Assembly: GCA_041581135.1 (NCBI GenBank)
Contig: JBFGCM010000006.1
Coordinates: forward strand, 4,482-68,481
Length of the DNA: 64,000 nucleotides
Source: Acidimicrobiia bacterium
Lineage (GTDB): Bacteria > Actinomycetota > Acidimicrobiia > Spongiisociales > UBA5794
Direction: 5' to 3'
In this document: positions 1-64,000 of the stretch, one piece after another
How positions within the stretch are numbered: the stretch's first letter is position 1
How the letters are laid out: every line of letters starts with the position of its first letter
Notes under the pieces: model-generated
Databases searched by the model: none
The model's input: the letters and a program-made list of their open reading frames with translations, nothing else
Told to the model about the DNA's origin: nothing
Made by a program: the position numbers and the translations under genes

Positions 1-206
1 ACCGGGGGGAGGGATCGTACACGCTGGACGGCAGGGCGCTGTCCATCGAGCTCGGGGGATCGTCGCTGGTCCGCTGCCGCGACGATTCGCTGGACGATCT
101 GTATCGCGGCTTTCTCGGAGAGGTCGCCGGCTACTCCTTGGTGAATGGGCAATTGGTGCTGGAGCTGAAGGATGATGCCGGGCGAATGATCTTCAACGAA
201 GGCTGA
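1..206 (+). CDS. META (HslJ-like, DUF306) domain protein, C-terminal fragment; 5' end lies outside the window
   Basis: Hand translation of the frame ending at TGA 204-206 gives ...YTLDGRALSIELGGSSLVRCRDDSLDDLYRGFLGEVAGYSLVNGQLVLELKDDAGRMIFNEG*. This pattern resembles the end of META domains. The fragment is too short for the ORF track. Confidence 0.3.
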   Translation, partial: RGEGSYTLDGRALSIELGGSSLVRCRDDSLDDLYRGFLGEVAGYSLVNGQLVLELKDDAGRMIFNEG

Positions 207-283
207 ATGTTCGTGGGATGGCATCCGATGCACCCCGCACGACCAGCTCCACCGCTCGGCGCGGACACGCCGATTGTGTGCCT

Positions 284-2035
284 CTACGTGGCTCCGGACT
301 CGGTCGCCTGGTCGGTGTCCACCACACCCACGTAGATGTCGTAGCCGTGGAGCGACCCTGGATCCCGGCGCCACGCTTCGGCCGCCAGCAGAGGGGACGA
401 CGGGGGCAGCTCGATGCTCACCGGATCGGGCGACAGGTTCATGGCGACGATGCAAGTCTCGTGCTCGGTGGCGCGTTCGAAGGCGAACACCACCTCGTCG
501 TTGCCGAGGGCGCGGTAGGACCCTTCCCGCAGAGCTGGATGTGAGCGCCGCAGCAGGATGAGGGTGCGGTAGAACTCGAGCAAGGAGTCCGGCTTGCCCT
601 CCTGATCGGCCACGTTCACCCCTTCCTCGTGGTTGGGATGCACCGGAAGCCAAGGTTCGACCCCGCGCCATGTGAATCCGGCGTTGGCGCCGGCATTCCA
701 CTGCATCGGGGTCCGGCACCTGTCCCGCGTGAACTGGATGGCCCGTCCTGCCGCTTCGTCCGGCTCCATGCCGAGGTACTGGATTGCGGCGCGGTAGTAC
801 CAGGGACCGATCGGATCGAGCAGCTCCTCCGGCCCGGAGAAGTCGGTGTAGTTCTCCATACCGATCTCTTCGCCGTAGTACAACGACGGTGTGCCGGGCA
901 GCAGCAGCACCAGTGCCGCTGCCACCCGCGCCATACCGGGATGCCCGCCCACGGTGGTCCGCACCCGCGACGTGTCGTGGTTTCCCATGGTGGTGCACGC
1001 CCAGCCGCCCGGTGGCAGCGCCGCAAGCCGCTCCGCCTGGTTCCGGCGGACGACCTCGGGTGTCAGCTCCCGGGCGTCTTTCAGCCCGAAGTTGAACACC
1101 AGGTGCAGCTCGTCGGTCCCGTCGCCCATGTAGGCGATGTCGTTGGTCTCGCCGATGAGCACTCGGTCGGGATACTCGTCGTTGACCCGGCGCAGCTCCT
1201 TCAGGACGTCGTGGACCTCAGGCAGGTCCACCTGGCCACCGAACATGCGCATCCACTTGGTGGCGCGACGCTCCTCCCACTCGCCGACGAACCGATCCTC
1301 GATGAGCGCCACGTGGGACATTCCGGCGTCGTGGTCGGTCAGGTCGGGGTCTTCGAAGATGGTGCCGATGGCGTCGAGGCGGAAGCCGTCAGCACCTCGG
1401 TCGTACCAGAACCGCACCGCGTTCCACATCGCCTCCCGCACCTCCGGGTTGTGCCAGTTGAGGTCGGGCTGCTCCTTCACGAAGAAGTGGTAGTACCACT
1501 CGCCGGTTGCTTCGTCGTATTCCCACGCAGGCCCGCCGAAGGTCGACTCCCAGTTGTTCGGGGGCAGCGGCTCGCCGCTGGCGCTCGCCTTGCCGGGATG
1601 CCACACGTACCAGTCCCGCTTGGGCGAGTCCTTGGAAGACCGGGACTCCAGGAACCATGGGTGCTGGTCGCTGGTGTGGTTCAGCACCAGGTCGAGCACC
1701 ACTCTGATGCCTCGCTCGTGGGCTCCGGCGAGGAAGCGGTCGAAGTCTTCGAGCGTTCCCAGCTCAGGATGGACGTCGTGGTAGTCCGCTACGTCGTACC
1801 CCCAGTCGGCATTGGGAGACGGGAAGTGAGGCGAGAGCCACACGGCGTCGACGCCCAGCCATTGGAGATAGTCGAGCTTGTCGATCATCCCTTCGAAGTC
1901 GCCGACGCCGTCCCCGTCCCCGTCGGCGAAGCTCCGCGGATAGATCTGATAGAACACGGCGCCCTGCCACCAGGGCCGTCCTGCGGTCGCGTGTGGTGAG
2001 GCCACGGCTGTCGAGGGTAGTGGCCCCGGGCGCAC
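284..2035 (-). CDS. GH13 alpha-glucosidase / oligo-1,6-glucosidase family
   Basis: 583-aa ORF. N-terminus WWQGAVFYQIYPRSFADGDGDGVGDFEGMIDKLDYLQWLGVDAVWLSP, plus GFRLDA, EVHD and NHD motifs typical of GH13 subfamily alpha-glucosidases. The exact start is uncertain. Confidence 0.85.
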   Translation of the reverse strand: MRPGPLPSTAVASPHATAGRPWWQGAVFYQIYPRSFADGDGDGVGDFEGMIDKLDYLQWLGVDAVWLSPHFPSPNADWGYDVADYHDVHPELGTLEDFDRFLAGAHERGIRVVLDLVLNHTSDQHPWFLESRSSKDSPKRDWYVWHPGKASASGEPLPPNNWESTFGGPAWEYDEATGEWYYHFFVKEQPDLNWHNPEVREAMWNAVRFWYDRGADGFRLDAIGTIFEDPDLTDHDAGMSHVALIEDRFVGEWEERRATKWMRMFGGQVDLPEVHDVLKELRRVNDEYPDRVLIGETNDIAYMGDGTDELHLVFNFGLKDARELTPEVVRRNQAERLAALPPGGWACTTMGNHDTSRVRTTVGGHPGMARVAAALVLLLPGTPSLYYGEEIGMENYTDFSGPEELLDPIGPWYYRAAIQYLGMEPDEAAGRAIQFTRDRCRTPMQWNAGANAGFTWRGVEPWLPVHPNHEEGVNVADQEGKPDSLLEFYRTLILLRRSHPALREGSYRALGNDEVVFAFERATEHETCIVAMNLSPDPVSIELPPSSPLLAAEAWRRDPGSLHGYDIYVGVVDTDQATESGAT

Positions 2036-2154
2036 CGGCCGCGGCGATCGCGATCGAGCCGGCGGGAGGTCCCCGGGTCGGCTTCAGTAGCTGCGTCGAC
2101 AATCCGATGTAGCTGGGGGATGTCTGGTAGGACCGTGCCTGCGTCGGCGAGATC

Positions 2155-3513
2155 GTGGAGCCGATCATCAAGAACGACAAACGCACCATCTTCGGGTGGG
2201 CGATGTACGACTGGGCCAACTCGGCGTATGCCACCACGATCGCCGGGGCGCTGCTGCCTGCGTACTTCGCAGATTCCATCGTGCCCGACGGGGGCTACGA
2301 GATCTTCGGCCGGGCCTTCGACGGTTCGACCCTGTGGGGCATCGTGGTGGGGTTCGGCGCGTTTGCGCTGTTCTTGCTGACGCCGGTGCTCGGCGCCATC
2401 GCCGACTTCTCGGCGTCGAAGAAGCGGTTCCTGACGGTGTTCGCCTATGGCGGTGCGGTCTTCACCGTGCTCTTGTTCTTCATGACCACCGGCGACGTGG
2501 CACTCACGCTGGGCCTGTTCCTGCTGGCCCAGATGGGATTCGTGGCCGCCAACGTGTTCTACGACGGCTTCCTGCCCGACATCACCACGGACGACACGAT
2601 CGACCGCGTCTCCTCCAAGGGGTTCGCCCTCGGATACGTCGGCGGCGGGCTCCAGTTGCTCCTGGCGGCGCTCATCGTGATGTCCCACGAGTCGCTGGGC
2701 ATGAGCCAGGAGCTGGCGGCCCGCATCGGCATCCTGACTGCCGGCGTGTGGTGGGCCGGGTTCTCCTGGCTCGCCTTTCGGCGGTTCGACGAGACCGGGA
2801 CCGCCCAGCCGTTGCCCGAGCGGTATCGGAGCATGCCACGCTCCAGCGCCTACGTCCGGCTCGGGTTCGATCGCACCGTGGCCACCGCCAAACGGCTCCG
2901 CCACTTCCCGCAACTGTTGCTGTTCCTGGTGGCCTACATGCTGTACAACGACGGCGTCCAAACGACCATCAACCTCACGTCGGTGTATGCCACCGACACG
3001 CTCGAGTTGGAGGCGGCCACGATCCTCCTGGCGTTCCTGCTGGTGCAGTTCGTCGCCTTCTTCGGGGCACTGCTCTTCGGGTGGATGGCAGACCGAGTCG
3101 GTACCAAAGGTGCGATCCTGGTATCGCTCGCGGTGTGGAACGTGGTTGCGGTGCTGGCCTTCCTGCTGCCCGTCGGTCAGGCCACTCCGTTCTTCGGAGT
3201 GGCGGTGCTGGTGGGCATCGTGCTCGGGGGCATCCAAGCACTGAGCCGCAGCCTCTACGGATCGATGATTCCCGAGGAGGCATCTGCCGAGTTCTACGGC
3301 TTCTTCTCGGTGTTCTCCAAGTTCTCGGCCATGTGGGGCCCGCTGATATTCGCGTTCGTGAACGAGGTCACCGGCTCGGCCCGGTGGGCCATCCTGTCGA
3401 TCATCGTGTTCTTCGTGCTGGGTGCCGTCCTGTTGTCCAGAGTCGATATCGCCGCCGCCCGTGCCTCTCGGCACCGCTGGACGTTCGAGGGGGCCGAGGT
3501 GGCGGGGAGATAG
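2155..3513 (+). CDS. MFS transporter, UMF1 (Atg22-like) family
   Basis: 452-aa polytopic ORF with a GTG start. N-terminus FGWAMYDWANSAYATTI is characteristic of the UMF1 family. Confidence 0.75.
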   Translation: MEPIIKNDKRTIFGWAMYDWANSAYATTIAGALLPAYFADSIVPDGGYEIFGRAFDGSTLWGIVVGFGAFALFLLTPVLGAIADFSASKKRFLTVFAYGGAVFTVLLFFMTTGDVALTLGLFLLAQMGFVAANVFYDGFLPDITTDDTIDRVSSKGFALGYVGGGLQLLLAALIVMSHESLGMSQELAARIGILTAGVWWAGFSWLAFRRFDETGTAQPLPERYRSMPRSSAYVRLGFDRTVATAKRLRHFPQLLLFLVAYMLYNDGVQTTINLTSVYATDTLELEAATILLAFLLVQFVAFFGALLFGWMADRVGTKGAILVSLAVWNVVAVLAFLLPVGQATPFFGVAVLVGIVLGGIQALSRSLYGSMIPEEASAEFYGFFSVFSKFSAMWGPLIFAFVNEVTGSARWAILSIIVFFVLGAVLLSRVDIAAARASRHRWTFEGAEVAGR

Positions 3514-3540
3514 CGTCCCCGGCTCGGTAGGGTCCTGGCG

Positions 3541-4788
3541 ATGCAACGCCTGGTTCTCGTGCTCTTGTTGGTGCTGACCGCGTGCGCCGGGACGGAGGAA
3601 CCGGCTGGTGACGGTCCGTCGACGTCACCGGACGCCACCGTGACGTTGGCTCCAACGACCACGTCCGCGGCGACCACGGCTCCTCCGGCGACCACGAGCC
3701 CGACGACGATGCCATCTACCACCACGCTCGGTCCGCCGGCCGAGCCTCCGCCGCTGCGGCTGGTCGAGATCGCCTCCGGGTTCGGCCAACCGGTGTTATT
3801 GACGTCCCCGCCGCGCGATCCCCGGCTCTTCGTCGTGGACCAGCCGGGCCGAATCTGGCTGCTTGCAGCCGACGCGCCGGAAGTGTTCCTCGACGTACGC
3901 GACTCGGTCACCTTTGGCGGTGAGCGGGGCCTGCTCGGCTTGGCCTTCCACCCGGAGTTCGCCACCAACGGCCGCTTCTTCGTCAACTACACCGACGGCG
4001 CCGGCGACACGAGGATCGTGGAGTTCGCGGTGTCGGCGGACGATCCCGACCGTGCCGACCCCGCCAGTGGTCGGGTCCTGCTGCAAGTCGACCAGCCGGC
4101 CGGGAACCACAACGGCGGCATGATCGCGTTCGGCCCCGACGGTCACTTGTGGGTGGGCATGGGCGACGGGGGAGCATCAGGCGACCGGTTCGGCAACGGG
4201 CAGAACGAGGCAACGCTGTTGGGATCGATGCTGCGGCTCGATGTCGACGGAGCCGATCCGTATGCCATCCCCGCCGGCAACGACTTCGTTGCGCCCGAGT
4301 CGTGGGCCATCGGATTGCGCAACCCGTGGCGGTTCTCCTTCGACGACGGCCTCCTCTATGTGGCCGATGTCGGTCAGAACGAGCTCGAAGAGGTCTCCGT
4401 GGTGGACACGACCGCCACTCGGCTCAACTTCGGCTGGCCGATCCAGGAGGCAACGAGCTGCTTTCGGCCCAGCTCGGGTTGCGACACGTCCGGCCTGGTC
4501 CAGCCGGTGATCGAGTATGGCCACGGCGGCCAGTGTTCGATCACGGGCGGCTACGTGTATCGGGGCGCAGCGATCCCGGAGTTGGAGGGCACCTACTTCT
4601 ACGGTGATTGGTGCGGTGGCTGGGTGCGGTCGTTCCGGTTCGCCGAGGGCACCGTCGCCGATGAGCGCGACTGGACCGAGCAATTGGGGAAGGTGCCGGA
4701 GCTGACTTCCTTCGGCGTCGACGCCAACGGGGAGATCTATGTGGTCAGCGGAAGCGGTGCCGTTTTCCGAATCGAGCGCGCCGACTGA
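3541..4788 (+). CDS. PQQ-dependent sugar (glucose/sorbosone) dehydrogenase-like lipoprotein
   Basis: Lipobox signal MQRLVLVLLLVLTACAG, a Thr/Pro-rich linker, then beta-propeller motifs (GLLGLAFHPEF, HNGGMIAFGPDGHLWVGMGDGG, RNPWRFSFD). Confidence 0.75.
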   Translation: MQRLVLVLLLVLTACAGTEEPAGDGPSTSPDATVTLAPTTTSAATTAPPATTSPTTMPSTTTLGPPAEPPPLRLVEIASGFGQPVLLTSPPRDPRLFVVDQPGRIWLLAADAPEVFLDVRDSVTFGGERGLLGLAFHPEFATNGRFFVNYTDGAGDTRIVEFAVSADDPDRADPASGRVLLQVDQPAGNHNGGMIAFGPDGHLWVGMGDGGASGDRFGNGQNEATLLGSMLRLDVDGADPYAIPAGNDFVAPESWAIGLRNPWRFSFDDGLLYVADVGQNELEEVSVVDTTATRLNFGWPIQEATSCFRPSSGCDTSGLVQPVIEYGHGGQCSITGGYVYRGAAIPELEGTYFYGDWCGGWVRSFRFAEGTVADERDWTEQLGKVPELTSFGVDANGEIYVVSGSGAVFRIERAD

Positions 4789-4789
4789 G

Positions 4790-5168
4790 GTGCCGTTCCC
4801 CCGCTGGCTCGCCACGTTCAACCGGTTCGTGACCAACCCGCTGATGCGACGCATCGCGGCCCGGCCGCCGTTCGGTGTCTTGGTGCATGTCGGTCGAACC
4901 AGCGGCAAGGAGTACTGCACGCCGCTGAAACGCGTTTCCGACCGACGACGGCTTCGTGTGTGCGCTCACCTACGGCTCGACGGCCGACGGGGTGAAGAAC
5001 ACCCAGGCCGCCGGCGGCGCCATGCTGGTCTACGACGACCATCCGATTCGGCTCACGGAGCCCGAGCTCATCGAGCGGTCCGGGGCCTGGCCGGCCATCC
5101 CTCGGTCCTTTCACCTGCCGCTTCGAGCACTCGGCGTGTCGGAGTATCTGTTCCTGCGCCGCTCGTGA
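4790..5168 (+). pseudogene. Nitroreductase-family deazaflavin-dependent oxidoreductase (DUF385-like) interrupted by a 1-nt frameshift near 4928
   Basis: The frame starting at GTG 4790 reads PFPRWLATFNRFVTNPLMRRIAARPPFGVLVHVGRTSGKEYCTPL and then drifts into Arg-rich nonsense. The homologous sequence continues one base later as NAFPTDDGFVCALTYGSTADGVKNTQAAGGAMLVYDD... to TGA 5166-5168. Removing one A from the run at 4928-4930 restores a protein of about 125 aa. Confidence 0.6.
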
Positions 5169-5203
5169 GGCTTGGTCATCCGACGGTCCCTATCCTCTCT
5201 CCC

Positions 5204-6985
5204 ATGGCTGACTACCGCGCCCCTCTGCGGGACATGAAGTTCGTTCTTCACCACGTCGCCGGCATCGATGAGCTGCTCGAGCTGGAGGCGTTCGCCCACG
5301 CCGAGCCCGACGTCGTTGCCGGAGCTCTGGAAGAAGCGGATCGCTTCTTCGCCGAGCAGGTGGCACCCACCAACCGGATCGGCGACACCGTGGGAAGCCG
5401 GCTCACCGAGCCGGGAGTGGTCGAAGCGCCCGACGAGTTCAAGCCGGTCTACGAGAAGTACGTGCATGCCGGATGGGGTGGGGTGCCGTTCCCGGCCGAG
5501 TACGGGGGTCACGGCTTCCCGTGGCTGGTCGGCATGGCGGTCCAGGAGATGTTCACGTCCGCCAACATGGCGTTCTCGCTGGTGCCGCTCCTGACGCAAG
5601 CCGGCATCCATGCCCTGCTCCTCCACGGTTCGGAGGAGCAGAAAGCCACCTATTTGGAGAAGATGATCACCGGGGAGTGGCCGGGCACCATGTGCCTCAC
5701 CGAACCCCACGCCGGTTCCGACGTCGGCGCGCTCAGCGCCAAGGCAGAACCGGGGCCGGACGGCACGTACCGGCTCACCGGCACCAAGATCTTCATCACG
5801 TGGGGTGAGCACGATCTCGCCGACAACATCATCCACCTGGTGCTGGCGCGGACGCCCGGCTCGCCGCCCGGAACGAAGGGCATCTCGCTGTTCATCGTTC
5901 CCAAGTTCCTGATCAACGCCGATGGCTCCCGTGGCGAGCGTAACGATGTGCATGTCGTGTCCATCGAGCACAAGCTCGGGATTCACGGTTCTCCGACGTG
6001 TGTGCTGTCGTTCGGCGAGAACGAGGGAGCGGTGGCCTACCTGGTCGGCGAAGAGCATCAGGGCATGCGGTACATGTTCACCATGATGAACAACGCTCGG
6101 CTCGGCGTGGGGCTCGAGGGCCTGGCGATCGCCGAACGCGCGTACCAGCAGGCGCTGACCTTCGCCCAGGAACGCCGCCAGGGCCGCGCCGTGGGCACTG
6201 CGCCCACGGAGAGCTCACTCATCATCGAGCACCCCGACGTTCGTCGCATGTTGATGACCATGAAGTCCCAGACCGAGGCCATGCGCTGTCTGGTGTATCT
6301 CAACGCGGCGCACATCGATCTCGCCGCCAATCATCCGGATGCAGAGGCACGTGCGTTCCACCAGGAGCGCGTCGATCTGTACACCCCGATCACGAAGGCA
6401 TGGTCGACCGATCTGGGAGTGGAGATCACCTCGTTGGGTATCCAGATCCACGGTGGCATGGGCTACGTCGAGGAGACCGGGGCGGCCCAGCACTGGCGGG
6501 ACGCCAGGATCGCGCCGATCTACGAAGGCACCAACGGCATCCAGGCGATCGACCTGGCGATGCGGAAACTCCCGATGCGAGAGGGGCGGGCCGTCGCCGA
6601 CCTGCTTGCCGAGATGCGAGCCCTCGACGAGGAGCTCTCCGCCCCGGAGTTGGCCGGCATGAGAGCGGCGTTGGCCGACGCGGTGGCAGCCCTCACTCAG
6701 GCGACGACCTGGCTCATCGCCTCGCGCAAGGAACCCAACGACGTGCTTGCCGGTGCCACGCCGTACCAGGAGATGTTCGGGATCGTGGTCGGCGGTTGGC
6801 TGATGGCACGGTCCGCCGTTGCCGCTTCGACCATGGCCGGAGACGACGACGGCTTCCACGCCGCCAAGGTCGACACCGCCCGCTTCTACTGCGAGCAGAT
6901 CCTGCCGCGGGCTCGTGGGCTGCTGCCTGCGGTGACGGCGGGCGCGCAGCCGTTGTACGCCATCGAGCCCAAGTGGTTGGGGTGA
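5204..6985 (+). CDS. Acyl-CoA dehydrogenase, long (FadE5-like) type with C-terminal extension
   Basis: The internal ATG at 5204 (MADYRAPLRDMKFVLHHV) lies in frame within the 748-aa track ORF. Acyl-CoA dehydrogenase motifs are present: TEPHAGSD, KIFITWGEHD, IHGGMGYVEETGAAQHWRDARIAPIYEGTNGIQ. The part upstream of 5204 belongs to the DUF385 pseudogene region. Confidence 0.85.
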   Translation: MADYRAPLRDMKFVLHHVAGIDELLELEAFAHAEPDVVAGALEEADRFFAEQVAPTNRIGDTVGSRLTEPGVVEAPDEFKPVYEKYVHAGWGGVPFPAEYGGHGFPWLVGMAVQEMFTSANMAFSLVPLLTQAGIHALLLHGSEEQKATYLEKMITGEWPGTMCLTEPHAGSDVGALSAKAEPGPDGTYRLTGTKIFITWGEHDLADNIIHLVLARTPGSPPGTKGISLFIVPKFLINADGSRGERNDVHVVSIEHKLGIHGSPTCVLSFGENEGAVAYLVGEEHQGMRYMFTMMNNARLGVGLEGLAIAERAYQQALTFAQERRQGRAVGTAPTESSLIIEHPDVRRMLMTMKSQTEAMRCLVYLNAAHIDLAANHPDAEARAFHQERVDLYTPITKAWSTDLGVEITSLGIQIHGGMGYVEETGAAQHWRDARIAPIYEGTNGIQAIDLAMRKLPMREGRAVADLLAEMRALDEELSAPELAGMRAALADAVAALTQATTWLIASRKEPNDVLAGATPYQEMFGIVVGGWLMARSAVAASTMAGDDDGFHAAKVDTARFYCEQILPRARGLLPAVTAGAQPLYAIEPKWLG

Positions 6986-7006
6986 ACCGCTGAGGCGAAA
7001 CCCGGG

Positions 7007-7034
7007 CTGACCCTTTGCGCCGGCTGAGGGTCAG
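7007..7034. terminator. Hairpin between convergent genes (possible bidirectional terminator)
   Basis: CTGACCCT (7007-7014) and AGGGTCAG (7027-7034) are perfect complements with a 12-nt loop. The hairpin lies between the acyl-CoA dehydrogenase stop (6985) and the GNAT stop (7031-7033). There is no U-tract. Confidence 0.35.
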
Positions 7035-7621
7035 TAGTCGTAGGTCTCGCCGTGAATCTCGATCCCGGCTCTCCACTCCGTGGTCGTCTCGTGGAGCGGC
7101 ATGAACAGCTCGACGTGGCCAAGCGTGGTGAAGCCCATCGACCGAAACGCCGCCAGCGCTCCGGCGTTGCGCGCCACGGGCCTGATGCTGATGGCACCCA
7201 GACCGCGTTGCTTCGCCTCGGCGACCACGGTGGCCACCAACTCCTTGCCGATGCCTCGCCGCCGATGCTCCGGATGGACGATCACCGGCTCGACCTCGGC
7301 CTCTTCCGAGTCGATCAAGAGGCCGGTGAGGCCGACGACGGCACCGCCGGATACGGCAACCCAGCTCGCTTGCCGCTTGGGATCGGCGAGGTAGCGATCG
7401 AAGTCCGCGCCGGGGTCGTCGCCGCCGATGTGGGGCGCGGCGTAGATCGTGCGGTGGTGGTCGGTGAGCGCCGCCCACAGCTCCCGGCAGGCGTCGTGGT
7501 CGCTGTCGCGGTAGGCCCGGATCTCGACGCCGGCCTGACCGGCTACGGGCGCTGCCACTGCCGTCCGCTTCCCAGGTCGATGGGATCGCCCGGCTCGTCG
7601 CCGAACCGCCACATCGTCCAC
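7031..7621 (-). CDS. GNAT family N-acetyltransferase
   Basis: Acetyl-CoA binding motif VHPEHRRRGIGKELV and the overall GNAT layout. The true start may be downstream of 7621, because the listed ORF overlaps the 3' end of the MBL gene by 79 nt. Confidence 0.7.
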   Translation of the reverse strand: MDDVAVRRRAGRSHRPGKRTAVAAPVAGQAGVEIRAYRDSDHDACRELWAALTDHHRTIYAAPHIGGDDPGADFDRYLADPKRQASWVAVSGGAVVGLTGLLIDSEEAEVEPVIVHPEHRRRGIGKELVATVVAEAKQRGLGAISIRPVARNAGALAAFRSMGFTTLGHVELFMPLHETTTEWRAGIEIHGETYDY

Positions 7622-8739
7622 TTCCCCTTGGACATCACGAGGGCGATGCTGCCGAGGGCAGTGCCTGCGTCGTCCGTGTCCGATGTGTAGAACATCCCCA
7701 GCTCCCAGTCCTTGCGGTGCTCCGCACCGGAGGTGGTCGTCGGGTCCATTGCCTCCCGGATGAGGTCTTGTGCCACGGTGTGCGGGAACTTGTAGCGGCC
7801 GGCACCGGCGACGCTGGACACCAGCATCAGCTGGGGCGAGATTCGTTCCACCAGCTCCAGGTTGACGCCGTGCTTGGAACCATGGTGCGACACCTTCAGG
7901 ATGTCTGCAGACACCAGGTCCTCACCGGTGGCGGCGTCGATGGCCTTGGCCGCCGCCGAGTCGGATGGGTGCAGCTCGGGGAAGTCTGTCATCACGAACG
8001 ACCACGAGAGCGTCTGGGCGTCGGCGCCCAGCAGGAGCGACATGGTGTTGGCCTCGTCCACCAGCTCCCGATCTTCTGTCCGCTGGATCACCCGGGCGGC
8101 GGGGAACTCGATGCGGACCGACACGGAGGCGTTGTTGGGGTCGACCCCATAGGTGTCGAAGCGGTTGCGCAGGTGGATCGACGGGCTCATCACCGTGACG
8201 GCAGCCGAACCGATCCAACGGCGGAACCCGCTGGTGGGCTGGGCGTACATGAGGTGCGGGTGCGCTTCGACCGCGTTCATGATCTTGTGGTACTTGGCCG
8301 AGGTGAAGTAGTAGCCGCTGTCCCAGAACTCGCTGATGCGATGCTTGTACCCGGTGAGGAGCTCGGGGATGCCGCCGACGTGGTCGGCGTGAGGATGGGT
8401 GGCGATGACCAGCGGAATCGAGCCGTCAGGTACCGGGTGCTCCTGGCCGGCCTCCGGGCCGTCGGCGGGAAGCAGCTTCTCGTCGACAAGGCGGTCGAGG
8501 AGTCGAGGCAGCTTCTTGGTCTTGCCGGCGTCCACGATGATCGCCTGGCGGCGCCGGTTCGGCGGGTTGTCCGGGTCGTCCGGCTCGTCCGGGTCGACAG
8601 GGGTCGCCGGGAGGAGGATCAGCTGGGCATCGGCGTCGCCGACGTTGCACAGGAAGTACACCATGTGGTCGGGGTCGATCGAGCCGAGGAAGTCACCGGC
8701 CGAGAGTCGCGAGGCGGGGACGGCGCCGGGTACTGCCAT
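7543..8739 (-). CDS. MBL-fold metallo-hydrolase (ComEC/Rec2-type beta-lactamase domain)
   Basis: ATG at 8739 (MAVPGAV...), which is residue 171 of the 568-aa track ORF. Contains HPHADHVGG (HxHxDH) and a later KVSHHGS motif. The N-terminal 170 aa of the track ORF are Arg/Gly-rich out-of-frame readthrough of the upstream gene. Confidence 0.75.
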   Translation of the reverse strand: MAVPGAVPASRLSAGDFLGSIDPDHMVYFLCNVGDADAQLILLPATPVDPDEPDDPDNPPNRRRQAIIVDAGKTKKLPRLLDRLVDEKLLPADGPEAGQEHPVPDGSIPLVIATHPHADHVGGIPELLTGYKHRISEFWDSGYYFTSAKYHKIMNAVEAHPHLMYAQPTSGFRRWIGSAAVTVMSPSIHLRNRFDTYGVDPNNASVSVRIEFPAARVIQRTEDRELVDEANTMSLLLGADAQTLSWSFVMTDFPELHPSDSAAAKAIDAATGEDLVSADILKVSHHGSKHGVNLELVERISPQLMLVSSVAGAGRYKFPHTVAQDLIREAMDPTTTSGAEHRKDWELGMFYTSDTDDAGTALGSIALVMSKGKWTMWRFGDEPGDPIDLGSGRQWQRP

Positions 8740-9308
8740 CAGATGCTCTGGGGAGGTGGGCTGAGAGGAAATGACTGGCGCGGTGCATCGGGCTCGGGCG
8801 GCTTGGCGAGCTCCAGCCGCTCGGCCTCCGCCGGGGTGACCCGGGGCGCGATGGCACCGTAGTGGGCGATCTTGGCGGCACGTCGGGCCGGTCGGCTGAC
8901 ATCGATCGGCTTCGCCGAGGCCAGGTCGTCCGGCCACTCGGGGCCGGGCACGTGGAACACGTCGCCCACCCGCAGCCGCCGCTCCGGGGCGATCTGGTCG
9001 GCCCGGGTTCTGGCGGCGTTGACGGCTGACTGGAACTCGTCCAGGTTCGCGTCGGTAGCCACCCGGGCCTCCCACTCTTCGTCGACGTCCGGGAACGAGA
9101 GCCGCCCGGCATGGTCCAGGTGCGGCCACGGGGCCGGATCCAGGCCGACGATCCCGGCGTCGATGTCGTCCACCACCACATAGAACGAATCCGCCGTGGG
9201 GTTGACCGGCGCCGTGGTGCCGTCTGTGAGCTCGATCTCGGGCTCCCACAGCTGATCCATCGGGGCGAACGAGTCCGCGGCCACCACTGGGCGCTGCTCT
9301 TGCTGCAT
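8739..9308 (-). CDS. Hypothetical acidic protein (189 aa), no recognisable domain
   Basis: In-frame ATG at 9308 (MQQEQRPVVAADSF...). Its stop TGA (8741-8739) shares one base with the ATG of the MBL gene, and its own ATG shares one base with the MscS stop (TGATG junctions). Confidence 0.55.
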   Translation of the reverse strand: MQQEQRPVVAADSFAPMDQLWEPEIELTDGTTAPVNPTADSFYVVVDDIDAGIVGLDPAPWPHLDHAGRLSFPDVDEEWEARVATDANLDEFQSAVNAARTRADQIAPERRLRVGDVFHVPGPEWPDDLASAKPIDVSRPARRAAKIAHYGAIAPRVTPAEAERLELAKPPEPDAPRQSFPLSPPPQSI

Positions 9309-10213
9309 CAGTCTCCTCTTTGGATCTGGAGTGGGTGGTGGATCACCATACGCGTCGTCGGATAGGCGAGCTCGACCGACGGCTCGGCGGCGATCTCTTT
9401 CAACAACGCCCGCCAGATCTCGTCGTTGGTCCCCCTCCGGCGCTGGGCGGACACCAGCAGCCGAGCGGTGAGCAGTACGCCGCTGTCTTTGACGTCGACG
9501 TAGACGATCGGCCGTAGCTCCGTGTACCGGATGAAGTACTTGCGCGACGCCTCCCTGATGCGGCGTTCCGCTCCCATCTCCTCGTCTGACATGGCGTGAG
9601 GCTCGAGCACCTTGCGCATGATCTCCTCGGCGCGCTCCCAGTCGCTCTCGAAGGTGAAGAGCACCGGCACCTCGTGCCACACGTAGGGGAAACCCTCCGT
9701 GAAGTTGGCCATGCTCTTGGTGAAGATGGCGCCGTTGGGAATGTGGATGATGCGGCCGGTGGACTGGTCGCCGCCCACCCAGTTGCGTATCTCCAGCATC
9801 GAGAAACGGAAGACCCGGAGGTCGATCACATCCCCCGCATGTCCGTCGATCTCGATGCGGTGGCCCACGCGGAACGGATGGCGCAGGAGGATGTACACCC
9901 AGCCGGCGAGGTTCTTGAGCACGTCGGACAGGGCGATGGCGATACCGGCGGACAGGAGGCCCAGGAAGGTGGCCACGTTGTCGAAGGCGTCGATCCAGAC
10001 CCATCCCAGCAAGAGCAGCAGGATGAACGTCGCCACGTAGATGATCGACTTCTGGGTGCGAAACAGGATCTCCGAGTCGTCGATGCGGCGGGCGGCGGCC
10101 CGGCGCACCACCAGCTGACCGGCGACCACCACCACCACCACGATGCCGGTGGCTACCAAGCGGGCGTGCGCGAGGTTCTCGATGTTCAGGAGATCCGAGA
10201 TCCACTCACCCAA
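9308..10213 (-). CDS. Mechanosensitive ion channel (MscS family) protein
   Basis: 301 aa. N-terminal TM helices followed by the MscS beta-domain signature PFRVGHRIEIDGHAGDVIDLRVFRFSMLEIRNW...GRIIHIPNG. Confidence 0.8.
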   Translation of the reverse strand: MGEWISDLLNIENLAHARLVATGIVVVVVVAGQLVVRRAAARRIDDSEILFRTQKSIIYVATFILLLLLGWVWIDAFDNVATFLGLLSAGIAIALSDVLKNLAGWVYILLRHPFRVGHRIEIDGHAGDVIDLRVFRFSMLEIRNWVGGDQSTGRIIHIPNGAIFTKSMANFTEGFPYVWHEVPVLFTFESDWERAEEIMRKVLEPHAMSDEEMGAERRIREASRKYFIRYTELRPIVYVDVKDSGVLLTARLLVSAQRRRGTNDEIWRALLKEIAAEPSVELAYPTTRMVIHHPLQIQRGD

Positions 10214-10272
10214 GGCCTCACCTCGCTGCCGCGTGCTCCCGCCAGGCTACCGCTGCGACGTAGCCTTCTGAG

Positions 10273-11598
10273 GTGAACGAACCGATGCCACTCGAAGCCG
10301 TGCATGGCCTCTTGGAGTCGTTCGGGCAGGCGGGTATACCGGTTTGGATCGCAGGGGGTTGGGGAGTGGATGCGGTGATCGGCCGGCAGTCGCGGTGGCA
10401 TGCCGATCTGGATGTCGCCCTCTCCGCTGAGGACCTCGAGCGGGCGCGGCGGATGCTGGCGGAGGCGGGTTTCACCATCGATGTGGACTGGCGTCCGACG
10501 CGGCTAGCGATGCGCCATCCCGATGGCAGAGAGATCGATCTGCACCCGGTGGAGTTCGACGGGGCAGGCAACGGGATCCAGCGGCTCCTCGACGGCGGCG
10601 TGGCGGAGTACCCGGCCGCCGACCTGGTGCGGGGGAGTCTCGGCGACCGCGAGGTCCGCTGCTTGTCGGCGCGGCTGCAGGCCACGTTTCACACCGGCTA
10701 TGCCCCCACCGTGGTGGATCACTTCGACATGCACCGTCTGGCCGGCGCCACCGGAGTCGACCTCGCTGCGGTCTACGCGCTCACCGGACAGAGTGCCGAC
10801 GGGATCGTCGAAGAGCTGGTGGCGGTGGACGGCGCCGAGCTGTGGACCGCCACCCGGGGCCGCGGTCGACCGGTCGTGCTCTGTCACGGCGGACCCGGCC
10901 TCTGGGACGATCAGGCCCCGGTCGCGGCGATGATCGACGACGTGGCCACCGTGCACCGCTTCGACCAGCGGGGATGCGGCCGCTCAACCGGATCGGATGG
11001 CATCACCGTTGCGAGTTCGGTGGACGATCTCGAGGCCTTGCGAACGCATTGGGGCCACGAGTCCTGGATCGTGGCGGGGCACTCATGGGGCGCCGGGTTG
11101 GTCGCGGCGTACACGGTGGCCCATCCCGATCGAGTCGACGCCCTCGTCTCCATCAGCGGCACCGGTTGCGCGTGGGCATGGCACGGGGAGTATCGCGAGG
11201 AGCGCGACCGGCGCTTGGGAGCGGACGCCGAGCGAGTGGCGAAGCTGCCTCGTCCCGCCCGCAGGCGCTTCGTGGTTGCCACCGACTTCGCCGGCCCTCC
11301 CCAGGTCGATGCCGCGCTCGACGGAGACTTCGACGTCCGCTACGACGTCAACGTCGCCCTCACCGCCGACTGGCGTCGCGTCGGGCCGGAGGTAGGCGAG
11401 CGCTTGCGAGGCCTGCCGGTTCCCGTCGTCGCCATCGCCGGGGCAAGTGATCCTCGCCCGGTCTGGGCTGCCACCGAGATCGCCGCGTCGGCCCGAGACG
11501 GCTGGTCGTTCGTGTTCCCCGATGTGGGGCACTTCCCCTGGCTGGAGCGACCCGAGCTGCTCCGCGACGCTCTGCGTGCCGTGACCGCCCGACTGTGA
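10273..11598 (+). CDS. Fusion protein: N-terminal nucleotidyltransferase (ANT(2'')/Lnu-like fold) plus C-terminal alpha/beta hydrolase (proline-iminopeptidase-like)
   Basis: N-terminal IPVWIAGGWGVDAVIGRQSRWHADLDVAL...GREIDLHPVEFD resembles the aminoglycoside-2''-adenylyltransferase / lincosamide NTase family. C-terminal VVLCHGGPGLWD...FDQRGCGRS...GHSWGAG is an alpha/beta-hydrolase nucleophile elbow. Confidence 0.65.
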   Translation: MNEPMPLEAVHGLLESFGQAGIPVWIAGGWGVDAVIGRQSRWHADLDVALSAEDLERARRMLAEAGFTIDVDWRPTRLAMRHPDGREIDLHPVEFDGAGNGIQRLLDGGVAEYPAADLVRGSLGDREVRCLSARLQATFHTGYAPTVVDHFDMHRLAGATGVDLAAVYALTGQSADGIVEELVAVDGAELWTATRGRGRPVVLCHGGPGLWDDQAPVAAMIDDVATVHRFDQRGCGRSTGSDGITVASSVDDLEALRTHWGHESWIVAGHSWGAGLVAAYTVAHPDRVDALVSISGTGCAWAWHGEYREERDRRLGADAERVAKLPRPARRRFVVATDFAGPPQVDAALDGDFDVRYDVNVALTADWRRVGPEVGERLRGLPVPVVAIAGASDPRPVWAATEIAASARDGWSFVFPDVGHFPWLERPELLRDALRAVTARL

Positions 11599-11676
11599 GA
11601 TCGGCGGAGCGTCGCCCGCCGGCCAGATGCCAGATCAGCGGCTTGTTCCGACCCCGCCGACCAACGAATTACACGC

Positions 11677-12660
11677 GTGTCACTTGGCCGGGCTACCATC
11701 TGGCCGATGGGCACACTCCACGTCGAGGGCTGGGCCCCTGATTATGGGACCCCGCTCGAGACCGATGACGCGTACGCTCCCGACGAGGGCAAAGTCGACG
11801 ACGCCGTCGAGGTGAGCGGGCCGTGGGAACCGATGGGCGGTCACGACGACGGTGTCGAGACTGTCGCCTTCGTCGACGGCGTGCGCCGCATCGACGCCAG
11901 GCTCACCATCGACGATCCGAGCGGCCCGATTCCGGGCCTCTGCGGGACCTACGGGGTCGGTGCCCTGTGCTGGCGCCGCCATCATCCCAGCGCCGAGGTC
12001 ACGGACGTACACATCGAGCGTCTGGCGGTGTTCACCCACGGTCGCAACGATCCCATTCCGGTCGCGGGCCCGCAGCTGGCATACCGCACCGAGGCCGTGG
12101 CCGACTTCGACCCGGCGCTGCTCATCCGCCATTTCCACGGTGCAATGCGGAAGGCGGAAGGACTCCTGGCCGAGCGGCTCGCCCAGGCCGGCACGTTCGT
12201 CGTCTCGGACGGCCCCATCAACGACCTGTCGGCGACCGAGAAGGTCGGGTACATCAAGACGCATCGAGTGCCGTACCTGCCCCCGGAGCGTATGGACATC
12301 ATCGCCCGCCTCACCCCCGGTACCCGCACGCCGTTGTTCGTCATTGGCGCCCAGTCCGCACAGTTCCCCCGCTACTCCTGGTACCTACGGCTGGCCACCC
12401 TGCCCGGCGGCCATTCCTGGACCGGCATCGTCCGCTGCGAGGCTTCCACCAAGCTCGGGCTCGAGGTGGCACAGCGCCTCGCCGATCGGTCGGCGGCGCT
12501 GCTGCCGATGGTGGCCTCCGAGGCCCACATCGATCCGCGGGCACCCCAGAACCTCGTTCCCATCGCCGCCCTGGAACGGGCGTTGCGGCGCCGCATGGGG
12601 GATGCGGCCTACATCCACCGTCAGCTACGGTCCGCCGTGATGCGGCAGGGAGCGGCGTGA
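11677..12660 (+). CDS. nurA: NurA-like nuclease (candidate partner of HerA)
   Basis: 327-aa ORF (GTG 11677; alternative ATG at 11707) immediately upstream of the HerA-like ATPase. It has a VAFVDGVRRID Asp-containing N-terminal motif and KVGYIKTHRVPYL, reminiscent of NurA. The call rests largely on size and gene context. Confidence 0.45.
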   Translation: MSLGRATIWPMGTLHVEGWAPDYGTPLETDDAYAPDEGKVDDAVEVSGPWEPMGGHDDGVETVAFVDGVRRIDARLTIDDPSGPIPGLCGTYGVGALCWRRHHPSAEVTDVHIERLAVFTHGRNDPIPVAGPQLAYRTEAVADFDPALLIRHFHGAMRKAEGLLAERLAQAGTFVVSDGPINDLSATEKVGYIKTHRVPYLPPERMDIIARLTPGTRTPLFVIGAQSAQFPRYSWYLRLATLPGGHSWTGIVRCEASTKLGLEVAQRLADRSAALLPMVASEAHIDPRAPQNLVPIAALERALRRRMGDAAYIHRQLRSAVMRQGAA

Positions 12661-12678
12661 TGCAGGAGACGGGCCCCC

Positions 12679-14394
12679 GTGGGTGACGGCGTCGGCCGTG
12701 TGCTCGGCACCCAACACACCTCGACCCGCGAGTTCCGGGTGGTGTTGGACGACGACGAGTACCTCCAGCTCGACGATCTCGTGGTGGTGCGCACCCAGGT
12801 GCCCAAGGAGGGCGAGGTGCGCACGTACGGTGTCGTCACCGAGGTCGAGGCCGTCTTCGAGGGTGCGCAGTACGAATCGGACACCCACCGTATCGCCGAG
12901 CTCGGCATCCTCCCTGCCGAGAAGGTGCGCTCGGCACGGGTCGCCGTCACCCGTCTGGATCCCGAGCTGTGGGTCTCCACCGACCCGGGAGAGGTCGTCG
13001 AGCGGGCCACCGGCGACGAACGCCTGAAGGCCCTCTACGCCGACGAGATGGATCGGCCGCTCCCGGTGGGCATCGGCCGCGACGGTGAGCCGGTGTACGT
13101 GGACCTCGACTTCTTCGACGGGCGCAAGGGCGGCCACATGTCCATCAGCGGCATCTCCGGCGTGGCCACCAAGACCTCGTTTGCGCTGTTCTTCCTCCGG
13201 CTGCTCACGGCCCGGCCCGACATCCTCGGACAGAGCGCCGCCAACCTGCGGATCCTGGTGTTCAACGTAAAAGGCGAGGACCTGCTCTGGCTGGACAAGC
13301 CGAATCAAGAGTTCAACGACGAAGCACGCGTCGCTTGGGGCAAACTCGGTGTCGAGCCGGCACCCTTCCCGTCCGTCGCCTTCTGGGCACCGCCGCGGCG
13401 CAGCAGTGGTGATGTGGTGCTGCCCGACACCGGTGGCAGGCAGGAGGGGGTGGAGGCGTTCACCTGGACGCCGCGTGAGTTCATCGACGAGGGCCTCCTG
13501 CGCTTCCTGTTCACCGACTCGGCGGACACCCGCAACCAGATCCCGTTCATCGAGGAGCGGGTGCGGTCACAATTGAAGCGGTTCGCCGTCGATGTGGCCG
13601 GCGAACCCGGGGCCGTGGTGCTGCGAGACCCGATCGAGGGCTTCAAGCCGGGTGATCAGGTGACACCGAGTCCCGGTGAACGGGTGATCCGCGATCTGCC
13701 GTCGATGGTGGCGGTGTTGGAGGAGTTCCTCGATCCCGAAGACGGGGACCCCGATCCGCGGTGGACCGGACGCGTCCAAGTGGGCACCATCTCCGCCTTC
13801 GTCCGCAGGCTCCACGCCGCCGCCCATCGCATCGGTCAACTGGTCCGGGCGGGCGCCAGCCGGCGCATCGACCGGGAGGCCGCCCAAGTCACCGTGGTGG
13901 GGATCCAGTCGCTCCACGACCTCGGCCAGCGGTTCGTGGTGGGCGCCCTGCTCGCAGACACGTTCGCCGAGAAAGAACAGACGGGCCAGCGGCTTCCGCT
14001 GTCGGTGATCGTGCTCGACGAGCTCAACAAGTACGCCCCGCGCGAGGGGCACAGTCCGCTCAAGGAGATGCTCATCGACATCGCGCAACGGGGCCGCTCG
14101 CTCGGTGTGCTGCTGGTGGGTGCCCAGCAGACCGCTTCCCGGGTGGCGCAGGAGGTCATGGAGAATGCCGCCATCAAAGTGGCGGGTCGCCTCGACGCCG
14201 CCGAGGCGGAGCGCTCGGAGTACGGCTGGATGCTTCCGTCCACCCGAGCTCGCGCCCGCCTGCTCAAACCGGGCACCATGGTCGTCAGCCAGCCTTCGTT
14301 GCCGGTGCCTCTGGTGACCGACTTCCCCTTCCCGCCATGGGCGACACGCAAGGAGGAGGTCGCCGAGGATGACGACCCCTTCGCCGACCTCTAG
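12679..14394 (+). CDS. herA: HerA-like (DUF87/FtsK-HerA superfamily) ATPase
   Basis: N-terminal HAS-barrel-like segment (GRVLGTQHTSTREFRVVLDD...LDDLVVVRT...GVVTEVEA), P-loop region SGISGVATKTS, Walker B VIVLDELNKYAP, and C-terminal RGRSLGVLLVGAQQTAS. GTG start preceded by AGGAG. Confidence 0.65.
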   Translation: MGDGVGRVLGTQHTSTREFRVVLDDDEYLQLDDLVVVRTQVPKEGEVRTYGVVTEVEAVFEGAQYESDTHRIAELGILPAEKVRSARVAVTRLDPELWVSTDPGEVVERATGDERLKALYADEMDRPLPVGIGRDGEPVYVDLDFFDGRKGGHMSISGISGVATKTSFALFFLRLLTARPDILGQSAANLRILVFNVKGEDLLWLDKPNQEFNDEARVAWGKLGVEPAPFPSVAFWAPPRRSSGDVVLPDTGGRQEGVEAFTWTPREFIDEGLLRFLFTDSADTRNQIPFIEERVRSQLKRFAVDVAGEPGAVVLRDPIEGFKPGDQVTPSPGERVIRDLPSMVAVLEEFLDPEDGDPDPRWTGRVQVGTISAFVRRLHAAAHRIGQLVRAGASRRIDREAAQVTVVGIQSLHDLGQRFVVGALLADTFAEKEQTGQRLPLSVIVLDELNKYAPREGHSPLKEMLIDIAQRGRSLGVLLVGAQQTASRVAQEVMENAAIKVAGRLDAAEAERSEYGWMLPSTRARARLLKPGTMVVSQPSLPVPLVTDFPFPPWATRKEEVAEDDDPFADL

Positions 14395-14406
14395 TCACAG
14401 TCGCTG

Positions 14407-15579
14407 ATGCGGGTGCTCCACACTTCCGACTGGCACGTGGGCAAGCGCATCGGGCGCTACGACCGGATGAGCGAGTACGAGCAGGTCATCTCGGAGGTGG
14501 TGTCCATCGCCGACACCGAGGATGCCGATCTCGTGCTGCACTCCGGTGACCTGTTCGATCGGCCAATGCCCCCGGTGGATGCGCTGGACGTGGCGTTGGA
14601 CGGCCTCGTGCGCCTCGCCGCCGGGGGGCGGCGTCCGGTGGTGGTGATCGCAGGCAACCACGACAGCCCGGGGCTGTTCGAGGCGCTGGCACCGTTCCTT
14701 CGTCCGCTCGGCATCCACTTGGTGGGTGAGGTGAAACCCCCTGACGCCGGTGGCGTCATCGAGCTGGAGACCCGAGCCGGTCGAGCCGTGGTGTCGTGCT
14801 TTCCCTTTCTCCGTGAGGGGCGCGTCGTCGACTTCATGGAGAGGACCGACGAGTGGTACAAGAGTTACGCCGATCGTCTGCGGCGCATCTCCGAGACGTA
14901 TGCCGCCTACGCAGCCGGCCTGGCCGCCGGCGACGGGGTCACGTTCCTCGTGGCGCACTTCCTGGTCGGCGGCGTCAAGGTGCACGGTCATGGCGCTCCT
15001 CGCGGCGAGCGGGAACTGCACATGGGCGAGGCCTACACGGCGACCGCAGAGGCGATCCCGCCGGGTCCCCAATATGTGGCCATGGGCCACATCCATGCGC
15101 CACAAGCGGTCCCGGGGGCCAGGGTCCCGGCCGAGTACGCCGGGTCGCTGCTCGAACTCGATTTCGGTGAGGCCGGCGAGACCAAACGTGTGGTCGTGGT
15201 CGACGTCGAGCCGGGCCTCCCGGCGACGCGCCGGGGCGTCGAACTCACCGGCGGTCGTCGTCTGGTCCGAGCGGCGGGGACCTGGGCCGATCTGCGAGCC
15301 CGCCCGGATCTCGCCGACGCGTATCTCGACCTGAAGGTGCACACGGAGGGGCCCGAGCCGGGTTTGGCGGACCAGGCTCGGGAGGCGTTCCCGTTCGTGG
15401 TGAAGGTGAGCGCCGACTACCCCCGGACCACGGTCGAACGTCCTTCCGGTCGAGCCGACCGCAGTCTCGACGAGCTCTACGCCGAGTACTACGAGACGGC
15501 CGAAGGGGTAGCCCCACCCGCCGATCTGATCGCAGCGTTCCACGACCTGCAGCAGGAGGTGGCGGATGCGACCGCTTGA
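14407..15579 (+). CDS. sbcD: Exonuclease SbcD / Mre11 family
   Basis: MRVLHTSDWHVGK (motif I), HSGDLFD (motif II), VVIAGNHDSPG (motif III), MGHIH. Confidence 0.9.
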   Translation: MRVLHTSDWHVGKRIGRYDRMSEYEQVISEVVSIADTEDADLVLHSGDLFDRPMPPVDALDVALDGLVRLAAGGRRPVVVIAGNHDSPGLFEALAPFLRPLGIHLVGEVKPPDAGGVIELETRAGRAVVSCFPFLREGRVVDFMERTDEWYKSYADRLRRISETYAAYAAGLAAGDGVTFLVAHFLVGGVKVHGHGAPRGERELHMGEAYTATAEAIPPGPQYVAMGHIHAPQAVPGARVPAEYAGSLLELDFGEAGETKRVVVVDVEPGLPATRRGVELTGGRRLVRAAGTWADLRARPDLADAYLDLKVHTEGPEPGLADQAREAFPFVVKVSADYPRTTVERPSGRADRSLDELYAEYYETAEGVAPPADLIAAFHDLQQEVADATA

Positions 15580-18067
15580 GCTGCGCCTGCGCAACTTCCG
15601 GTCGTACTTCGACCAGGAGACCGTGTTCGACTTCCGGGGGAGGCGGCTCGTCGGCATCGTCGGCCCCATCGGATCCGGCAAGAGCACCATCCTCGATGCC
15701 ATTGCGTTCGCGTTGTACGGACGTACCCCGACCGTGGCCAAGGGCACCAAGGCACTCATCCACCAGCGAGCCGACGCCGCGCACATCGCCCTCCGCTTCG
15801 AGGTGGACGGGCAGGTGTGGGAAGCCGTTCGGGTGCTGCGCGCCAAAGGGCAGAGCGCCCACGCCTTGTATCGCTTGGCCGATGACACAGCCGAGGCCCG
15901 GCAGCTGGAGAAGATCACGCTGGAGGCGGAGATGAACCAGCGCATTCGCCGGCTCCTCGGCATGGAGTTCGACGCCTTCGGGCGCTCGGTGATGCTGGCG
16001 CAAGGGCGGTTCGCAGAGTTCTTGATCGCGCCACCCCGCGACCGGGACAAGGTGCTCAAGGGCGTTTTCGGGCATGACCGGGTGGATGCCATGCGGGCCG
16101 TCGCCAAGGACCGGGTCCAGGCCTCTGCAGTGACCCTCGCCGCCCTCGACGAGCGTGCCCGCCATGTGCAGGCCGCGACCACACGCGCCGCCCAGCTCGC
16201 CACCGAACTCCGCTCCCTGGAGGAGCGGTTGGAGCAGCTCCGCAAGGCGGAGCCGGCCCTGCGCGACCTGGACGAGCGGGCGTCCGCACTCGGTCTCACC
16301 ATCGCCGAAGCGGAGAAGCTGCTCAGCGCCCTGGAGGGGCTCGGCACCAAATTGCCGAGCCCCGCCGACAGTGAAGCCGTCCTCGACGCAGCTGAGCAGG
16401 CGGCTGCGGTGGTCACCGATGCCGCAGCCTCGCTGGAGACTGCGCGTGCTCGGTTGGTCGAGGCGGCAGAGCGCGCGGCCTTGCTCGAACCGGTTCGGGC
16501 CGAAGTGGCGGAGGCCACCAAGATCGTGGCTGCGCTCGAGCCACGCCGTCAGGCGGCCGAGGAGGCGGCGCGGCGCCTCACCGCCGCCAAGGAGGCCCGG
16601 GTCACCACAGCCGACGCCGTGGCGCAGGCGGACACCGAGGTCCGTGCGAGCGAGGAGGCGGCCCAAGCGTTGGCCGCAGCCGAAGCGGACGCGGCGCAGG
16701 CGGCAGCCCGAGCCGAGGCAGCCTTCCACGAAGCTCAGCACGCCGACTTCGCGCGCGCCCTTCGGGGAGGGCTCCAGCCGGGAGACCCCTGTCCCGTCTG
16801 TGCCCAAGAGATCGCCCAGCTCCCGGCTGACGCAGGCGGGGATGTCGCCGCGGCCAAATCAGCCCTGGAGCGGGCGCGTGCCGCCCATCGAGAGGCGGGT
16901 ACCGCCCATGCCGCAGCTGTGGCGAGGTTGGAGCGGTCGGCTGCGGCGCTGGTGGCGGCGCGGGAGGCGGCGGCGACCGTGGCTGCGCAAGAAGAGAGCG
17001 CCAGCACGGCCGACGCGATGGCGGCGAAGGAGCTGCAGAGCCTCGAAGCTCGGGCCCGCGACGTCCTCGGCGAGGGCTCGCTGGAAGCAGCTCTCCGCCG
17101 GCGAGTTGAGCACATCGAGCAAACCGACGCAGCGGTGGTAGCCACTCAGAAAGAGGTCGATACTGCCGCTGATGACCTGCGCCGGGCAGAGCGCGCGGCA
17201 GCAGAGGCACAGAAGGCCCACAGTGCACTCCGTTTGGCGCTGGCCGGCGTCGCCACCCATCTCGACGTCGACGCCGGGTCCGATGACGACGCGCCTGCCG
17301 CCACCAGGCGATGGTTGGACGCAGTGCGGCGTAGCTGGAACGAAGCGAGCACCGCGGGGCGGCATACCTTCGAGCAGGCGACCAACGAACGAGCCGAGAC
17401 GATGGAGGAGCGAGCCGCGGTGGTCGCCCCGCTCGATTTGGAGGAGAGCTTCTCTGTCGATCTCCACCGAGCCGAAGCGGCGGTCGACCGCTTGGCCGCC
17501 GAGTTGGAACGGCTCCGGGCCGAGATCGAGGACGCCGCCGGCATCGGTGCCGAGCGGGAAGAGGTGGCCGCGACGAAAGCGCGCTACGAGCGGCTTGTGG
17601 CCGATCTCACCGACACCCGGTTTGTCAGGTTCCTCCTCGAGGAGCAGCGATTCGTGCTCGCGGATCTCGGTAGCGCCCACTTCGCAACGTTGTCGGCCGG
17701 CCGCTACCAGTTCACGGAGAGCTTCGAGGTGGTCGACCTCACGGCGGCGGATGCGGTGCGGAAGTCGGACTCCTTGTCGGGAGGAGAGACGTTCCTGGCC
17801 TCGTTGGCGTTGGCCATCGCCCTCGCCGAGATGGTGGCTCGGACCGGAGGGAGGCTGGACGCGTTCTTCCTGGACGAAGGCTTCGGCAGCCTCGATGCGG
17901 AGCATCTCGACCTGGCCATGGACGGCATCGAAGCACTGGTCGCCGGTGGCACCGACCGGTTCGTCGCGGTCGTGAGCCATGTGCCGGAGATGATGCATCG
18001 TCTGGAGGATCTCCTCGTGCTCGACCGGGATCCGACCACCGGCGACACGCGAGTGGTGCGCGCGTGA
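15566..18067 (+). CDS. sbcC: SbcC / Rad50 family ATPase with central CxxC zinc hook
   Basis: Walker A GPIGSGKSTILDAIAFALYG, long Ala/Glu-rich coiled coil, CPVC at residue about 409 (nt 16790-16801), signature SLSGGETFLASLALA, Walker B FFLDEGFGSLD. Overlaps sbcD by 14 nt. Confidence 0.9.
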   Translation: MRPLELRLRNFRSYFDQETVFDFRGRRLVGIVGPIGSGKSTILDAIAFALYGRTPTVAKGTKALIHQRADAAHIALRFEVDGQVWEAVRVLRAKGQSAHALYRLADDTAEARQLEKITLEAEMNQRIRRLLGMEFDAFGRSVMLAQGRFAEFLIAPPRDRDKVLKGVFGHDRVDAMRAVAKDRVQASAVTLAALDERARHVQAATTRAAQLATELRSLEERLEQLRKAEPALRDLDERASALGLTIAEAEKLLSALEGLGTKLPSPADSEAVLDAAEQAAAVVTDAAASLETARARLVEAAERAALLEPVRAEVAEATKIVAALEPRRQAAEEAARRLTAAKEARVTTADAVAQADTEVRASEEAAQALAAAEADAAQAAARAEAAFHEAQHADFARALRGGLQPGDPCPVCAQEIAQLPADAGGDVAAAKSALERARAAHREAGTAHAAAVARLERSAAALVAAREAAATVAAQEESASTADAMAAKELQSLEARARDVLGEGSLEAALRRRVEHIEQTDAAVVATQKEVDTAADDLRRAERAAAEAQKAHSALRLALAGVATHLDVDAGSDDDAPAATRRWLDAVRRSWNEASTAGRHTFEQATNERAETMEERAAVVAPLDLEESFSVDLHRAEAAVDRLAAELERLRAEIEDAAGIGAEREEVAATKARYERLVADLTDTRFVRFLLEEQRFVLADLGSAHFATLSAGRYQFTESFEVVDLTAADAVRKSDSLSGGETFLASLALAIALAEMVARTGGRLDAFFLDEGFGSLDAEHLDLAMDGIEALVAGGTDRFVAVVSHVPEMMHRLEDLLVLDRDPTTGDTRVVRA

Positions 18068-19203
18068 GCGGAGGCCCGCTCGACGGGTTGCGCGTCGTCG
18101 AAGTCGCCTCCCAGGGTCCGGGCCCCTTCTGCGCAATGTTGCTCGCCGACATGGGTGCCGAGGTGCTCCGGCTCGACCGGCTGGGTGCGCCTACCCATTC
18201 GAGCGAACCGTTGCTGCGGGGTCGGCCGGTCATCGGCATCGATCTCAAACAGCCGGCGGGGGCGCAGTTTGCAATGGAGGTGATCGAACGCGCCGACGTG
18301 CTCATCGAGGGTTTTCGTCCCGGGGTCATGGAACGGCTCGGGCTCGGCCCCGAGGCGTGTCTGGATCGGAACGCGTCGCTGATCTACGCCCGTGTGACGG
18401 GCTGGGGCCAAGACGGACCGATGGCACCCATGGCGGGTCACGATATCGACTACCTCGCCCTTGCCGGCGCGTTGTGGGCCGTCGGCGAAGCCGGGCGCCC
18501 GCCGCCACCGCCGCTCAACCTCGTCGCCGACTTCGGGGGAGGTGGCATGCTCCTCGCGTTCGGGATCACTGCAGCGCTCGTGGAGCGGGGCCGCAGCGGC
18601 AAGGGTCAGGTCATCGATGCGGCCATGGTGGATGGTGTCGCGCTGCTGACTGCGATGCTGCACGGCCATCGGGCGGCCGGGATCTGGGCGGACGCCCGTG
18701 AGGCGAACCTGCTCGACGGCGGGGCCCCCTTCTACCGCACGTATGAGACCGCCGACGGCGGGTACATGGCGGTCGGTGCGATCGAATCGAAGTTCTATGC
18801 CGAGTTCATCGGGCGTCTGGGCATCGAAGTCGATCCCGCAGAGCAGTACGATCGAGCGTCGTGGCCCGCCACGACTCGGCGCATCGCCGCACGGTTCCGC
18901 GAGCAGCCGCGGGCCGCATGGACCGAGCTGTACGCCGGAACGGATGCCTGCGTGGTGCCCGTGCTGGCACCGGGAGAAGCACCCGCCGATCCCCACCTCG
19001 GAAGCCGCGGCACGTTCATCACCGTCGACGGTGTGACCCAGCCGGCGCCGGCGCCGCGGTTCTCCCGGGCGGGTGGATCGGTGCAGCGGCGCGCCGCCCC
19101 GATCTCGGTGCTCGATCTCTGGGGCGCTGCAGAACAGGCGCAGGTCGCGGTGAGCGCTGGCGTGGTCGATCTCGGCGAGGTGACGGGGGAGCACCAGGCC
19201 TGA
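18064..19203 (+). CDS. CaiB/BaiF family III CoA-transferase (alpha-methylacyl-CoA racemase-like)
   Basis: LDGLRVVEVASQGPGPFCAMLLADMGAEVLRLDR and GHDIDYLALAGAL motifs. The GTG start overlaps the sbcC stop (GTGA). Confidence 0.8.
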   Translation: MSGGPLDGLRVVEVASQGPGPFCAMLLADMGAEVLRLDRLGAPTHSSEPLLRGRPVIGIDLKQPAGAQFAMEVIERADVLIEGFRPGVMERLGLGPEACLDRNASLIYARVTGWGQDGPMAPMAGHDIDYLALAGALWAVGEAGRPPPPPLNLVADFGGGGMLLAFGITAALVERGRSGKGQVIDAAMVDGVALLTAMLHGHRAAGIWADAREANLLDGGAPFYRTYETADGGYMAVGAIESKFYAEFIGRLGIEVDPAEQYDRASWPATTRRIAARFREQPRAAWTELYAGTDACVVPVLAPGEAPADPHLGSRGTFITVDGVTQPAPAPRFSRAGGSVQRRAAPISVLDLWGAAEQAQVAVSAGVVDLGEVTGEHQA

Positions 19204-19241
19204 CCCGGAGGTGTGCACCGGAGCTGCTTTTCCGCGCGACA

Positions 19242-19268
19242 AGGGGGCGGCCTTCCTAACCGCCCCCT
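19242..19268 (+). terminator. Stem-loop downstream of the CoA-transferase gene (candidate U-less terminator)
   Basis: AGGGGGCGG (19242-19250) and CCGCCCCCT (19260-19268) are perfect complements with a 9-nt loop, 39 nt after the stop. No U-tract. Confidence 0.35.
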
Positions 19269-19287
19269 CGTCGTCCAGGCAGCAATC

Positions 19288-19312
19288 GGGGACACCTTGC
19301 GGTGTCATCCCC
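19288..19312. other. GC-rich stem-loop
   Basis: GGGGACACC-TTGC-GGTGTC(at)CCCC. Confidence 0.3.
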
Positions 19313-19339
19313 CCATGTTGACTGCTCCCATTGCGGAGG

Positions 19340-19367
19340 CGACGAGGTCGCGCTCGCGACCTCGTCG
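19340..19367. other. 13-bp perfect inverted repeat
   Basis: CGACGAGGTCGCG (19340-19352), CT, CGCGACCTCGTCG (19355-19367). Confidence 0.4.
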
Positions 19368-19435
19368 TTGAGGCAGACAGACGACTTGCACTATCCAGCT
19401 CACATGCATTGTGCGTGGCCGCTCGGCAGCTGTCG

Positions 19436-19453
19436 TGAGTAGGTACCTACTCA
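19436..19453. promoter_or_regulatory. 18-bp perfect palindrome, candidate operator upstream of the LAL regulator gene
   Basis: TGAGTAGGT|ACCTACTCA lies in a locally AT-richer stretch, 66 bp upstream of ATG 19519. Confidence 0.4.
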
Positions 19454-19518
19454 TTCTGGGGCACGGACCTCAAACGTAGCTGGCAGAGCTTGCCTACCAT
19501 CATCGGCAGACCGCTCGG

Positions 19519-22167
19519 ATGGGTGGGAACCTGGTGCTGCGGAGCGACGAGACAACGAGCCACATCTCATGGGAGTGGCCTCTCATTGGACGCGCTGAGG
19601 AGTTGCGTCGGCTACACAGCGCGGTCGTCGGGCCCGGGTCCAGAGGCGTGGTCATCGTCGGGCCGGCCGGCGTCGGCAAGACTCGGATCGCTCGGGAGCT
19701 GGTCGACACCCTGGATCCTGGCTCGTTCCGGGTCGAAGGCATCGTGGGCACCGCATCGAGTGCGTCCATTCCGTTCGGGGCACTGGTGCCGCTGCTCCCT
19801 GCGGGAGGGGTCGACGGAGTGGGCCCGTTGCAGCTGCTCCAAGCCGCTCACGAGGCGCTCTCCCAGATCGGGGGCTCCAGGCGGCTCGTGCTGTTCGTCG
19901 ACGACGCCCACCTGCTAGACGACGGGTCGGCGACACTGCTGCACCAACTGGCGCAGTCGGAGTCGGCGACACTGGTACTCACCGTGCGGACGGGGGATGC
20001 GCTCCCGGATCCGATCACCGCGCTCTGGAAGGACGGTGCGGCGGATCGCATCGAGCTCACCTCGCTCAGCGGGGACGATTTCGACTCGCTCATCGAGTCG
20101 GCGCTCGGTGCACCGCTCGATCGGATCTCCCGTGCCGCGTTGTGGCGGCTGTGCCAGGGCAATCCTCTGCTGTTGCGGGAGATGTTGATGGGGGCCGCAG
20201 AGAGCGGCGCGCTCGAGAGGCTCGACCGCCGGTGGACCATACGCGGACAGCTGACGGGCTCTGGGAGGCTCAACGAGGTGGTCGAGAACCGGCTGCGCCG
20301 CCTCACCGCCGATCAGCGTGAGGCCCTCGAGGTGCTGGCCGTGGGTCAGCCGCTCGGGCACGACGTACTCGCCGGATTGGTGCCCGGATGCACCATCGAG
20401 GCCCTGGAGGCTGCCGATCTGGTCGTGTCAGAGCCGAGCGATCGCCGAACCACCCTCCGCATCGGACACCCTCTCTATGCCGAGACCCTCCGCAGCGTGA
20501 TCCCCAAGGCGAAGACGCGCCGCATTCAGCGGGACCTGGCGCGCCAGGTGGAGGCCGCCGGGGCCCGGCGCCGGGACGATCTGCTCCGCATCGCCCGCTG
20601 GCGCCTCGATGCGGGTTCCGCGCTGCCGCCTGACATCGGCGTTCGGGCGGCGCGCCGGGCGCTGGAGTCGCTGGACCACGAGCTTGCCGAGCGGCTGGCG
20701 AGGGAATCCGACACCGCCGAGGGATGCTACGAGGCCTGTCTGGTGCGAGGGGAGGCGTTGTTCCATCTGGGTCGTGGAGAGGAAGCCGAGGTCGCACTCG
20801 CCGAGGCGTACGCGCTGGCGACCGATGAAGAGGAGCGGGCTCGCGCTGCCGTACCCAGGGCCTTCAACCTGTTCTTGGCGCTCCAGCGTTGGCCCGAGGC
20901 GATCGAGTTCGGTCAGCAACTCTGTGAGCAGGCAGAGACGCCGGGATGGCGCAACGAGGCGAAGGCCGCATTGGCGGCGTTCTACCGCGTCAGCGGGCGG
21001 AGCGCCGAGGCCCTGACGATGGCCAACGAGGTGCTCGCGGCCGAGGCCAGTTGGGATCGGACGAGGGCACGAGCGCTCATGGTGGCGCAGGCATGTGAGA
21101 CGGCCCTCGGGCACTATCGAGCCGCGACCGAGTACGCCTCTCAGGCGGTGGAGTACGCCGGTCGGTTCCCGTCGCTCCGTCTCGACGAACTGGTGCTCGC
21201 TGCGGTGTACGCCTCCGGTATGGCGTTCGGTGGTGATCTGGTGAGTGGCGAGTCCCTGGCCCGGGAGGGCTACGAGCTGGCCGTCACCCGCCGCGCCCAC
21301 GAGGACATCGCCTACTGGGGTTTCGTGCTGGGTGAGATTCTCATCCTCCGCGGCTTGGTGGCCGACGCCTGTGCGGTGCTCGAGGAGACCGCGGCGGTGG
21401 TCCGCATCGCGGATCCGCTCGGACTCTCGGTGCCGGTGTTGAGCGAGGCCGCCCAGGCGGCCGTGCTGAGCGGTGAGTCCGACATGGCTGACGTGGTGCT
21501 CGAGGAGGCCCGGGCGCGCCGTGGTCCGGACGCGGCCGGCCGGGCCAGAGCGATGCGGCTGGCTTTGGCTGGGGATTGTCGGGCCGCCGCGTTGATCGCT
21601 GCGGAGACCGGGAGGCGGGTCGTGGCGCGTTCCGACGTCACGTGGGGGGTGTTCGCCCTCCACGATGCGGTCCGATTTGGGCATCCGGAGCTCGTCATCG
21701 ACGACCTCCGTTCCGCCACGGCAGGGGTCGATGGACCGCTGTTGCCTGCGCTGCTCGCACACGCAGAAGCGCTGCTGGTCGGCGATAGCATGCGTCTCGT
21801 CGACGTGTCGAACACGTTTGAAGCGACGGGAGCCAACCTCTACGCAGCAGAAGCGGCAGCGCATGCGGGCTCGCTGACCGACGACGCCCGGCTACAGAAG
21901 CAGCTGTGGACACGCGCCGAGCGGCTCTACGACCTGTGCGTGGGCTGTCTGCGCACGCCGCCGTTGGCACCGCTGGGAGCGCCCGGGGTGACGCCTCGTG
22001 AGCTGGAGGTCGCCCAGCTGGCCGCTGCGGGCCACACGAGCCGGGAGATCGCTGATCGCCTCTTCATCTCGGTGCGTACCGTCGACAATCATCTCGCCTC
22101 GGTGTACACCAAGCTCGGAGTGTCTGGTCGGCAGGAGCTGCGCTCGGTCTTCGGCCCCGTGGGGTGA
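19519..22167 (+). CDS. Large ATP-binding LuxR-family (LAL/MalT-like) transcriptional regulator
   Basis: N-terminal P-loop VVIVGPAGVGKTRIAREL, long helical/TPR-like middle, C-terminal LuxR HTH TPRELEVAQLAAAGHTSREIADRLFISVRTVDNHLASVYTKLGV. Confidence 0.85.
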   Translation: MGGNLVLRSDETTSHISWEWPLIGRAEELRRLHSAVVGPGSRGVVIVGPAGVGKTRIARELVDTLDPGSFRVEGIVGTASSASIPFGALVPLLPAGGVDGVGPLQLLQAAHEALSQIGGSRRLVLFVDDAHLLDDGSATLLHQLAQSESATLVLTVRTGDALPDPITALWKDGAADRIELTSLSGDDFDSLIESALGAPLDRISRAALWRLCQGNPLLLREMLMGAAESGALERLDRRWTIRGQLTGSGRLNEVVENRLRRLTADQREALEVLAVGQPLGHDVLAGLVPGCTIEALEAADLVVSEPSDRRTTLRIGHPLYAETLRSVIPKAKTRRIQRDLARQVEAAGARRRDDLLRIARWRLDAGSALPPDIGVRAARRALESLDHELAERLARESDTAEGCYEACLVRGEALFHLGRGEEAEVALAEAYALATDEEERARAAVPRAFNLFLALQRWPEAIEFGQQLCEQAETPGWRNEAKAALAAFYRVSGRSAEALTMANEVLAAEASWDRTRARALMVAQACETALGHYRAATEYASQAVEYAGRFPSLRLDELVLAAVYASGMAFGGDLVSGESLAREGYELAVTRRAHEDIAYWGFVLGEILILRGLVADACAVLEETAAVVRIADPLGLSVPVLSEAAQAAVLSGESDMADVVLEEARARRGPDAAGRARAMRLALAGDCRAAALIAAETGRRVVARSDVTWGVFALHDAVRFGHPELVIDDLRSATAGVDGPLLPALLAHAEALLVGDSMRLVDVSNTFEATGANLYAAEAAAHAGSLTDDARLQKQLWTRAERLYDLCVGCLRTPPLAPLGAPGVTPRELEVAQLAAAGHTSREIADRLFISVRTVDNHLASVYTKLGVSGRQELRSVFGPVG

Positions 22168-22243
22168 GCAGCCTCCCTGTGGGTAATATCCGGCCCACTG
22201 CGGGTGCTCCTGCCGAGGGGGCCGGTCGACATCGAGGAGTCCG

Positions 22244-23692
22244 ATGAGAGCAATCGTCGTTGGTGCCGGCGGTACCACGCGGGAACTCTTGCGCCGTTTG
22301 GGTGAGCGGTGGGACGTCGTCGTCATCGACGAGGACGAGGCAACGCTCGACCTGGCGGCAGGAATCCGGGCTTTCGAGCCCGTGGTCGGGGACGGTTCCA
22401 GCCACTTGGTGCTCAAGAGGGCGGGGCTGGAAGATGCCGACGCGTTGGTGGCGGCCAGCCACGACGACGACGTCAATCTCGAGGCGATCCGGTTGGCGCA
22501 AGAGACCGGCCTGCTGCGCATCGTGGGGGTCGCCGCACACCCGGAGCGAGCCGCCGAGTACCGCGCCCTCGACGTACCCGTGTTCTCACCGAACAGCTTG
22601 GCGTCTCGCAACGTGGAGGTGATCCTGGAACCGCGTCGGGTGGCGTCGACCGCCTTTGCCGAAGGCAAAGCGGAGGCGATCGAGTTCCACGTCTCGCCTG
22701 ATTCACCGGTTCGGGGCAAGGCCCTGCGTGACCTGCACTCCGAGAGCTGGGTGGTGGCGGCGGTGCTCCGGAACCATCGGCTCATCATTCCGCATGGTCA
22801 CACGCGACTGGAGACCGGTGACCGGGTGACGATCGTCGGATCGGCCGCCGACTTCTCCACCATCGTGTCGACGTTCACCTCCGGTGAGAGCCGGTTCCCA
22901 CTCAACTTCGGCCGTCGCGTGGCCGTCGCGCTGGAATCGGCTGACGATCTCGACGGAACGGTGGCGGAGGCGCTGAGCCTCGTGCGCAACAGCCAGGGGG
23001 AGAGCCTCTTGCTCGTGCACCGGGATCCGGGGTCCGTTCGTGACCCGGACTTGTCGGCGGAAGTCGTCGCACTGCTAGAAGAGGTCGAAGCCCGCGCCGA
23101 AGGCGTGGAAGTGGAGATGCGGCCGGCCACAACGTCGCCGTCGGCGGCGATCGCGCAGCTGGCCAAAGAGGAGAGCGTAGGGGTCGTGACGCTCCCGGCT
23201 CCCCAGGGTGGTGACGTCATCGGAAGATTCCGCACCGCCAAGCTCATTCGCGATTATGGCCAGCTCGGCGTGCCGCTCCTCGTGTCCCGTGGCACACATC
23301 CGTACACCTCGCTGCTGGTCCCGGCGCGTCGGACGGCCTCGGGGGAGGCCGCGGCGAGGGCGGCGATCGACATCGCCTATGCCTCCGGGGGAACGGTCCA
23401 CGGGGCGGCCGTGGTACCGCCGGCGTTCGTCTCGGGATCCCAGGATGTTGACGACGCACGCCGGGCCGTCGCCTGGCTTCGCGAGGAGGCTGCCGTCCAG
23501 GGCGTGTCGGTGCGGCGGGCACTGAAACGCGGCAACCCGGTGCGGGTGATTGAAGATCTCGCCGCCTCCGTCTCTCTTCTGGTGATCGCCATGCCCGATC
23601 CGGATGCCAGCCTCGTGGTGCGTCCAGGCATCGGCGGCCACCTCGTGCGTCGGGCGCCGTGTTCGGTGCTGTTGGTGCCGGCTCGCTCATGA
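22244..23692 (+). CDS. TrkA-N (RCK) / TrkA-C / universal-stress-protein domain fusion
   Basis: MRAIVVGAGGTTRELLRRL...VVVIDED Rossmann RCK-N; TrkA-C-like EFHVSPDSPVRGKALRDL...GDRVTIVG; C-terminal half with Usp-like repeats ending APCSVLLVP. Confidence 0.65.
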   Translation: MRAIVVGAGGTTRELLRRLGERWDVVVIDEDEATLDLAAGIRAFEPVVGDGSSHLVLKRAGLEDADALVAASHDDDVNLEAIRLAQETGLLRIVGVAAHPERAAEYRALDVPVFSPNSLASRNVEVILEPRRVASTAFAEGKAEAIEFHVSPDSPVRGKALRDLHSESWVVAAVLRNHRLIIPHGHTRLETGDRVTIVGSAADFSTIVSTFTSGESRFPLNFGRRVAVALESADDLDGTVAEALSLVRNSQGESLLLVHRDPGSVRDPDLSAEVVALLEEVEARAEGVEVEMRPATTSPSAAIAQLAKEESVGVVTLPAPQGGDVIGRFRTAKLIRDYGQLGVPLLVSRGTHPYTSLLVPARRTASGEAAARAAIDIAYASGGTVHGAAVVPPAFVSGSQDVDDARRAVAWLREEAAVQGVSVRRALKRGNPVRVIEDLAASVSLLVIAMPDPDASLVVRPGIGGHLVRRAPCSVLLVPARS

Positions 23693-23731
23693 GTGCGAAC
23701 CACCCGTTGTCGTCTGCTGCGGTGCCGGTAG

Positions 23732-23899
23732 GTGCCTGCTGACGCTCGCGACGAGGACGCACCGGCGGAGCGTGACGTGGAACGTGCCGCCCTCCTGGAG
23801 CGATTGCGCGAGTCGGTTGCAGCAGGCGAGTACGAGGTCGAGTCGTTGGACGTGGCCGACTCGATACTGCGGTTCTTCGCCAGGGAGATACCCTCCTAG
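23732..23899 (+). CDS. Small FlgM-like (anti-sigma-28 family C-terminal motif) protein, 40-55 aa
   Basis: Not in the ORF track (under 60 aa). Hand translation gives VPADARDEDAPAERDVERAALLERLRESVAAGEYEVESLDVADSILRFFAREIPS*. The LxxxIxxGxYxVDxxxVAxxxL pattern resembles the FlgM C-terminus. An alternative GTG at 23777 is preceded by GGAG. Confidence 0.3.
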   Translation: MPADARDEDAPAERDVERAALLERLRESVAAGEYEVESLDVADSILRFFAREIPS

Positions 23900-23902
23900 C
23901 TC

Positions 23903-24787
23903 ATGAGACAAGGGTTCCACGTCGGGCGCGGCTTTCTCATGGGCGCAGCCGATCTCGTCCCGGGTGTGTCGGGCGGAACCGTGGCGCTCGTCCTCGGCAT
24001 CTACGAACGGCTGGTGCACAACCTCCGATCCGGAGCCGCTGTGTTGGGCTCGGTGCTGAAGCGAGACAGGGCCGGCATCGAGCGCAACTGGGCCGAGATC
24101 GAGTGGGGGTTCATCCTGCCGCTGTTGGGCGGGATCCTGCTGGCCGTGATCTCCCTGGCCGGAGTCATCGCCTTCGTCCGGGACGACTTCCCGAGAGAGA
24201 CAGCCGGCTTCTTCCTTGGCCTCATCGCCGGGTCGATCGTGGTCGCATGGGGCCTGCTGGGCACCCGTGATTCGTTTCGCATCGCGATGCTGGTAGTCAG
24301 TGCTGTGATCACCTTCGTGTTACTGGGCGTGCAGTCGGGCACGGTCACCGGCCCCACCCTGCCGATGTTCGTGGCCGCCGGCGCCCTGGCGATCTGCGCC
24401 ATGATCCTGCCAGGCGTGTCCGGATCGTTTCTGCTGCTCATGGTGGGGATGTACGACCCCGTCATCGAAGCGGTGCGAGATCGTGATCTTGCCATCGTCG
24501 GCGCTGTGGCCGTTGGCGCCATAGGAGGTCTCGCGCTGTTTGCGCCGTTCCTCGATCGGATGCTGCGCCGTCACCACGACACCGTGCTGGCGATCCTCGT
24601 CGGCCTCATGGTCGGATCGCTTCGGGTGCTCTGGCCGTGGCCGAACGGCACCGAGAGCACGACGTTGGCGTGGCCGGAGAGCGGTACCGGGCTGTGGCCG
24701 ACCGTCTGGATCGTTCTCGGCTTCGTCGCCGTCGTCGGTGTCGCCGCCGTCAGCCGCCGGTCGCCCGCCCCCGTGGCCTCCTCGTGA
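23903..24787 (+). CDS. DUF368 family membrane protein (family linked to polyprenyl-phosphate recycling, PopT-like)
   Basis: [24 protein letters not shown] and a second [15 protein letters not shown] repeat are typical of DUF368. Polytopic. Confidence 0.75.
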
Positions 24788-25239
24788 GAGCAGTCGCACA
24801 GCGGGTGGCGTCCGCGTCGGTCACCGTGGGAGGCGAGATGGTCGGCAGCATCGACCACGGTCTACTGGTCCTTCTGGGAGTAGCACGAGGAGACACCGAA
24901 GCGGATGCCGCAGCGCTCGCCGCCAAACTGGTTGGGCTCCGTGTCTTCGCCGACGATCAGGCGAAGATGAACCGCTCGGTCGCCGACGTGGGTGGCGCGG
25001 TGCTGGTGGTCAGCCAGTTCACGCTGCTGGCGTCCGTCGCCAAGGGTCGGCGTCCTTCGTTCACCGACGCGGCCGATCCCGACGAAGCCGAGCGGCTGGT
25101 GCGCGAGTTCATGAACGAGATCGCCGCCGCCGGCGTGGTTGTCGCCGGGGGTCGCTTCGGGGCGTACATGCAGGTCGATCTGCGGAACGACGGGCCGGTG
25201 ACGCTCGTGCTGGAAGCGGTCAACGGCCAGGTGCGCTAG
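24784..25239 (+). CDS. dtd: D-aminoacyl-tRNA deacylase
   Basis: In-frame GTG at 24784 (residue 50 of the track ORF) overlaps the DUF368 stop (GTGA). Sequence [15 protein letters not shown]...GLLVLLGV...SQFTLLA...GRRPSF...[17 protein letters not shown] matches Dtd. Confidence 0.85.
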
Positions 25240-25880
25240 TCCTCGGTGGCGCCCGCCATGATGATGTCCTCGTACACCGAGGGGTGATCCTCGAGAATCA
25301 GGGGTATCCCGCGGCTCCATTCCACGGTGACGCCGGGGTTCGAGTGCATCGTGCCGTCGGGAAGCACGATGACGGGAGGATCGGTGATGTCGAGGCGTTC
25401 TGCCTCGGCCACATCCGCCATCACGGCATCACGGTGGGTATGTGCTTCGAGCGCAGCCATCAAGGCGGGTCCGTCCAGACCTTCGTTGTGGGCGACCTTG
25501 GCGATCTCGTCGATCTCAGAGATGTCATGGGAGTGCAGGAACACGGCGCGCCGAAGCGCCAGGTCGAACTGCTCGCCGGTCTCCTGGGAGAGTCCGTAGG
25601 CCCACTTCTGGGCCTCCCAGGCGACCACGGTGCTACGCGGCCACCGGCCGTCGAAGTGACTGAACATGGTGTGCTCGCGCTGAGCCAACGCCACGATCTC
25701 GGCTACCGCCTCTGGCTGGCTGCGTGCCTGCCCGCCTTCACTCAGCAGCTCGGTGGGAAGCGCCCGGAACTCCAAGTCGACCACGTCGGCACCGAGGTGG
25801 TTGCGCATGCGGTGAAGCCGGACGCACGCCACGTACGCCCAGGGGCAGGTCAGATCACTCCAGATGGTCACGCCCGGCAT
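25236..25880 (-). CDS. DsbA-family (FrnE/HCCA-isomerase-like) thioredoxin-fold protein
   Basis: N-terminal [12 protein letters not shown] at the position of the DsbA CPxC motif, here CPWA. Confidence 0.6.
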
Positions 25881-25887
25881 CGTGGCC

Positions 25888-28800
25888 TCAATCTACCGGT
25901 TCCGAGCGGGGCGGCGCTCCGCCTGGTCCTGCCCGGCCCGTCATGAACGACGTACCTGCTTGGCAGAACTGCACGAAGTCGCACTGCTCACAAGCGTTCG
26001 AGGGTGTCGGCTCGTAGCGCTCATCCCGGGCTGCGGCTACGAGGGCGGAGACGGCCGCGTCGGCTTCACGCATCCACTCGCCGTCCACGTCGTAGGACAC
26101 CTCCTCGATGTTCCCGCCCCCCAAGTAGACGAATGTGACGGTCAGCGCAGCGGGGAACCGAGCAGCGAGGCCGGCGTCCCTAACCGCCATCGCATACGCT
26201 TGGAGCTGGACGAGTTGGACCGGCTCGGTTGGTCGACGCCCAGACTTGAAATCGATGACCTCCCAGTGGTCGTCGTCGTGGACGTAGATCGCATCGATAC
26301 GCCCCCGTACCAGGGCACCATCGACCCGGAGCGAGAACGGGACCTCGACGAACGCAGGCCGCTGGTCGGCGAATCGGGACGAGGTGAACACCTCGTACGG
26401 ATCGTCGGTGCCGGCGGACTCGCCGAACACGATGTCGTACTCGACAGCGGCGGCCTCGTCGAGCGGGACGACGCCGCGATTGTGCATCTCGATGCGCCGG
26501 TGCACTTCGACACCGCGGCGCAGCCACGCCGCCGGTCGGCGGGGGAGCGGGTCCACCTCGCTCCAGTAGAACCGCTGCGGGCACGAGGCGTACGTGACCA
26601 GCCCGGTCACCGAGGTCTTGAAACCTGGATCGACCTGGGTGGCGTCCGGTGCGTCCGGGATGCCCTCGAGCGTCATCCGCAACTGCTTCACGGCTTCATC
26701 GTACGCACCCCCTCTGACGCCACCGGCGCGCCGGGGCCAGCCGGGATCGTCGGCCGTGGTCCTCAGCGCCGCCTGCCACCCCTCCGAGAACAACGGGTCG
26801 GGGGCTCCCTCGAGCCCCTCGATGCGCAGCAGGGTCGGTGGCGGTCCTGCGAGGTCGACGTGCCGCTCCACCACGGCTCCATCGTCGCTGGAGAGGATCT
26901 CGAACAGCTCGCTCTGTCGGCGCGGTTTCCCCGTGCTGTACCAGAACGCTCCTGTGCCGTAGAGGCGCGCCGCGGCCCGGGTGACGGCAACGTAGGCCGT
27001 GCGCCACTCTTGGTCCTGGTGACGGCGCCGGAGGTAGTCCCTGCGCTTCTTGCGCACCGTTGGGAGCTCCTCGTCGGCCCGGTCCAGGCGCAGGCGAAAG
27101 GGGAGCGCTTGCGCTCGTTCGATCGGGTCGTCGAGACGCCGGGAGTCTGCCGGGAAGATCCCGCTGCAGAGCGACGGGAGGAACACCGTGTCCCACTCGA
27201 GGCCTTTGGCTCGATGCACGGTGATCAACGCCACGGCCTCTTGTCCACCCACGCGGGCGGTGTCCAGTTGGTCGGCGGTGTCCTCGTCGGCGAGCAAGTC
27301 GAGGTACTCGAGGAACGCATCGAGCGAGGGGCGGCCTTCCAGCGGACTCCACGCCTCGGCCAGATCGAGGAATCGGTACAGATTGAGGCGGGCGGACAAG
27401 CGGGCGGCCTCGCCCATGCCGTCGATCTCGGTCCACACGCTCAACTCGTCCAGAATGCGCCGACACAGCTCGACGAGCGTGACGCCCTGGGCCGCCTCGA
27501 GGAGCCGTCGGTGGATACTGCGGAACTCACCGAGGCGCCCGTGAGCGGCCGCGGAGAGGCCCTCGACGGTCTCCAGCTCGTCGATCGCTTCGATCATGGC
27601 CCATCCGATGGTTGCGGCCTCTTCGTCGTTCGCCGTGCTCACCTTCGACCGCACCCACTCCGCCAGGGGCACCAAGTCGCCCAGGCCGAGCCGGAAGTGG
27701 GCACCGAGCAGGACCCGCACGAGCGCCGTCGTGTCTTCGGGCGTGCCGAGCACCCGGAGCCAGGCGTGAAGGTCGGCAACTTCGGGTACGAAGAGGAGGC
27801 CGCCGATGGACACCACGTCCACGGGAATCTCCTCCGCTTCTAGGGCGTCGCGGACGAGCGGAATCTGGCGGTTCTTGCGAAAGAGCACGCCGATGTCCGA
27901 GAAGGCGACGTCCTCCTCGTCGTGGAGGCGTCTGATCTCGGTGGCGATCCACGTCGCCTCTTCCACCGCGGTGCGGAACCAACCCACGTGCAGTGAGCCC
28001 GGCCCTGCTCCCGGAGCGGCCCGCAGCTCATCGATGGCGGCGGTGCCGCCGATGTGCTCACGTACCCGGTTGGCAACGTCGATGATTCGTTGCCCGGAGC
28101 GGCGGTTGGTGGTCAGAGGCAGTGTGGCCGCAGGCCGGCCGGCGGCATCGGTGAAGTGGTCGGGAAATCCGGCGAAGTTCTCCAGCGAGGCACCTCGCCA
28201 CTCATAGATGGTCTGGTCGGCGTCCCCGACGGCGGTCACGGGAAAGCCGTCACCGAAGAGTGCCTGCAACATGAGCCGCTGTGCCGCGTTGGTGTCCTGA
28301 TACTCGTCCAGCAGCACGACGCGGTATCGCTCGCGGATTCGTCTGGCGATATCAGGGTGTGCCGATACCAGCCGGTGGGCACGCACGATGAGGTCGCCGT
28401 AGTCGACGACACCCAGCCGGTCCTTGAGGGCCTCGTAGGAAACCAGTGCGGCCGCCAGCTCATGCCGCTTCGCCTCCACTCCGTTGCCAGGTTGCGAAGG
28501 CTCGCTCAGGAGGACCCTGGGAGATGTCAGATGGTCGGAGATCTGGGACATGAGCGTCGCCATCTCGGCGACCCGGTTCCCGGGCGCCGACACGTCGATG
28601 TGCTCGTACTGACCCGCAGCCAAGGCATCGCGCAGCAACTGTCTCGAATACCCGTGGGTGATGATCGGGGCGTTTCGTTCCACCCCGACGACTGCCCCGA
28701 ACTCCCGCAGCAAGCTGTGCGCGAACCCGTGGTAGGTGGTGACTTCGATCTCACGGCCTTCGGCCGTCAGGTGAGGGAGGTAGCGGCGCAGTCGATCCGC

Positions 28801-28995
28801 CAGCTCCTCGGCTGCCTTGTTGGTGAAGGTCACCCCGAGTGCCTGTTCCGGCTCGATCCCCTCACCCTCGATGAGGCCGGCGAGGCGCAGCGCCATCGTC
28901 GTGGTCTTCCCGGTTCCGGCGCCGGCGGCGATCCGCAGGGGCGCCAAGGGGTAGTCGATGATGGCTTGCTGTTCCGGCGAGGCCGTGATGATCAT
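25888..28995 (-). CDS. adnB: AdnB-type UvrD/PcrA-like helicase with C-terminal RecB-family nuclease
   Basis: ATG at 28995 (MIITASPEQQAIIDYP..., residue 69 of the track ORF). AGAGTGKTT Walker A, LLDEYQDTN, C-terminal nuclease with Cys cluster CEQCDFVQFC. ATGA overlap with adnA. Confidence 0.8.
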   Translation of the reverse strand: MIITASPEQQAIIDYPLAPLRIAAGAGTGKTTTMALRLAGLIEGEGIEPEQALGVTFTNKAAEELADRLRRYLPHLTAEGREIEVTTYHGFAHSLLREFGAVVGVERNAPIITHGYSRQLLRDALAAGQYEHIDVSAPGNRVAEMATLMSQISDHLTSPRVLLSEPSQPGNGVEAKRHELAAALVSYEALKDRLGVVDYGDLIVRAHRLVSAHPDIARRIRERYRVVLLDEYQDTNAAQRLMLQALFGDGFPVTAVGDADQTIYEWRGASLENFAGFPDHFTDAAGRPAATLPLTTNRRSGQRIIDVANRVREHIGGTAAIDELRAAPGAGPGSLHVGWFRTAVEEATWIATEIRRLHDEEDVAFSDIGVLFRKNRQIPLVRDALEAEEIPVDVVSIGGLLFVPEVADLHAWLRVLGTPEDTTALVRVLLGAHFRLGLGDLVPLAEWVRSKVSTANDEEAATIGWAMIEAIDELETVEGLSAAAHGRLGEFRSIHRRLLEAAQGVTLVELCRRILDELSVWTEIDGMGEAARLSARLNLYRFLDLAEAWSPLEGRPSLDAFLEYLDLLADEDTADQLDTARVGGQEAVALITVHRAKGLEWDTVFLPSLCSGIFPADSRRLDDPIERAQALPFRLRLDRADEELPTVRKKRRDYLRRRHQDQEWRTAYVAVTRAAARLYGTGAFWYSTGKPRRQSELFEILSSDDGAVVERHVDLAGPPPTLLRIEGLEGAPDPLFSEGWQAALRTTADDPGWPRRAGGVRGGAYDEAVKQLRMTLEGIPDAPDATQVDPGFKTSVTGLVTYASCPQRFYWSEVDPLPRRPAAWLRRGVEVHRRIEMHNRGVVPLDEAAAVEYDIVFGESAGTDDPYEVFTSSRFADQRPAFVEVPFSLRVDGALVRGRIDAIYVHDDDHWEVIDFKSGRRPTEPVQLVQLQAYAMAVRDAGLAARFPAALTVTFVYLGGGNIEEVSYDVDGEWMREADAAVSALVAAARDERYEPTPSNACEQCDFVQFCQAGTSFMTGRAGPGGAPPRSEPVD

Positions 28996-31985
28996 CCTTG
29001 GAACGCCTCCCGGCCCTCCGGCCAGGCCGGGCAGACGCCGCGCAGCCGACACCGCTCGCAGTGGTCGCCGGGTCGGGGCTCCCATCGTTCGGCGCGGATG
29101 CCCTCGGCGGCCGCCATGAGCCGTTCCGCGACCTCCGGCAGCTTGGCGACGTCGAAGGCCCGCACAGTCAGCGACTTGTAGTCCGCCACCGGGTACCACA
29201 GCTCAGCCCACGCCGGTGTGCCATCGAGCTCGTCGTCGACGGCGAGTGCGATGAGGTAGTAGCCGAGCTGCAGTGAGCTCGCCGCATCGGCGAGCGACAT
29301 CGGGTTCCGGGAAGACTTGTAGTCGATGATGCCGAGTGCGTCTCCAGCTCGTTCCACTCGATCGGCCCGACCGCTCCATACGACGCCACCGATCTCAGCG
29401 TCGAGTCGATGCTCGAGGCCGATCGGTTCCCCGGTGGACGGCCACTGCTCGTACAGCCGAGTGAGCGCCTGCACCGCGCGGCGCCGCCAAGCCTCTGCCC
29501 ACGGCGGCCCCCCGAAGGCGGCGGGGTCGAAGTGGTCCTCCAAGGCGTGCAGCGCCTCCTCGAGGGTGGCGTGGGGCCGCCTGTCGGCCATCGCCGCCCG
29601 TTCCGCCTGCTCGAGTACGTCGTGGACCAAGTTGCCGAACACGAGATGGACCGTGCGATCGTCACCCACGTGCAGCCGCCGCTCCAAGGCGTACCGCCGC
29701 GGGCAACGCTCGTAGGACTCGGCCTGGCTCGGCGACATCGAGAGGCCCGCCGGCACCAAGCCGGCGTCTGAACCCCGGGAGCGCACTCCGGCGATCGAAT
29801 CTGCCGGTCTGCCACCCCAGGATGCGGCATCGGCGAGTAGCTCGATGGCGGCCAGGCGCTGCGCCGTCGGTGCTCGATCGTCACGGACGATGCGGCGCAG
29901 CCACGCGTCGGCCTCCTCCGCTGTCGCCGGTTGGGTCCACGGCACTGGGGGTCGGGTGGCCCAGGCCATGGCGTCCACGCCGGCCACGAGGGGCAGGAAG
30001 CGGCTCGGTGCTGCCATCGACTCCTCGACCCCGGCCAGGGTCGTCGTCCACACCACCCGGCGGCGTGCCCGAGTCATGGCGGTATAGGCGAGGCGCATCT
30101 CCTCTTGAAGTCGGAACCGGCCGTAGGCCACCGCATCGCCGCCCAACGACGGCGACAGATGCCGCGATCCCAGCATCGACTCGCGGGGACGCAGGTCGGG
30201 GAAGACGCCTTCGGTGGCATCGGCGATGAAGACCACTTCGTACTCCAATCCCTTGGATTGGTGGAGGGTCGTCACCGTCAGCCGATCGGACTCCGGCCGC
30301 TGGTAGGACAGCAGCGGCCGAGCCTCGAACTCCTCCGATTCGGTGAGCGCCAGGTAGTCGGCCAGCGTGGCACGGGGATCCCGTTCGTTGAGCCTGCCGA
30401 GCACCTGGGCGAGGGATGCCAGCGCAGCCCGCTCGTCGCCGCGGCCGGCGTCGGTGACCACGGTGGAGAACTGCGGCAACGACGACCACAGATGCCAGAA
30501 GCCGTCGACCGCCGGCCACGTCGTGGCCCATTCCGGCGACTCGAGGAGCTCGGCGAGATCTGCGCCGTCCACCACGTGACGTCGAATGGTCTGAGGCCAT
30601 CCCGTGCCTTCGCGAAGCCGCTCGCGTTCGACCGCCCGCAGCGTTCCCAGCGCGGTCGTGAAGAGCGGGCCCAACAAGATGCGACGGACGGCTCGGGCCC
30701 GCTCCTCGCCGGGTTCGGTGGCGGCGATGACACAGTCGAGCACCAGCCGAACGGCGGGATGGTCGGCGAGTCTGGCGTCGGGAGGGTCGTGTGGGATGCC
30801 GCGCCGTGCCAGAGCTCGACTCAACACCGGCAGGAACCGTCGTTTGGAGCGCACGAAGACGCCCATGTCCGCATAGGCGATGTGCTGTTCCACGTGCAGA
30901 CGTTGCAGCTCGGCCGCGATCCACTCGGCCTCCTCGGATTGCTGCTGGAACCCGTAGGTCTCGACGATGCCATCACCGGGAGCCGGGGTCACCGCACCCG
31001 CAGCACCGGGCAGATCACCGCCCGCGGTGACCCGCACCGCGGCGTCCATGATGGCCTTGGGCACTCGAAACGATGTCGTGAGCACGAGGCGGGTCGCCGG
31101 CGCCCCGGAGCCGTCCGGAAAAGCCGCCGGGAAATCGGCGACGTTGTGCAACTCCGCACCGCGGAAGCTGTAGAGGGATTGGTAGGGGTCGGCCGCCACC
31201 GTGAGGTTTCGCGACGGCCGATAGAGGTGCTGCAGCAGCTCCGCCTGGGCGGTCGTGGTGTCTTGGTACTCGTCGACGAGCAGGTAGGAGTACTGGTTGC
31301 CGAGCTCGGCGACCACGTCGGCGTCGCCCAAGAGGCGGAGCGCCTCGGCGAGCAGCGTGCCGTAGTCGATGCGGCCGCGCTGCGGTAGCTCCTCGAGGTA
31401 GCGGCGGTAGAACGACGGCAAGCCCTTCCAGTCGGCCCGGTCGGCGGCTCTGGTCTCGAGGTCCTCCGGCGTGAGCAGCTGTTCCTGGCTGCGCAGGATG
31501 AAGTCCGTGACCTCGTCGGCGAAGGTGTGCGTGGTGAGGAGCGGCCGGAAGGGATGTGGCCAGTCGGTCGGATCTTCGCCGGTCAACAAGTCCCGGACGA
31601 GGGCGGCTTGCTCCGGCGCGGTGAGCAGGGTCGGCAGGCGCTCCCATCCGAAGACGCGGCCGCCGTACAACTCCAGCAGCCCGGAGGCCAGCGAGTGAAA
31701 GGTCGCAGTCGGGATCGAAGTGAATGAGCGGTCGAGGCGGGCTTCGATCCGGTTGCGCAGGTCGGCGACACCGCGGCGCGAGAAGCCGAGAATCAAGATC
31801 TGCTCCGGGGCGACGTCCCCCTCGTCCATCAGATGGACGGCGCGCCGTACCAGGAACTCGCTCTTGCCGGTGCCCGGGCCGCCCACGACGAGCTGCGTGC
31901 CGGCGACGCGTGTCACCGCCGTCGCCCAGTCCTCCGGGTCGACCTGCAGTTCGACGCCATCCGTCTGCTTCGTGCCCACCAGCAC
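28992..31985 (-). CDS. adnA: AdnA-type UvrD-like helicase with C-terminal RecB-family nuclease
   Basis: GGPGTGKSEF Walker A, LLVDEYQDTT, TLHQSKGLEYEVVF, C-terminal IIDYKS...CERCRLRGVCPAW. Upstream partner of adnB, as in the mycobacterial adnAB arrangement. Confidence 0.8.
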   Translation of the reverse strand: MLVGTKQTDGVELQVDPEDWATAVTRVAGTQLVVGGPGTGKSEFLVRRAVHLMDEGDVAPEQILILGFSRRGVADLRNRIEARLDRSFTSIPTATFHSLASGLLELYGGRVFGWERLPTLLTAPEQAALVRDLLTGEDPTDWPHPFRPLLTTHTFADEVTDFILRSQEQLLTPEDLETRAADRADWKGLPSFYRRYLEELPQRGRIDYGTLLAEALRLLGDADVVAELGNQYSYLLVDEYQDTTTAQAELLQHLYRPSRNLTVAADPYQSLYSFRGAELHNVADFPAAFPDGSGAPATRLVLTTSFRVPKAIMDAAVRVTAGGDLPGAAGAVTPAPGDGIVETYGFQQQSEEAEWIAAELQRLHVEQHIAYADMGVFVRSKRRFLPVLSRALARRGIPHDPPDARLADHPAVRLVLDCVIAATEPGEERARAVRRILLGPLFTTALGTLRAVERERLREGTGWPQTIRRHVVDGADLAELLESPEWATTWPAVDGFWHLWSSLPQFSTVVTDAGRGDERAALASLAQVLGRLNERDPRATLADYLALTESEEFEARPLLSYQRPESDRLTVTTLHQSKGLEYEVVFIADATEGVFPDLRPRESMLGSRHLSPSLGGDAVAYGRFRLQEEMRLAYTAMTRARRRVVWTTTLAGVEESMAAPSRFLPLVAGVDAMAWATRPPVPWTQPATAEEADAWLRRIVRDDRAPTAQRLAAIELLADAASWGGRPADSIAGVRSRGSDAGLVPAGLSMSPSQAESYERCPRRYALERRLHVGDDRTVHLVFGNLVHDVLEQAERAAMADRRPHATLEEALHALEDHFDPAAFGGPPWAEAWRRRAVQALTRLYEQWPSTGEPIGLEHRLDAEIGGVVWSGRADRVERAGDALGIIDYKSSRNPMSLADAASSLQLGYYLIALAVDDELDGTPAWAELWYPVADYKSLTVRAFDVAKLPEVAERLMAAAEGIRAERWEPRPGDHCERCRLRGVCPAWPEGREAFQG

Positions 31986-31999
31986 ACCCTATCGAGGGC

Positions 32000-32608
32000 C
32001 TATGACACGCCTCGTTCCCCGTCCGGGTCCCACTCGTAGTCGATCTGGCGGGCAGTGGCCGCGGCCAGGTCGCGACCCACGAGCCGATCGACCACATGCA
32101 GGGCCATCGCGATCCCCGAGGAGAGCCCGCCTGCCGTGATCACGTCGCCGGTGTCGACCCACTGCCGACCGGCGTCGCCGCCCGCTCCGACACGCTGCTC
32201 GAGTGCCGGTACGTCCTCCCAGTGGGTGGTGAAGGCACGCCCGTCGAGCATGCCGGCCTCGGCAAGCAGGAACGCACCGGTGCACACCGAGGTCGTCAGG
32301 GCACACGACCGTGACGCCCGTTCGATCGCAGCGATCAGCTCGGTCCGTGCCGCCACCTCGTCGATGGCGATGGCGCCGGGCACCACCAGGATGTCCACCG
32401 GCCCGAGGTCCCGAAACGTCGTGTCGGGGACCAGGCGGAGGCCGCCATACGCCGTCACCGGGTATGGCGTCAGCCCCACTGTGGTCATGGTGAAGGGAGG
32501 CGGCCGGCCTTGCCGCTCCGCCAGGCGAGAGGCCGTGAGGAACACCTCATACGGTCCGCCGACGTCCAGCAGATCCACGTCATCGAACACCACGATGGCC
32601 ACGCGCAC
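32000..32608 (-). CDS. DJ-1/PfpI family (class I glutamine amidotransferase-like) protein
   Basis: Probable GTG start at 32608 (VRVAIVVFDDVDLLDVGGPYEVF). Nucleophile elbow SVCTGAFLLAEAG, plus ITAGGLSSGIAMAL. Longer track starts would overlap the gdh promoter and coding region. Confidence 0.75.
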   Translation of the reverse strand: MRVAIVVFDDVDLLDVGGPYEVFLTASRLAERQGRPPPFTMTTVGLTPYPVTAYGGLRLVPDTTFRDLGPVDILVVPGAIAIDEVAARTELIAAIERASRSCALTTSVCTGAFLLAEAGMLDGRAFTTHWEDVPALEQRVGAGGDAGRQWVDTGDVITAGGLSSGIAMALHVVDRLVGRDLAAATARQIDYEWDPDGERGVS

Positions 32609-32723
32609 CTCACGGAGTCTCACGGCTGGAGTGGTCCGGAGCAAGCGCAGGTCGTCGCGTTTTGGCGGCGCGCTGGGTATCGTGTTCTGCGGCCAGGCTT
32701 TCTGGTCACCCGCAGCGACGGGA

Positions 32724-34013
32724 ATGGCGATGGCGTTCAGCATCAACGAGGGCAAGCTCCTCGAGTGGGAATCCCCGCTCTACCGGGAGGCGGTACGCCA
32801 GTTCGACCGGGTCGCAGAGCTGATGAACCTCGACCCCAACATCCACGAGCGGATGCGGACTCCACAGCGTGCGCTCTCGGTGGCGTTCCCGTTCCGTCGC
32901 GACGAGTACGCCGAGGTCGACACCGTGTTCGGGTACCGGGTCCAGCACCTCCTCACGATGGGCCCCACCAAGGGGGGCATCCGGTTCGCCGGGGACGTCA
33001 ACCTGGGCGAGGTGGCGGCGCTGGCCATGCTCATGACATGGAAGTGCGCCATCGTCGGTCTCCCGTTCGGTGGCGCCAAAGGTGGCGTGCGGGTCGAACC
33101 GGCCGGCCTGAGCCGAGCGGAGGTCCAGCGGGTGACCCGCCGGTACACCATGGAGATCATCAACTTCATCGGCCCCGACAAGGACATCCCGGCACCCGAT
33201 CTCGGCACCAACGAGCACGTCATGGCGTGGATCATGGACACGTACTCGACGCACGTCGGCCACACCGAACCGGCGGTCGTCACCGGCAAGCCTCCGGCAA
33301 TCGGCGGTTCGGTGGCTCGGCGCGAGGCGACCGGGAGGGGCTTGCTGAGCTTGCTGCCGCCGGCGGCGTCTCATGTCGGCCTCCAGATCGACGGCGCCCG
33401 AGTGGTGATCCAAGGATTCGGCAACGTCGGCCAGTACGCGGCCTTGGCGGCGGCCCAGATGGGATGCCGGGTGATTGCCGTTTCCGACGTCAGCGGCGCC
33501 CTCTACAACGACGCCGGATTGGACATCCCGGCACTGATGAAGTGGACCGACACCCACGGCACGATCGAGGGATATTCCGATGCCGACGTGCTGGAACCGT
33601 CGGAGCTCTTCGGCCTCGATTGCGAGGTGCTCGTGCCGGCCGCCGTCGGCGGGGTCATCACCAAGGCCAACGCCCCTGATGTGAAGGCGCGCATCATCCT
33701 CGAGGGCGCCAACGGACCGACCACTGCCGATGCCGACGTCGTCCTCAACGAGAAGGGCGTGTTCATGGTCCCCGACGTCCTCGGGAACGCGGGAGGGGTG
33801 ACCGTGTCCTACTTCGAGTGGGTGCAGGACCTGCAGAACTACTTCTGGTCGGAGTCCGAGATCGTCGCTCGGCTGCGGGAGATCATGAACCGGGCGTTCT
33901 CCGAGGTGCTCGACATCTCGCTCCGCGAGAAGGTGGACATGCGCACCGCCGCCTTGATCAAGGGCATCCGGCGCGTCACGGCCGCCAAGCTCGCTCGTGG
34001 TGTGTACCCCTGA
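32724..34013 (+). CDS. gdhA: Glutamate dehydrogenase (Glu/Leu/Phe/Val dehydrogenase family)
   Basis: ATG at 32724 (residue 224 of the 652-aa track ORF). Motifs GPTKGGIRF, PFGGAKGG, VIQGFGNVG, EGANGPTT. Confidence 0.9.
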   Translation: MAMAFSINEGKLLEWESPLYREAVRQFDRVAELMNLDPNIHERMRTPQRALSVAFPFRRDEYAEVDTVFGYRVQHLLTMGPTKGGIRFAGDVNLGEVAALAMLMTWKCAIVGLPFGGAKGGVRVEPAGLSRAEVQRVTRRYTMEIINFIGPDKDIPAPDLGTNEHVMAWIMDTYSTHVGHTEPAVVTGKPPAIGGSVARREATGRGLLSLLPPAASHVGLQIDGARVVIQGFGNVGQYAALAAAQMGCRVIAVSDVSGALYNDAGLDIPALMKWTDTHGTIEGYSDADVLEPSELFGLDCEVLVPAAVGGVITKANAPDVKARIILEGANGPTTADADVVLNEKGVFMVPDVLGNAGGVTVSYFEWVQDLQNYFWSESEIVARLREIMNRAFSEVLDISLREKVDMRTAALIKGIRRVTAAKLARGVYP

Positions 34014-34025
34014 ACCGAGGGGAAC

Positions 34026-34859
34026 TCAGCGAGCCGCCGTCCCGGCCAGGGCGGGTTCGTCCACCGGCTCCTCCTGCCAGGCCGGGCAGATCGCCTGGAA
34101 CGAGCACCAGTCACACAGACGGCTCACCCGAGCGGGGTAGTGGTCCCGTTCGATGGCACGGTTGATGGCATCCCACAGCGCCTGGACCTTCCGTTCGACG
34201 GCATCGAGCTGCGTATCGGTGACCGGGATCTCATAGACCGTCGGTCCGGTGAGGTACATGAGCTTGATCTTCGCCGGCGTGCGCCCGAGACGTTGCCGGA
34301 TGAGCAGCGCGTAGATCTTGAGGGCGAAGAACGCCGGCAGCGCATACCGCTCCGGCGGCGCCTTGCCGGACTTGTAGTCGGTGATGACGAGCCCGTCGGG
34401 CCCTTCTTCCATCCGATCCAGAATGCCCCGTAGGGTCATGTCGCCCAGCTCTTCGAGCATGTCGAGCTCGCGATCGATGGGGTCGAACGCCTGGGGGTCC
34501 TCGATGGCGAAGTAGTTGGCGAGGAGCGTCAGGCTCTCGATTCCCCACTCTCGCTCTTCGTCGACGGTTGCGAACAGCTCGTTGAACTCGAGTTCCTTGA
34601 GCTCCATCCAGGCCTCGCGGAACAGGTCATACAGGGCGTCGGGGGTGCGCTTGGGGGCAGGTAGGTCGAACAAGCGCTGGAGGGCGAGGTGGGCAGTCGT
34701 CCCCCGTGCCTGATAGACGCTGGTGGGTTCAGGTAGCTTGTCGATGGCCCGGAACTTGAAGAGCTGCGGGCACGTCTTGAAGTCACTCGCCCTGCTGGGC
34801 GAGAGCGTGGCGAGCTCCGTCACCTCATCTGCTTCGTCGCAAGCCTCTGATCCATGCAT
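34026..34859 (-). CDS. PD-(D/E)XK RecB-family / Cas4-like exonuclease with C-terminal Cys cluster
   Basis: ATG at 34859 (MHGSEACDEA...LSPSRASDFKTCPQLFKFR). Contains ITDYKSGK and C-terminal CDWCSFQAICPAW. Confidence 0.75.
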   Translation of the reverse strand: MHGSEACDEADEVTELATLSPSRASDFKTCPQLFKFRAIDKLPEPTSVYQARGTTAHLALQRLFDLPAPKRTPDALYDLFREAWMELKELEFNELFATVDEEREWGIESLTLLANYFAIEDPQAFDPIDRELDMLEELGDMTLRGILDRMEEGPDGLVITDYKSGKAPPERYALPAFFALKIYALLIRQRLGRTPAKIKLMYLTGPTVYEIPVTDTQLDAVERKVQALWDAINRAIERDHYPARVSRLCDWCSFQAICPAWQEEPVDEPALAGTAAR

Positions 34860-34916
34860 GAGCCGATCATACGTGACCACCCCGACAAAAACCACACGTG
34901 TGTAACTTTCGAGTGG

Positions 34917-34946
34917 TCGCGAAAACAAATACTGAGTCGCGAAAAC
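34917..34946 (+). promoter_or_regulatory. Two direct TCGCGAAAAC boxes 20 bp apart, upstream of the RNA-A promoter
   Basis: TCGCGAAAAC at 34917-34926 and 34937-34946. The second box starts 26 bp before the -35 element. The same layout is seen at 37953-37982. Confidence 0.55.
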
Positions 34947-34962
34947 GAAGTATGGCTTTGGG

Positions 34963-34991
34963 TTGACGGTGCCTGGTTCCGGACGTACCTT
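34963..34991 (+). promoter_or_regulatory. Sigma-70-type promoter of RNA-A (TTGACG, 17 nt, TACCTT)
   Basis: -35 TTGACG at 34963-34968 and -10 TACCTT at 34986-34991 (fits actinobacterial TANNNT). Both hexamers are identical at the paralogous locus. Confidence 0.6.
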
Positions 34992-34996
34992 TCCCA

Positions 34997-35272
34997 CGCT
35001 TCACCGGATCGCAAGATCTGGAGAAGTCGGGCCCGCCGGGTTTGTCCCCTCGGGGACCGGCCAAGAGGCTCTTCGGAGTCACTTGGTCGCCCGGTAGGCC
35101 CACGACCGAATGTGAGGGCTTCGGCCCATACGATCGGTTATCGGAGCGGGCGCAAGCCCGTTTCGAACCGCCTTCGGAAAACGGACCCGCAAGGGAAACC
35201 GGATCTGGAGGCAAAGAAGCCCCGAGAGGGCGGAGGCTCCGGCCAAAGCTTTCTCGGGGTTTCTCTTTGTTC
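34997..35272 (+). ncRNA. Candidate structured small RNA 'A' (about 275 nt), family unassigned
   Basis: Lies between the conserved promoter and a terminator-like hairpin. Carries a series of GNRA/UUCG-capped hairpins, e.g. CCGGATC-GCAA-GATCTGG, CCAAGaGGCTC-TTCG-GAGTCaCTTGG, GGGC-TTCG-GCCC, CGGGC-GCAA-GCCCG. Shares blocks GATCGGTT, TCGAACCG, CCCCGAGAGGGC and CTCGGGGTTTC with locus B. No convincing ORF. The 5' end is estimated, not mapped. Confidence 0.55.
35220..35271 (+). terminator. Intrinsic-terminator-like hairpin plus U-tract ending RNA-A
   Basis: CCCCGAGA (35220-35227) pairs with TCTCGGGG (35252-35259), followed by TTTCTCTTTGTT (35260-35271). Confidence 0.55.
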
Positions 35273-35588
35273 CCTTCTGGGGCCGCTCGAGCCACGGAAG
35301 CGCCAACCGGCTATTGAGGTGGGCGTGTCACGAAGACGGCAGTGTTGCGCGCTTCGAGACCGTGTAGGTGTCCCGCCGACTTGGCGCCCTCGAGTTGGTG
35401 GGCTTGGTGGTTCGGTGGCGATGGGGGGGCGTGGGCGCCGGCTCGTGGCCGTGGAGGCAACGGGACCGTCACGGGCACGGAGCCAGCCGACGGACGCGAC
35501 CGTTGGGGTAGCTTGAGATCCTCCAGTAGCGGGCAACGCCGGCCCTCCTCACTCAACCGGCAGTATCGCGATCGAGTCTGAGGATCAC

Positions 35589-36392
35589 ATGAGCTGTGTC
35601 ACACCAACAGACATCGAGGGTTTCGATTCCTATGAGCTCGGGTCGAGGGGCGACCGGCGTCGCGTCTACACCAGGGGTGGTCCTGATCGGCCGGCGGTCG
35701 TGCTGCTGCACGAGCTCCCGGGGATGGTCGAGGAGTGCATCGAGCTGGCACGACACCTGAGTGACCCTCATGACGGCCACGATGGATACCAGGTGCACAT
35801 GCCGCTGCTGTTTGGGACACCTGGTGAATCCGAGAATCCTCTCAACATGCTCCGGTACGGGTGGTGCATGCGCAAGGAGATCTACCTCTTCAAGGCAGGA
35901 GTGACGAGCCCGATCACTGCCTGGTTGGCCCGTCTAGTCCGGGAAGCGTCCACCCGTTCGGGATCCGAGCGGGTGGCAGTGATAGGGATGTGCCTGACCG
36001 GTGGCCTGGTATTCGGACTCCTCACCCAGACCAATGTCCGTGCCGTGGTCGCCAGCCAGCCGTCTGCTCCGTTTGGCGTGTTCTCGAGGAGCAAGAAGAA
36101 GAACGTGGGCCTGTCCGAGAAGGATCGCCGTGAGAACTTCGACTCGTCCACGCCGATCCTGGCGCTTCGGTATCGCGATGATTGGCGCTGCCCCCGGCTC
36201 AAGATGGAGGGTCTGGCTGAAGCCGCTGGGGTGTCGCTTCCCGAGCCGCCTGACAACGCCATCCAAGACGTGCAAGTGGGGAACATCCGGGTGATCGACA
36301 TTCCGGGGAGTGATCACGCGGTTCTCACGCTCGCACTCCACGATGACACCTACGCGAAGGTGCGGGAATTCCTCTGGGACCATTTGCAGTGA
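35589..36392 (+). CDS. Dienelactone hydrolase family protein
   Basis: 267 aa. PAVVLLHELPGM and the Cys nucleophile elbow VIGMCLTGG. GAGGA lies 6 nt upstream of the ATG. Confidence 0.7.
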   Translation: MSCVTPTDIEGFDSYELGSRGDRRRVYTRGGPDRPAVVLLHELPGMVEECIELARHLSDPHDGHDGYQVHMPLLFGTPGESENPLNMLRYGWCMRKEIYLFKAGVTSPITAWLARLVREASTRSGSERVAVIGMCLTGGLVFGLLTQTNVRAVVASQPSAPFGVFSRSKKKNVGLSEKDRRENFDSSTPILALRYRDDWRCPRLKMEGLAEAAGVSLPEPPDNAIQDVQVGNIRVIDIPGSDHAVLTLALHDDTYAKVREFLWDHLQ

Positions 36393-36547
36393 GCACCCGG
36401 TGAACAACACCAGAGCCCTCGTGGAAGCGCGGCGGCTGCCGCGCATCTGAAAGCGAGGCCCGTGGGGCCGATGCGATCTGGCATCTGGAAGGCACACCGA
36501 GGGCCGACCGATCTGAGTGAGAGGCTCCCACCCGATAGGCTGCGCCG

Positions 36548-37288
36548 ATGGACGTATACGGGCGGGTCAACATCCTCGACGGGCGGGCGGTCCGGCTTTC
36601 GCGCGGCGACGTGTCGACCGCCATCTCGTTGGAGGCCGATCCGGTCGCCCGGGCCCAAGGCTGGGTCGCCAAGGGTGTGCACCGGCTGCTGATCGTCGAC
36701 CTGGATGCCGCCGCCTTCGGGAACTACGCGAACCGGGATTTGATCGGGCGTCTCATCAGGGAGGTGGACGTGCCGGTCTTGGCCGCCGGTGGCATCCGGT
36801 CGGTGGCGGAGGCGGAGCGGATGCTGGCGGCGGGGGCGTGGCGGGTGGCCATGGGTACGGCTGCCATCATCGATCAGCACATGACCTGGGACCTGTGCCG
36901 CGATCATCCGGGTCGGATCGTCATCAGCCTCGACCTCAAACCGACCGAAGAGCTGGTCATCCGGGGCTGGAAAGAGGGCAGCGGCAAGTTCCTCGAGGAG
37001 GCGCTCATCGAGTTGTCCGCCGCCGGAGCGGCCGGGTACCTCATCACCGAAGCGGGACGGGACGCGCTCATGGAGCCGCCGAACCACAGCTTCCTCGAGA
37101 TGGCCCTGAGCTCGGCAAGCGGCGACGGCGAAGTGATCGCTGCGGGCGGGGTGCGCAACCTGGCCGATCTCGAGGCATTGCGCGCCATCGAGGTCGACGG
37201 TCGCAAGCTCGCCGGCGTCGTCGTCGGCCGCGAGGTCACCGAGGGTCGTTTCACCATCGAACAGGCCGTGGCCCTCATCCAGGGGTGA
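36548..37288 (+). CDS. HisA/PriA-like (beta/alpha)8-barrel paralog outside a his operon
   Basis: Aligns by eye along its whole length with HisA/PriA: ILDGRAVRL, LLIVDLDAAAFG, LAAGGIRS, MGTAAI, VISLDLK, RGWKEGSG, VIAAGGVRNLADL, GVVVGRE. The first catalytic Asp position reads Asn (GRVNIL). Confidence 0.65.
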   Translation: MDVYGRVNILDGRAVRLSRGDVSTAISLEADPVARAQGWVAKGVHRLLIVDLDAAAFGNYANRDLIGRLIREVDVPVLAAGGIRSVAEAERMLAAGAWRVAMGTAAIIDQHMTWDLCRDHPGRIVISLDLKPTEELVIRGWKEGSGKFLEEALIELSAAGAAGYLITEAGRDALMEPPNHSFLEMALSSASGDGEVIAAGGVRNLADLEALRAIEVDGRKLAGVVVGREVTEGRFTIEQAVALIQG

Positions 37289-37359
37289 TCGCGGCTTGTC
37301 GCGGCACCACGGGCATCTACGGTCTTGCCAAGGACGTATCTATCCGCCGAGTTGCGCCA

Positions 37360-37386
37360 GGCCTTGGTTCCGATTTCTCCAAGGCC
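37360..37386 (+). terminator. Stem-loop after the HisA-like gene
   Basis: GGCCTTGG (37360-37367) and CCAAGGCC (37379-37386) with an 11-nt loop. No clear U-tract. Confidence 0.3.
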
Positions 37387-37437
37387 CCTTCCTCGCTGAC
37401 CTCTAGCGTTGGGGGCAGGCGAGCAAAGGAGCACTCG

Positions 37438-37845
37438 GTGTCATCGACGGTCATTCCCACGTTCCGCTACAAGAACGCCAAGGCAGCGATCGACTTCCTC
37501 ACCCAGGCATTCGGCTTCACCGCGCAGGCCGTGCACGCAGAAGGGGAGACCGTCGTCCACGCACAACTGGTGCACGGCACCGGGATGATCATGCTCGGGA
37601 CAGACACTGAGGACGAGTGGGGCTCGAACGTGACGACCCCCGACGAGGCTTCCAGACCTGCCGGCGCCGTCTACGTGATCGTCCCCGACGTGCATGCTCA
37701 TGCTGCGGCGGCACGCGTTGCAGGGGCCGAGATCATCATGGAGCCCGAGGCCCAGGACTACGGGGGCCACAACTATGCCGCGAAGGATCCGGAGGGGTAC
37801 ATCTGGAGCTTCGGGGACTACGACCCCTGGGCCGATACCGCATGA
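37438..37845 (+). CDS. VOC (glyoxalase/bleomycin-resistance fold) family protein
   Basis: GTG at 37438 (residue 308 of the track ORF) preceded by AAAGGAG. Sequence VIPTFRYKNAKAAIDFLTQAFGF...YAAKDPEGYIWSFGDYDPW is typical of the VOC family. Confidence 0.75.
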   Translation: MSSTVIPTFRYKNAKAAIDFLTQAFGFTAQAVHAEGETVVHAQLVHGTGMIMLGTDTEDEWGSNVTTPDEASRPAGAVYVIVPDVHAHAAAARVAGAEIIMEPEAQDYGGHNYAAKDPEGYIWSFGDYDPWADTA

Positions 37846-37878
37846 GGCGGCGGGTGGGGCAGGCGAGAGCAGCGCCGA

Positions 37879-37897
37879 ACGGGTCCTTGGGACCCGT
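37879..37897 (+). terminator. Stem-loop after the VOC gene
   Basis: ACGGGTCC-TTG-GGACCCGT, 34 nt after the stop codon. No U-tract. Confidence 0.3.
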
Positions 37898-37952
37898 CGG
37901 GACCACCATGCTCGCGCCGCCGCGAGGCGTCACAAGACGTTCGATTCCTCAG

Positions 37953-37982
37953 TCGCGAAAGTTCTTCTTGAGTCGCGAAAAC
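37953..37982 (+). promoter_or_regulatory. Two direct TCGCGAAA boxes 20 bp apart, upstream of the RNA-B promoter
   Basis: TCGCGAAAGT at 37953-37962 and TCGCGAAAAC at 37973-37982. The second box starts 26 bp before the -35 element, as at locus A. Confidence 0.55.
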
Positions 37983-37998
37983 GAAATACGAATATGGC

Positions 37999-38028
37999 TT
38001 GACGCTGGCATCCGCGACCCGGTACCTT
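37999..38028 (+). promoter_or_regulatory. Sigma-70-type promoter of RNA-B (TTGACG, 18 nt, TACCTT)
   Basis: -35 TTGACG at 37999-38004 and -10 TACCTT at 38023-38028. Hexamers identical to locus A. Confidence 0.6.
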
Positions 38029-38034
38029 TCCGGA

Positions 38035-38421
38035 GTCGCTGGGAAGGGAAACCGCCCCAGCGGAACTCGAAGGCCCGAAAGGGTCGGCGGGGCTCGCCCG
38101 GCCCGCAAGGGGCGGGGAGTGGTCCCGGAACATGCCGCAGCCCGAAAGGGAGGCGGAGCGCCCCGAAAGGGGGCGGCCGGGGTGGCCCTTCGGGGAGACC
38201 TCGGGCGCAGAACGGATCGGTTGACCCCGGGCTTCGGCTCGAGGTCGGCACCTCGGAGACGGGCTTCGGCCCGAGCTGCGAGAGTCGAACCGGCCGCAAG
38301 GCTGGTTGGACGCTCCCGGAGGGATATCACCCGAGAGGGTGAGGGAACCAAAAGGGAATAGGGAACACCCCGAGAGGGCACGAGCTTCGGCAACCGGCTC
38401 CCTCGGGGTTTCCCGCGTCTT
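38035..38421 (+). ncRNA. Candidate structured small RNA 'B' (about 390 nt), paralog of RNA-A, family unassigned
   Basis: Dense run of tetraloop hairpins: CGCTGGG...CCCAGCG (38037-38061), three CCCGAAAGGG units, GACCCCGGGC-TTCG-GCTCGAGGTC, GGGC-TTCG-GCCC, AACCGGCC-GCAA-GGCTGGTT, TCACCC-GAGA-GGGTGA (38327-38342). Ends in the shared CCCCGAGAGGGC...CTCGGGGTTTC element. No downstream + strand gene to regulate. The 5' end is estimated. Confidence 0.55.
38368..38421 (+). terminator. Terminator-like hairpin ending RNA-B
   Basis: CCCCGAG (38368-38374) pairs with CTCGGGG (38402-38408), followed by TTTCCCGCGTCTT. The U-tract is weaker than at locus A. Confidence 0.4.
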
Positions 38422-38621
38422 GGGCCCGATGAGGCTCGACGTTTCAATCTTGGCCGACCGAGCGGGCCCGGCGCCGCCTCCCATTGAGCACCGGCATCCA
38501 TTTCAGGACACGAACGACACCGGACGAGTCGCCACGTTCGTCATCGACTCCCACGCCGGGCGATCCACCAGAGGTCCTCGGACGTCGGCGAACAAACCCT
38601 CTCAGCTGTGGGCGCTTCGGG

Positions 38622-39182
38622 CTAGGTCACGATGATTGGGAAGAATCCACGGTCGTAGGCGTCACCAACATCGTGGAAGTCGCCCCGAAAGACACATGAA
38701 TTACCGAAGTATGTCGTTGCGGGGACTCCAGCGGGGATCTCGATGGCAAGGGAGACGTTCTCAGTAGCGCCGGTCGTCACCGTCAGGCCTTCCACATCGG
38801 GCGGTCCTCCGGCGGGAGGGAATCGGGGATCGGCCGTTGAGAATGCCGCCCCGAGATCCGAGATCGGATTGGCCGGACCCACCCATGCCTGGACATGGAT
38901 TCGCGACCGGTCGAAGGGATCGGGATTGTGGATGCCGACGGTATACGAGATCGTGTCGCCGGCTGTCCGCACGCCGGTCCAGGACTGATACACGATCATC
39001 GGTGACTTGGCTCGGCCCATCTTTCGCATGAGCTCGTGGTCGTCGGGTGCACTGAAGGCGAGCCCCCTCCGTGCTGCCTTCTTGCGCTCCCGTTCGATCC
39101 GCGACCTGAGCTGCCTGAGCGGGTCCTTAGGCCGTGAACGCTGCCCTGCACCTCGCGAGGGTTTGGCGGGCTGCTTGGCCAT
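38622..39182 (-). CDS. Hypothetical protein (186 aa): basic N-terminus plus beta-rich C-terminal domain
   Basis: ATG at 39182 (MAKQPAKPSRGAGQRSRPKD..., residue 43 of the track ORF) preceded by AAGGAGG. No motif recognised. Confidence 0.55.
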   Translation of the reverse strand: MAKQPAKPSRGAGQRSRPKDPLRQLRSRIERERKKAARRGLAFSAPDDHELMRKMGRAKSPMIVYQSWTGVRTAGDTISYTVGIHNPDPFDRSRIHVQAWVGPANPISDLGAAFSTADPRFPPAGGPPDVEGLTVTTGATENVSLAIEIPAGVPATTYFGNSCVFRGDFHDVGDAYDRGFFPIIVT

Positions 39183-39346
39183 GGCAAACCTCCTTGCTGA
39201 ACCTCTGCGACCGTCACGGGACGACCGAGCCAAGCCTACGCCTCCACGCCATGGCGCCCACACCTCTCCGGCCGGCCCGAGTGCCGCCTCATCCGCCGAA
39301 TCCGCCACGGGCCCGGCGGGCCCGGCACTGCGGATAGGATGGCGCC

Positions 39347-39979
39347 ATGGCCTATTCCGCCGACTTGCTCAGCGACGACGAAGAGATCATCCGGGAGTTC
39401 CGACCTCACTGGAAGATGCTGGCGATCCCGTTCTTCTGGATCATCGTGGGCATCGCCATCATCATCGCCGCCTGGTCGGTGATCCCACCCGACGACAATG
39501 CGCTTGTCGACTGGATCATCACCGGCGTCGTCGTACTGCTGCTCATCCCGCTGGCGTTCTCGCCCGTCGTGGCGTGGTGGTTCACGCACTACATCCTCAC
39601 CAACGAGCGGTTGATCACCCGCTCCGGTGTCATCGCCCGCAGCGGCATCGAGATGCCGCTCGAGAACATCACCAACGTGCTGTTCAGCCAGAACGTGTTC
39701 GAGCGCGTCTTGCGGTTCGGTGACCTCCTCATCGAGTCGGCCGGTGAGACCGGACAGAGTCGCTTCGCCGACATCCCCGACCCCCAAGAGTTCCAGGCCT
39801 TGCTCTATCGGATCCGTGAGGCCCGCACCAATCTCCTCGCCGGCTTGGAGGCACCTGTATCCGCAGCCGACGCCGGTCCGGAGGAGCGCATCGCCAAGCT
39901 CGCCAAGCTGCGGGACGACGGAGCGATCACCCAGGAAGAGTTCGAGGAGAAGAAGGCCAAGCTCCTCGACGAGATCTGA
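39347..39979 (+). CDS. Membrane bacterial PH-domain (bPH_2/DUF304, YdbT-like) protein with C-terminal SHOCT motif
   Basis: DEEIIREFRPHW, two TM helices, ILTNERLITRSGVIARSGIEMPLENITNV...GDLLIES, and C-terminal KLAKLRDDGAITQEEFEEKKAKLL (SHOCT-like). Confidence 0.7.
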   Translation: MAYSADLLSDDEEIIREFRPHWKMLAIPFFWIIVGIAIIIAAWSVIPPDDNALVDWIITGVVVLLLIPLAFSPVVAWWFTHYILTNERLITRSGVIARSGIEMPLENITNVLFSQNVFERVLRFGDLLIESAGETGQSRFADIPDPQEFQALLYRIREARTNLLAGLEAPVSAADAGPEERIAKLAKLRDDGAITQEEFEEKKAKLLDEI

Positions 39980-40696
39980 TCAGGATCGGGCGATCAGGTA
40001 GAGGCCCTCCTGGAGGATGGGCCAACGACGAAACACGAATCGTTGGAGCCACGCCATGCGGCGTGGGGTGAAACCGGAACACGGCACGCATTCCTCCACC
40101 TGCCAGCCGGACTCGCTCACGACCTTGGCGAGCGTATACGGGGTGAACCAGAAGCGATGGTCGGAGTTGATGAGCTCCTTGCGGCGTAGCGCGGCGAGGA
40201 AGTTGTGGATCCGAAACGCGTTGGGAACCGTGATGACGATGCGGTCGGCGAGGTGCCCGAACTTGTCGTGCATGGCGCGAAGGAACGCCACGGGATCGTT
40301 GGTGTGCTCCAACACCTCGCCGAGCACGATGTAGTCGTAGTGCCTCGATTCGACAGCCGTCGGGGGGACGTCGCTGAAGAGATCGAAGGTGTACACGTCA
40401 TCGAGCCCCACGATGTCGCGCAGGTGGTCGACCGCTTCCTTCTCGTTGTCGAGGCCCACGGACTCGGCGGCGGCGGCGCGCAGGCGCCCGTGGAGCCAAG
40501 TTCCCTCGGCTCGTTTCTGTTCCAACAACGGCAGGTGGTCGGCGAAGCCGAAGTCGAGGATGCGCTTGTCCCGCACCAGATCTTCGAGCATCGCCACACG
40601 CAGCACCGGCTCGCGGGGCTTGTCCAGACTCAGGGCGTACGCGTTGGAGAACTCGTCGCCACGGAGGAAGCGCTGGTCGCGATCGTCGAACTTCAT
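39980..40696 (-). CDS. Class I SAM-dependent methyltransferase
   Basis: ATG at 40696 (MKFDDRDQ...). ILDFGFADH motif I-like and YDYIVLGEVLEHTNDP motif II/III. Confidence 0.65.
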   Translation of the reverse strand: MKFDDRDQRFLRGDEFSNAYALSLDKPREPVLRVAMLEDLVRDKRILDFGFADHLPLLEQKRAEGTWLHGRLRAAAAESVGLDNEKEAVDHLRDIVGLDDVYTFDLFSDVPPTAVESRHYDYIVLGEVLEHTNDPVAFLRAMHDKFGHLADRIVITVPNAFRIHNFLAALRRKELINSDHRFWFTPYTLAKVVSESGWQVEECVPCSGFTPRRMAWLQRFVFRRWPILQEGLYLIARS

Positions 40697-40847
40697 GAAC
40701 CTGGTCCCGGCCTGGGGGACTCCGGCCCCGGCGGGGGCGGAAGTGGGCGGCAAGCTACCACCGGCCCAGTATGGCGGCAAGATCCGGTTCATTGGTGTGC
40801 GGCCTGCATCACCGAGGGGTGTGGACTGCGGTTATGGAGCCGCAGTG

Positions 40848-42074
40848 TCACCGTGCGACGAACTTGGCCACCGCCTCCACGTGGAAGGTCTGGGGGAACA
40901 TGTCGACCGGCTGGACCCAGTCGAGAACGTAGCCGCCTTCGATCAAGAGCCGGCTGTCTCTGCTGAGGCTGGCCGGATCGCATGACACGTAGGCGATCGC
41001 CCGCAGCTCGGCTTCGAGGAGAACGCGCACGCCGTCCTGGCCCAGGCCGGCGCGCGGGGGATCGACGACGGCGACGTCCCATCCCCGGCCGACGTCCACC
41101 GATTCGAACGGCTGGTCGATGACGCTCACCCGGCGGAGGTGCATGGTGTTGTGGCGCAGGTCCTTCATCGCAACCGGTGACGACTCGACCGCGGTGACCG
41201 AGCCCGCAGCGAGGCCGACCGTGGCCGCGAACAGCCCGCCGCCGGCGTATCCGTCGAGCATGGACTCGTCCGATCTGACCTCCAGCGCCGCGTCGACCGT
41301 CCCCACGATCGCCTCGGCTCCCGCCGTGTTGTTCTGGAAGAAGGCACCGCCCGTGATGCGGAATCGCGCACCTGCGACCTCTTCGAACAGGTGGCCCCGG
41401 CCGACGACGACCTCGTTACGCGAGCCACGGCGGCGGACGACGCTGCACTGCCAGGCCTCGACGTGGGGCGGCGGCCGCCCGACGATCACGGCGAGGAGAT
41501 CTCCGGTGTGGATTCCGGCCCGAATGGTGATCCGGCTCAACCCGGAGAGATCACCGAGGCGATCGAACAGGTCCACGAGGGGTGCCGCCAGCACCACGCA
41601 CTCGGCGAGCTGCTCGGTGTCGTTGCTTTGGCGGCGGTGCAGTGCAGGCCTGCCGCCGTCCACCACGTAGTCCATCCGGTTCCGATAGTTGAACGGGGGT
41701 CCCGGAGCGATCATCTCTCGCACCGGTGGGTCCTCGATCCCGCCGAGGTGCGCCAGCTGTCCGGCAACAATCTGCTCCTTCCACACCAGCTGGGATTCGT
41801 AGTCGGCGTGCTGCCACTGGCAGCCTCCGCAGGTCGCGGCGTGAGCGCACCGTGGTTCGATCCTGGCGAGTGAGGGCTCCATTACCCGGTGTAACGCCGT
41901 CCTGGCGAACGATCCCTTGTCGACCTGCACCGACGCCAGGACGCGTTCGCCGGGAAGGGCGTCCGGTATGAAGTACACCTTGCCGTCGGCGCGCGCCACG
42001 GCGTCGCCCCCGTGCGCCATCGCAGTGGGTTCCAGCTCGATGAGGTCTGGCAGTGAGGTCATGCGCCGCACCAT
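40848..42074 (-). CDS. TRAM-domain RNA (uracil-5-)-methyltransferase, RlmD/RumA/TrmA family
   Basis: N-terminal TRAM-like GGDAVARADGKVYFIPDALPGERV, Cys cluster CAHAATCGGCQWQH, C-terminal VDPPRAGL and YVSCDPASLSRD. Confidence 0.8.
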   Translation of the reverse strand: MVRRMTSLPDLIELEPTAMAHGGDAVARADGKVYFIPDALPGERVLASVQVDKGSFARTALHRVMEPSLARIEPRCAHAATCGGCQWQHADYESQLVWKEQIVAGQLAHLGGIEDPPVREMIAPGPPFNYRNRMDYVVDGGRPALHRRQSNDTEQLAECVVLAAPLVDLFDRLGDLSGLSRITIRAGIHTGDLLAVIVGRPPPHVEAWQCSVVRRRGSRNEVVVGRGHLFEEVAGARFRITGGAFFQNNTAGAEAIVGTVDAALEVRSDESMLDGYAGGGLFAATVGLAAGSVTAVESSPVAMKDLRHNTMHLRRVSVIDQPFESVDVGRGWDVAVVDPPRAGLGQDGVRVLLEAELRAIAYVSCDPASLSRDSRLLIEGGYVLDWVQPVDMFPQTFHVEAVAKFVAR

Positions 42075-42263
42075 GATGGACTATTCCGCCGGTAGCGAGA
42101 GCATTCGGCGGGTCTGGGGGAGTGCGGCTAGCTTGTTCGGGCCACCCCCTACCAGCCCGAGGCACCTGATGGACATCCTCCCGTTGCGTGCGACGCCCGA
42201 TCTCGGCGAGTGCATCCGGCTCATTGGCGGTCGGTGGCCGGTCGATGCGGGCCGCCTCCTCTG

Positions 42264-42845
42264 ATGCTGGCCGAGCTGCTCGCCGTCGATGGAGTGGAGG
42301 AGCGGCTGGTCCTCCGCCCTCCTACCGGACCGTATGTCGTGGGGGTGATGGCGCTCCATGGCGGTCTGGAAGCCGAGACCGCCGAGATGGCGGCCGAAGT
42401 CGCCGATGCCGCGGGTGCCAGTCTCTACGCCGTCGTGCAACCCGATGACCATCGGTGGCACATACCGTCCGTCAACTACACGCCGACCGAGTCGGCCTGC
42501 TTGCGGAGGTTCCTCGGCACCGTGGACGTGGCCTTCTCCCTGCACGGGTTCGGGCGTCCCGGCCTCGAAGAGGCGGTGCTGCTCGGCGGAAGCAATCGGA
42601 TGGTGGCCGGTCACACCGCCGCCGCCCTCCGCCGGCACGGCGCGCGCGACCTGGTGGCCCGGTTGCGATCGATACCTCGGAAGCTGCGCGGTATGCATCC
42701 GCTGAACCCGGTCAACCTGACCCGCCTGGGCGGAGTGCAGGTGGAGCTCGGCCCGGACGCCCGCACCGGCGCGCCGCGCGACACCGTCGTCGGCGCCCTC
42801 GTGAGCGCACTGGCCTGGGCTAGTGTCGGCGGCCCGCCGAGCTAG
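42264..42845 (+). CDS. Poly-gamma-glutamate hydrolase-like (DUF867/UPF0714) protein
   Basis: ATG at 42264. Motifs ALHGGLEAETAEMA, AFSLHGF, LGGSN and GVQVELG fit the DUF867 Zn-hydrolase family. Confidence 0.6.
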   Translation: MLAELLAVDGVEERLVLRPPTGPYVVGVMALHGGLEAETAEMAAEVADAAGASLYAVVQPDDHRWHIPSVNYTPTESACLRRFLGTVDVAFSLHGFGRPGLEEAVLLGGSNRMVAGHTAAALRRHGARDLVARLRSIPRKLRGMHPLNPVNLTRLGGVQVELGPDARTGAPRDTVVGALVSALAWASVGGPPS

Positions 42846-42852
42846 AGGCACC

Positions 42853-43203
42853 GTGCGAGCGTTCCATGAGAACTGGTTTTGGGTGGCCGTGATCTCGTGC
42901 GGCTCCATCGGCCTCTGGGGCCTGTTTCTGGCGATACGCAAGACGACGCCGTCGGTGCGCTTCTACTGGGGCCGTGCCTTCGCCATCGTGGCGATGCTGG
43001 TTCAGGTCGGCGCCGGTCTCGTGCTCTACGGGCAAGGCATCCGTCCCGACGCCTTCCACGTCTTCTACGGTGTCGTCATCGTGGTGACCTTCAGCTTCGC
43101 CTACGTGTACCGATCGCAGATGGCCAAACGACCTGCCCTCGCCTACGGGTTGCTGTTGCTCTTCGTCATGGGATTGGGAATTCGCGCCTTCACGACGGTG
43201 TGA
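42853..43203 (+). CDS. Small integral membrane protein (about 116 aa, 4 predicted TM helices)
   Basis: In-frame Val codon at 42853, just after the upstream stop (42843-42845). The sequence is hydrophobic throughout. Confidence 0.5.
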   Translation: MRAFHENWFWVAVISCGSIGLWGLFLAIRKTTPSVRFYWGRAFAIVAMLVQVGAGLVLYGQGIRPDAFHVFYGVVIVVTFSFAYVYRSQMAKRPALAYGLLLLFVMGLGIRAFTTV

Positions 43204-43255
43204 GATCGGGGCGAGCCGGGCCGATTTAGTCTTGCTGCCGACGCAGGAGGGCGGC

Positions 43256-44041
43256 ATGAACGCAAACGGGCTACTGGGCGGCAAGCGATTGGTCGTGACC
43301 GGAGTACTCACCGACGACTCCATCGCCTGGCACACCGCCAGAGTGGCCCAGGAGGCCGGTGCCGAGGTGGTGCTCACCGGGTTCGGGCGCGGCATCCGAC
43401 TCACCGAGCGGTCGGCGAAGCGGCTTCCGATCGAACCTCCGGTGCTCGAGCTCGACATCAACGATCCCGCCCACATGGAGGCGCTGGTCGCCGACCTCGA
43501 CGAGCGATGGGGCCGGATCGATGGTGCGCTCCATTCGATCGGCTTCGCTCCCGAGGACGCCCTGGGCGGCAACTTCCTCAAGACGCCGGCCGAGAGCGCC
43601 AGCACGGCGTTCGTGACGTCTGCGTTCTCCTACAAGACGCTCGCCGTCGGTCTCCTGCCTCTGATGTCGGCCGGGGGCTCGCTGGTCACCCTCGACTTCG
43701 ACAACGCCCAGGCATGGCCGGCTTATGACTGGATGGGGGTGGCGAAGTCCGCTCTCCAGTCCATCACCCGCTATCTGGCGCGCGACCTGGGGCCGCACGG
43801 AATCCGGGTCAATGCCGTCTCAGCAGGTCCGCTCGCTACGGTCGCCGCCAAGTCGATCCCCGGCTTCGAGCGCTTCCAAGAGGTGTGGAATGATCGCTCG
43901 CCGCTGCCGTGGGACACGACCGACCCCGAGCCTGTGGCGCGCATGGTGTGCCTGCTGCTGTCCGACTGGACCCCGATGACCTCCGGCGAGGTGATCCACG
44001 TCGACGGCGGGTTCCACGCGATCGCAGCCGGGTCTGACTGA
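43256..44041 (+). CDS. fabI: NADH-dependent enoyl-ACP reductase (FabI/InhA type)
   Basis: ATG at 43256 preceded by AGGAGG. Motifs GKRLVVTGVLTDDSIAW, HSIGFAP, YDWMGVAKSALQS, IRVNAVSAGP. Confidence 0.85.
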   Translation: MNANGLLGGKRLVVTGVLTDDSIAWHTARVAQEAGAEVVLTGFGRGIRLTERSAKRLPIEPPVLELDINDPAHMEALVADLDERWGRIDGALHSIGFAPEDALGGNFLKTPAESASTAFVTSAFSYKTLAVGLLPLMSAGGSLVTLDFDNAQAWPAYDWMGVAKSALQSITRYLARDLGPHGIRVNAVSAGPLATVAAKSIPGFERFQEVWNDRSPLPWDTTDPEPVARMVCLLLSDWTPMTSGEVIHVDGGFHAIAAGSD

Positions 44042-44044
44042 CGC

Positions 44045-45898
44045 TCAGACGCCCGTCACCTGCGCTTGACGCTGGTACATCTGGGCTCGACGGGTGAGCG
44101 CCACCGTGAAGGTTGCACCACCGCCGAGCGTCGGCTCGAACCACACCCTGCCCCCCATCGCCTCGGTGAGACCACGTACGATGGAGAGCCCCAACCCCGT
44201 TCCGCCCTGGACTCTCGTCTCGGCGTGGTCGACCTGCGTGAAGCGATCGAACACATGGTCGTGGAGCTCGTACGGGATGCCGGGCCCGTGGTCGATGACG
44301 GCCAGCCACACCTCGGAACCGCTCGTGAGGGCGCTCAGCTCGATGGTGCCGGGACCCGAGTACTTCAGGGCATTGGTGATGAGATTCGTGAGGATGCGGC
44401 GCAGGTGCTCGGGATCCGACTCGAACTCGTCGAGGTCGGGAGCCACGTCGACCACCACCCGATGGGCGGCCTCCGGGATGCTGTGCACCACGTCGGTCAG
44501 GAAGGGGCGAGCGTCGATGTGCTGGCTCCGCACCGGCAGCGCCTGATTGTCGAGTCGGGACACGACCAACAAGTCCTCGATGAGCACGCGCAGGCGGTCG
44601 GCCTGCTTCTCCGCAGTGGCCAACAGCTCGAGAGCGTTGGGATGAGTTGGTGCCAACTCGGGTCGTGCCAGTGTCTTGAGGCTGCCGATGATCGACGTGA
44701 GCGGTGTGCGAAGTTCGTGGCTGACCACCGACACGAAATCGGTCTTCAGCTGGGCGAGCTCGGCCGCCTTGGCGCCGGCCTCCTGGACCGCCTCGTACCG
44801 TGACATCTGGTTGAGGACGAGCGCACTCGGGGCGGCCAGGGACGTGAGCGTGTCCAGGTCGCGTGGGTGGAATTCGTTCTCTTCCTTGTCTGCGACCAGC
44901 AGCACCCCGATCTGGCGCGACTCGACTTGGAGTGGAACGGCGGCGACGCTCTCGGCGTCGAGGTCCGAGAGCAGGGTGTCCCGGATGCCGGACTCGGCGA
45001 GATCGTTGCTCATTGCCGGTTCGCCGGAGATGTAGACCTGTTGGGCGATGCCCTTCTCGGTGAGCAGCAAGAGATAGCCCTCGGCCCGCAGGGTGTGGCC
45101 GGCCACCCAGATCGGCGACATGACCTCGAGCGCCTGCTCGTCCCGCCGGTAGAGCAGTACGAGCCCGATCTTCGCTCCGACCACGTCGACGACGCGACCG
45201 ACCAGCTCGGGTAGCACCTCACTGAGGTTGCTGCCGGCGCCGATGGTGCGCGAGACCGCGTACATCTGCTCGAGCTGGGCCTCCTCGAGTTTCAACTCCG
45301 CCTCACGCTCCTCGAGCTGGCGGAGTCGCGCCGCCGCCCCTACCAACAGGCGGCTGAGCCCGCGGCCGAGGACGATCGTCGCCAGACACGCCGCTGCCAG
45401 CGCGCCTGTGCGGAGGGCCAGCTCGCCTGAGGTGAGCATCGTTTCGTCCGCCATCGAAGCCAGCAGGTAGCCGCCCACGGCCACCATCGAGATCGCTGTC
45501 AGGTAGAACGGTCCCAGGAGCTGGGCTGCCGAGAACACCACCACCAACGCGAACAGCACCACGATGGGAGGCTCGGTGCGGAACTCTTGGCCGGCAACCA
45601 TGCCGATGACGCCGGCGGACGCCCAGACGACGAGCAGCGCGTCGCTGAGGGGGTGTTCGAGCAACCGACTCCAGGGCAGGAAGGTGAGGACCACCAGCAG
45701 TGTCGCCAGAAGGCTCACCGGAATCCACACGCGGCTGTCGTCGAGTCCGTAGGTCAGGTGGCCGCCAAGAGCGAGCACGGCAATGCCCGTCCACGACAGC
45801 AAGAGGCCGAGCCGCACCAGGTTCGTCCGGAAATCGACGAACTGGTGCCGGTCCGACGAGCGCTCATCCGCCGCCGAATAGCTGTCGGTTTCGGTCAT
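44045..45898 (-). CDS. Membrane sensor histidine kinase with GAF domain
   Basis: About 190-aa multi-TM N-terminus, a GAF-like middle, HisKA SHELRTPLTSIIGSL, HATPase N/G boxes (LTNLITNALKY, DHGPGIP, GTGLGLSIV). No adjacent response regulator. Confidence 0.8.
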   Translation of the reverse strand: MTETDSYSAADERSSDRHQFVDFRTNLVRLGLLLSWTGIAVLALGGHLTYGLDDSRVWIPVSLLATLLVVLTFLPWSRLLEHPLSDALLVVWASAGVIGMVAGQEFRTEPPIVVLFALVVVFSAAQLLGPFYLTAISMVAVGGYLLASMADETMLTSGELALRTGALAAACLATIVLGRGLSRLLVGAAARLRQLEEREAELKLEEAQLEQMYAVSRTIGAGSNLSEVLPELVGRVVDVVGAKIGLVLLYRRDEQALEVMSPIWVAGHTLRAEGYLLLLTEKGIAQQVYISGEPAMSNDLAESGIRDTLLSDLDAESVAAVPLQVESRQIGVLLVADKEENEFHPRDLDTLTSLAAPSALVLNQMSRYEAVQEAGAKAAELAQLKTDFVSVVSHELRTPLTSIIGSLKTLARPELAPTHPNALELLATAEKQADRLRVLIEDLLVVSRLDNQALPVRSQHIDARPFLTDVVHSIPEAAHRVVVDVAPDLDEFESDPEHLRRILTNLITNALKYSGPGTIELSALTSGSEVWLAVIDHGPGIPYELHDHVFDRFTQVDHAETRVQGGTGLGLSIVRGLTEAMGGRVWFEPTLGGGATFTVALTRRAQMYQRQAQVTGV

Positions 45899-45918
45899 GT
45901 GGGCGGTATTCTCCCGCT

Positions 45919-46935
45919 ATGTCCAGGGTCTTGGTCTTATTCGGCGGAAGGTCCGCCGAGCATGAGGTGTCTTGTGTCTCGTCCGTAGCCGTCGTGGCGG
46001 CGCTCCAGCAGGCCGGACACCGCGTCACTGCCGTCGGCCTCGATCGGTCCGGTGGATGGCATCTCGCCGACACCACCCGTTCTCCGTTGGTTGCCGATGG
46101 CCCGGAAGCCACCTTCGAGATCCCCTCCGGTGTGGTTCGCACCCCAGAGGAAATGGTGCCGTTCGACGTGGTGTTTCCCGTACTGCATGGTCCTTACGGT
46201 GAGGACGGCACCATACAAGGTGCGTTCGAGATGGCCGGCGTGCCGTTCGTCGGCTGCGGTGTGCTCGCCTCTGCCGTCGCCATGGACAAGGACGTCGCCA
46301 AGCGGCTATTCACCCAAGCCGGGCTCGCCACGGCCCGCTGGGAGGTGGCCCGTCACGACGACTTCACGAGCGATCCCGGTGGCACCGTGCGTCGCCTCGT
46401 CGCCGCGGTCGGTCTCCCCATGTTCATCAAGCCGGCGGCCTTGGGCTCGTCCGTGGGGGTGACCAAGGCCCTCATGGAAGCCGACGTCAAAGATGGCCTC
46501 GAGGTGGCGTTGGGACACGGCGCCAAGGTGATCGTCGAGGAGGCCGTGGTGGGTCGCGAGATCGAGGTCGCGGTGCTGGAGGGTCCCCGAGCCTCGGTAG
46601 CCGGCGAGATCAGCCTCGGTGCCGAGTGGTACGACTACGACGCCAAGTACGTCGACGAGACCAGCCGCTTCGTGGTTCCGGCCCGGCTCACCGAACCACA
46701 GATGGCGGAGGTGCGTCTCGCCGCCGAGCGGGCGTTCACGGCACTCGAGTGCACCGGTCTCGCCCGCGTCGACTTCTTCTTCGAGGAGAACGGGCGCGGC
46801 TTCCTCATCAACGAGGTCAACACCATGCCCGGCTTCACTCCCATATCTGGGTTTCCTGCCATGTGGGCGGCGTCAGGTATGAGCTACGAGGAGCTCTGCG
46901 ACGAGTTGGTGCGGCTGGCGCTGGCGCGTCAGTGA
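45919..46935 (+). CDS. ddl: D-alanine--D-alanine ligase
   Basis: ATG at 45919 (MSRVLVLFGGRSAEHEVS). Motifs PVLHGPYGEDGTIQG, FIKPAALGSSVG, NEVNTMPGFT. Confidence 0.9.
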   Translation: MSRVLVLFGGRSAEHEVSCVSSVAVVAALQQAGHRVTAVGLDRSGGWHLADTTRSPLVADGPEATFEIPSGVVRTPEEMVPFDVVFPVLHGPYGEDGTIQGAFEMAGVPFVGCGVLASAVAMDKDVAKRLFTQAGLATARWEVARHDDFTSDPGGTVRRLVAAVGLPMFIKPAALGSSVGVTKALMEADVKDGLEVALGHGAKVIVEEAVVGREIEVAVLEGPRASVAGEISLGAEWYDYDAKYVDETSRFVVPARLTEPQMAEVRLAAERAFTALECTGLARVDFFFEENGRGFLINEVNTMPGFTPISGFPAMWAASGMSYEELCDELVRLALARQ

Positions 46936-46951
46936 ACCGAGCGGCTTGCCG

Positions 46952-47185
46952 CTAGAGCTTCACCACCGGGCAGGTGAGTGTGCGCGTGATGCCTTCGATG
47001 GCCTGAATCCGCGCCACCACGAGCTGGCCGAGGGCGTCGACGTCCTCGGCTTCTGTCTGGACGATGGCGTCGTAAGGGCCGGTGACCGCGTGCGCCGACG
47101 TCACGCCGGAAATCGCGCCCACCTGCTGGGCGACGTCCGCGGCCTTGCCGACTTCGGTTTGGATCAGGATGAACGCCTGTACCAA
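46952..47185 (-). CDS. Lrp/AsnC ligand-binding-domain-only small protein
   Basis: 77 aa, TTG start preceded by AAAGGAGAG. FILIQTEVGKAADVAQQVGAISGVTSAHAVTGPYDAIV fits the AsnC_trans_reg domain. Confidence 0.7.
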   Translation of the reverse strand: MVQAFILIQTEVGKAADVAQQVGAISGVTSAHAVTGPYDAIVQTEAEDVDALGQLVVARIQAIEGITRTLTCPVVKL

Positions 47186-47197
47186 GCCCTCTCCTTT

Positions 47198-47222
47198 CGT
47201 AGGTGTCGAGATACTACCTACG
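47198..47222 (-). other. Inter-cistronic stem-loop CGTAGGT, 11 nt, ACCTACG
   Basis: Perfect 7-bp inverted repeat immediately upstream of the SD of the AsnC-like gene and downstream of the 70-aa gene. Confidence 0.35.
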
Positions 47223-47248
47223 TGCCGACGCCACGGCTCGGTGACGTA

Positions 47249-47461
47249 TCAGTAGCCGTCGACGCCGAGCCGAAGCCGGTGGGCGACCGGGGAGCCGTCT
47301 TCGTCCTTGACGTCGAAGATGATCCGTTGGCCCTGCCGCAGCGTGCGAAAGACGGAGTCGTTGAGGGAGCCGGGTGCCAGCAGGACCTCGCTGCGGTCGT
47401 CGTCGCGCACCACGATGCCAACGCCGGTGACGGGGTCGTAGACCTTCACGACTCCCTGCAT
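47249..47461 (-). CDS. Small cold-shock-domain-like protein (70 aa)
   Basis: GVVKVYDPVTGVGIVVRDDD...VLLAPGSL...LRQGQRIIFDV follows the CSD beta-barrel pattern but lacks a canonical RNP1 motif. Confidence 0.5.
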   Translation of the reverse strand: MQGVVKVYDPVTGVGIVVRDDDRSEVLLAPGSLNDSVFRTLRQGQRIIFDVKDEDGSPVAHRLRLGVDGY

Positions 47462-47464
47462 GTG

Positions 47465-47653
47465 TCAGACCTTCTCGATCTTGCCTGCTTTGATGCAGGA
47501 GGTGCACACCCTGATGCGCTTGGAATTGCTGCCATGGCGCACCCGCACGCGCTGGATGTTCGGCAGCCAGCGGCGGCTGGAGCGCTTGTGGGAGAAACTG
47601 ACTTGCTTGCCGACCCACGGCTCTTTGCCGCAGACCTCGCATCGGTATGCCAT
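47465..47653 (-). CDS. rpmB: 50S ribosomal protein L28
   Basis: The last 62 aa of the track ORF: MAYRCEVCGKEPWVGKQVSFSHKRSSRRWLPNIQRVRV... AGGAGG-like SD upstream. Confidence 0.9.
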   Translation of the reverse strand: MAYRCEVCGKEPWVGKQVSFSHKRSSRRWLPNIQRVRVRHGSNSKRIRVCTSCIKAGKIEKV

Positions 47654-47746
47654 GAGACCTCCTGAGGCGGCCGGCAGGATAGCAGCGGCCTGCCATACGG
47701 CGAGCCGAGATCCGAGCGACGTACCTCCGCGGCGAGGGCGGAGACG

Positions 47747-49909
47747 ATGAGAACGCTCGCCTATCTCGCCACGATTCCGACCAGCCGTGTAAAGGGCCTC
47801 GCCGGCAAGCGTGCCCAGAGCCTCGCCGAGGCGGGTATCACCTCGGTCGCCGATCTCATCCTGCACGCGCCTCGGCGATACCTGGACCGTTCGAGGCTCT
47901 TCGATCTCGGCGCGGCGCCGCTCGGGGAGGAGGTCACCGTCGGCGGCACGGTGAAATCGGTGTCGACCCGGCGCGCCCGTCGCAACCTCACCATCGTGCA
48001 GGCGGTCATCTACGACGGCACGTCCGTGCTGGAAGCCGTGTGGTTCAACCAGGCGTTCCGTGCCCGTCAGCTCAGCGAAGGGGCCGAGGTGGCGCTCTCG
48101 GGCAAGATCGACAGGTATCGGGGGAAGCTCCGCATGAGCTCGCCGGCGGTGGACGTGTTGAACACCCCGACGCAATCGCTCCTCACCGGGAGGGTGGTGC
48201 CCATCCATCCCGGTGTCGGCGGGATCTCACCCGGACACCTTCGGCGCGCCATCCACAACGCCGTGAGGCGCTCAGTTCCGCTGGCAGACCCGCTGCCCGC
48301 CGAATTGGTGGAACGGCTCGGGCTGGTCACTCGCAGCACGGCGATCAGCAACGTGCACTTCCCGGAGACCATCGAGGAGGCGGATGAGGCCCGAGAGCGT
48401 CTGGTGTTCGACGAGCTGTTCCGCCTCGAGGTGGCGCTGGCGCTGCGCAAGCACCGTCAGATCCAAGAGGCCGAGGGCGTCGCCCACGAGGTGGACGGTC
48501 CGCTCGTGGCCAAGTTCGTGGCGGCGCTCCCTTACGAGCTGACCGGCGCTCAGCGCAGGGCGATCGACGAGATCCAGCGCGACCTCGCCGTGCCGCATCC
48601 GATGCACCGGCTGCTCCAGGGCGAGGTCGGTTCCGGCAAGACGGTGGTTGCGGTCTCCGCGTTGCTCACGGGTATCCAAGGCGGCTACCAAGGAGCGGTC
48701 ATGGCCCCCACCGAGGTGCTCGCCGAGCAGCACTTCATGGGCATCACCGATCTCCTCGCGGAGGCAGGCATGGCGGCGGCACCGCTGGCAGCCGACGGCA
48801 CCGCGTCGCTCTTCGATGCCGGCGGCGGTGAAGCGACGGTGACGGTGGCGTTGCTCACCGGATCCTCGGCGCGGCTCACGTCCCGCCCCGACGCCTCTCG
48901 AGACGAGGTGGCCGGCGCCATCCACTCCGGTGCGGCCCACCTCGTGGTCGGAACCCATGCCCTCATCCAGGACGCCGTGTCGTTCCACCGGCTCGGCATC
49001 GCCGTCGTCGACGAGCAACACCGCTTCGGGGTGTTTCAGCGTGTCCAGTTACGAGAGAAGGGCACCGGCTACGACCCTGATCTGCTGATCATGACGGCGA
49101 CTCCCATCCCGCGGACGCTCTCCATGACTCTGTACGGCGATCTCGACGTGACGCTCCTCGACGAGATGCCGCCGGGACGCACTCCCGTCGAGACGCGGCA
49201 CGTGACCCGAGCTGAGCTCGATGCGGTGTACGACCTCATCCGCGACGAGGTCGCCGCCGGCCGTCAGGTGTTCGTCGTGTGCCCGCTCGTCGACGACAGC
49301 GAGAAGCTCCAAGCGGCGTCTGCGACGGCCGAGTACGAACGCCTTCAGGGCGTGTTGGCGGGGCTGCGTCTGGGACTGATCCATGGACAGCTGCGCCCTG
49401 CCGACAAGGAGGCGGTCATGGCGGCGTTTCGCAGCCGCGAGCTCGATGTGCTGGTAGCCACCACCGTCATCGAGGTCGGTATCGACATTCCGAATGCAAC
49501 GGTCATGGTCATCGAAGACGCCGATAGGTTTGGTCTCAGCCAGCTCCACCAGCTGCGCGGCAGGGTGGGACGAGGTGCCCATGCCGCGACGTGCGTCCTC
49601 GTCGCCGAGCCCACCACACCCGAGGGCGAGGCCCGCGTCGCTGCCATGGTCGCCACCACCGATGGGTTTCGCTTGGCCGAGGAGGACCTTCGTATCCGAG
49701 GTCAGGGCACCGTCTTCGGTGCACGGCAGGCGGGTATGGCGGACCTCCGCCTCGCCGACATCCTCCGGGATGCCGACGCCCTGGTCACGGCACGTAACGA
49801 GGCCTTCGGCCTGGTCGCAGCCGACCCCGACCTGTCGGCCCATCCCCAGATAAGGGAAGAGGTGCGAGCCTTGCTGGGAGAGGATGTCGAGTGGTTGTTC
49901 ATCTCGTGA
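47747..49909 (+). CDS. recG: ATP-dependent DNA helicase RecG
   Basis: 720 aa. Wedge domain, LQGEVGSGKTVVA, VVDEQHRFGV, TATPIPRTL, QLHQLRGRVGRG. Confidence 0.9.
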   Translation: MRTLAYLATIPTSRVKGLAGKRAQSLAEAGITSVADLILHAPRRYLDRSRLFDLGAAPLGEEVTVGGTVKSVSTRRARRNLTIVQAVIYDGTSVLEAVWFNQAFRARQLSEGAEVALSGKIDRYRGKLRMSSPAVDVLNTPTQSLLTGRVVPIHPGVGGISPGHLRRAIHNAVRRSVPLADPLPAELVERLGLVTRSTAISNVHFPETIEEADEARERLVFDELFRLEVALALRKHRQIQEAEGVAHEVDGPLVAKFVAALPYELTGAQRRAIDEIQRDLAVPHPMHRLLQGEVGSGKTVVAVSALLTGIQGGYQGAVMAPTEVLAEQHFMGITDLLAEAGMAAAPLAADGTASLFDAGGGEATVTVALLTGSSARLTSRPDASRDEVAGAIHSGAAHLVVGTHALIQDAVSFHRLGIAVVDEQHRFGVFQRVQLREKGTGYDPDLLIMTATPIPRTLSMTLYGDLDVTLLDEMPPGRTPVETRHVTRAELDAVYDLIRDEVAAGRQVFVVCPLVDDSEKLQAASATAEYERLQGVLAGLRLGLIHGQLRPADKEAVMAAFRSRELDVLVATTVIEVGIDIPNATVMVIEDADRFGLSQLHQLRGRVGRGAHAATCVLVAEPTTPEGEARVAAMVATTDGFRLAEEDLRIRGQGTVFGARQAGMADLRLADILRDADALVTARNEAFGLVAADPDLSAHPQIREEVRALLGEDVEWLFIS

Positions 49910-49949
49910 ATGGTGATCCGGTGCCCGGTCCCCCGGACCCTTCAGTGTC

Positions 49950-50498
49950 GTGCGGGTGATCGCCGGCACGGCTAAGGGCAGGCGCCTGGTCGGGCCGAGA
50001 GGGCGGGACACGCGCCCGTTCATGGACCGGGTCAAGGAGGCGCTCTTCTCGTCCCTGGGTCAGCGGGTGCGGCACGCACGCGTGCTCGATCTCTACGCCG
50101 GGAGCGGATCCCTCGGGTTGGAGGCGCTGAGCAGAGGGGCCGAGTCCGCCGTGTTCGTCGAGTGGGACGAGGCGGCCCTCGCCGCGCTCGAAGCCAACAT
50201 CGATGCGGTCGGGCTCGGAGGCCAGGTGGTTCGGTCTGATGTGATGGCGTATCTCGATGCTGCGTCGGAAAGGGAGGGCGACTATGACCTCGTGTTCGTT
50301 GACCCTCCCTACGACGCGCCGCTAGCGTCCGTGGAGGCGGTGCTCGCCGGCCTGGTCGGGATGCTCGGTGACGGGGCCAGAGTGGTCCTGCACCGTCGCG
50401 CCGGAGGCCCGGCGGCGGCGTTCCCCGCTGGGCTTCGGCTGGTCGATCGACGTCGATACGGCGACGCCGAGTTGTGGCTGTATGAGGAGTGCGAGTGA
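49950..50498 (+). CDS. rsmD: 16S rRNA (guanine966-N2)-methyltransferase RsmD
   Basis: MRVIAGTAKGRRL, LDLYAGSGSLGLEALSRGA, FVDPPY. Confidence 0.85.
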   Translation: MRVIAGTAKGRRLVGPRGRDTRPFMDRVKEALFSSLGQRVRHARVLDLYAGSGSLGLEALSRGAESAVFVEWDEAALAALEANIDAVGLGGQVVRSDVMAYLDAASEREGDYDLVFVDPPYDAPLASVEAVLAGLVGMLGDGARVVLHRRAGGPAAAFPAGLRLVDRRRYGDAELWLYEECE

Positions 50499-50971
50499 TA
50501 TCAGCCCTGGTTCCGGGGAGTTTCGATCCTCCCACCAACGGGCACATCGACGTGATCGCGCGATGTGCCAGCGTCTTCGGCAGGGTGCTGGTCGCCGTCG
50601 TCCAGAACCCGAGCAAGGACCCCTTGTTCTCTGCCGACGAGCGGGTCGCATTGCTCGAAGAGTCGTTGGAGGAATGGGACAACGTCGAGGTGGAGGCCTT
50701 CACGGGCCTCCTCGTGGATTTCGCAGCGGCTCGTGACATGTCAGTGATCGTCAAGGGACTGCGGGCGATGACGGATTTCGACTACGAGCTGCAGATGGCG
50801 CAGATGAACCGGCAATTGACGGGCATCACGACGCTCTTCGTGGCCACCAAGCCCGAGTACGGTTACCTGTCGTCGTCGCTGGTGAAGCAGGTGGCACGAT
50901 TGGGAGGGAGGGTCGCCGACATGCTGCCGATGAACGTGGCCAAGGCGCTGGACGAGAAGCTCGGCTCATGA
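50489..50971 (+). CDS. coaD: Phosphopantetheine adenylyltransferase
   Basis: PGSFDPPTNGHIDVI, VKGLRAMTDFDYELQMAQMN, SSSLVK. Confidence 0.9.
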   Translation: MRVISALVPGSFDPPTNGHIDVIARCASVFGRVLVAVVQNPSKDPLFSADERVALLEESLEEWDNVEVEAFTGLLVDFAAARDMSVIVKGLRAMTDFDYELQMAQMNRQLTGITTLFVATKPEYGYLSSSLVKQVARLGGRVADMLPMNVAKALDEKLGS

Positions 50972-51480
50972 CCGACGCGCCGCAAGGTCCGCCTCCGATC
51001 CCCGGTGAGTTTCTCGACATGTTCGAGGAGCTCATTCAGTACGTCGAGGAGGCTCGCACCATCCCACTGTCCAAGAACGTGGTGTTGGAGAAGGACGACC
51101 TCATCGCCCGGCTCGATCATCTCAAGCGCCTGCTTCCCGAGGAGCTGCGTGCAGCCCGCTGGATGGTGCGGCGACGCGAGGCCTACAAGGCCGAGAACGA
51201 AGAGAAGGCCAGGTCGATCCTCATGTCGGCCCGGCAGCGGGCGGACGAGATGGTGGCGGAGTCGTCCATCGTCAATGAAGCGGTCGAGGAGGCCAATCGG
51301 CTGGTCCGTAACGCCGAGGCCGAGGCGGCGCGGGTACGGCTCGAGGCCGAGGACCTCGCCGAGGCCCGCCTCAGCGAGGCAGAGACGATCCTCGGTGAGT
51401 TGCTCCAAGAGGTGCGCGACGCACGCGCCGAGTTGCACCGTCCACAGCCGGCTGCACCGGAACCACCGATCTCGCAATAG
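50968..51480 (+). CDS. Coiled-coil protein, possibly the SepIVA/Rv2927c-like DivIVA-related family
   Basis: 170 aa. FLDMFEELIQYVEEARTIPLSKNVVLEKDDL...LPEELRAARW followed by an Ala/Glu-rich coiled coil. It occupies the position between coaD and yceD. The family assignment is from memory of the mycobacterial homolog. Confidence 0.45.
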   Translation: MTDAPQGPPPIPGEFLDMFEELIQYVEEARTIPLSKNVVLEKDDLIARLDHLKRLLPEELRAARWMVRRREAYKAENEEKARSILMSARQRADEMVAESSIVNEAVEEANRLVRNAEAEAARVRLEAEDLAEARLSEAETILGELLQEVRDARAELHRPQPAAPEPPISQ

Positions 51481-51547
51481 CCTGGCTGGCCGGGTGCGGT
51501 CCGACACAGAGATCGGGTGCTACGGCGGAGCCCTAACATCGGCCCCC

Positions 51548-52066
51548 GTGGCCGACGACACTCCGTTCCGTGTTCCCGTGTCCGACCTCCTCCGCCGACC
51601 CGGATCGTCTCGGGTCGTCGTGGTGGATGCGCCGGCCGGCTTTCGTGTGCAGTTGTCGAGGATGGCTCCCGACTCGACCATCCGAGCCGAGCTCGAGCTG
51701 TCTTCGATGTCTGGCGGCATCTTCGCCCGCGGTCCGGTGACCTACCGAGTGGTCCACAGCTGCAGCCGATGCCTGACGGAGCGCACCGAGACCAACACGA
51801 TCCGCGTAGCCCAGTTGTTCGCAGACGACGATGCCGACGACATCGACTACCGCATCGAGGGTGAGGAGATCGATCTCGAACCGATGCTGCGCGACGAGAT
51901 CATTCTGGATTGGCCGATCTCACCGTCATGCGGGGACGCCTGCGAGGGACTTGGTTCTGAGGCGGAAAGCGACTTGAATGACACGTCTCTCCGGGAGGAA
52001 TCGCCATTTGCGGCTCTGCGCGACCTCCTGCCAGAGGCTCCGTCGACCGATCCGGTTGAGGACTGA
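51548..52066 (+). CDS. yceD: YceD family (DUF177) protein
   Basis: In-frame Val codon at 51548 (residue 182 of the track ORF). Motifs CSRCL...EIDLEPMLRDEIILDWPISPSCGDAC. Lies immediately upstream of rpmF, as is usual. Confidence 0.75.
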   Translation: MADDTPFRVPVSDLLRRPGSSRVVVVDAPAGFRVQLSRMAPDSTIRAELELSSMSGGIFARGPVTYRVVHSCSRCLTERTETNTIRVAQLFADDDADDIDYRIEGEEIDLEPMLRDEIILDWPISPSCGDACEGLGSEAESDLNDTSLREESPFAALRDLLPEAPSTDPVED

Positions 52067-52080
52067 GCGAAAGAGGACCC

Positions 52081-52257
52081 ATGGCGGTACCCAAGAAAAA
52101 GATGTCGCGTTCCCGCACCCGCCGCAGGCAGGCGCAATGGAAGGTGTCCGCACCGCGCACAACCAAGTGCCCGCAGTGCAGCGCGCCCAAACTTCCCCAT
52201 CGGGCGTGTGCCGAGTGTGGCACCTACAAGGGGCGTGAAGTCCTGCCAGAGGCGTAG
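52081..52257 (+). CDS. rpmF: 50S ribosomal protein L32
   Basis: Not in the track (58 aa). Hand translation: MAVPKKKMSRSRTRRRQAQWKVSAPRTTKCPQCSAPKLPHRACAECGTYKGREVLPEA*. Confidence 0.9.
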   Translation: MAVPKKKMSRSRTRRRQAQWKVSAPRTTKCPQCSAPKLPHRACAECGTYKGREVLPEA

Positions 52258-52266
52258 AGGCGCGCC

Positions 52267-53229
52267 GTGGCCCGCATCGCCCTCGATGCCATGGGCGGCG
52301 ACAAGGCGCCAGCCGAGACGGTCGCCGGTGCGATCGACGCCGCCGCCTCCGGGGCCGAGGTCGTGCTTGTCGGCGACGCTGACACGATCCGTCCGATGCT
52401 CGACGGCGCCGACATCGAGGTCGTGCATGCCGCAGAGGTCGTCGAGATGGGCGACGATCCGGCAACAGCGATCCGTGAGAAGAAGAACGCCTCCATCAAC
52501 GTCGCCGCCCGACTCGTGTCGTCCGGCCAGGCGTCGGGCATGGTGTCTGCCGGTTCGACCGGAGCGGCGCTCGCCGCGGCCGCATTCATCATCGGCCGGC
52601 TTCCCACCGTCGCCAGACCCGCCATCGGGTCGATCTTCCCGACGGGCCATGTGCTACTCGATGCGGGAGCGAACCTCGACGTCAAGCCGTCCCACCTGGC
52701 GCAATTCGCCGTCATGGGCTCGGTGCTCGCCGAGATCTATCTGCAGCGAGACGCGCCGCGGGTCGGCCTCCTGAACATCGGTGAGGAACGCGGCAAGGGA
52801 CGCCTACTGGAGAAGGAAGCGTTCGCCCTGCTCGAAGCGGCCCCGGTGAACTTCGTGGGGAATGCAGAAGGCCGTGACCTCGCCTCCAACGCCGTCGACG
52901 TGCTGGTGACCGACGGGTTCACCGGCAACGTGCTCTTGAAGGGCTCCGAGGGGATTGCTCGTGCGGTGGGCCGCATCATCGCCCAGCACCTCGCCGCCAT
53001 GCCGGCGTTGGCCGGCCACGTCGAGGCCATTCACCATGGCATGCAGGATGCCTTTCACACGCTCGATCCCGAGTCCTACGGCGGCGCACATCTCGTGGGC
53101 ACCCGCGGTGTGGTGGTGATCGCCCATGGGTCGTCCTCGCGGCGGGCCATCGCCAACGCCATCCGCATGGCGGCGGATGGCGCCGAGGCCGATCTGGTGG
53201 GGCGGATCGAAGCGGGGCTCGCGCCCTGA
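52267..53229 (+). CDS. plsX: Phosphate acyltransferase PlsX
   Basis: IALDAMGGDKAP, SAGSTGA, DGFTGNVLLK. Confidence 0.9.
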   Translation: MARIALDAMGGDKAPAETVAGAIDAAASGAEVVLVGDADTIRPMLDGADIEVVHAAEVVEMGDDPATAIREKKNASINVAARLVSSGQASGMVSAGSTGAALAAAAFIIGRLPTVARPAIGSIFPTGHVLLDAGANLDVKPSHLAQFAVMGSVLAEIYLQRDAPRVGLLNIGEERGKGRLLEKEAFALLEAAPVNFVGNAEGRDLASNAVDVLVTDGFTGNVLLKGSEGIARAVGRIIAQHLAAMPALAGHVEAIHHGMQDAFHTLDPESYGGAHLVGTRGVVVIAHGSSSRRAIANAIRMAADGAEADLVGRIEAGLAP

Positions 53230-53231
53230 TC

Positions 53232-53933
53232 GTGGAGGCGCTGCACACCCTCGAGTCGGCCGTGGGCCATGCGTTCGAGGATCCGTCGCTGCTGCGGTTG
53301 GCGGTCATCCATCGCTCGTATCTGGCCGAGCACGACGAGCCGGAGTCGTACGAGCGTTTGGAGTTCCTCGGTGATGCCGTGTTGCAGCTGTCGGTGACCG
53401 ACTACCTCTATCGGACGTTTCCCGACCTGCAGGAGGGGGAACTCGCCAAGGTCCGAGCCTCGGTGGTGAACGAGCGAGCACTCGCTCGGACCGCGCGGCG
53501 CTTCGGCGTCGACGATGCGTTGCTCCTCGGCAAGGGGGAAGAGCAGACCGGTGGCCGCACCAAGCCGTCGATCCTGGCGGACGCCATGGAGGCGATCCTC
53601 GGCGCCGTGTACCTCGACGGCGGCTTCGGAGTCGTCCGGGAGATCGTGATTCGCCATTGGTCGGAACTCATAGACGAGCGGGCGGTGACCCCCGGCCTCC
53701 GTGACTACAAGACCCGACTGCAGGAGACGCTTGCCCAGCGGTCGTTGCGGCCGGAGTACGACGTCACCGAGTCCGGGCCGGAGCACGCCAAGATCTTCGA
53801 GGCATCCGTGCACGCCAACGGGTTCTCGTTGGGGATCGGCGTGGGCACCTCCAAGAAGCGGGCCGAGCAGGAGGCCGCCCGTATCGCCTTCGAGAGCCTG
53901 GCGCGTCGCTTCGCCGACACGGACGATGCCTGA
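53232..53933 (+). CDS. rnc: Ribonuclease III
   Basis: YERLEFLGDAVL signature, ADAMEAILGAVYLDGG, C-terminal dsRBD (GPEHAKIF...GTSKKRAEQEAA). Confidence 0.9.
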   Translation: MEALHTLESAVGHAFEDPSLLRLAVIHRSYLAEHDEPESYERLEFLGDAVLQLSVTDYLYRTFPDLQEGELAKVRASVVNERALARTARRFGVDDALLLGKGEEQTGGRTKPSILADAMEAILGAVYLDGGFGVVREIVIRHWSELIDERAVTPGLRDYKTRLQETLAQRSLRPEYDVTESGPEHAKIFEASVHANGFSLGIGVGTSKKRAEQEAARIAFESLARRFADTDDA

Positions 53934-54756
53934 GCTTCCAGAGGTCGAGACCACCCGTCGCTGCGTCGAACCCGAGCTGCTGGGGGCGGTGATCACACGT
54001 GTCGAGGTCCGACGCGACCGCATGGTTCGGCGCCAGGCGCAACCGGCGGACTTCGAGCCGCGGCTGGTCGGCAGACGCGTGGTGGCGGTTGACCGGCACG
54101 GGAAGTTCTTGAAGGTGCGGCTCGACGACGACATGGTGTGGGTGACGCATCTGGGCATGTCCGGACGCGTGGCGATGGCTGATCGGGGCGATGACGAAGT
54201 ACCGCACACCAACGTGGTGGTGGGCTTGGACACGGGTCGCGAGTTTCGCCTCGTCGATCCGCGAACGTTCGGTTTCGTCGTGGCGTACACCCCCGATGAG
54301 CTGGTCGAGTCGCCTATGGGGCGCCTCGGACCGGATGCCTTCACTGCGCTGCCGGCGTCGCGTCAGCTCGCCGCCCGACTCGCCGGGCGCTCCGCACCAA
54401 TCAAGGCGTTGCTCCTCGACCAGTCCATCGTGGCCGGCATCGGCAACATCTATGCCGACGAGGCATTGCATCGGGCGAGCATCGCGCCGGAACGACCGGG
54501 AGGGTCGCTGGGCGTGGAGGAGATCAAGCGATTGCGCCGTGCTATTCGGGCCACGTTGGAGGCCGGTCTGCGCTGGGGCGGCACGAGCCTCGACGACCTG
54601 GCCTATCTGTTGCCGGACGGTCGTGCCGGCGAGTTCGTGGCACGATTGCGCGCGTACGGGAGGACGGGGGAGCCCTGCCGGCGGTGCGGAACCCCGATCG
54701 TCTCCACCGTGCTCCGCCAACGGAGCACGCACTGGTGTCCGCGCTGCCAGACTTGA
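53926..54756 (+). CDS. mutM: Formamidopyrimidine-DNA glycosylase
   Basis: ATG at 53926, MPELPEVETTRR. GIGNIYADEALH, and a C-terminal zinc finger CRRCGTPIV...HWCPRCQ. Overlaps the rnc stop by 8 nt. Confidence 0.9.
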   Translation: MPELPEVETTRRCVEPELLGAVITRVEVRRDRMVRRQAQPADFEPRLVGRRVVAVDRHGKFLKVRLDDDMVWVTHLGMSGRVAMADRGDDEVPHTNVVVGLDTGREFRLVDPRTFGFVVAYTPDELVESPMGRLGPDAFTALPASRQLAARLAGRSAPIKALLLDQSIVAGIGNIYADEALHRASIAPERPGGSLGVEEIKRLRRAIRATLEAGLRWGGTSLDDLAYLLPDGRAGEFVARLRAYGRTGEPCRRCGTPIVSTVLRQRSTHWCPRCQT

Positions 54757-54773
54757 GCGCCTGGAGGTGTCCT

Positions 54774-55073
54774 ATGGGACCGGACGAGCAGCCAACCCCA
54801 AGGACCGTCGCCGTCAGAGGCGTGGTGCGGGGCCGCGTGCAAGGTGTCGGATTCCGCTACTACGCCCATCGTGAGGCGCTGCGCCATGGGGTGGTGGGTT
54901 GGATCGCGAACCGCGCCGACGGCTCGGTGGAGTTCGTCGCCCAGGGCACGCCGCGCGCGCTGAGCGCGTTTCGCGCCTTCCTGGAGCGCGGGCCCTCCCA
55001 CGCCAACGTCGCAGGTCTCACGTGGGAGAGCCACGAGGTTGACGCCGGCTTGACCGGCTTTGCCGCGAGATAG
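54774..55073 (+). CDS. acyP: Acylphosphatase
   Basis: VRGRVQGVGFRYYA and GWIANRADGSVE motifs. ATG at residue 31 of the track ORF. Confidence 0.85.
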   Translation: MGPDEQPTPRTVAVRGVVRGRVQGVGFRYYAHREALRHGVVGWIANRADGSVEFVAQGTPRALSAFRAFLERGPSHANVAGLTWESHEVDAGLTGFAAR

Positions 55074-55161
55074 CCCCATCTGACGGCGCCAGGTCCGATG
55101 GAGCGCCGGCGGGCGGATGATTACATATTTGTAGTTCGGCCCGTGATAACCTGCGCCCGCT

Positions 55162-58100
55162 TTGTATCTGAAGACACTCTCCGTTGTCGGCTTCAAGTCG
55201 TTCGCGGACAGAACGCGCCTCGAGTTCGAGCCCGGTGTCAACGTGATCGTTGGCCCCAACGGGTCCGGAAAGTCCAACCTGCTCGATGCCCTCGCCTGGG
55301 TGATGGGGAGTCGTGCCACGCGCATGCTGCGCACCCAACAGATGGACGATGTGATCTTCGCCGGTACCGCGACGCGTCCGGCGTTGGGACGTGCCGAGGT
55401 CAAACTCACCTTCGACAACGCAGAGGGGATGCTCGACGTCGACCTGCCCGAGGTCCGGTTCACCCGCCGGCTGTACCGGGATGGGACGTCGGAGTACGAG
55501 CTCAACGGCACGTCGTGCCGGCTGTTGGATCTCCAAGAGCTCCTGTCCGACAGCGGCGTCGGGCGTCATCAGCATGTGCTCGTTGGCCAGGGTCAGATCG
55601 GTGACATCCTCAACTCGCGTCCGGACGAGCACCGCACGGTGATCGAAGAGGCGGCCGGCATCACCAAGCATCGCAGCCGGCGCGACCGCTCGGTCCGTCG
55701 TCTCGAACAGACCGCGGTCGACGTGACCCGTCTGGAGGACATTCTCGACCAGCAACGCCGGCGCATGCGTCCCCTGAAGCGCCAGGCCAAGGCGGCGGAG
55801 CGATACGACTCGGTCCGTGCCCAGGCCCGGGCCCTCCGACTCTGGCTCGGGGGTAAAGAGCTGACACGGCTCGTCACGCGGCTCGGCGAGGCGGAGCGGG
55901 AGAAGGCGGAGCTCTCCGCTGCGGTCCAGTACGACGAGCGCGCACTCGCCGAGATCGTGGCCTCCCTGGGGGGTTTGCGCTCCGCAGCCGGCGAGGTGGG
56001 TCGATCCCTGGAACGGGACACCGCTGCGGCGGCGCGGCTCGAGACGACCGCAGAACGGCTCAATCGCATCGGGCTGGTGAGCAGAGAGCGTCGACTGGCG
56101 CTCGAGAGTCGGATGGCCGGGGCCGATGATCGGCGTCGTGACCTCGCAGCGGAGCAGGAGGACCTCGCCGAGCAGATCGAAGAGACCCGCCGCGCCGAAG
56201 CCGCCGCCAGGTCCCTCGTCGAACGCACCGAAACGGCGCTCCTGGCACTGGAGGACGAGGAGCGTGCTCTCGCCGAACAGATCCAGCTTCCGGCCGAGTC
56301 GCTCGTCGCCACGCTGCGAGGTGACCTCCGTGCGTTGGAGACGGCCGCTGAGCGAGATCGCAGAGAGGCAGAAGGCATCCGCAAGCGCCGTGAGGTCGTG
56401 GTGGCGCGGCTCGAGGAGGAAGCCGCCGAACAATCGCGCATCACCGCTGACATCCAGACCATCGACATCGAGGTGGCCGACGCCCAGGACGAGTACCACC
56501 AATCGAGCGAGGGCCGGGAGCGGGCGCAGGCGGCGTGGGAACAAGCCGACGCGGTAGCCCGGGAGGCCGGACTCGACCACGCCAAGGCGGCGGCTCGCGT
56601 CGAGGCCATTCGCCACGCGCTGGACGGCCTGGGTGACCCGGAGGCACGGCGCCGCGCCGCAGAGGCCCAGGAGGTGGTCGGCACTCTCGTTTCCAGCCTC
56701 GATGTGCCCGAGGACGTAGCAGCTGCGGTCGACGCCGCTCTCGGGTGGTGGAGCGACGCGTATGTCACCTCGGGCAGTCATGGTCTCACCGACCTCGTCG
56801 CCACCCTCAAGTCCGAGGGATACGGCGGTGTGCGGCTCGTCTCCGAGGGATCGGACGCGCCAGGGGACGCCCCGGCGCACGCCGTGGCCGAGTCCTGGGG
56901 GGTGGAAGCCCTGATCGACCGGCTCGGGGGCGACGCCAACCGGCACCTGGCGCACGCCCTGGTGGGTGACGTGGTCCTCATCGAAGGTTGGTCGTCGGCA
57001 TGGTCCGTCGTGCAGCGTTCGCCCCACATCCGGGCAGTGACGCCTGAAGGCGATCTCGTCACGGCTCACGGGATCGTCCTCGCCGAAGCCGATGGTGCCG
57101 GACCGGCCGCACTGGAGGCCGCCGTCGTCATGCTCGAACAAGCCGATCGGGAGCTGGCCCGCGCCGCAAGTCGCCAGCTGTCGACCCGACGTGACTTCGA
57201 GGCAAGCCGCCAGGAAGAACGCGAACGCTTGGAGCGCCTCGAGGCTCTGGAGACGCGCCTGGCCGGCACTGCCGAAGCCATGGCGCTGCTGGGTCGGGCC
57301 CGGGCAGAAGGAGCTGCCGAGATCGAACGGCTCGATGATCGATTGCGCGGTCTCCAAGAAGCGGCCACGGTCCGGGACGAGCGTATTGCCGAGCTTCGGG
57401 CCCGCGTCGCCGAGTTCGAGGGCGAAGAGGCGGCCCGCCAGGAGGCATGGGAGGCCTTGAACCGCCGTCGCGAGGACGTGGCGCGACGTACGGATCAGGC
57501 ACGTCGCGAGCATCAGACGGCGGCCGGACAGCTGGCCGCAGCCGCCGAGCGCGCCAAGGTGCTCGAGTCTCGCTTGGGGACGACTGCCACCGAGCTGGCC
57601 GGGCTCGATGTCGCTCCCGTGGACCCGCACGAGATCGCCAGGCTTGCCGACATCGAAGAGCGCGCCCGCCGTGCCGTACACCATGTGCGCAGCCACGTGA
57701 CTTCGCTCCGGGGCCGGCAACGGGAGCTGCGGGAGCGTTCCGGCGCCGCAGACGAACGTCTCGAGGTGGCCTACGAGGAGCAACGCGATGTCGACGAGCG
57801 GCTGACTGCCGGCCGGACGAAGCTGTCCGCGCTGGCCATCGAACTCGCCGAACTGCGTGTGCGACGCGAGGCCGTCGCCGAGGCGTTGCGACGTGATGTC
57901 GATGCAGACGAAGACCAGGCCATGCAGGCGCCGATGCCCGAGCTGGAAGATGATGTCGATCCCGACGAGCGCCTCACGGCACTGGAGGCAGACCTGCGCC
58001 GCATGGGTGCGGTGAACCCACTCGCCGCCGCCGAGTACCGAGAGTTGGAGGAACAGGTCCTGCTGCTCGAGTCCCAGCTGGCCGACCTCGAAGAGAGCCG

Positions 58101-58608
58101 GCGGGATCTGCGCAAGGTCATCGCAACGCTCGACGAGGAGATGGCCAACCTGTTCGTGGCCGCCTTCGATGAGATCTCGGAGCTGTTCGCCGAGAACTTC
58201 GGTCTTGTCTTCCCCGGCGGAATCGGTCGATTGCGGCTCACGGAGCCCGACCAACCCCTCACGTCCGGTGTTGAGATCGAGGCGCAGCCGCACGGCAAGA
58301 AGGTCGGAAGGCTCAGCCTGCTCAGTGGCGGTGAGCGAGCGCTCGCCGCGCTCGCCTTTCTGTTCGCGGTGTTTCGAGCCCGGCCCAGCCCGTTCTACGT
58401 CCTCGACGAGGTTGAGGCGGCTCTTGACGACTCGAACTTGCGTCGCTTCCTCCGGCTCGTCGACACTCTGCGTACGTCTGCGCAGCTGGTCATCATCACC
58501 CACCAGCAGCAGACCATGGAAGCTGCCGATATCCTGTACGGGGTGACCATGGAGCCTGGCGAGTCATCGAAGGTCGTTTCCAAGCGATTGGCCCCTGCCA
58601 GGGCTTGA
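55162..58608 (+). CDS. smc: Chromosome segregation protein SMC
   Basis: TTG start. MYLKTLSVVGFKSFADRT, GPNGSGKSNLLDAL, long coiled coils with central hinge, LSGGERALAALAFLFA, YVLDEVEAALD. Confidence 0.95.
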   Translation: MYLKTLSVVGFKSFADRTRLEFEPGVNVIVGPNGSGKSNLLDALAWVMGSRATRMLRTQQMDDVIFAGTATRPALGRAEVKLTFDNAEGMLDVDLPEVRFTRRLYRDGTSEYELNGTSCRLLDLQELLSDSGVGRHQHVLVGQGQIGDILNSRPDEHRTVIEEAAGITKHRSRRDRSVRRLEQTAVDVTRLEDILDQQRRRMRPLKRQAKAAERYDSVRAQARALRLWLGGKELTRLVTRLGEAEREKAELSAAVQYDERALAEIVASLGGLRSAAGEVGRSLERDTAAAARLETTAERLNRIGLVSRERRLALESRMAGADDRRRDLAAEQEDLAEQIEETRRAEAAARSLVERTETALLALEDEERALAEQIQLPAESLVATLRGDLRALETAAERDRREAEGIRKRREVVVARLEEEAAEQSRITADIQTIDIEVADAQDEYHQSSEGRERAQAAWEQADAVAREAGLDHAKAAARVEAIRHALDGLGDPEARRRAAEAQEVVGTLVSSLDVPEDVAAAVDAALGWWSDAYVTSGSHGLTDLVATLKSEGYGGVRLVSEGSDAPGDAPAHAVAESWGVEALIDRLGGDANRHLAHALVGDVVLIEGWSSAWSVVQRSPHIRAVTPEGDLVTAHGIVLAEADGAGPAALEAAVVMLEQADRELARAASRQLSTRRDFEASRQEERERLERLEALETRLAGTAEAMALLGRARAEGAAEIERLDDRLRGLQEAATVRDERIAELRARVAEFEGEEAARQEAWEALNRRREDVARRTDQARREHQTAAGQLAAAAERAKVLESRLGTTATELAGLDVAPVDPHEIARLADIEERARRAVHHVRSHVTSLRGRQRELRERSGAADERLEVAYEEQRDVDERLTAGRTKLSALAIELAELRVRREAVAEALRRDVDADEDQAMQAPMPELEDDVDPDERLTALEADLRRMGAVNPLAAAEYRELEEQVLLLESQLADLEESRRDLRKVIATLDEEMANLFVAAFDEISELFAENFGLVFPGGIGRLRLTEPDQPLTSGVEIEAQPHGKKVGRLSLLSGGERALAALAFLFAVFRARPSPFYVLDEVEAALDDSNLRRFLRLVDTLRTSAQLVIITHQQQTMEAADILYGVTMEPGESSKVVSKRLAPARA

Positions 58609-59658
58609 GTGACCATCCAGCCTGAGGAGTTCGTCTTGGATCTCGTCGTCATCGCCCTGATCGTCGCCGCCGTACTGATGGTGACGGTGGTCGGCGTCGT
58701 CGCGACGCGTCGTCGTTCCACGCCGACCGACGTCGTCGCTCCGACCCGCGCCCCTGCACCCGCCCCTGCGGCTCCGAGTCGGCTGCGGGACCGTCTCGCC
58801 AAGAGTCGGCGGGCGCTGGGAGACCGCGTCGGGGCGCTGCTCAGCCGTGACTCGTTCGACTCGGAGTTCTGGTTGGAACTCGAGGAGAGCCTCATCGCGG
58901 TCGATGTCGGTGTGGCGGCGGCGTCGGACGTGGTGGCCAAGGTGAGAGCCGAGGGGCCCGTCGATGCCGAGGCGGCCCGGGCGGCGCTCGAGAGCCAGCT
59001 CGAGGCTCTGTTTGCAGGCAAGGACCGCTCGCTGCACCACACGACCTCTCCCTCCGTGGTGCTCATAGTGGGTGTCAACGGCACGGGGAAGACGACCTCC
59101 ATCGCCAAACTCGCAGCGAGGCTCCAGGCGGCCGGGCACTCGGTGGTTCTCGGGGCGGCCGATACGTTCCGAGCCGCGGCCGATGAGCAGCTGCGAACCT
59201 GGGCCGAACGGGTGGGCGTGCGTGTGGTCTCAGGAGTGAGTGGGGCCGACCCGGCATCGGTGGCGTTCGATGCGTTGGACCTGGCTCGCTCCGAAGGCGT
59301 GGACGTCGTCATCGTGGACACGGCGGGCCGCCTCCAGTCGAAGGCCAACCTCATGGACGAGCTCTCGAAGATCGCCCGCGTGTTGCGCCGCGAGGCGGGC
59401 GCCATCGACGAGGTGCTGCTCGTCCTCGACGGGACCACCGGGCAGAACGCGCTGTCCCAGGCCGCAGCGTTCACCGAAACAGTGGGCGTGTCCGGAGTGG
59501 TGCTGACCAAACTCGATGGAACCGCCAAGGGCGGGATCGCCGTCGCCGTGGAGCGGGAGCTCGACATTCCGGTGAAGTTCATCGGGGTCGGCGAGGGTCT
59601 CGACGACCTGCTCCCGTTCGATCCGCACGAGTTCATCGACGCCCTGTTGGGCGAGTGA
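58609..59658 (+). CDS. ftsY: Signal recognition particle receptor FtsY
   Basis: N-terminal TM/basic region. GVNGTGKTTSIAKLA, DTFRAAA, DTAGRL, TKLDGTAKGG. Confidence 0.9.
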   Translation: MTIQPEEFVLDLVVIALIVAAVLMVTVVGVVATRRRSTPTDVVAPTRAPAPAPAAPSRLRDRLAKSRRALGDRVGALLSRDSFDSEFWLELEESLIAVDVGVAAASDVVAKVRAEGPVDAEAARAALESQLEALFAGKDRSLHHTTSPSVVLIVGVNGTGKTTSIAKLAARLQAAGHSVVLGAADTFRAAADEQLRTWAERVGVRVVSGVSGADPASVAFDALDLARSEGVDVVIVDTAGRLQSKANLMDELSKIARVLRREAGAIDEVLLVLDGTTGQNALSQAAAFTETVGVSGVVLTKLDGTAKGGIAVAVERELDIPVKFIGVGEGLDDLLPFDPHEFIDALLGE

Positions 59659-60068
59659 TGACTCACCACGTGCCAGGCGACGCGGAGCTCATGGCTGCCG
59701 CGATGGAGGCGGCGCAGCGCGCCTACGCTCCCTATTCGCGGTTCCAGGTGGGTGCGGTGGTGGTGACAGAGGACGGCTCCGTGGTCTCGGGAGCGAACGT
59801 CGAGAATGCCGCCTACGCCTCGACGCTGTGTGCCGAGGCCGTTGCCATCGGTGCCGCCGTCGCCGCCGGCGCCCGCAACCTCGTGACGGTCGCCGTTGCC
59901 TGCCTCTCTGGTGAGCGCTGTTACCCGTGTGGCCAGTGCCGCCAGCGCATGCGGGAGTTCGGCGTGGAACGGGTCATCGTGCGTGATGGTGCCGGCGGCA
60001 CCCGCAGCCACTCCCTCGAGGAGCTCTTGCCAGAGGCCTTCGGTCCCGAAGACCTCGCTCGCGGCTAA
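59655..60068 (+). CDS. cdd: Cytidine deaminase
   Basis: AYAPYSRFQVGA, CAEAVAI (zinc-ligand/catalytic CAE motif), PCGQCRQ zinc ligands. ATGA overlap with ftsY. Confidence 0.85.
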   Translation: MMTHHVPGDAELMAAAMEAAQRAYAPYSRFQVGAVVVTEDGSVVSGANVENAAYASTLCAEAVAIGAAVAAGARNLVTVAVACLSGERCYPCGQCRQRMREFGVERVIVRDGAGGTRSHSLEELLPEAFGPEDLARG

Positions 60069-60457
60069 GGCGCCGGCTGGACGCTGAGACGTCCCTCCAT
60101 CCCTGACTCCAGATGGCCGGGAATGGAGCAGATGACCTGATAGTCGCCGGGCGGAGGCACGGCTAACTGCGCGCTGGCGGTCTCACCGACGGGGATGTTC
60201 ATCTCGAACAGCATGTCGCCGGCGGCAACGTCGTCCACCGAGGCCACCGCCACCCCGGCGTCGAGCACGACCCAGGTGTGCGGGGTGTTGCCGGCGTTGC
60301 TGACGTTCACCGTGACGGTGGTGCCGTCCACTGGCTGCCACAGGTCGCCGTCGAAGGTGAAATCCCGAGCGATGATGTCGAACTCGGTGGGCGGTGGCGC
60401 AGCTTCGCCGCTGCAACCGATGACGAGCACGAGCGCGGCCGCCCCGAGCCGCTTCAC
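60065..60457 (-). CDS. Cupredoxin (plastocyanin/azurin-like blue copper) lipoprotein
   Basis: Lipobox LVLVIGCSG. Type-1 Cu ligand pattern H (NTPHTW) ... C-x4-H-x4-M ([11 protein letters not shown]). GTG start overlaps the glgC stop (GTGA). Confidence 0.7.
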
Positions 60458-61689
60458 GTCGTGACGGTGGCGCCCTTACCGATCACCACGACACCGCCGT
60501 CGGTGACCGTGAACCGTTCTCGATCACGGTCGAGGTCCACTCCGATCTGGGCCCCTTCGGGGACATGCACGTTCTTGTCGATGATGGCGCGGCGTACCAC
60601 CGCACCTCTTCCGACGTCTACGCCGTCGAAGAGCACCGAGTTGGACACCTCGGCGTACGAGTGCAGGTGAACCCCTGGGCTCACGACCGACCCGCGCAGC
60701 GTGGCGCCTGAGATGATGGCGCCGGCGGACACCATCGAGTCGATGGCGACACCTCGGCGATCCGGCTCGTCGATGACGAATTTGGCCGGCGGCAGCGGGG
60801 GATGGTGCGTGTAGATGGGCCACTCGTCGTTGTAGAGGTCGAAGATCGGTTCCACCGCGATCAGGTCCATGCTGGCGTCGTAGTAGGCGTCGACACTCCC
60901 GACGTCGCGCCAGTAGCCCCGCTCGCGGTCGCTCTGGCCGGGCACCTGGTTCTGGCTGAAGTCGTAGACGAACCCCTCCTGGCGGGCGACCAGGGCCGGG
61001 ATGAGATCGCCCCCGATGTCGTTGCGCGAGTCGGGCTTCGTGGCGTCGACGCCCACCGCCTCGACGAGGAGCTTCCGGGAGAACACATAGTTGCCCATCG
61101 ACACGTACGCCATGGATGGGTCGTCGGGCAGGCTGGAGGGGTTCTTTGGCTTCTCGTGGAAGCCGAGGATCTGGCCCTTGGCATCGGCTTCGATGACGCC
61201 GAAGGCCGATGCCTGTTCCACCGGCACCCGCAGGCCGGCAACGGTGACGCCGGCGCCGGACTCGATGTGCGCCGCCACCATCTGGCGGGGATCCATCCGG
61301 TAGACGTTGTCGGCCCCGAAGACGATCACGTAGTCAGGGTCCTCATCACGAATGAGGTTGAGGTTCTGCCAGATGGCGTCGGCGGAGCCCGAGAACCAGT
61401 GCGGTCCCCGCCGCATCTGCGCCGGCACCGGCGAGACGTAGTTGCCGAGCAGGGTCGACATCCGCCAGGTGAGCGAGATGTGTCGGTCGAGGCTGTGGCT
61501 CTTGTACTGGGTGAGCACGGCGATGCGGCGATAGCCACCGTTGGTGAGGTTGGAGAGTACGAAGTCGATGATCCGGTAGATGCCGCCGAAGGGGACCGCG
61601 GGCTTGGCCCGGTCTGCCGTGAGCGGCATGAGCCGCTTGCCTTCGCCCCCGGCGAGCACCAGGGAGAGTATGTGGGGATGCGTTCGCAC
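60454..61689 (-). CDS. glgC: Glucose-1-phosphate adenylyltransferase
   Basis: [41 protein letters not shown], and a C-terminal left-handed beta-helix region. Confidence 0.9.
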
Positions 61690-61757
61690 GAGGGCAAGTT
61701 AGTCAGTTCCGGTAGGTGTGACTCAAGCCGTCGACGCAGCATGCCGATATCGCGTCG

Positions 61758-62027
61758 ATGGCCACATACCGAGAGCACATGGAGTGGGAGAGCTCCACGC
61801 GGCGCCTGATCGTCCTCGGACTCGGATGGGCGCTCGCCGCTATCGGGCTCGTGGTCATCGCGCTCGGACTGTTCACCGGCAACTCCTACATCGCCATTGC
61901 CGGCGTTGTCACCGCCGTGCTGGCGGCGTTGTTGGCGGTAGTGGTGCCCGAGCCCACGGCGGTCCCGCCCCAAGACAGGGCGGAGTCGGTCATCACCGAG
62001 CGGTCGCGCCGCCGGATGGCCGCCTAG
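61758..62027 (+). CDS. Small membrane protein (89 aa, 2 TM helices)
   Basis: Two hydrophobic helices ([23 protein letters not shown]; [19 protein letters not shown]). No known motif. Confidence 0.4.
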
Positions 62028-62974
62028 CCGCGAGCCTTCAGCGCCTCCACCAGCGCCGGGATGACCTTGTGCACGTCACCGACGATGCCGAGATCGGATA
62101 CCCCGAAGATCGGCGCCTCTGCGTCCTTGTTGATGGCGATGATGGTGCCTGAGTCCTTCATCCCCACCAGGTGCTGCATCGCGCCCGAGATGCCGCAGGC
62201 AACGTAGACGTTCGGCTTCACCGTCTTGCCGGTCTGGCCCACCTGCATGGCATACGGGACCCACCCGGCGTCGACGACGGCCCGGGTGGCCCCCACCGCG
62301 CCGCCGAGAAGCTCGGCGAGCTGGTCCAGCAGCGAGAAGTGCTCCGCAGCTCCGAGGCCGCGTCCCCCCGAGACCACGATGTCTGCCGCCTCGAGATCGG
62401 GACCCTCGCTGATCTCGGCATGGCGCTCGACGATGATGGCCGAGGACTCGGTGGCGGGGAGGTCCACCGTCACCACCTCCGGCGTGGCGGCATCCCCGGG
62501 CTCGGCGACGAACGCCTTCTGCCGTACAACGACGATCGCCGGCGCATCGGCCTTCACCTGGGTCACGACTCGGGTCGTGCCTCCGAGGATCTCATTGACC
62601 ACCGAGACGGTGCCCCCGTCGGTGCTCACGTCGACGGCATTCGACAGGACGGGCCGGTCGAGGCGAGCCGAGAGACGCCCGGCAACGTCGCGGTCGGTGG
62701 CCGCCAGGCCGAACAGGAGCAGATCGGGCGCATGTGCGGCCACCAGCTCGGCTAGGGCGGCGGCAACCGCCGCGGCGGGCAACTCGTCACCGGGTGCCAT
62801 GTGGAACACCCGCTGTGCGCCGTGGGCACCGAGCTGGGCGAAGGCGTCGTCCCCGCCTGGCCCCACGTAGATGGCGGCGACGTCACCGTCGAGGCTACGA
62901 GCTTTGGTGAGCATCTCCAGCGCAGAAGCGCTGGGGTGACCGTTCACTTCTTCGGCAAACACCCATGTGGACAT
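62024..62974 (-). CDS. etfA: Electron transfer flavoprotein alpha subunit
   Basis: C-terminal FAD-binding signature [28 protein letters not shown]. Confidence 0.9.
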
Positions 62975-62975
62975 C

Positions 62976-63752
62976 TCAAATCACCTTCGCTTGTTCGAGC
63001 AGCTCGACGATTCTGAGGTGACCCTCGCCGTCGTCCTCGATCACCTGACCCGCTTGACGCGACGCCACCGGGGAGACCTCGGTGATCTCCTGTCCGGCAC
63101 CGGAGAGCCCGACTGAGTCCGTGTCGATGCCGAGGTCGGCGCACGAGATCTGGTCCACGGGCTTCGACTTCGCCTGCATGATTCCTTTGAACGTCGGGTA
63201 GCGCGGCTCGACGACGCCAGCCGTGACAGAGATGAGCGCGGGCAGGCTCGCCTCCACGACGTCGTAGCCGGTTTCGGTCTGGCGCTCGATGCGCATCCTG
63301 CCGTCGATGTGCTCCACGTTGCGAGCGAAGGTCAGGGACGGGACGCCCAGCAGCTCGCTCAGCTGCTGGGGCACTACGCCGCTGTAGCCGTCCGTCGACT
63401 CGGTGCCGGCGATGACGAGGTCGAAGCCTTCCCGCTGGATGGCCGCAGCAAGCACCTTGGCGGTGGTCAACGCGTCGGAGCCGCGCAGTGCCTCGTCATC
63501 GATGATGACTGCCTTGGCGGCACCCATGGCGAGTGCTTGGCGGATTCCCTGAAGGCCGCCGGCGGGGCTCATGGAGAACAGCGTCACGCTGCCTTCCGTC
63601 GCCTCGGCGAGCTGAAGTCCCACCTCGACGCCGTAGCGGTCCGTGTCGTCGAGCACCTGCTCGGCGGGGCGGACGACGAGGTGCGTCTCCGGGTCGAGCG
63701 CATATGGCGTGGCAGGGTCGGGTATCTGCTTCACGCAGACGGCAATGTTCAT
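62976..63752 (-). CDS. etfB: Electron transfer flavoprotein beta subunit
   Basis: [12 protein letters not shown]..., [12 protein letters not shown]. Confidence 0.9.
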
Positions 63753-63811
63753 CGGTGCTTGGCTCCTCGTCTTGGCGTGCCGAGCGATTCTGGTCGAAGT
63801 TGATCACCCAC

Positions 63812-64000
63812 TCAAACTTCGGGCGCGGTCGAATGAGGCTGCTTCGTCGGGGCCGGCGCCACGGTCCATGCCGCGAGCCAGGTGGTGAACGGCACCGCGG
63901 CCACGAGGCCGATGCTGCCCACGAGGGTGCGGATGATCTCGGTGGCGATCACCTCGCTGTTCGCCGCCGTGCCGAGGGATTGGTCGGTGAGGATCAGAAG
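63812..64000 (-). CDS. YibE/F-like membrane protein, C-terminal fragment (5' end outside the window)
   Basis: Hand translation of the minus strand gives ...LTDQSLGTAANSEVIATEIIRTLVGSIGLVAAVPFTTWLAAWTVAPAPTKQPHSTAPEV* with stop at 63812-63814. The SIGLVxAVPxTT pattern recalls YibE/F. Confidence 0.35.
   Translation of the reverse strand, partial: LLILTDQSLGTAANSEVIATEIIRTLVGSIGLVAAVPFTTWLAAWTVAPAPTKQPHSTAPEV

What the first reader, a model, noticed from the sequence alone, without database searches (positions are those of the whole stretch)
38035..38421. RNA-B: longer paralog with three CCCGAAAGGG units and no gene to regulate
Seen directly: CCCGAAAGGG occurs at 38074-38083, 38141-38150 and, as CCCCGAAAGGGGG, at 38161-38173. 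There are also four UUCG-capped and two GCAA-capped stems and TCACCC-GAGA-GGGTGA. The purine-rich stretch GAGGGTGAGGGAACCAAAAGGGAATAGGGAAC (38335-38366) contains repeated AGGGAA motifs. The blocks GATCGGTT (38215), TCGAACCG (38285), CCCCGAGAGGGC (38368) and CTCGGGGTTTC (38402) are colinear with RNA-A, while AAGGGAAACCG (38044) is permuted relative to A (35191). The next gene (38622-39182) is on the opposite strand, so a cis-leader role is unlikely. Repeated exposed-loop motifs could act as protein-binding or sponge sites; this is speculation.
Basis: partly seen in the sequence, partly recalled or inferred. Interest (0 to 1): 0.6.

Follow-up and report, generated by a model that had tools for sequence, protein, structure and literature searches.

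The report
Abundant hairpin-array RNA gene, Acidimicrobiia
The flagged stretch is a real, separately transcribed and highly abundant folded RNA of about 380 bases, from an uncatalogued RNA family of one order of Acidimicrobiia bacteria whose promoters share a control element with the DNA-replication genes dnaA, nrdJ and dnaB; what the RNA does is unknown.

Summary
Six of the genome's 81 CCC-GNRA-GGG hairpins lie in RNA-B, all on the + strand.

RNA-B (about 38034-38415, +) has its own promoter: two TCGCGAAA boxes, TTGACG, 18 nt, TACCTT. It folds into about 12 tetraloop-capped hairpins and ends in a near-invariant 3' hairpin. Three full-length orthologues give 33 compensatory pairs (15 expected).

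Ten metatranscriptomes from three studies hold contigs covering only 38044-38372. Nothing else was covered in the 18 kb examined.

The family has 1-3 usually tandem genes of 130-600 nt, restricted to one order. Rfam 15 has no match. It is not 6S or Ms1, and CsrA is absent.

New here:
- The double box occurs 83 times in 41 related genomes (reversed control 0). Outside RNA genes it sits upstream of dnaA (16), nrdJ (13) and dnaB (3).
- In relatives the last RNA gene lies just upstream of a bPH_2 gene, which has its own leaderless promoter.

Most likely it is a trans-acting, protein-binding RNA made together with replication genes. The mechanism is inferred and the strand is not shown by reads.

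The parts
37953..37960 (+). Distal TCGCGAAA box of the promoter
   Evidence: A second box lies 11-14 nt upstream of the proximal one in 112 of 138 family promoters.
37973..37980 (+). Proximal TCGCGAAA box, 18 nt upstream of the -35 hexamer
   Evidence: The box-to-(-35) distance is exactly 18 nt in 134 of 138 family promoters. The double box occurs 83 times in 41 related genomes, with 0 for the reversed control.
37999..38004 (+). -35 hexamer TTGACG
   Evidence: It is the commonest -35 of the family.
38023..38028 (+). -10 hexamer TACCTT, with an 18-nt spacer
   Evidence: It is the commonest -10 of the family, and the spacer is 17-18 nt in all 138 promoters. The E. coli-consensus scan does not call it. 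The assignment rests on conservation.
38034..38415 (+). Predicted RNA-B transcript, about 380 nt. The start is inferred about 6-8 nt after the -10. The end is inferred after the 3' hairpin.
   Evidence: Fold z -5.2. Orthologues in G013 and G019 give 33 compensatory pairs. Neither end has been mapped.
38044..38372 (.). Part present as contigs in metatranscriptomes. Contigs carry no direction.
   Evidence: Ten RNA runs of three studies. X7 holds 299 nt and X10 204 nt at 100% identity. The others hold 90-95% variants. Nothing else is covered in the examined stretches.
38036..38063 (+). P1: 5' hairpin GCUGGG-AA-GG-GAAA-CC-GC-CCCAGC, made of an outer stem, a 2x2 internal loop and a GNRA cap
   Evidence: The same design opens most family members. 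Helix 2 has 4 compensatory pairs.
38066..38311 (+). Array of about nine GNRA- or UUCG-capped hairpins. Several are enclosed by the long-range helix GGUCC/GGAUC (about 38121-38126 with 38212-38217 in the consensus fold).
   Evidence: Hairpin number varies between family members (unit lengths 131-679 nt).
38313..38352 (+). P3-like element CUCCC-GGA-GG-GAUA-[UCACCC GAGA GGGUGA]-GGGAA-CC-AAAA-GGG
   Evidence: Helices 14-16 of the consensus fold. It is conserved in the G013 and G019 orthologues.
38361..38414 (+). P4: near-invariant 3' hairpin, terminator-like. GGGAA(CA)CCCCGAG-A-GGGC ... GCUC-C-CUCGGGG-U-UUCCC. The purine run pairs with the U-rich tail.
   Evidence: Among 153 distinct P4 sequences, 138 read CCCCGAG/CUCGGGG, 5 read UCCCGAG/CUCGGGA and 4 read CCCCAAG/CUUGGGG, which are compensatory. 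The exact pattern was found only in the window's own order.

Best explanation
RNA-B is an independently transcribed, very abundant, highly folded non-coding RNA of about 380 nt on the + strand.

It belongs to an uncatalogued family found in one order of Acidimicrobiia. Genomes carry 1-3 genes, usually in tandem. They lie between a PD-(D/E)XK nuclease/UvrD-helicase operon and a bPH_2 membrane-protein gene.

Every member has the same rigid promoter: two [TG]CGCGAAA boxes 20 bp apart, 18 nt, TTGAC, 17-18 nt, TACNTT. Members share a 5' GNRA hairpin and a near-invariant 3' hairpin. In between lies a variable number of GNRA- or UUCG-capped GC hairpins.

Shown here:
- The structure, by covariation and by environmental variants.
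- Presence as a discrete RNA in metatranscriptomes.
- Family membership and synteny.
- Sharing of the box with dnaA, nrdJ and dnaB.

Inferred:
- An unknown DNA-binding factor acts on the boxes from about -58 and -78. It would couple RNA synthesis to expression of replication-initiation and dNTP-supply genes.
- The RNA acts in trans by binding protein, as a multivalent decoy or scaffold. The conserved ends and the repeated CCC-GNRA-GGG hairpins would be the contact sites. This resembles Rsm/Csr RNAs with their shared upstream activating sequence, but with a different partner.

My odds: real ncRNA gene about 0.95. Co-regulation with replication genes about 0.65. Protein-binding decoy or scaffold about 0.4. 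The overall confidence of 0.55 is for the statement as a whole.
For: Promoter and terminator. 138 of 154 P4-anchored units have box, -35 and -10 at fixed spacing. P4 shows compensatory variants.

Structure. 88% of cells are paired. 33 pairs change on both sides, against 15 +/- 2.9 in shuffles (0 of 500 reach it) and 4-9 in slid controls. Of 39 substitutions in environmental variants, 25 fall in unpaired positions, 11 preserve pairs and 3 break them. Strand asymmetry shows in energy and tetraloops.

Expression. Contigs of 194-316 nt restricted to 38044-38372 occur in 10 RNA runs of 3 studies. In four of these runs nothing else in 18 kb around is covered. The organism's own RNase P RNA and tmRNA gave no long identical contig in the same runs.

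Distribution. More than 120 loci, almost all Acidimicrobiia MAGs. The exact P4 is in 7 of 7 genomes sampled from the window's own order (the window's genome among them), 0 of 24 from other orders of the class and 0 of about 370 from other classes.

Box regulon. 83 sites against 0 control sites. Of 60 inspected, 21 are RNA genes, 16 dnaA, 13 nrdJ, 3 dnaB and 7 other. In 1-Mb, 30%-GC genomes of the same class the examined sites (5 of 5; those genomes have one exact double box each) are upstream of dnaA.

Not a leader. The neighbouring gene is convergent here. The bPH_2 gene of relatives has TANNNT 5-8 nt before its start codon in 67 of 84 cases, against 0 of 84 in the control.
Against: - No read shows the strand or the ends, because contigs have no direction.
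- No protein partner is known.
- GNRA and UUCG loops are generic stabilising caps and need not be binding sites.
- The number of hairpins varies 3-fold. A mere stability or spacer role would also explain that.
- The box factor is unidentified. At dnaA the boxes lie farther upstream of the recognisable promoter, so the same factor need not act the same way there.
- Covariation for the full-length B type rests on three sequences.
- Contig depth is a poor measure of abundance.
Confidence: 0.55

Rival explanations
1. It is a functional analogue of 6S or Ms1 RNA. It would be an abundant RNA that binds RNA polymerase (holoenzyme or core) and adjusts transcription capacity to growth state.
For: No 6S RNA (RF00013) is detectable in the window's genome or in any of 31 genomes of the order. 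Actinobacteria are known to lack classical 6S, and some use Ms1 instead (PMC9130861). RNA-B is of similar size, has its own promoter and is very abundant. A link to growth and replication genes would fit.
Against: - The architecture differs. RNA-B has 12 local hairpins and no end-to-end rod with a central bubble.
- Family length varies from 131 to 679 nt.
- There is no similarity to S. coelicolor Ms1 (best BLAST E 0.23 over 16 nt).
- There is no Ms1 synteny. No HAD hydrolase, oxidoreductase, beta-N-acetylhexosaminidase or CpaE is among the ten flanking genes scanned.
- The 6S model also fails on Corynebacterium in the control, so its absence is weak evidence.
Confidence: 0.15
2. It is a trans-acting base-pairing sRNA. 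Paralogues would share regulation and a stabilising terminator but carry different seed regions.
For: Tandem paralogues with identical promoters resemble PrrF1/2, OmrA/B or Qrr (own knowledge). A subfamily of about 150-nt members carries an invariant 10-nt loop GGCCCGCUUU that could be a seed.
Against: - RNA-B is about 65% paired.
- Its unpaired stretches are not conserved among the three orthologues, except the purine run. That run pairs with the 3' tail.
- No conserved single-stranded seed was seen in the B type.
- It is unusually long and stable for a pairing sRNA.
Confidence: 0.1
3. It is a cis-acting leader or attenuator controlling read-through into the downstream bPH_2 gene. It would have been displaced from that gene in this genome by an insertion.
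For: 81 of 84 distinct bPH_2 genes in the collected loci have a P4 hairpin upstream on the same strand, at a median of about 85 nt. The 186-aa gene between RNA-B and bPH_2 exists only in this genome.
Against: - bPH_2 has its own leaderless-type -10 in 67 of 84 cases, against 0 of 84 in the control, and also here (TAGGAT-6 nt-ATG).
- Tandem copies each have their own promoter and terminator.
- RNA-A and other copies are not next to bPH_2.
- RNA contigs end within the RNA.
- The loci were chosen for containing P4, which inflates the adjacency.
Confidence: 0.05
4. It is not a functional RNA. It would be a GC-rich repeat or terminator region, or antisense or 3'-UTR material of the convergent gene.
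For: Contigs carry no strand. The simple E. coli-type scan calls neither promoter nor terminator.
Against: - Promoter, structure and position are conserved across an order.
- There is covariation.
- RNA contigs exclude the convergent gene and the 200-nt gap.
- The tetraloops are + strand-specific.
- The convergent gene is absent from all relatives that keep the RNA.
Confidence: 0.02

Closest known systems
RsmX/RsmY/RsmZ and CsrB/CsrC protein-sponge RNAs of Gammaproteobacteria
   Same: - Stand-alone, abundant RNAs built from a variable number of similar hairpins.
- Several paralogues per genome, sometimes in tandem.
- All driven by promoters that share one upstream activating sequence.
- Each ends in a terminator hairpin.
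- The only Rfam model with any score here is PrrB_RsmZ (20.8 bits).
   Different: - The score is far below the gathering cut-off of 44.
- Loops are GNRA or UUCG tetraloops, not GGA motifs.
- CsrA is absent from this genome and from 28 of 31 genomes searched.
- The phylum and the promoter element are different.
Ms1 RNA of Actinomycetes (MTS2823 / scr3559) and 6S RNA
   Same: - Actinobacterial.
- A few hundred nucleotides long.
- Own promoter.
- Among the most abundant non-rRNA transcripts.
- Conserved gene neighbourhood.
   Different: - No sequence similarity.
- A different fold: an array of local hairpins against a rod with internal bubbles.
- Different synteny.
- Large length variation.
- Binding to RNA polymerase is untested.
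The boxed-promoter RNA upstream of nrdJ in Acidimicrobiia
   Same: The same double TCGCGAAA box at the same distance from a -35/-10 pair. The same bacterial class.
   Different: It lies in front of a protein-coding gene (class II ribonucleotide reductase). Its -10 is TAGAAA and it has no P4 hairpin. It is probably cis-acting.
Large orphan structured RNAs such as OLE, GOLLD, HEARO, ROOL and raiA
   Same: Long, highly structured, lineage-restricted bacterial RNAs found by comparative genomics, with function initially unknown.
   Different: None of these Rfam models matches. Those RNAs have a fixed, complex consensus fold. This family keeps only its ends and varies its middle.

Membership tests
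Uncatalogued hairpin-array RNA family of Acidimicrobiia (the family of RNA-A) | Promoter: two [TGC]CGCGAAA boxes 20-21 bp apart, 18 nt to TTGNNN, 17-18 nt to TANNNT | tested here: met
   RNA-B has boxes at 37953 and 37973, TTGACG at 37999 and TACCTT at 38023. 138 of 154 units have the same layout.
Uncatalogued hairpin-array RNA family of Acidimicrobiia (the family of RNA-A) | 3' hairpin CCCCGAGAGGGY...GCUYCCUCGGGGUUU preceded by a purine run | tested here: met
   At 38361-38414. It is matched by the pattern that finds more than 120 Acidimicrobiia loci.
Uncatalogued hairpin-array RNA family of Acidimicrobiia (the family of RNA-A) | 5' hairpin with an internal loop and a GNRA cap, followed by GNRA- or UUCG-capped GC hairpins | tested here: met
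   P1 at 38036-38063. 12 hairpin loops. Compare.
Uncatalogued hairpin-array RNA family of Acidimicrobiia (the family of RNA-A) | Position between the PD-(D/E)XK nuclease gene and the bPH_2 gene | tested here: met
   The nuclease is at 34026-34997 and bPH_2 at 39347-39979. The same neighbours occur in 96 and 107 loci. This genome has four extra genes inserted there.
Rsm/Csr sponge RNAs (Rfam CL00106) | Score at or above the Rfam gathering threshold | tested here: not met
   PrrB_RsmZ scores 20.8 bits against 44, E 0.092. Nothing passes at gathering thresholds.
Rsm/Csr sponge RNAs (Rfam CL00106) | A CsrA/RsmA partner encoded in the genome | tested here: not met
   PF02599 is absent from the window's genome (85% complete). 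It is present in only 3 of 31 genomes searched, while the RNA is widespread.
Rsm/Csr sponge RNAs (Rfam CL00106) | GGA motifs displayed in hairpin loops | tested here: not met
   Loops are GAAA, GCAA, GAGA or UUCG. The AGGGAA repeats lie in a linker that pairs with the 3' tail.
6S RNA (RF00013) | Match to the covariance model; a rod closed by the 5' and 3' ends, with a central bubble | tested here: not met
   No hit in the window or the genome. Both ends fold locally.
Ms1 RNA | Sequence similarity to known Ms1 | tested here: not met
   Best BLAST E is 0.23 over 16 nt against 147 family units, using the S. coelicolor sequence from the supplement of PMC9130861. Only one Ms1 sequence was compared.
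Ms1 RNA | Synteny with HAD hydrolase, oxidoreductase, beta-N-acetylhexosaminidase or CpaE genes | tested here: not met
   Pfam of ten flanking genes shows none of these.
Ms1 RNA | Binding to the RNA polymerase core | not testable with these tools
   Needs RNA polymerase immunoprecipitation or a gradient experiment.
Riboswitch or cis-regulatory leader | A co-oriented gene directly downstream whose expression depends on the element | tested here: not met
   The next gene here is convergent. In relatives the co-oriented bPH_2 gene carries its own leaderless promoter in 67 of 84 cases. Dependence itself is not testable here.

The most novel reading that the evidence does not exclude
The family is the RNA arm of a previously unrecognised replication or cell-cycle regulon of Acidimicrobiia. 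One unknown factor would bind the TCGCGAAA double box to drive dnaA, dnaB, the class II ribonucleotide reductase gene and these RNAs together. The RNA would then feed back on replication or growth by titrating a protein, for example a replication or transcription factor. That would make it a bacterial counterpart in logic, not in ancestry, of RNAs needed for or gating DNA replication.
Probability: 0.15. Interest if true: 0.85.

Novelty: new variant of a known kind. Interest (0 to 1): 0.68.

Why it matters
Acidimicrobiia are widespread, mostly uncultured Actinobacteria of sea water, sediments, soils and wastewater. Almost nothing is known about their RNA biology.

- **Annotation.** This is one of their most abundant non-ribosomal transcripts. 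It is not in Rfam, so it currently goes unannotated in genomes and metatranscriptomes.
- **Regulation.** Its promoter element ties it to dnaA, nrdJ and dnaB. That gives a concrete handle on how replication genes are co-ordinated in this class, and a testable link between an RNA and that circuit.
- **The 6S gap.** It may also fill the gap left by the apparent lack of 6S RNA in these bacteria.

Tried and rejected
- **Rfam.** Nothing passes at gathering thresholds. At E up to 10 there are only chance-level hits: PrrB_RsmZ at 20.8 bits and some miRNA models.
- **CsrA partner.** Absent.
- **6S.** No model hit in the window's genome or in 31 genomes of the order. The model is insensitive in Actinobacteria.
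- **Ms1.** No similarity, a different fold and different synteny.
- **Closer orthologues.** A search of the whole family (133 genomes) gave no closer B orthologue than G013 at about 70% identity. Full-length covariation therefore rests on three sequences.
- **Calibrating abundance.** I tried the organism's own RNase P RNA and tmRNA. Conserved pieces from other organisms confound this, so only a qualitative statement is possible.
- **Consensus fold against variants.** The consensus fold of region 38131-38160 disagrees with the environmental variants. The single-sequence MFE hairpin fits them.
- **P1 loop pairing with the 3' tail.** I considered GGGAAACC pairing with GGUUUCCC. I rejected it because the tetraloop varies (GAAA, GAGA, GCAA) without compensation, and the G013 and G019 orthologues lack it.
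- **Coding potential.** Indels of 1, 2 and 5 nt between orthologues, and no conserved frame.
- **Literature.** Searches for the family, the box or an Acidimicrobiia sRNA found nothing.
- **Covariance model.** I built none. The full B type (391 columns) would exceed the calibration limit.
Full report
**Observation**

- CCCGAAAGGG is at 38074, 38141 and 38162, the last inside CCCCGAAAGGGGG at 38161.
- TCACCCGAGAGGGTGA is at 38327.
- The purine-rich stretch is at 38335, with three AGGGAA.
- There are four UUCG and two GCAA caps.
- CCCCGAGAGGGC is at 38368 and CTCGGGGTTTC at 38402.

This is far beyond chance. The 10-mer class CCC-GNRA-GGG occurs 81 times in the whole 3.6-Mb genome counting both strands. 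Six of those are in RNA-B, all on the + strand (0.004 expected). RNA-B is the only place in the genome with three or more within 400 nt.

The + strand folds to -221.9 kcal/mol (z -5.2). The - strand folds to -184.4 (z -1.9).

Similarity to RNA-A detectable by BLAST is confined to the promoter and the 3' hairpin. The shared 8-mers GATCGGTT and TCGAACCG occur 4-5 times per strand in the window and may be coincidental.

**Anatomy**

Upstream lie two TCGCGAAA boxes (37953 and 37973, 20 bp apart). They are followed by TTGACG (37999), an 18-nt spacer and TACCTT (38023). This puts the start near 38034-38036.

The RNA opens with hairpin P1 (38036-38063). P1 has an outer stem, a 2x2 internal loop and a GG-GAAA-CC tip. 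About nine further GNRA- or UUCG-capped hairpins follow, and a long-range helix GGUCC/GGAUC encloses several of them. Next comes a P3-like element around UCACCC-GAGA-GGGUGA. The RNA ends in a long 3' hairpin, P4 (38361-38414). In P4 the purine run GGGAA pairs with the UUCCC tail.

The simple E. coli-consensus scan calls neither the promoter nor the terminator. Both assignments rest on conservation.

**A family, not a singleton**

BLAST and pattern searches find the same design in 28-31 of 41 related genomes, commonly as two or three units 300-1100 nt apart.

Among 154 distinct P4-anchored units with enough upstream sequence, 138 have box, -35 and -10.
- The box-to-(-35) distance is exactly 18 nt in 134 of them.
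- The spacer is 17 or 18 nt in all.
- 112 have the second box.

Unit lengths run from 131 to 679 nt, with a minimal class of about 150 nt (P1, P2, P3, an A-rich linker and P4). RNA-B is a long member.

An exact P4 pattern finds more than 120 loci in species-representative genomes. Almost all are titled Acidimicrobiia, Acidimicrobiaceae or Acidimicrobiales MAGs. In an even sample of 401 genomes of the phylum it occurs in 7 of 7 genomes of the window's own order (the window's genome among them). It occurs in 0 of 24 genomes from other orders of the class and 0 of about 370 from other classes.

P4 is a true helix. Among 153 distinct versions:
- 138 read CCCCGAG/CUCGGGG.
- 5 read UCCCGAG/CUCGGGA.
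- 4 read CCCCAAG/CUUGGGG.

**Structure of the B type**

Full-length orthologues exist in G013 (376 nt, about 69% identity) and G019 (375 nt, about 67%). A more distant one is L066.

On the three-sequence alignment, RNAalifold predicts 123 pairs in 18 helices. Counting on that structure:
- 88% of cells are paired, against 33-51% when partners are slid.
- 33 pairs change on both sides, against 15 +/- 2.9 in shuffles (0 of 500 reach the observed value) and 4-9 in slid controls.

Three sequences give low power, and the structure was derived from the same alignment.

Independent support comes from environmental variants seen in RNA contigs. Of 39 substitutions, 25 fall in positions unpaired in the MFE fold, although only 35% of positions are unpaired. 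Eleven keep the pair, including A-U to G-C at 38224/38245 in two studies. Three break a pair, and two of those are in a hairpin with ambiguous indels.

Indels of 1, 2 and 5 nt between orthologues argue against coding.

**Expression**

Ten metatranscriptome runs from three studies (aquatic, unnamed and marine sediment) hold this RNA.
- X7 has a 299-nt contig (38045-38343) and X10 a 204-nt contig (38160-38363). Both are 100% identical.
- Eight other runs hold 90-95% variants spanning 38044-38372.
- Four of the runs (X7, X10, X19, X20) were laid on 18 kb around the locus. Nothing else is covered there apart from scraps of about 20 nt belonging to unrelated contigs. That includes RNA-A, the convergent gene and the gap 38420-38620.
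- The other six runs were laid on 1-1.8 kb around the locus and cover only the RNA-B body.

In the same four runs the organism's own RNase P RNA and tmRNA appear only as short conserved pieces shared with other organisms. No long identical contigs were found. RNA-B is therefore probably at least as abundant as those RNAs, though contig depth is a poor measure.

Contigs carry no direction. They also stop before P4, which is expected because P4 is shared between paralogues and species and breaks assembly graphs. The + strand is inferred from the promoter, the tetraloops, G-U pairs and folding energy.

**The promoter element is shared with replication genes (new here)**

In the window's own genome the double box occurs at only three places. 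These are the RNA-A promoter, the RNA-B promoter and the rpmH-dnaA intergenic region.

In 41 related genomes it occurs 83 times. The reversed-pattern control occurs 0 times. I fetched and classified 60 sites:

| Class | Sites |
|---|---|
| RNA genes of this family (12 with canonical P4, 9 with variant or unresolved P4) | 21 |
| 316-453 nt upstream of the dnaA coding sequence | 16 |
| Upstream of nrdJ (class II ribonucleotide reductase) | 13 |
| Upstream of dnaB | 3 |
| Other or unclear | 7 |

- Many nrdJ sites and one dnaB site have the same box to -35 to -10 geometry as the RNA genes.
- Twenty further sites lie on contigs where P4 hairpins were found and were not re-examined individually. The last three are the window's own sites.
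- In another family of the class, with 1-Mb genomes of about 30% GC, 15 of 17 sampled genomes have one exact double box. The other two have none. All five that I examined lie upstream of dnaA.

The box is therefore an old, class-wide element at dnaA. The RNA family, nrdJ and dnaB carry it in the window's order. The factor that binds it is unknown, and literature searches found nothing.

That is probably the boxed nrdJ promoter seen here.

**Neighbourhood**

Pfam identifies the flanking genes.
- Upstream: a PD-(D/E)XK nuclease (34026-34997, - strand) and a UvrD-type helicase-nuclease.
- Between RNA-A and RNA-B: a dienelactone-hydrolase-like gene, a HisA-like gene and a glyoxalase.
- After RNA-B: an unknown 186-aa gene (convergent), then a bPH_2/SHOCT membrane protein (39347-39979, + strand).

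The nuclease is found in 96 of the collected loci and bPH_2 in 107. The 186-aa gene is found only in this genome.

In 81 of 84 distinct bPH_2 genes a P4 hairpin lies upstream on the same strand, at a median of about 85 nt. 'No gene to regulate' therefore holds for this genome only. The ancestral position of the last RNA gene is directly in front of bPH_2.

However, 67 of 84 bPH_2 genes have a TANNNT hexamer 5-8 nt before the start codon, against 0 of 84 in a shifted control. This genome has TAGGAT-GGCGCC-ATG. That is the signature of a leaderless mRNA with its own promoter. A leader role is therefore unlikely. The loci were selected for containing P4, which inflates the adjacency figure.

**Comparison with known families**

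- **Rfam 15.** No match at gathering thresholds. The best sub-threshold hit is PrrB_RsmZ at 20.8 bits against 44.
- **CsrA.** Absent from this genome and from 28 of 31 genomes searched.
- **Loops.** They are tetraloops, not GGA motifs, so this is not an Rsm/Csr RNA.
- **6S.** The model finds nothing in the window's genome or in 31 genomes of the order. The model is also silent on Corynebacterium in the control.
- **Ms1.** This is the actinomycete RNA that binds the RNA polymerase core (PMC9130861). S. coelicolor Ms1 has no similarity (best E 0.23 over 16 nt). It has 4 hairpin loops in 227 nt, against 12 in 382 nt for RNA-B. Its synteny is different.

What RNA-B works like is best matched by Rsm/Csr-type RNAs. 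Those also have a variable number of similar hairpins, several paralogues and one shared upstream activating sequence. This is an analogy, not membership.

**Verdict**

RNA-B is a real, independently transcribed, abundant structured RNA. It is a long member of an uncatalogued, order-wide family. I agree with the earlier follow-up on RNA-A (e1-2785564) on the family.

- Direct evidence that RNA-B is present as RNA.
- The synteny with bPH_2, and the finding that the convergent gene is a lineage-specific insertion.
- The shared control element with dnaA, nrdJ and dnaB.

I commit to a trans-acting, protein-binding decoy or scaffold RNA whose synthesis is coupled to replication genes. My odds are about 0.4 for that mechanism and about 0.95 for the gene being real.

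| Rival | Odds |
|---|---|
| 6S/Ms1-like RNA polymerase binder | 0.15 |
| Base-pairing sRNA | 0.10 |
| Leader of bPH_2 | 0.05 |
| Not a functional RNA | 0.02 |

Noticed in passing
G000 contig C13, - strand, about 45661-45688 in reverse-complement coordinates (outside the window); loci L182-L200, L216, L222-L233, L242-L246: The double box BCGCGAAA-N12-BCGCGAAA lies in the rpmH-dnaA intergenic region of this genome. In relatives it lies 316-453 nt upstream of dnaA. In 1-Mb, 30%-GC genomes of another family of the class, 15 of 17 sampled have one exact double box, and all five examined lie upstream of dnaA.
   Followed up: yes
Loci L183, L188, L191, L192, L194, L195, L201, L208, L220, L223, L229, L232: Upstream of nrdJ there is a boxed promoter (TTGCC-N18-TAGAAA). 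It is followed by a second promoter, TTGACGTAGTTACA..TGTAACTA, and by palindromes such as CAACATCTAGGGG..CCCCAAGATGTTG. The palindromes look like NrdR boxes (from memory). TGTGGACA/TGTGGATAA motifs follow.
   Followed up: partly
window 38622-39182 (-): The 186-aa protein with an Arg/Lys-rich N-terminus has no Pfam match. It was found only in this genome among about 250 related loci. It is a lineage-specific insertion between RNA-B and the bPH_2 gene.
   Followed up: partly
window 35589-37845 (+): Three genes (DLH-like hydrolase, HisA-like, glyoxalase) separate RNA-A from RNA-B here. In relatives the RNA genes are typically directly adjacent, 300-1100 nt apart.
   Followed up: partly
window 39329-39349 and 84 related loci: The bPH_2/SHOCT gene has TANNNT 5-8 nt before its start codon in 67 of 84 cases (control 0 of 84). 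It is therefore probably a leaderless mRNA across the order.
   Followed up: yes
Loci such as L055, L062, L069, L071, L074, L100, L136, L138 (units of about 150 nt): A subfamily of minimal members carries an invariant 10-nt loop, GGCCCGCUUU, in its third hairpin. This could be a seed or a binding site. RNA-B does not have it.
   Followed up: no
window 38412-38420, 35263-35270 and most family loci: The sequence just after the 3' hairpin is conserved as UUUC-YCGCG-U. The CGCG block downstream of the U tract is unexplained.
   Followed up: no
window 34995-35268 (RNA-A): RNA-A was not covered by any contig in the four metatranscriptome runs that were laid over it, all of which hold RNA-B. The paralogues seem to be expressed very differently.
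   Followed up: partly
Loci L061, L072, L075, L085, L096, L109, L112, L120: Several MAGs that carry the family's 3' hairpin are titled Acidobacteriota or Elusimicrobia. These are probably mislabelled or contaminated bins.
   Followed up: no
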